Positions 1 to 15,585 of a stretch of DNA of 15,585 bases are shown here, in pieces; positions within the stretch are counted from its first letter, which is position 1; each line of letters opens with the position of its first letter. The translations under genes were made by a program, and so were the position numbers. Source of the DNA: Bdellovibrionales bacterium (GTDB lineage Bacteria > Bdellovibrionota > Bdellovibrionia > Bdellovibrionales > JAGQZY01). The stretch covers positions 1 to 15,585 of the forward strand of contig JANPLN010000007.1 of NCBI GenBank assembly GCA_031426555.1, written 5' to 3'. Under the pieces are notes generated by a model. The model saw only the letters and a list, made by a program, of their open reading frames with translations, was not told the origin of the DNA and ran no database searches.

Positions 1-585
1 CTCGCCGCCAGTCAGCTCCAACGGATCAAGGATGCCGGCGTGCCACTGACTATTTGTGTAGATAAAGTGGCTGCCAGCGGCGGATATATGATGGCTTGCC
101 TTGCCGATAAAATTATTGCCGCTCCCTTCGCAATTATCGGCTCTGTGGGGGTTGTTGCCAGCGTTCCCAACTTTAACAAAATCTTAAAAAAGAACGATGT
201 GGATTACTATCAAATCACCTCTGGTAAATTTAAGCGCACCCTCACTCTAATGGGCGAAGTGACCGCTGAAGGTCTTGAAAAGTTTAAAGAAGACGTCGAA
301 GAAACCCACGAACTCTTCAAAAAGCACATTAAAACTTTCCGCCCTCAGGTTGACATCGAGCGCATCGCCACGGGCGAACATTGGTTTGGGCAAACGGCGC
401 TGCAGTTAAATTTAGTCGACGCCCTTGGCACCTCTGACGACTACCTCTTTAAGCAAAGCGTCCATCGCGACATTAAAGAAGTTTCCTTCAGTGTGAAGAA
501 AACTCTTAAGGATAAAATCGCCGAAGGCTTGGCCCTCTCTATCAATCGTGTGACTGATACGGTGCTGGACAATCTTCGCAAGTAA
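1..585 (+). CDS. sohB: SohB-family S49 serine peptidase, 5'-truncated by the window edge
   Basis: The frame is open from base 1 (LAASQLQRIKDAGVPLTICVDKVAASGGYMMACLAD). It has the S49 motifs AASGGY, GSVGVV, GKFKRTLT and ATGEHWFG, typical of SohB. Confidence 0.92.
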   Translation, partial: LAASQLQRIKDAGVPLTICVDKVAASGGYMMACLADKIIAAPFAIIGSVGVVASVPNFNKILKKNDVDYYQITSGKFKRTLTLMGEVTAEGLEKFKEDVEETHELFKKHIKTFRPQVDIERIATGEHWFGQTALQLNLVDALGTSDDYLFKQSVHRDIKEVSFSVKKTLKDKIAEGLALSINRVTDTVLDNLRK

Positions 586-588
586 TCG

Positions 589-1044
589 TTAGTTCATCAG
601 TGCGAACTCGCGTTTGTTAATTTTCTCTCTGATTTCAAAAAAGCTAAAATTTGGGCGCTTTTGATCAAGATCGCGGCCGGACATAAATATCACAGGTGTT
701 TTGTGCGACGGCGACTTCATCATTTGGGCCGTTGAATCGTAATCGATAAAACGATCTGCTTCGCGAATCACGGAGTCGCCGTTAAGCCCAGGCATATTTT
801 GGTCAATGTAGATCTTTTCGTAATTCTCGTCAGTTAAAGAGATGACCGCCTCGTAGGGATCAGAAATTGTCACGCATGTGATGTGAGGCTCCAGCTTCTC
901 TAGCTTGTATTTTAAGAGATCTGCAAAATCTTTATCATCATCGACGATGAGAACGCGTTTTTTATGCGGTCGAACTTTTTCGAGAGTGTGCTTTTTTGTT
1001 TGCTCACCAATCGACATCCGCACTGGACTTTGAACTGCTTCCAT
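589..1044 (-). CDS. Single-domain response regulator (receiver domain)
   Basis: VLIVDDD acidic pocket, phosphoacceptor Asp in IYIDQNMPGLNG, PVIFMSG Ser and a late Lys (INK); no output domain. Strong SD AGGAGG at 1051-1056 on the minus strand. Confidence 0.88.
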   Translation of the reverse strand: MEAVQSPVRMSIGEQTKKHTLEKVRPHKKRVLIVDDDKDFADLLKYKLEKLEPHITCVTISDPYEAVISLTDENYEKIYIDQNMPGLNGDSVIREADRFIDYDSTAQMMKSPSHKTPVIFMSGRDLDQKRPNFSFFEIREKINKREFALMN

Positions 1045-1085
1045 TACTTTCCTCCTGTTTGAGTGATCGTTACAAAAGGATCAAA

Positions 1086-1102
1086 TGCAACCGCGATGCC
1101 TA
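1086..1102 (-). promoter_or_regulatory. Sigma54 (-24/-12) promoter of the response regulator
   Basis: Minus strand reads TAGGCATCGCGGTTGCA, with exact GG-N10-GC spacing and GGCA and TTGCA matching the consensus TGGCAC-N5-TTGCW. It lies about 40 nt upstream of the ATG. Confidence 0.72.
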
Positions 1103-1224
1103 CCCGCGCAGCTTTTAAATTTAATCTCAAATCAAAAAAGAAAAGTAAGCACTGAAAAAATGGACGTCCAGCACAAAAAAAGAACACGTCTCGAAATTAA
1201 ACACGACCCGCACTTTTTTTTGAA

Positions 1225-2079
1225 CTAAAGAAATTGGAGACACTTCCAGCCTGAATCGCTCAGTAGCCGGCGCATCTCTGTTTCATCTCGGCACGCGATG
1301 TAATTCGGCGGTTCCCAGAGAGGAAGTTTCTCGCCGTCTTCCACGTTTAAGATTTGCAAGCCGCGAAACCCTTTGTAAAGGCGAAAAATTTTAAATCCTT
1401 GAGTTCCTAAAAATTCGATCACGGGCGACTTAGAATGGTGAAAGTCTTCAAACACAACATACTCTGTGACAGCGAGTACTTTTTCGGCGCCTTTAAAAAC
1501 TTCCAGCTCGTGCCCCTCAACATCAATCTTTATCAACTGGATTTTTTTATCGAGCACAACTCGATCCAGCATCCGCACCGGAACCTGCACCACTTTCGAA
1601 TTTTCGCTTTTTTCTAAGCTGGCAGTGCCTTCGTTTTTATTAAAGTCCACGGGGATGTAGAGATCCATATGGCCCTCCTGCGACGACAGAGCCACAGGAT
1701 GCAGCACACACTGCTCGCGCTTGCGAAGGTGCTGTTGCCATTTTTTTTGCAAGGCTGGGTGAGGTTCAAAACAATGAACCATTCCATAGGAGCCCACTCG
1801 ATACCCCATCACTTGACTAAAGTACCCGATGTTGGCGCCCACATCGACGACGCGATCTCCCGTTTTTGTTAAGCGCCAAATGGTTTCGGTGAGCGCTAAA
1901 TCGTAAAGACCAAAATCGACCAATGCGCGGCCAATGGTTTCTTTAGGATTGACCACAAATTTTTGCCCAAGAATTTCAACAGTTAAACTCTTGCTAGGCT
2001 TTGGTCTTAATAGCGAAAATATCTTTTTTACTAAACTCGCCGGTCGATAAAAATACTCAGGTTTATTAAGGATTCTCAA
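1225..2079 (-). CDS. FkbM-family SAM methyltransferase
   Basis: Motifs VVDVGANIGYFS, FEPHP and IKIDVEGHELEVFKG. The TTG start is uncertain. Confidence 0.9.
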   Translation of the reverse strand: MRILNKPEYFYRPASLVKKIFSLLRPKPSKSLTVEILGQKFVVNPKETIGRALVDFGLYDLALTETIWRLTKTGDRVVDVGANIGYFSQVMGYRVGSYGMVHCFEPHPALQKKWQQHLRKREQCVLHPVALSSQEGHMDLYIPVDFNKNEGTASLEKSENSKVVQVPVRMLDRVVLDKKIQLIKIDVEGHELEVFKGAEKVLAVTEYVVFEDFHHSKSPVIEFLGTQGFKIFRLYKGFRGLQILNVEDGEKLPLWEPPNYIACRDETEMRRLLSDSGWKCLQFL

Positions 2080-2091
2080 TTTAATACCGAT

Positions 2092-2208
2092 GCCTATAGA
2101 GTGTTTGTATATAACTAATTTTATAACATCCTTCTCGTTTTGTACGCAAGTTCTGTTGTTGTGAATAAGGCCTTAACTTACAGGCCTATAGGATTGTTTG
2201 TATAAACA
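2092..2208. repeat. Imperfect ~24-bp direct repeat in the divergent promoter region (candidate operator pair)
   Basis: GCCTATAGAGTGTTTGTATATAAC (2092-2115) versus GCCTATAGGATTGTTTGTATAAAC (2184-2207). The second copy contains the near-palindrome TGTTTGTATAAACA (2195-2208). Confidence 0.6.
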
Positions 2209-2247
2209 CTTAATGAAAATCTTAGAACGAGGCGATAGGATTAAGTT

Positions 2248-4635
2248 ATGGAAAATACACAAGAACAAAAAAGAAAACCCGCAAATCCAAGTCGTATTCA
2301 GGAATTTTCTGAAAAACGTGCGCTTTTTGTAGCTTCGATCGAAGTCTTGAAAGCAAAAAAAGGATTTATTTTACTAACATTCCTACTCGCCACAACGGGT
2401 ACAATGCTCGGCCATTTTTTACAAACAACGACGTACACCGCATCGTCGTCATTGTTTGTTCAAAATTTGGAAGAGCCCACAGCTGCCGAATATCTCCTGA
2501 ATCATCAAGTCGGCCGGCTGAATAAAGCGGACCGGGTCGAAACCTACATGCGCTATTTAAGTTCGGACTCGTTCTTTTTAACCGTGGCGCAGAAATTAAA
2601 ATTCCACGAAGAGTTCAATCAGTTAAATTTAATTCCTATGGACACGGCCTCACCGTGGAGTTTGCAGTTTTGGAAAGCCAAACTTGCAGGAAACTCGCAA
2701 CCAGTCAATAAGCCTGCTCCAATCGATAATAGTAAGTTAAATTCGGCCGAAATTGTTAATTTGATTCGACCAATGATAACCTACGACACCGACTACAGCC
2801 ATTTTGTTTTTGTACGCGTGAAAACCTTGGAGCCCCACGCAGCCCAGATCATTGCAAATATCGCGGCAGAAGAATTTGTAAACATCACGAACGAACGCGG
2901 TATCCAAGAAATCGAACAGATCCGCACCTTTGTTGAAAACAAAATCACGGAGACCCAAGAGCGATTGCGTGCGACCGAACTTGATCTTATTGATTTTAAA
3001 AAGAAAAATAGTTTAATCTCCACCGATAGAAATTCCAACCTTGTTGCCGAACGCTATTCCCGCATATCTTCAGAACTTGAAACCGCCCGCTTACAATTTG
3101 AAGAAAACGAAAAAATGATTGTTTTTTTTGAAAACGGACAAAAAAATCGTTTGGATTCAGGCGAAAAAGAGAATTTGACTACGTATGGCGTTAAAGAGAC
3201 AACGATCGTCCTGCAGAAAAAATTGGACCAATTAAAACGCGAAAAAGCGACAATCAACGCTCAAGAAGACAAAAACCAAGCGAACCGCCTGCAAGATATC
3301 GATCGCGAAATTAGCAGAACCTATCAAGCATTCAAAGTCTACTCCAATAAAATTGGTCGTGAGAATTTGTTTTTTTATATGAACCCGCAAAAGCTCCAAC
3401 AAAAAATCAACGAGCTTAAAGAAGAAAACGAAATGCTCAAGACAAAGATATCCACTGTGTCGAAGGCGTCTGACGAAGTGAAAGCGCAAATTGAAAAAAT
3501 CCCAGTTTTAGCGCAAAAACAAATCCTTCTAGAAAACAGCATTACTCTTGATTCTGAGAACTACACGAACCTAAAAAACAAACTCACAGAGCTGGATATT
3601 CAGCGAATCTCGCAAAAGAAAGAGGTTCGTGTTGATCAAGTGGCTCAGCTGCCGACCGCCAACCAAAAGGGAAATATTTTTCTAAAGCTCATTTTTTCGG
3701 CTTTCATATCTCTCTTTTTGGGAATCTGTATTATTATTGGGATTGAAGCCCTCGACCCTACAATCAAACATCGCTCGGATCTCAGCGATTGCAACCTTGA
3801 GTTTATCGGTGAAATTCCATTAATTCATTCCTTTATAGAAAAGGCTGCAAAGCAAAACTTTGCTCATCCCAACAAACTTGTTTGCGTGAAAATTCCCGAA
3901 TCCATTGAGTCCATGGCCTTCAAGTACATTCGTGCCCGCTTGGAATCTTATAAATACAAATTCAAAAAGAATCATATGATCGTAAGTGTTACGAGCAGTG
4001 GTGTTAGCGAAGGTAAGTCTTTTATATCTGCCAACACCGCAGTTTGCCTTTCACAGCTTAAGCGCAAAACACTTTTAATCGATGCCGATCTTCGCCGCCC
4101 TTCACAGAACGGCTATTTTGACGTAAATCCACAGTACGGTTTGGTGGATCTTTTAAACACTTCGAAAACTTTAGACGACGTCATTGTAAAAAATCTTTAT
4201 CCAGATTTAGATTATCTTCCTGCTGGTTTTTGCACAGCCAATTCCACCGAGATTCTGAGCACCGAAACTTTCAAAGCGCTTTTAAACTACTTAAAGACCG
4301 AGTATGAATATGTCATCATCGATTGCCCTCCTATTTTTGCTGCGGTTGATGCTGCAATCATGGGCAGCTATAGCGACATTCCCATCATCATCGCTAACTT
4401 TCGTGAGACAAAGAAAGTTCACCTAAACGATGCTTATAATCAGATTTTGCAGGTCTCCTACAAACGTGTTTTTGCGATTATCAATAAGGCTATTGTCAGT
4501 ACGTCTCGCTTCCATTATTATGGATATCATAACTACTCGAAGGCAGACAGTAACTTGGCTCCGATGGCCGATGTAAGTATCGACCCCAAAGATATTGATA
4601 AGTTTTTAGAGAAAATTAAGCGAAAGACAAGCTAA
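2248..4635 (+). CDS. wzc: Wzc/GumC-like polysaccharide co-polymerase with BY-kinase domain
   Basis: Two hydrophobic segments flank a long coiled-coil periplasmic region. Walker A SSGVSEGKS, Walker A' LLIDADLRRP, Walker B YVIIDCPP, and Tyr cluster FHYYGYHNY. Confidence 0.92.
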   Translation: MENTQEQKRKPANPSRIQEFSEKRALFVASIEVLKAKKGFILLTFLLATTGTMLGHFLQTTTYTASSSLFVQNLEEPTAAEYLLNHQVGRLNKADRVETYMRYLSSDSFFLTVAQKLKFHEEFNQLNLIPMDTASPWSLQFWKAKLAGNSQPVNKPAPIDNSKLNSAEIVNLIRPMITYDTDYSHFVFVRVKTLEPHAAQIIANIAAEEFVNITNERGIQEIEQIRTFVENKITETQERLRATELDLIDFKKKNSLISTDRNSNLVAERYSRISSELETARLQFEENEKMIVFFENGQKNRLDSGEKENLTTYGVKETTIVLQKKLDQLKREKATINAQEDKNQANRLQDIDREISRTYQAFKVYSNKIGRENLFFYMNPQKLQQKINELKEENEMLKTKISTVSKASDEVKAQIEKIPVLAQKQILLENSITLDSENYTNLKNKLTELDIQRISQKKEVRVDQVAQLPTANQKGNIFLKLIFSAFISLFLGICIIIGIEALDPTIKHRSDLSDCNLEFIGEIPLIHSFIEKAAKQNFAHPNKLVCVKIPESIESMAFKYIRARLESYKYKFKKNHMIVSVTSSGVSEGKSFISANTAVCLSQLKRKTLLIDADLRRPSQNGYFDVNPQYGLVDLLNTSKTLDDVIVKNLYPDLDYLPAGFCTANSTEILSTETFKALLNYLKTEYEYVIIDCPPIFAAVDAAIMGSYSDIPIIIANFRETKKVHLNDAYNQILQVSYKRVFAIINKAIVSTSRFHYYGYHNYSKADSNLAPMADVSIDPKDIDKFLEKIKRKTS

Positions 4636-5166
4636 ATGAAAAATTTCATCAAGATCCTCACCGTTGTTGGCTATCTTCTTAGTACTCAATCTTCGGCTTT
4701 TGCCGGCACGAGAGATCTCGTTTCGAGCTTTGAAAGTCTACAGAGCGAATCTTTCAATCGCTTCACGGCTGGGAGCGAATTTATGGCGGGCCAGGAGGCT
4801 GGAACCGTCATGATGAAGGTGAATCTTTGGGGCGCGGTTCGCAAACCCGGCATTTACCACGTTCCCGTAAAAACTGATTTTGTGGCGTTGATGTCTTTTG
4901 CCGGCGGACCGAGTGACAATGCGATTATCGAAGATATCACTATCAAGCGCCAACAAGGTAACAAACAAACCCGCATCAACGTGGATTTAAGCCAATTGAT
5001 TCACGGCGAGTTCAATGGCAACCTCACACTCCAGCCGGATGATATCATTGTTGTACCTGCCGATGAACCGTGGATTAGTCAGAACGCATTCACAGTTGCC
5101 ATCTTCGCTTCGACACTGGCGAGTATTATATTAAGCGCTGTGCTGATCGATGCAAATACAGATTGA
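4636..5166 (+). CDS. Short SLBB-domain polysaccharide export (Wza/OPX-like) protein
   Basis: Signal peptide ending SAFA, SLBB/beta-grasp motif VNLWGAVRKPGIYHV...AGG, LQPDDIIVVP, and a C-terminal hydrophobic helix. The ATG directly follows the wzc stop. Confidence 0.8.
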   Translation: MKNFIKILTVVGYLLSTQSSAFAGTRDLVSSFESLQSESFNRFTAGSEFMAGQEAGTVMMKVNLWGAVRKPGIYHVPVKTDFVALMSFAGGPSDNAIIEDITIKRQQGNKQTRINVDLSQLIHGEFNGNLTLQPDDIIVVPADEPWISQNAFTVAIFASTLASIILSAVLIDANTD

Positions 5167-5203
5167 GTCGCTTATTTTTGAGCGACTATTTTTGAGCGAC
5201 TAT
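5166..5203. repeat. 14-bp tandem duplication plus hairpin between convergent genes (possible terminator)
   Basis: TATTTTTGAGCGAC at 5173-5186 and 5187-5200. AGTCGCT (5166-5172) is the reverse complement of AGCGACT (5181-5187 or 5195-5201). Confidence 0.75.
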
Positions 5204-5875
5204 AATCATATTGTCGCTGAAGCGAAGACCTTTTAAAAGACCCAGAGAAATCTTTTGCCACGTGTATTTGGGAGCCGCTGGTACCATTCCAGAATCGGTA
5301 AAGGTCACTTCCATGCGCTTAAAACCACACTCTTTAAGGATACGATAGATATCCACTTGATTGAGAGCCGTGATATGCGCGGGGTACGAAGAATCTGTAA
5401 ACGCCACAAAATGTCCGCGAAAAATATACGAAAGAATCGAGCGCCAGCTTTCGTTATTGGGTGTGGTTAAAACCAACAAACCATCGGGTTTCAGCACTCT
5501 GGCCAAATCGCGAACGATTTGTCGTGGGTTTTCTAAATGCTCTATCACTTCAATGCACGACACCACATCAAACTGTGCGTCTTTGAACTGCAATTTTTTA
5601 TTTAAATCTTGCACATACCAGTTTACGCTTTCGACTTTGGAGTACATCAAATCCACACCGTGATACATAAATTTAAAAGGTCCGCGCACCATACCTTTTA
5701 AGAAATCTCCCTGCCCGGCACCGAAATCTAAAAGCTGTCCGTTCTCTGGGCCGTAAGTTTTTATCACCTCTTGCACTTTTTTATAAATCACGTCGTGACT
5801 GATTCCCAAACTTTGTTGGACAGCGGGGGTAAGCTTTTCGTTGATCTCGGGGGTTTTTAATAGGGCGTTGGACAT
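5186..5875 (-). CDS. Class I SAM-dependent methyltransferase (Methyltransf_11/23-like)
   Basis: Motif I LLDFGAGQG, plus FDVVSCIEVIEHLENP and LKPDGLLVLTTPN. Confidence 0.9.
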   Translation of the reverse strand: MSNALLKTPEINEKLTPAVQQSLGISHDVIYKKVQEVIKTYGPENGQLLDFGAGQGDFLKGMVRGPFKFMYHGVDLMYSKVESVNWYVQDLNKKLQFKDAQFDVVSCIEVIEHLENPRQIVRDLARVLKPDGLLVLTTPNNESWRSILSYIFRGHFVAFTDSSYPAHITALNQVDIYRILKECGFKRMEVTFTDSGMVPAAPKYTWQKISLGLLKGLRFSDNMIIVAQK

Positions 5876-5952
5876 AATAAAATTGTAAACAATTGTTAAA
5901 AGCTACAAAAGCAGCATTTGAATTTCTAGACGGCCAGTGCTTGAATAGACCT

Positions 5953-7092
5953 ATGAAAAAAAATATTCTTTATGTCTGCCCGTCCTCTGGTCTAGGAGGA
6001 GCGGAAACTTTTTTAAAGACCACGTTCACCTATCACGATCGAAATCGATTTTCGCCTACGTATCTGTTATTTCAACAAGGCCCTTTCGCAGACTGGCTCA
6101 AAGCCAACAACGCTGATTACGACGTTCTCCCACAGCGCCCACGACTGTCACGTCCCTTCAGCATCGTTAGTACCCACCATTGGATCCAGCAACACATAGC
6201 AAAAACATCAGCGCATGTGGTGCATTCCACAATGGCCTATGGGGCGCTGTTTGCAAGCTATGCAGCGCGAGGCTCTCGTCGGCCCCACGTGTGGTTTCAG
6301 CATGGTCCTGCCTCGGGGTGGATGGATCAGGCGGCGGCTCTTCTTCCCCATGCGGGCGTCTTAGTGAATTCCGAATTCACTTTGCAAACACAAAAAAAAC
6401 TGGAAAAAAACCTATCGCTTTTGCTTTCTAACCACCGTTTCTTCGAAAAGGTGGACCTTGGCACCCCAGAACCGGTGCACACCCAGGACGAGAGTGCGGA
6501 GTTTCGTAAAAAAATTTTTGTCGAACATCAACTTTCCTCCAACACTGTGATATTTTCCATGGCCTGCCGCCTGCAAAAATGGAAAGGTGTGGAGCTGGTT
6601 ATCGAGGCTGTGCGCAAACTCCGGGAAAAACCTTTGTTCGTGATAATCTACGGCGATACTTTTGATTCCGAAGACTATGTACAACAGTTAAAAGCGTCGG
6701 CTCAGGGACTCCCGCTTTATTTTGCGGGCTCGGTAAAAAACGTACCCCTCGCTTTTTCGGCAAGCGACGTTGTGATCAATGCATCACTTCAACCAGAGCC
6801 TTTTGGGTTAAGCATTATCGAATCTCTTTCGGTGGCGCGTCCAGTAATCGTTCCCAACGAGGGCGGCCCTCTCGAAATTATTCAAGATCAAAAATGCGGA
6901 TTGTTTTTTGCCGCACGTTCCGCGCACAGCCTGAGCGAAAAAATGCTATGGATGTTGGCCGATGGCGAACGTCGAATGCAAATGCAAAAAAACGCGAGCG
7001 AACGATATCAAAAGCACTACACGGCGAAGAACATGATGCAGCAGCTTGAAAGCGTGTACAACCGTTTGGCACCAATCAATGTTGCAAACTGA
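5953..7092 (+). CDS. GT4 (GT-B) glycosyltransferase
   Basis: N-terminal ILYVCPSSGLGGAE, RLQKWKG, and the EX7E motif EPFGLSIIE. Start moved to ATG 5953 (MKKNILY), in frame with the TTG at 5893. Confidence 0.9.
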   Translation: MKKNILYVCPSSGLGGAETFLKTTFTYHDRNRFSPTYLLFQQGPFADWLKANNADYDVLPQRPRLSRPFSIVSTHHWIQQHIAKTSAHVVHSTMAYGALFASYAARGSRRPHVWFQHGPASGWMDQAAALLPHAGVLVNSEFTLQTQKKLEKNLSLLLSNHRFFEKVDLGTPEPVHTQDESAEFRKKIFVEHQLSSNTVIFSMACRLQKWKGVELVIEAVRKLREKPLFVIIYGDTFDSEDYVQQLKASAQGLPLYFAGSVKNVPLAFSASDVVINASLQPEPFGLSIIESLSVARPVIVPNEGGPLEIIQDQKCGLFFAARSAHSLSEKMLWMLADGERRMQMQKNASERYQKHYTAKNMMQQLESVYNRLAPINVAN

Positions 7093-7987
7093 TGAAGTGT
7101 TTTTTAATTTCTTTGGAATCCCAATTTTCGAGAATTTTTTGCTGGCGTTTTTCGTTCACCACAAACACGTTGGCCTGCTCGATTTGCGAAAAGCTATCGA
7201 CCCAGTGACTACGCTCTACCACATCCCCCACTTGAAAAAATTGATAGCCTAACTTTTTAAAAAATAAAAAGATCTCATCGGGGCTGTAACCAAAACGTTC
7301 ACAAGCTTTGCGATTGATTTCAATTAAAAACTGGGGTCGTAAACGCTCGATTGTTTTTTGTGCGCCCTTCAATGCGGACAACTCCGCACCTTCAATATCC
7401 ATTTTTATAAAATCAAGTTTTGTAAAACCCGCACAAAACTCATCCAGGGGGAAAACGGCACAAGATTCCCGATGAAGTGCGTGTTCAACCTTGCCTGCGG
7501 TGAAGGAACCCACGTTATCTTCCATGCTTTCATCCAACGAAAACTGCAAAAAATCCTTTTCGTGCCACAAACCATTATTTTGCAGCTGAATTTTATGAAT
7601 GTGTGGAGAAAAAGAAATATTATGTTTCAATATGGCGAAGTTTTTGGGAACAGGTTCAAAGCCGAAAACTTTTCCGGATTTCACTTTTTGTGCCATGAGT
7701 AAAGTATAGAAGCCGATATTGGCGCCAGCATCCACAACCACATCGTTCTCTTCGAGCAGATTTTGCAACAAAAATGATTCGATCGGTTCGTAGGCACCAA
7801 AAAAGTAAATCTGCCGTTGCACGTGATCATGCAGATCACACTCGATGTTTGTATCTCCTAATATTTGCGTAAACTGTTTTTTATTTCTAAAGAGATAGGA
7901 GTACTTATCCACGCACTGGTAAAGCCAACCCAACGCGACCCCGGTTCTTGCCCACAGCCGAAAGATGAAGATCAAAGTGTTTTTCAT
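7076..7987 (-). CDS. FkbM-family SAM methyltransferase
   Basis: Motifs VVDAGANIGFYT, FEPVP and IKMDIEGAELSALKG. ATGA overlap with the upstream GT, and a 17-bp convergent overlap with the GT ending at 7092. Confidence 0.9.
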   Translation of the reverse strand: MKNTLIFIFRLWARTGVALGWLYQCVDKYSYLFRNKKQFTQILGDTNIECDLHDHVQRQIYFFGAYEPIESFLLQNLLEENDVVVDAGANIGFYTLLMAQKVKSGKVFGFEPVPKNFAILKHNISFSPHIHKIQLQNNGLWHEKDFLQFSLDESMEDNVGSFTAGKVEHALHRESCAVFPLDEFCAGFTKLDFIKMDIEGAELSALKGAQKTIERLRPQFLIEINRKACERFGYSPDEIFLFFKKLGYQFFQVGDVVERSHWVDSFSQIEQANVFVVNEKRQQKILENWDSKEIKKHFISLQH

Positions 7988-9075
7988 CGCGCTAATACCT
8001 TTTCGTAAAGAGTGAGAGTTTCAGTGATACATTGGTCCCACGAGAATCTTTTGGAGCGTTGAAAACTCGCTTCGGCGAGCTTCGCCGTATCGGCTTGGCT
8101 AAAGAGCCAGTTGATTTTATCAACAATACTCTGCCGGCTATAAGGATCAAACGTGCAGTCATCTTGGGCCACCACTTCTTTCAGACTGGTGTTTGCCGAA
8201 ACCAAAATCGGTTTCCTCATTTGCATCGCCTCCACAGCTTGCAATCCAAAGCCCTCGTAAAAGCTCGGGTAGATGAAAGCAAAACAATAATGGTATAGAC
8301 TCGGAAGGTCTTCGTCATCCACGTAGCCTATGCCGAAGATGTTATCACCTTTTACGTTTTGACTCCCCTGCCCGGCCAGGAGCAAGGGTTTGGCTCTCGT
8401 GGACTGGCAATAGGCAGTGATTAAGCCATCAATGTTTTTGCGCTCTTCAAAACCGCCCACGTAAAATAACGAGTCCTTTACAAAAGCAGGATATTTATTT
8501 TCTATCTCGGCCAACGGCTTTACATTTTGTTCCGTAAAGTGCTGGTCGGCCCCTTCGTAAATGACCTGAATCTTTTCCTGGGGAATCCCATAGTGTTTCA
8601 TCAAGTCTGATTTTGCATGTTCACTCACTGTGATGATTGCATCCGCCGCCTTTTGCGACAACCAATTGAACGCACGCAGTTTTCGATCGGTCAGAGTCCA
8701 TCTTTGGAAAAAACTTTTTTGCGCATCGTGGAAAGATTTAGAAATCGCATCGTGAATCGTTAGGACTTTTTTAGTTTTTCCAAGCACGGGTAAACCGTAA
8801 TTGATTGGACAGTGCAGAATATCCAACTGCTGCATGTGCGCCAAGTTTGGCAAGACTCTCTGCTCCCAGTCAAAATAACTTCGCCCGCTTTGGCAAACAA
8901 GACTCACCTTTGCAGACTCATAAAACGAAGTATTGATTGGCTTGTCGGAAAGCAAGACCACTTGCACGTCTTTTTGTACCAACCCACGGATGAGCTCCAT
9001 GGTGTATCGACTCCAGCCACGCACTTGTTTTGTATCAAGAATTCGGGCGGTAATGCCCACTTTTAATTTTTTCAC
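7984..9075 (-). CDS. GT4 glycosyltransferase, MtfB/WbpY-like (mannosyl/rhamnosyl-transferase-like)
   Basis: Motifs VLTIHD, IITVSE, ERKNI and YPSFYEGFGLQAVEAM. The start is probably GTG 9075 (MKKLKVGI) after purine-rich AGGGAAA; the ORF track extends to 9129. Confidence 0.88.
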   Translation of the reverse strand: MKKLKVGITARILDTKQVRGWSRYTMELIRGLVQKDVQVVLLSDKPINTSFYESAKVSLVCQSGRSYFDWEQRVLPNLAHMQQLDILHCPINYGLPVLGKTKKVLTIHDAISKSFHDAQKSFFQRWTLTDRKLRAFNWLSQKAADAIITVSEHAKSDLMKHYGIPQEKIQVIYEGADQHFTEQNVKPLAEIENKYPAFVKDSLFYVGGFEERKNIDGLITAYCQSTRAKPLLLAGQGSQNVKGDNIFGIGYVDDEDLPSLYHYCFAFIYPSFYEGFGLQAVEAMQMRKPILVSANTSLKEVVAQDDCTFDPYSRQSIVDKINWLFSQADTAKLAEASFQRSKRFSWDQCITETLTLYEKVLAR

Positions 9076-9175
9076 TTTCCCTAACACTAACACTGTCTTT
9101 CGCGAACGCATAGCAGAGTGGCTAGACAAAGGTCTTCGTGGTTGACCTGCTGTTGGGCTTCCTCAAAAATAGAGT

Positions 9176-10369
9176 ATGTCTTTGAAGGAACTAAAAATTT
9201 TAATGATTCTCATTGAGCCTCCGTTGCCCTTTGGCAATGCCGGAAGCCGCTGGTTCCATGTTCTTATCAAAGGTCTTGATCGTCGCGGCCATAAGGTCGA
9301 CGTATTTGTGGTGAGCGGCGTGCCGTCAGACATCGAAAAGGCTAAAAAAATATTTGCGGCACGGGAAAATTTTTTTATTTTCCCCTTTGGCAAAAATAAG
9401 GGTTTTTTTGATAAAATGAAAACGTTTTTGTTTCCTCATCGCTATATCTTTAATACGGATGCTCGAAAAAAGTTTCTGGAACTTAAACCCGAGTCCTACG
9501 ATATCATGCATATCGAACAAACCTGGGCGGGCTGGATTGGCTTTCAACATAAAAACAAAACCTTGATGAATGTTCATTTTTTACAAGCCATCGATCTTGG
9601 ATCCACTCGGCCAAAAAGTTGGAAAATGTGGATGCTCACAAAAAGTTGGTTTTATGCCGAAAAATTTATTTTAAAACAGTATCCATTTATTCGCACGTGC
9701 TCGCCCCGCCTCACCACGGCGATTCGCGCCTGGGATACCGCGCGCCCCATGGTCACCACTGTTCCCTTTTCTTTGGATCTTTCGTTGTACCCATGGATTG
9801 CCGTCGAGAAACGCCAAAACCGCCGCCCCATCATCACTCTGATTGGTGGAATGACCTGGTATCCCTCGGTGTCGGCAGCCGAACGAGTTCTCAGCGAACT
9901 ATGGCCCGAAATAAAAAAGCTAGTTCCAGAGTCCCTCTTGAGAATCGTTGGCTGGTCTGCAAGAACGGCTCTCAAAGATTACCTCCACTCACCAGATGTG
10001 GAAATTCTAGAAAACGTAGCGGACATTCAACCGTACTTTGAAGAAGCCTCGGTGATGTTGTACGCGCCGGTGCGCGGGAGCGGTATGAAGATCAAGGTTC
10101 TTGAGTCCTTGGCGTTTGGAATTCCCGTGGTCACCACCAGCGAAGGGGCCGAGGGGTTACCTGCCGAGGATATGGTGCACATGGGCTTGTGCGAAGACAA
10201 CGCAGGGCTGATCGCGCGCACGGTAAGAATTCTGCGAGATCCTGAACTGCAAGAGGAATTGCGGAAAAACGGACGGCAATTGCTTGAAAGTCATTGCGGC
10301 GAAGACAAAACCGTTACCGAAATCGAAGCTATTTACCAGACAATGCTCCAACCAAAGGACGACCAATGA
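9176..10369 (+). CDS. GT4 glycosyltransferase
   Basis: N-terminal PPLPFGNAG and the C-terminal GSGMKIKVLESLAFGIPVVTTSEGAEG motif typical of EPS-associated GT4 enzymes. Confidence 0.88.
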   Translation: MSLKELKILMILIEPPLPFGNAGSRWFHVLIKGLDRRGHKVDVFVVSGVPSDIEKAKKIFAARENFFIFPFGKNKGFFDKMKTFLFPHRYIFNTDARKKFLELKPESYDIMHIEQTWAGWIGFQHKNKTLMNVHFLQAIDLGSTRPKSWKMWMLTKSWFYAEKFILKQYPFIRTCSPRLTTAIRAWDTARPMVTTVPFSLDLSLYPWIAVEKRQNRRPIITLIGGMTWYPSVSAAERVLSELWPEIKKLVPESLLRIVGWSARTALKDYLHSPDVEILENVADIQPYFEEASVMLYAPVRGSGMKIKVLESLAFGIPVVTTSEGAEGLPAEDMVHMGLCEDNAGLIARTVRILRDPELQEELRKNGRQLLESHCGEDKTVTEIEAIYQTMLQPKDDQ

Positions 10370-11115
10370 TGCTATTGAACTTCACAGCTTTACTCATCTC
10401 CTGCTTTTTAGCCATTGCCATCGAACCTGCCATGGCGCCTGTTCACGTTTTGTATCAACGAGCTGGGGTACTCACCTATGGCGCCGTCAGTGCCCAACAA
10501 GTGAGTGATCCTGCAAATACCAATCTCATCGTTTCCTACGAACGATACATCAGCGCGCTCAACCTTTCTGCAGGATCAGATAGTGTTTCGCGGCAGAATT
10601 TAAGTTTCGAGCTGCCGCAGCTGCAAGCCCCTTTTCACAACCAGCAACATGTCCTTAAAAAAGGCGTGATTGTTTTGGGTAAGGACAAAAAGCCGTACTT
10701 GGTAGAAGCGGTTTTTCCCGACAACAAAGTGGTTCTTTCTCCTCTCGAGGTCAACCCCAGCAGTGGTAATCGATTGGAGAATACTAATTTCGCACCCATC
10801 CGGCGCCAAAATGTACAAATTGTGTCCACCACCGACATTTTCGCCGTAGAGCAAACCTGCTTTCTTCGCCAGTATTGCAAAGGCCAAACCCTGGCGCGAA
10901 TCAACGACATTCCCATCTGCGAGGCCTACGCCCTTCGCAACAACGCCACCCCCAGCCTGAAGGTGAAATGCGGCCGCAACACAAAATTTGCCGGGGCCGC
11001 CATCAATGCGGTTTTTTCCGATGGAACACTGATGCTTCACCATACGCTGATCAATCCATTTCCCGAGTCGGCATGGAAATACCAACCTGAGACCACCCCC
11101 ACAACGGCGCAGTAA
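10366..11115 (+). CDS. Hypothetical exported protein with two degenerate beta-rich repeats
   Basis: ATGA overlap with the GT stop gives start 10366 (MMLLNFTALLISCFLAIA, a hydrophobic signal-like N-terminus). Internal similarity between VEAVFPDNKVVL and INAVFSDGTLML; four Cys in the C-terminal half. Confidence 0.7.
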   Translation: MMLLNFTALLISCFLAIAIEPAMAPVHVLYQRAGVLTYGAVSAQQVSDPANTNLIVSYERYISALNLSAGSDSVSRQNLSFELPQLQAPFHNQQHVLKKGVIVLGKDKKPYLVEAVFPDNKVVLSPLEVNPSSGNRLENTNFAPIRRQNVQIVSTTDIFAVEQTCFLRQYCKGQTLARINDIPICEAYALRNNATPSLKVKCGRNTKFAGAAINAVFSDGTLMLHHTLINPFPESAWKYQPETTPTTAQ

Positions 11116-11126
11116 GATTATGATAA

Positions 11127-11140
11127 TTTCCGTGAGGAAA
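11127..11140 (+). terminator. Small GNRA hairpin followed by a T-rich tract; possible weak terminator of the upstream operon
   Basis: TTTCC-GTGA-GGAAA lies 11 nt after the stop at 11115 and is followed by CTGTTTTGTTGGTTT. Confidence 0.3.
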
Positions 11141-11178
11141 ATTCACTGTTTTGTTGGTTTCTTTCTGTATGAAGTAGC

Positions 11179-11214
11179 CAATCTGTGGAAAAGTTCAATC
11201 TGTGGAAAAGTTCA
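11179..11214. repeat. Perfect 17-bp tandem repeat containing DnaA-box-like 9-mers
   Basis: CAATCTGTGGAAAAGTT at 11179-11195 and 11196-11212. Each copy contains TGTGGAAAA, one mismatch from TGTGGATAA. Confidence 0.8.
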
Positions 11215-11223
11215 TCCTGAACG

Positions 11224-11243
11224 AAAAGGGCCGCTGCCCTTTT
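11224..11243. terminator. Intrinsic terminator, potentially bidirectional
   Basis: AAAAGGGC-CGCT-GCCCTTTT is a perfect 8-bp inverted repeat with U-tracts on both strands. The minus strand continues UUUUCGUU. Confidence 0.7.
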
Positions 11244-11259
11244 AATCCCGTTTCGTCTG

Positions 11260-11386
11260 ATCTTCCTGATCAGCCGAGCACCAGTCGTGCAATCCTCCTG
11301 GTAAGCCGTGCTTCAGAGCCAGTCATGCAATCCTGCTGGTTAAGTAAGATTTGCTTCAGAGCCTGTCGTGAATTTTGGCTCCGAAG
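11260..11386. repeat. Degenerate tandem repeats of ~38-43 nt
   Basis: CCAGTCGTGCAATCCTCCTGGTAAGCCGTGCTTCAGAG (11281-11318) and CCAGTCATGCAATCCTGCTGGTTAAGTAAGATTTGCTTCAGAG (11319-11361). Partial copies CCTGTCGTG (from 11362) and ATCTTCCTGATCAGCCGAGCA (11260-11280). Confidence 0.8.
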
Positions 11387-11410
11387 ACGCTGTACAAAGT
11401 CTCTTTTTTG

Positions 11411-11636
11411 AAAATAGGTTTTTAATAAATATTTTTTGACAACAGTCATTAGTTCTTGACGCTTGTTTTGTCTCTTTAAATCTTCTTCATTGGGGTTTTT
11501 GTCGAAAACTCACCAAGCGGTTAATGTGATTAGAATTTCTCTGTGGGGCAAAGCTGTTACCGCGGTTTAAAACACGATAAAGAGTTGTATCTGGTAGCGG
11601 TCTTATTTTTTATTTCCTCCAAAAATAGGTTTTTAA
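11411..11636. repeat. 15-bp direct repeat pair in the AT-rich region upstream of the transposase
   Basis: AAAATAGGTTTTTAA at 11411-11425 and 11622-11636. Confidence 0.65.
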
Positions 11637-11685
11637 AAATGGATGTATATTGTTTTTTTAAAAAGAGAAAACAGAGGAGAAAACG

Positions 11686-12165
11686 ATGGCCAGACAAATG
11701 AGCTTTTTTAAACCAACAGTTAAAGAATTTGGTGGATCACTTTCTGTAAAGGGAAAACGTAAAGCAGCGCGAGTTCTAGATAGTCGTAAACCATTGCATT
11801 TTGTTTTGAAATCTAAGAAAAGTGCAAATCTTTATTCCCATCGAGTTCTTCTTCGTAAACCCCTTTATCTTTATGCGAAAAGATTTGGGATTAAAGTTTA
11901 CAAGGAGAGTGTTCAAAAAGATCATTTCCACTTTTGCATAAAAATCACCAATCGCGAGCTTTATCGAGGGTTTATTCGTGCGCTGACAGGAGTTATTTCG
12001 CAAAAGCTTGGAAAAGGAATATGGGCATTGATTCCCTACTCCCGTATAGTGTCTTGGGGGCGGGAGTTTTTTGCGGTTCTGGATTACGTTTTGTTAAACG
12101 ACTGCGAGGTTAGCGGCATGGTGCCTTATGCCATACGCAGTCCAAAGAGAAAACCTCCTCCTTAA
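11686..12165 (+). CDS. Y1 HUH transposase-like protein (IS200 TnpA / REP-associated tyrosine transposase fold)
   Basis: 159 aa and basic. PLHFVLK strand, HUH motif DHFHF, W...YSRIV segment and candidate catalytic helix DYVLLN (YxxxN). SD GAGGAG upstream; no tnpB adjacent. Confidence 0.78.
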   Translation: MARQMSFFKPTVKEFGGSLSVKGKRKAARVLDSRKPLHFVLKSKKSANLYSHRVLLRKPLYLYAKRFGIKVYKESVQKDHFHFCIKITNRELYRGFIRALTGVISQKLGKGIWALIPYSRIVSWGREFFAVLDYVLLNDCEVSGMVPYAIRSPKRKPPP

Positions 12166-12377
12166 GGGCTTAGCACCGACCTTGCACCAATCAGCTGGTT
12201 ATCCACTGGCAACAAAAAGAAGAAAGAGCGTTAAAACTGTTGAAAATGACGACAGTTCTGTAGCCTTTTCAGTCCGCTATGATATTGGTTTGCTTGTGGC
12301 CAAACTTACTTTATACATCATCCCACTCAATCAGCCTACTTACTCTCACTCTGCTTTGATTGTTTTGGAGCCCCTAA

Positions 12378-12737
12378 ATGCGTATCTCTCTTGTCGCGAT
12401 TCTTGTTTTAACTTTCAACATTACTTGGGCTAGCGACTTTTCGATCATTGTATGCGATCCGTTGGCGTCTGCCGAAGTCCATCTCCAAAATCAAAACGAA
12501 ACGAGCGAAGGCTCGCAACTTCTCGCCTATCGTGGGCGAATTCAGAATTTTATTAAAAACGCACAAACGTCCCTCGAAAGTAGCCTAAAAATCAACGATA
12601 CGGCATCCATTGCCATTACGTGTGGCATGGTGGACGACGCAACTCTGGGCTTTACACGTCCCTGCCACTCTGATTCTGGCGAAGTCCTGGATGTTAAATC
12701 AGTCGAAAAGCTTTGCAAAGAGATCGCCAACAAATAA
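12378..12737 (+). CDS. Small secreted hypothetical protein with four Cys
   Basis: SD GGAG and signal peptide MRISLVAILVLTFNITWA. The four cysteines are compatible with two disulfides; the gene ends 6 bp from the convergent rlmN stop. Confidence 0.72.
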   Translation: MRISLVAILVLTFNITWASDFSIIVCDPLASAEVHLQNQNETSEGSQLLAYRGRIQNFIKNAQTSLESSLKINDTASIAITCGMVDDATLGFTRPCHSDSGEVLDVKSVEKLCKEIANK

Positions 12738-12743
12738 GTGCGC

Positions 12744-13781
12744 TCAACAGCGTGTATTGAGCTGCCCGCAGGCTGCCAAAACACGCTCGCCTTTTGTAGA
12801 CCGCACTGTCACCGGAATTCTATATGTTTCTAAAATCTTTTGCAGGTGTAGAACCTTTTCCTCGGAGGGGCGTCGATACACCGAGCCCGGATAGGGATTA
12901 AAAGGAATCAGATTGATAAACGCCCGACGATCTTTCAATAGCTCCCCGACCTGATGAATTTCTTCATCACTGTCATTGTAGCCATCCAAAACTAAATACT
13001 CATAGGTTACAAAGCGCTTCTTCTCCTGGGGAATTCTATCCAGAAGTGGTAGAAGTTTTTCGAGGGGATAACTCTTGTTAAGTGGTATCAGCTGATTGCG
13101 CTTTTCAGCGATCACAGAATGCAGAGATAAAGCCACGTTCACATTGGGCATTTCGGCTTTCCAGCGCTCGAGGCCCGGTAAATAGCCCGCTGTGGAGACC
13201 GTGATTTTATGAAAACCAATACTCAATCCATGCTGAGACAAAAATATTTCACAGGCTTTTCGAACCGCATCAAAGTTATGTAGCGGTTCTCCTTGCCCCA
13301 TAAATACAATATTTAAAATTCGATCATCCTGGGGACGATTTTTGCTGAGCCACTTTTGAATCTGCACAAACTGGCCGACGATTTCTTCGGTTTTAAGATG
13401 CCGGGTAAACCCTTGGGCTCCGGTGTAGCAAAATGAGCATTTCATGGCGCAGCCGACCTGCGACGACAAACACACCGTGTATTTATTTTGAAACGGAATG
13501 AGCACGGACTCCACTTGTTCTGTGGACGACAGACCAAACAAAAACTTTACGGTTTTGTCGTCGCTTTGTTGAATCTCCGCAATTGGGGGCAGGGAAAAAC
13601 TCAGATATTCGCTCACGAAGGATTGATTTTTACTGGAAAAATTATGTAACAGACATGGCTCGCTCTGAAGCTTCTTATAAAACCAATTGAACAGCTGGCT
13701 CGCCCCCTCGAGGGGCAAATTTTTGCTCTCTAAGAGTGAACACAATTCGCCAAATGGGAGTGAGTAAAAAGGGAGTTTCAC
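12744..13781 (-). CDS. rlmN: RlmN/Cfr-family radical SAM RNA methyltransferase
   Basis: DKTVKFLF, VCLSSQVGCAMKCSFC (CxxxCxxC plus upstream Cys), MGQGEP, ALSLH, NLIPFNP and C-terminal AACGQL. The start is either GTG 13781 or TTG 13811. Confidence 0.9.
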   Translation of the reverse strand: MKLPFYSLPFGELCSLLESKNLPLEGASQLFNWFYKKLQSEPCLLHNFSSKNQSFVSEYLSFSLPPIAEIQQSDDKTVKFLFGLSSTEQVESVLIPFQNKYTVCLSSQVGCAMKCSFCYTGAQGFTRHLKTEEIVGQFVQIQKWLSKNRPQDDRILNIVFMGQGEPLHNFDAVRKACEIFLSQHGLSIGFHKITVSTAGYLPGLERWKAEMPNVNVALSLHSVIAEKRNQLIPLNKSYPLEKLLPLLDRIPQEKKRFVTYEYLVLDGYNDSDEEIHQVGELLKDRRAFINLIPFNPYPGSVYRRPSEEKVLHLQKILETYRIPVTVRSTKGERVLAACGQLNTRC

Positions 13782-13873
13782 AGGCTTTGGATGTAGTCGA
13801 AGTCGCGACAAATGTCTAGGCTCGAGTCCACTGCTTCTCTCTCAACAGATTGCGCCCTACAATCTAAGTACCG

Positions 13874-15382
13874 ATGCGATCAAACCGTGCGATTCTTAAC
13901 TTTATCTCCAGCTTTTCTAGAACCATCGTGGCTACCGTGCTAAGTTTGGCCACAACGCCGCTCATCCTCAACTCCCTCGGTGAGGAGCGTTTTGGAGCCT
14001 ATCGATTGTTGTTGGACTGGTTGTCGCATTTAGGGGTCCTCGAATTTGGGCTTTACTCGGCAAGCCTCACAATCCTGTCAAAGTCCGCCACGGAAGGCGC
14101 TGAAAGCCTGCGGGGAACTCTCAAACTTATTTTTAAAAACTACGGATATGTTTTTTTGGCGCAGGTTGGATTTTTTATCGTGTTCTTTTTCTTTGTGGAC
14201 CGGCTGATCCCCGTGAGTTTTCAGTTACAAAACGAACTGCGAATTTCGGCGCTGATTATGTCGATCTCACTTTTGTTTTTAGTGAGTCAAATTTTTAAGG
14301 CCTACCTTGAGGCCGTTCAAAAAGGCTATCTGGTGAGTCTCACCTTGGTTTTATTTAACATTATCTTTTTAGTTCAGTGCACACTTTTTGCCTATTGGAA
14401 GTGGGGGCTGTGGGGGCAAGTGATCGCCTACGTGAGCAGTTTGCTCATTTCGTTTATTGCCTTGGTGGCTTTGGCTCCAGAGGTGATAAAGTACCTTCTA
14501 TCGCCCCTCAAAGCGACGGTTCCGCGCCAGCTTTTAAAAAATCAGCGCTTTAGTCATTTTATCAACGAACTCTGCAGTCGTATTTCGCTCATGTCCGATA
14601 ATATTATTATTTCGTTTTATATGGGGGCCGGGCCGGTCACCGCCTTCTTTATCACGCAAAAAGTTGGCAATATGATGCAGCAACAGCTGCAACACTTAAG
14701 CAACTCCTCCTGGGCAGCCCTCAGTGAGTTGCATTATCAGGGCAAACACGAGCAGTTTAACAAACGGGTTCTTGATCTGACCGAGCTCATTGCATTTAGT
14801 TCGGGAGTGATTCTTTCCATTGTTTGCTTACTGAATTTTTCGTTTGTGTCTTTGTGGACCGGAGTCGACACTTTTTCGGGGTCCACAGTGACAAATTTAA
14901 CCTGCATCAATGCCGCTTTATTCTCAATTTTAAGTTTGTGGTCGTGGTGCTTTGCTGCCACCAACCTCACACAAAAAATGGTGACAATGTCTATCGCCCA
15001 AGGTGTGGTCAATGTCATCGCCTCGGTGATGCTCACTAGCTATCTGGGCATCACCGGCCCCCTCTACGGCACACTCATTGGCTACGCCGGTGTTAGTCTT
15101 TTTTGGAAGTCCACCGTGCTTTGCAAAACCTTTCAGATCGATTTTTTAAAACTGACGCTATCGTGGATAAAACCTCTTGTCCCTCCCCTTGGTGCTATGC
15201 TCATTTACTTAAGCATTTACGGCGCTCCCCATATTGATTCCTGGTCAAAACTTTTTCTCACAGCGGCACTGAGCACATCGGTACTTTCTTTGGTTTGCTA
15301 CTTTACGTTGCTAAGCTCTGAAAATAAAACGTTACTAAAAAATGTCGTTCTTTCCTTGCAAAAAAAGGTGTTTAACCAATGA
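13874..15382 (+). CDS. wzx: Wzx-like oligosaccharide flippase (MOP superfamily)
   Basis: 502 aa with many hydrophobic segments. N-terminal TPLILNSLGEERFGAY and mid-protein SDNIIISFYMGAGPVTAF are typical of Wzx. Confidence 0.87.
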   Translation: MRSNRAILNFISSFSRTIVATVLSLATTPLILNSLGEERFGAYRLLLDWLSHLGVLEFGLYSASLTILSKSATEGAESLRGTLKLIFKNYGYVFLAQVGFFIVFFFFVDRLIPVSFQLQNELRISALIMSISLLFLVSQIFKAYLEAVQKGYLVSLTLVLFNIIFLVQCTLFAYWKWGLWGQVIAYVSSLLISFIALVALAPEVIKYLLSPLKATVPRQLLKNQRFSHFINELCSRISLMSDNIIISFYMGAGPVTAFFITQKVGNMMQQQLQHLSNSSWAALSELHYQGKHEQFNKRVLDLTELIAFSSGVILSIVCLLNFSFVSLWTGVDTFSGSTVTNLTCINAALFSILSLWSWCFAATNLTQKMVTMSIAQGVVNVIASVMLTSYLGITGPLYGTLIGYAGVSLFWKSTVLCKTFQIDFLKLTLSWIKPLVPPLGAMLIYLSIYGAPHIDSWSKLFLTAALSTSVLSLVCYFTLLSSENKTLLKNVVLSLQKKVFNQ

Positions 15383-15585
15383 AACAGTTTTTTAAAAAAA
15401 TAGTGAATCCGCGTGTTACTTGGGCCTATCGCTACTATAGATATCCGCAATTTTTTGATATCGTTGGAGCGCCCCTCACGTTTAAAAAAGATGGGCTGTA
15501 CACAAAACACAATTCAGATAGCTTGCAAAACCCTTTGTTTGTCGAAGCTTACAAACTTGCCAAAGCCACAGGCTCGTTTCAAGGC
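15379..15585 (+). CDS. N-terminus of a probable TylF/MycF-like O-methyltransferase, 3'-truncated and absent from the ORF track
   Basis: ATGA overlap with the wzx stop and open to the window end: MKQFFKKIVNPRVTWAYRYYRYPQFFDIVGAPLTFKKDGLYTKHNSDSLQNPLFVEAYKLAKATGSFQG. DGLxTxHNxD...F..AY resembles N-termini I recall from polysaccharide-locus TylF-family proteins; the catalytic motifs are outside the window. Confidence 0.6.
   Translation, partial: MKQFFKKIVNPRVTWAYRYYRYPQFFDIVGAPLTFKKDGLYTKHNSDSLQNPLFVEAYKLAKATGSFQG

Follow-up and report, generated by a model that had tools for sequence, protein, structure and literature searches.

A dispersed GGA-loop hairpin module associated with mobile DNA elements in Bdellovibrionales

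INTRODUCTION

The closest described counterparts of the hairpins considered here are TwoAYGGAY (RF01731), which is listed in a table of PMC2864571, and Bacillaceae-1, both of which are described as dispersed, multicopy, covarying hairpins with GGA-type loops that have been proposed to bind CsrA (PMC4333381). According to a preprint, TwoAYGGAY varies in copy number and occurs with tandem repeats on its 5′ side and as divergent doublets (bioRxiv 10.64898/2026.09.22.753630). The repeat of CsrB reads CAGGA(U/A/C)G, and CsrA sites require GGA (PMC7652899). The presence of FliW is described as anti-correlated with the BarA-UvrY/sRNA system, and that account leaves open what sRNAs do where FliW is present (PMC4682653); in B. 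bacteriovorus CsrA represses a GGA-bearing leader (PMC13443453).

REP/REPIN elements are the other close counterparts, and further relatives are to be sought among mobile DNA. Y1 genes with flanking inverted repeats have been described as TIRYT genes, and the passage of the same paper that deals with CGTC-type REPs reports them without a dedicated transposase (PMC3733652); regulatory RNAs have been described from IS200 (PMC4513863, PMC5435999).

We describe here a chain of minus-strand hairpins at positions 11200–11400 of a 15,585-nucleotide stretch of a Bdellovibrionales genome, the whole of which we call the window. A preliminary description had read these hairpins as a CsrA-titrating sRNA embedded in a polysaccharide locus. 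We find that they are a variant of a dispersed GGA-loop hairpin repeat tied to mobile DNA, and its conserved part appears, from the genomes compared, to be an undescribed and strongly covarying hairpin repeat of Bdellovibrionales lying inside three unrelated transposon types. A literature search, which covered few subscription journals, found no account of this module or of a Csr sRNA in Bdellovibrionales.

METHODS

G000 is the genome carrying the window, the other G-numbers are the genomes compared with it, and G003 is the sister species; C-numbers denote contigs and L-numbers the element or module loci read in the compared genomes. The genus alignment comprised 27 module copies from three genomes, with the non-homologous row C54 left out; a 28th copy was found later. 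Loops were counted in the 14 genomes with clear matches, and the weak matches of G082, G083, G123 and G138 were left out. An AlphaFold model of TnpA had a mean pLDDT of 48.5 and was set aside.

RESULTS AND DISCUSSION

The hairpins arrived with a mobile element

The preliminary description tied the hairpins to the surrounding polysaccharide locus, but this tie does not hold. In G003 (contig C33) the genes of both flanks are adjacent and a block of about 1.08 kb is absent, and contigs of three other DNA runs (X2–X4) have the same empty form of the site; the hairpins therefore arrived with the insertion and are foreign to the polysaccharide cluster, within which the position of the element is incidental. 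The sequence is present at nine other sites in G000, and by blastn positions 11201–11278 are 95–98 % identical to eight other copies in that genome. The inserted element (Table 1) consists of imperfect inverted ends, a hairpin module, tandem repeats, a promoter region and a Y1 tnpA gene.

Table 1. Coordinates of the element and its hairpins within the window
Feature	Position	Strand	Remarks
TGTTG	11152–11156	+	Again at 12238–12242; single in the empty site
Whole mobile element, ~1.08 kb	11157–12230 (ends approximate)	+	Empty orthologous site; 11 tnpA loci
Left end	11157–11209	+	CTTTCT-N7-GTAGCCA..TGTGGA(A/T)AA
H1, GUUC-AGGAU-GAAC	11210–11222	-	Plus strand shares CATCCTGA with the REP-like repeat of the genome
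H2, AAAAGGGC-AGCG-GCCCUUUU	11224–11243		The claimed terminator; 8-bp stem; symmetric, stem covaries, U-run not conserved
H3	11253–11277	-	10-bp stem; loop AGGAN here, ACGAN in six other genomes
Stem	11257–11273	-	6 bp, extendable to 11253–11277
Stem	11280–11302	-	5 bp
Stem	11319–11339	-	4 bp
Stem	11354–11386	-	Nine Watson-Crick pairs and one G-U
Tandem-repeat segment	11280–11386		Copy-specific source of the extra GGA hairpins; units of 39 and 43 nt and a decayed third
Conserved upstream region	11436–11660	+	Gap-free; two TTGAC boxes 20 nt apart, phased T-tracts
Y1 (HUH) tnpA-like gene	11686–12165	+	159 aa; DHFH and YVLLN motifs
Right end	12199–12230	-	TTATCCACTGGCAAC..AGAAAG, inverted counterpart to the left end

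The ends of intact copies are imperfect inverted repeats that read CTTTCT-N7-GT(A/T)GCCA..GTGGATAA, and the left end of the window copy contains a private 17-nt duplication (11181–11197 and 11198–11214). The window copy has no full 9-bp target duplication, the TGTTG flanks being a possible remnant of one. Seven copies had both ends scored for flanking repeats: L006 has a perfect match (9/9 bases), L002 and L007, which represent one shared site that is empty in G000, match at 8/9, L005 and L008 at 5/9, and the window copy and that at C25:58841 have none. A target duplication is clear at two independent sites. HUH peel-and-paste transposition is not known to produce such duplications, and we therefore infer a DDE enzyme for the outer unit. 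Mutator and IS4/IS5-type transposases were considered as the mover and rejected, there being none in G000, G001 or G003, and those of G004 and G005 have no convincing matching ends. A search for ISL3 transposases gave none in G000 or G001 and only contig-end fragments in G003.

An ISL3 element of G024 is similar in part to the element described here, with the same right-end tip (GCCTCTT), an internal TGTGGATAA box and the same module at the same place, and with duplications of 8–9 bp at some copies. The usual target duplication of ISL3 elements is 8 bp. The two differ in that the box lies 7–10 bases further from the tip, and in that neither our element nor G000 contains an ISL3 transposase, the cargo being a Y1 gene. 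The element is an odd one, with an HUH transposase gene bounded by inverted ends and target duplications.

Several further features may be recorded here. In G004 a 1.8-kb contig that has no tnpA carries a near-perfect copy of the right end (L133, G004:C12:171–191), separated by about 750 bases from an HNH-like gene downstream. The ORFs flanking the element in the window (10366–11115 and 12378–12737) have no Pfam or NCBIfam match and are found in 2/5 and 1/5 congeners, respectively, and the minus-strand gene at 12744–13811 encodes an RlmN-family radical SAM methyltransferase above the NCBIfam cut-off, of which relatives have a second paralogue at about 40 % identity.

The tnpA gene and its upstream region

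The product of tnpA matches Pfam PF01797 (Y1_Tnp) with 27.2 bits (cut-off 23) and falls below the cut-off of the NCBIfam IS200 model (18.5 bits against 55); the best match among PDB sequences had an E-value of only 0.37. There are 11 close tnpA loci in G000, of which four are broken, and the copies share only about 76–83 % protein identity. The conserved region upstream of the gene, which includes GGGGC(A/G)AAGC at 11545–11554, is likely to be a promoter/control region. A hidden ORF was rejected, since stops occur in all six frames among the copies listed, and GGGGC(A/G)AAGC was rejected as a sigma-54 or sigma-28 site or a c-di-GMP riboswitch, because the corresponding consensus is not conserved across the aligned copies and no Rfam match was obtained.

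At one site shared by two species (L104, the tnpA copy at G000:C72:27766, and L011) a long 9-base tandem repeat stands in place of the module, and several copies (L141, L142 and L022, G005) have a long inverted repeat, TTTTTTTAAAGAAAATGAATCGGGGGT ... ACCCCCGATTCATTTTCTTTAAAAAAA, between the promoter region and tnpA. Multicopy HNH-like genes of G000 (C68:24882, C24:13369, C66:382, C8:58591, C2:133936 and C15:76772) have an upstream layout like that of tnpA, in which TTGAC precedes a TTTTAAAA..TGT(T)ATA box by about 190 bases, with GTCAATCCGG ahead of it in several; the upstream regions of both kinds of gene are possibly a common control region of mobile genes.

The hairpins of the window

The minus-strand stems listed in the preliminary description are all present (Table 1), and so is the GGA asymmetry that it pointed out in 11244–11400, where the minus strand has six and the plus strand none. 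A 6:0 asymmetry is uncommon in G000 (10 of 1350 non-coding tiles) but is reached in 184 of 2000 dinucleotide shuffles; tandem duplication accounts for part of it. The minus strand folds better than its shuffles (z −2.84, 2/200), and the plus strand folded as DNA does so too (z −3.34, 0/200). The extra hairpins were rightly attributed to tandem duplication, the units being 11280–11318 and 11319–11361 with a decayed third. A seventh GGA hairpin, which had been missed, is H1 at 11210–11222, on the 3′ side of the claimed terminator.

Other parts of that description fare less well. The GGAs were thought to be exposed in loops, but in the predicted RNA ensemble of 11200–11400 only one of seven (11266) is wholly unpaired, two are partly unpaired and four are paired, including the CUUCGGAG GGA and that of CGGGAU, which had been regarded as single-stranded; CGGGAU is found in 3/27 module copies of the genus, and also in G013. 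A terminator had been placed at 11224–11243, but none was called in a scan of 11000–12500, and the supposed U-tract is a run of only four that pairs with an A-run. Nor is this tract conserved: in 8/27 copies H2 is a compensated variant ending in only three U, and the run, three to four long, is absent in several lineages. The many-site sponge is likewise not borne out by other copies, for 15 of the 20 that could be delimited have no minus-strand GGA between the module and the promoter region. The segment between H3 and the promoter region is made up of tandem repeats (8–151 nt in the copies measured), and the motif of the two middle hairpins is present in only three of the ten G000 copies. Rfam searches of the window (up to E 5) and of 11100–11700 (up to E 10) gave no match to a Csr or Rsm family, and nothing approached the gathering score in scans of the window, of 11100–11700 and of eight loci.

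A conserved three-hairpin module

The conserved part is a 72-nt module (11207–11278) with the order H3-linker-H2-H1. G000 has ten copies, G003 thirteen and G001 five, and all 28 are upstream of a tnpA match. Covariation of the stems, which had been proposed as a check, is clear in a widened alignment, where 13 of 21 pairs are changed on both sides and 97.6 % of cells are paired; none of 500 shuffles scored as high, although the alignment is structure-fitted and its rows are related.

The module differs from the rest of the element in the degree to which it is kept. At shared insertion sites it is 89–99 % identical (nine same-type pairs), and the corresponding values are 55–97 % for the end, 61–92 % for the promoter region and 81–92 % for tnpA; among type A paralogues the module is 93 %, tnpA 82 % and the promoter region 72 % identical. 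High conservation is also seen beside broken tnpA genes (4/11 in G000) and decayed ends. This pattern is also compatible with selection acting on an RNA. At two shared sites different species carry different module types (for example C66/L012), a visible sign of copy-to-copy exchange, which could keep the module uniform without host selection. Outside the element end, L096 (G000:C20:30520–30750) and L147 (G001:C258) contain an array of ~40-base tandem units made of H1 and half of H2, most of which have lost the TCC/GGA loop.

Distribution and genomic contexts

A second covariance model matched 18/151 Bdellovibrionales genomes, and a phylum-wide model search matched 3/151 genomes, all within the same order and none outside it. 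A first pattern scan found no matches in metagenome and viral contigs, a second found one in metagenomes and none in viral contigs, and a plasmid scan returned only matches of 29–33 bases.

The contexts are varied. In G013, which belongs to another genus and has no tnpA match, the covariance model found six copies, the best kept of which are elements of ~320 bp with both ends and no tnpA. G024 has 20 equal-scoring copies; at the two loci read, which are 99.7 % identical, the module lies inside the left end of an ISL3 element, with an 8-base duplication at one of the two. In G099 the module is situated behind istB of an IS21 element. Head-to-head doublets are present in G032, G052, G088 and G108; at two loci in G052 the module is within about 90 bases of a distant Y1 gene, and in G108 it is 1 kb from one. 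Some genomes also have stand-alone copies between genes.

Loop sequences, CsrA and FliW

The expectation that the GGA loops would be kept in homologous loci holds for the most part for H1 (13 of the 14 genomes, and 23/27 genus copies) and only in part for H3, which has GGA in seven genomes, CGA (ACGAN) in six and both in one, so that GGA is dispensable in H3. In G147 the loops are swapped, with CGA in H1 and GGA in H3. The module loops read N(G/C)GAN throughout. Among non-coding perfect hairpins of G000 with CA-NNN-TG centres, GGA/TCC is found 28 times, CGA/TCG six times and the next class five times, and CA-GGA-TG and CA-CGA-TG centres interchange within other repeat families. A REP-like repeat that has 15 copies in G000 and 10–96 in five relatives begins with CNTCCTGA as well; on our reading of the literature this repeat is CGTC-type. 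This interchange, together with CNTCCTGA in the REP-like repeat, points to a loop signature common to several dispersed repeats.

The idea that this TnpA drives the CGTC-type REPs was considered, 4/29 REP matches in G005 being within 500 bases of a tnpA, but it was not adopted, since G002 has 96 REPs and one distant Y1 gene. We note that REP copies of this type are found directly beside tnpA relatives at G005 C9:69, C9:639, C34:5930 and C2:12225, and at L144 and L052 in G004.

As the preliminary description required, G000 has a csrA gene (C1:44917), in the order flgK-flgL-csrA-fliW, and the two conserved module loops match the CsrB repeat CAGGA(U/A/C)G. csrA was found in eight of nine module-bearing genomes tested, the miss being G001 (80 % completeness, five modules); G002, G005 and G009 are csrA-positive and gave no module match, and csrA was not found in G004. 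A genome-wide search of G000 for a better Csr sRNA candidate, using a crude ORF mask, found at most three loop GGAs per 200-nt window and nothing CsrB-like. A non-coding stretch in the flagellar cluster (C1:40851–41050, plus strand) has seven GGAs against none on the other strand, three of them in predicted loops, and contains AACCAAGGATGG twice; judged by its sequence it is the likelier natural CsrA target or ligand. The leader at C71:32330–32500 (plus strand), ahead of a gene that we take to be flagellin-like from its N-terminal pattern, has several GGA motifs, as expected for a CsrA-FliW circuit.

Relation to described systems

Like TwoAYGGAY and Bacillaceae-1, the module is dispersed and multicopy, with covarying hairpins and GGA-type loops, although there is no covariance match to RF01731 in the window, in 11100–11700 or at eight loci. 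Its loops are mostly 5-nt N(G/C)GAN (AGGAU/AGGAA here, with AUGGAU only in H1 of G036), it has a third hairpin between the two and no basal stem, and it is found inside defined IS ends. With CsrB/CsrC and RsmX/Y/Z it shares CAGGA(U/A/C)G hairpin loops and two sites about 50 nt apart; it differs from them in having only two conserved sites, one of which is CGA in many lineages, in the lack of a conserved terminator, in its FliW-type host and in being part of mobile DNA.

The likeness to REP/REPIN sequences and their RAYTs lies in short palindromes beside a Y1 gene, in inverted doublets and in swapping between sites, and H1 has CATCCTGA in common with the REP-like repeat of these genomes. All ten G000 copies are, however, linked to tnpA, free copies and doublets being found only in other genomes. 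Compared with a REPtron, the element has an HUH/Y1 gene (PF01797, above cut-off), but only one module on one side of tnpA, hairpins without a GTAG foot, about 11 tnpA copies per genome, target duplications and no GGGGWSAS motif in its ends. The TnpA motif is YVLLN, whereas that of RAYTs is given as Y---NP (PMC6006769). As in TIRYTs, a Y1 gene lies between inverted repeats. A small Y1 transposase and hairpins near the left end are also features of IS200/IS605, which are not known to have terminal inverted repeats or target duplications; the present element has inverted ends and 8–9-bp duplications, its protein is below the NCBIfam IS200 cut-off and it lacks a Y---Q motif.

Possible roles of the module

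On balance, and by a reading of sequences, we think it likely that the module does not titrate CsrA as an RNA but acts in cis, as a signal of mobile DNA that is REP-like and read on single-stranded DNA. A Y1 (HUH) enzyme, for example the neighbouring TnpA, would bind or nick the hairpins on single-stranded DNA, and in this way the module would be spread and exchanged among copies. An ISL3-like DDE transposase acting in trans probably moved the outer unit at some time; such an origin would account for both the inverted ends and the 8–9-bp target duplications. The diversity of contexts (Y1-tnpA, transposase-free, ISL3, IS21 and doublets) counts for this reading, as do the csrA-positive genomes without the module. 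So do the insertion at a site that is empty elsewhere, the many tnpA-linked copies, the target duplications, the covarying structure, the CGA loops of H3, the loop centres and the CNTCCTGA sequence found in other dispersed repeats, and the different module types at shared sites. Several observations count against it. G013 and G024 yielded no close Y1 gene, ISL3 copies without the module are present in G004 and G013, and target duplications are absent or decayed in 4/7 copies with both ends scored. Relatives of tnpA in G004, G005, G007, G009, G011 and G023 are without the module, which must thus be dispensable for that enzyme family. The high identity of the module at shared sites, the presence of at least one GGA loop per module in each of the 14 genomes, and the excess of G-U over A-C pairs when the minus strand is read (13 against 5, in a fitted alignment of related sequences that makes the count weak and biased) are likewise adverse. 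One alternative is that mobile elements carry, in the module, a small RNA with one or two CsrA-binding sites that is transcribed from the minus strand; 10–20 copies per genome would then add up to a sponge, and the duplication in the window copy would add sites. The H1 and H3 loops of the genus match CAGGA(U/A/C)G and vary only at the base that follows GGA, the GGA of H3 is wholly unpaired in the predicted ensemble, H1 keeps its GGA and reads as a near-perfect CsrA site in nearly all genomes, the module is more conserved than tnpA, csrA accompanies it in all but one of the genomes tested, and AT-rich stretches lie ahead of H3 in many stand-alone copies; in addition, the CsrA of B. bacteriovorus acts on a leader with GGA (PMC13443453) and CsrA binding has already been proposed in print for TwoAYGGAY (PMC4333381). 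We nevertheless consider such an RNA unlikely. The H3 loop is CGA in 6/14 genomes, there is no conserved terminator and H1 lies beyond H2, a promoter scan between the module and tnpA found no sigma-70-like minus-strand promoter, and the extra GGA units are private and mostly paired. Doublets leave about 25 bases between two 5′ ends, most csrA-bearing relatives searched gave no module, and csrA adjoins fliW, a gene described as anti-correlated with the BarA-UvrY/sRNA system (PMC4682653).

Slightly less probable again is the suggestion, drawn from the same comparisons, that Y1, ISL3 and IS21 elements each acquired the module because 10–20 transcribed copies titrate a FliW-type CsrA of the host; if so, it would be a CsrA-antagonist RNA outside the Gammaproteobacteria that is spread by mobile DNA, and would link TwoAYGGAY-like repeats directly to named transposases. 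We would place a little lower still the possibility that the module insulates transcription or affects RNA stability at the edge of the element, transcripts that enter from host genes being stopped or structured by H2 and its neighbours on their way into the transposase gene. In favour of this, the Y1 element and the G024 ISL3 both have the module inside the left end, ahead of the transposase gene, H2 of type A is flanked on each side by A- and T-runs, and about half of the G000 copies are so placed that a host gene reads into the module (from crude ORF calls); but no terminator was called, the U-run of three to four is missing in several lineages, in IS21 the module is downstream of the genes, and the conserved loop sequences, doublets and stand-alone copies are left unexplained. 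Least probable by far is the proposal from which this work started, a many-site CsrB/RsmY-like sRNA of 150–200 nt that is specific to this locus and controls the surrounding polysaccharide genes. Six GGAs on one strand, the stems and the presence of csrA speak for it, yet the sister-species site is empty despite the same flanking genes, the extra hairpins are confined to 3/10 copies in G000, a single GGA of seven is predicted to be wholly unpaired and Rfam gave no Csr/Rsm match up to E 10; its locus-specific part is already contradicted by these data.

The module offers a small test case for a question raised for TwoAYGGAY, namely whether hairpin repeats with GGA loops bind CsrA, act as signals of mobile DNA or do both, and the natural GGA and CGA variants of the same loop are a built-in control. 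It also advises caution, in that GGA-rich hairpins in these genomes may stem from repeats and are not necessarily Csr sRNAs. Other dispersed repeats of G000 include AAAGGTAC..GTACCTT with 55 matches, TTTGGGACTCATTGCA with 18 and CTGCGGAACTCGTTTT with 14.
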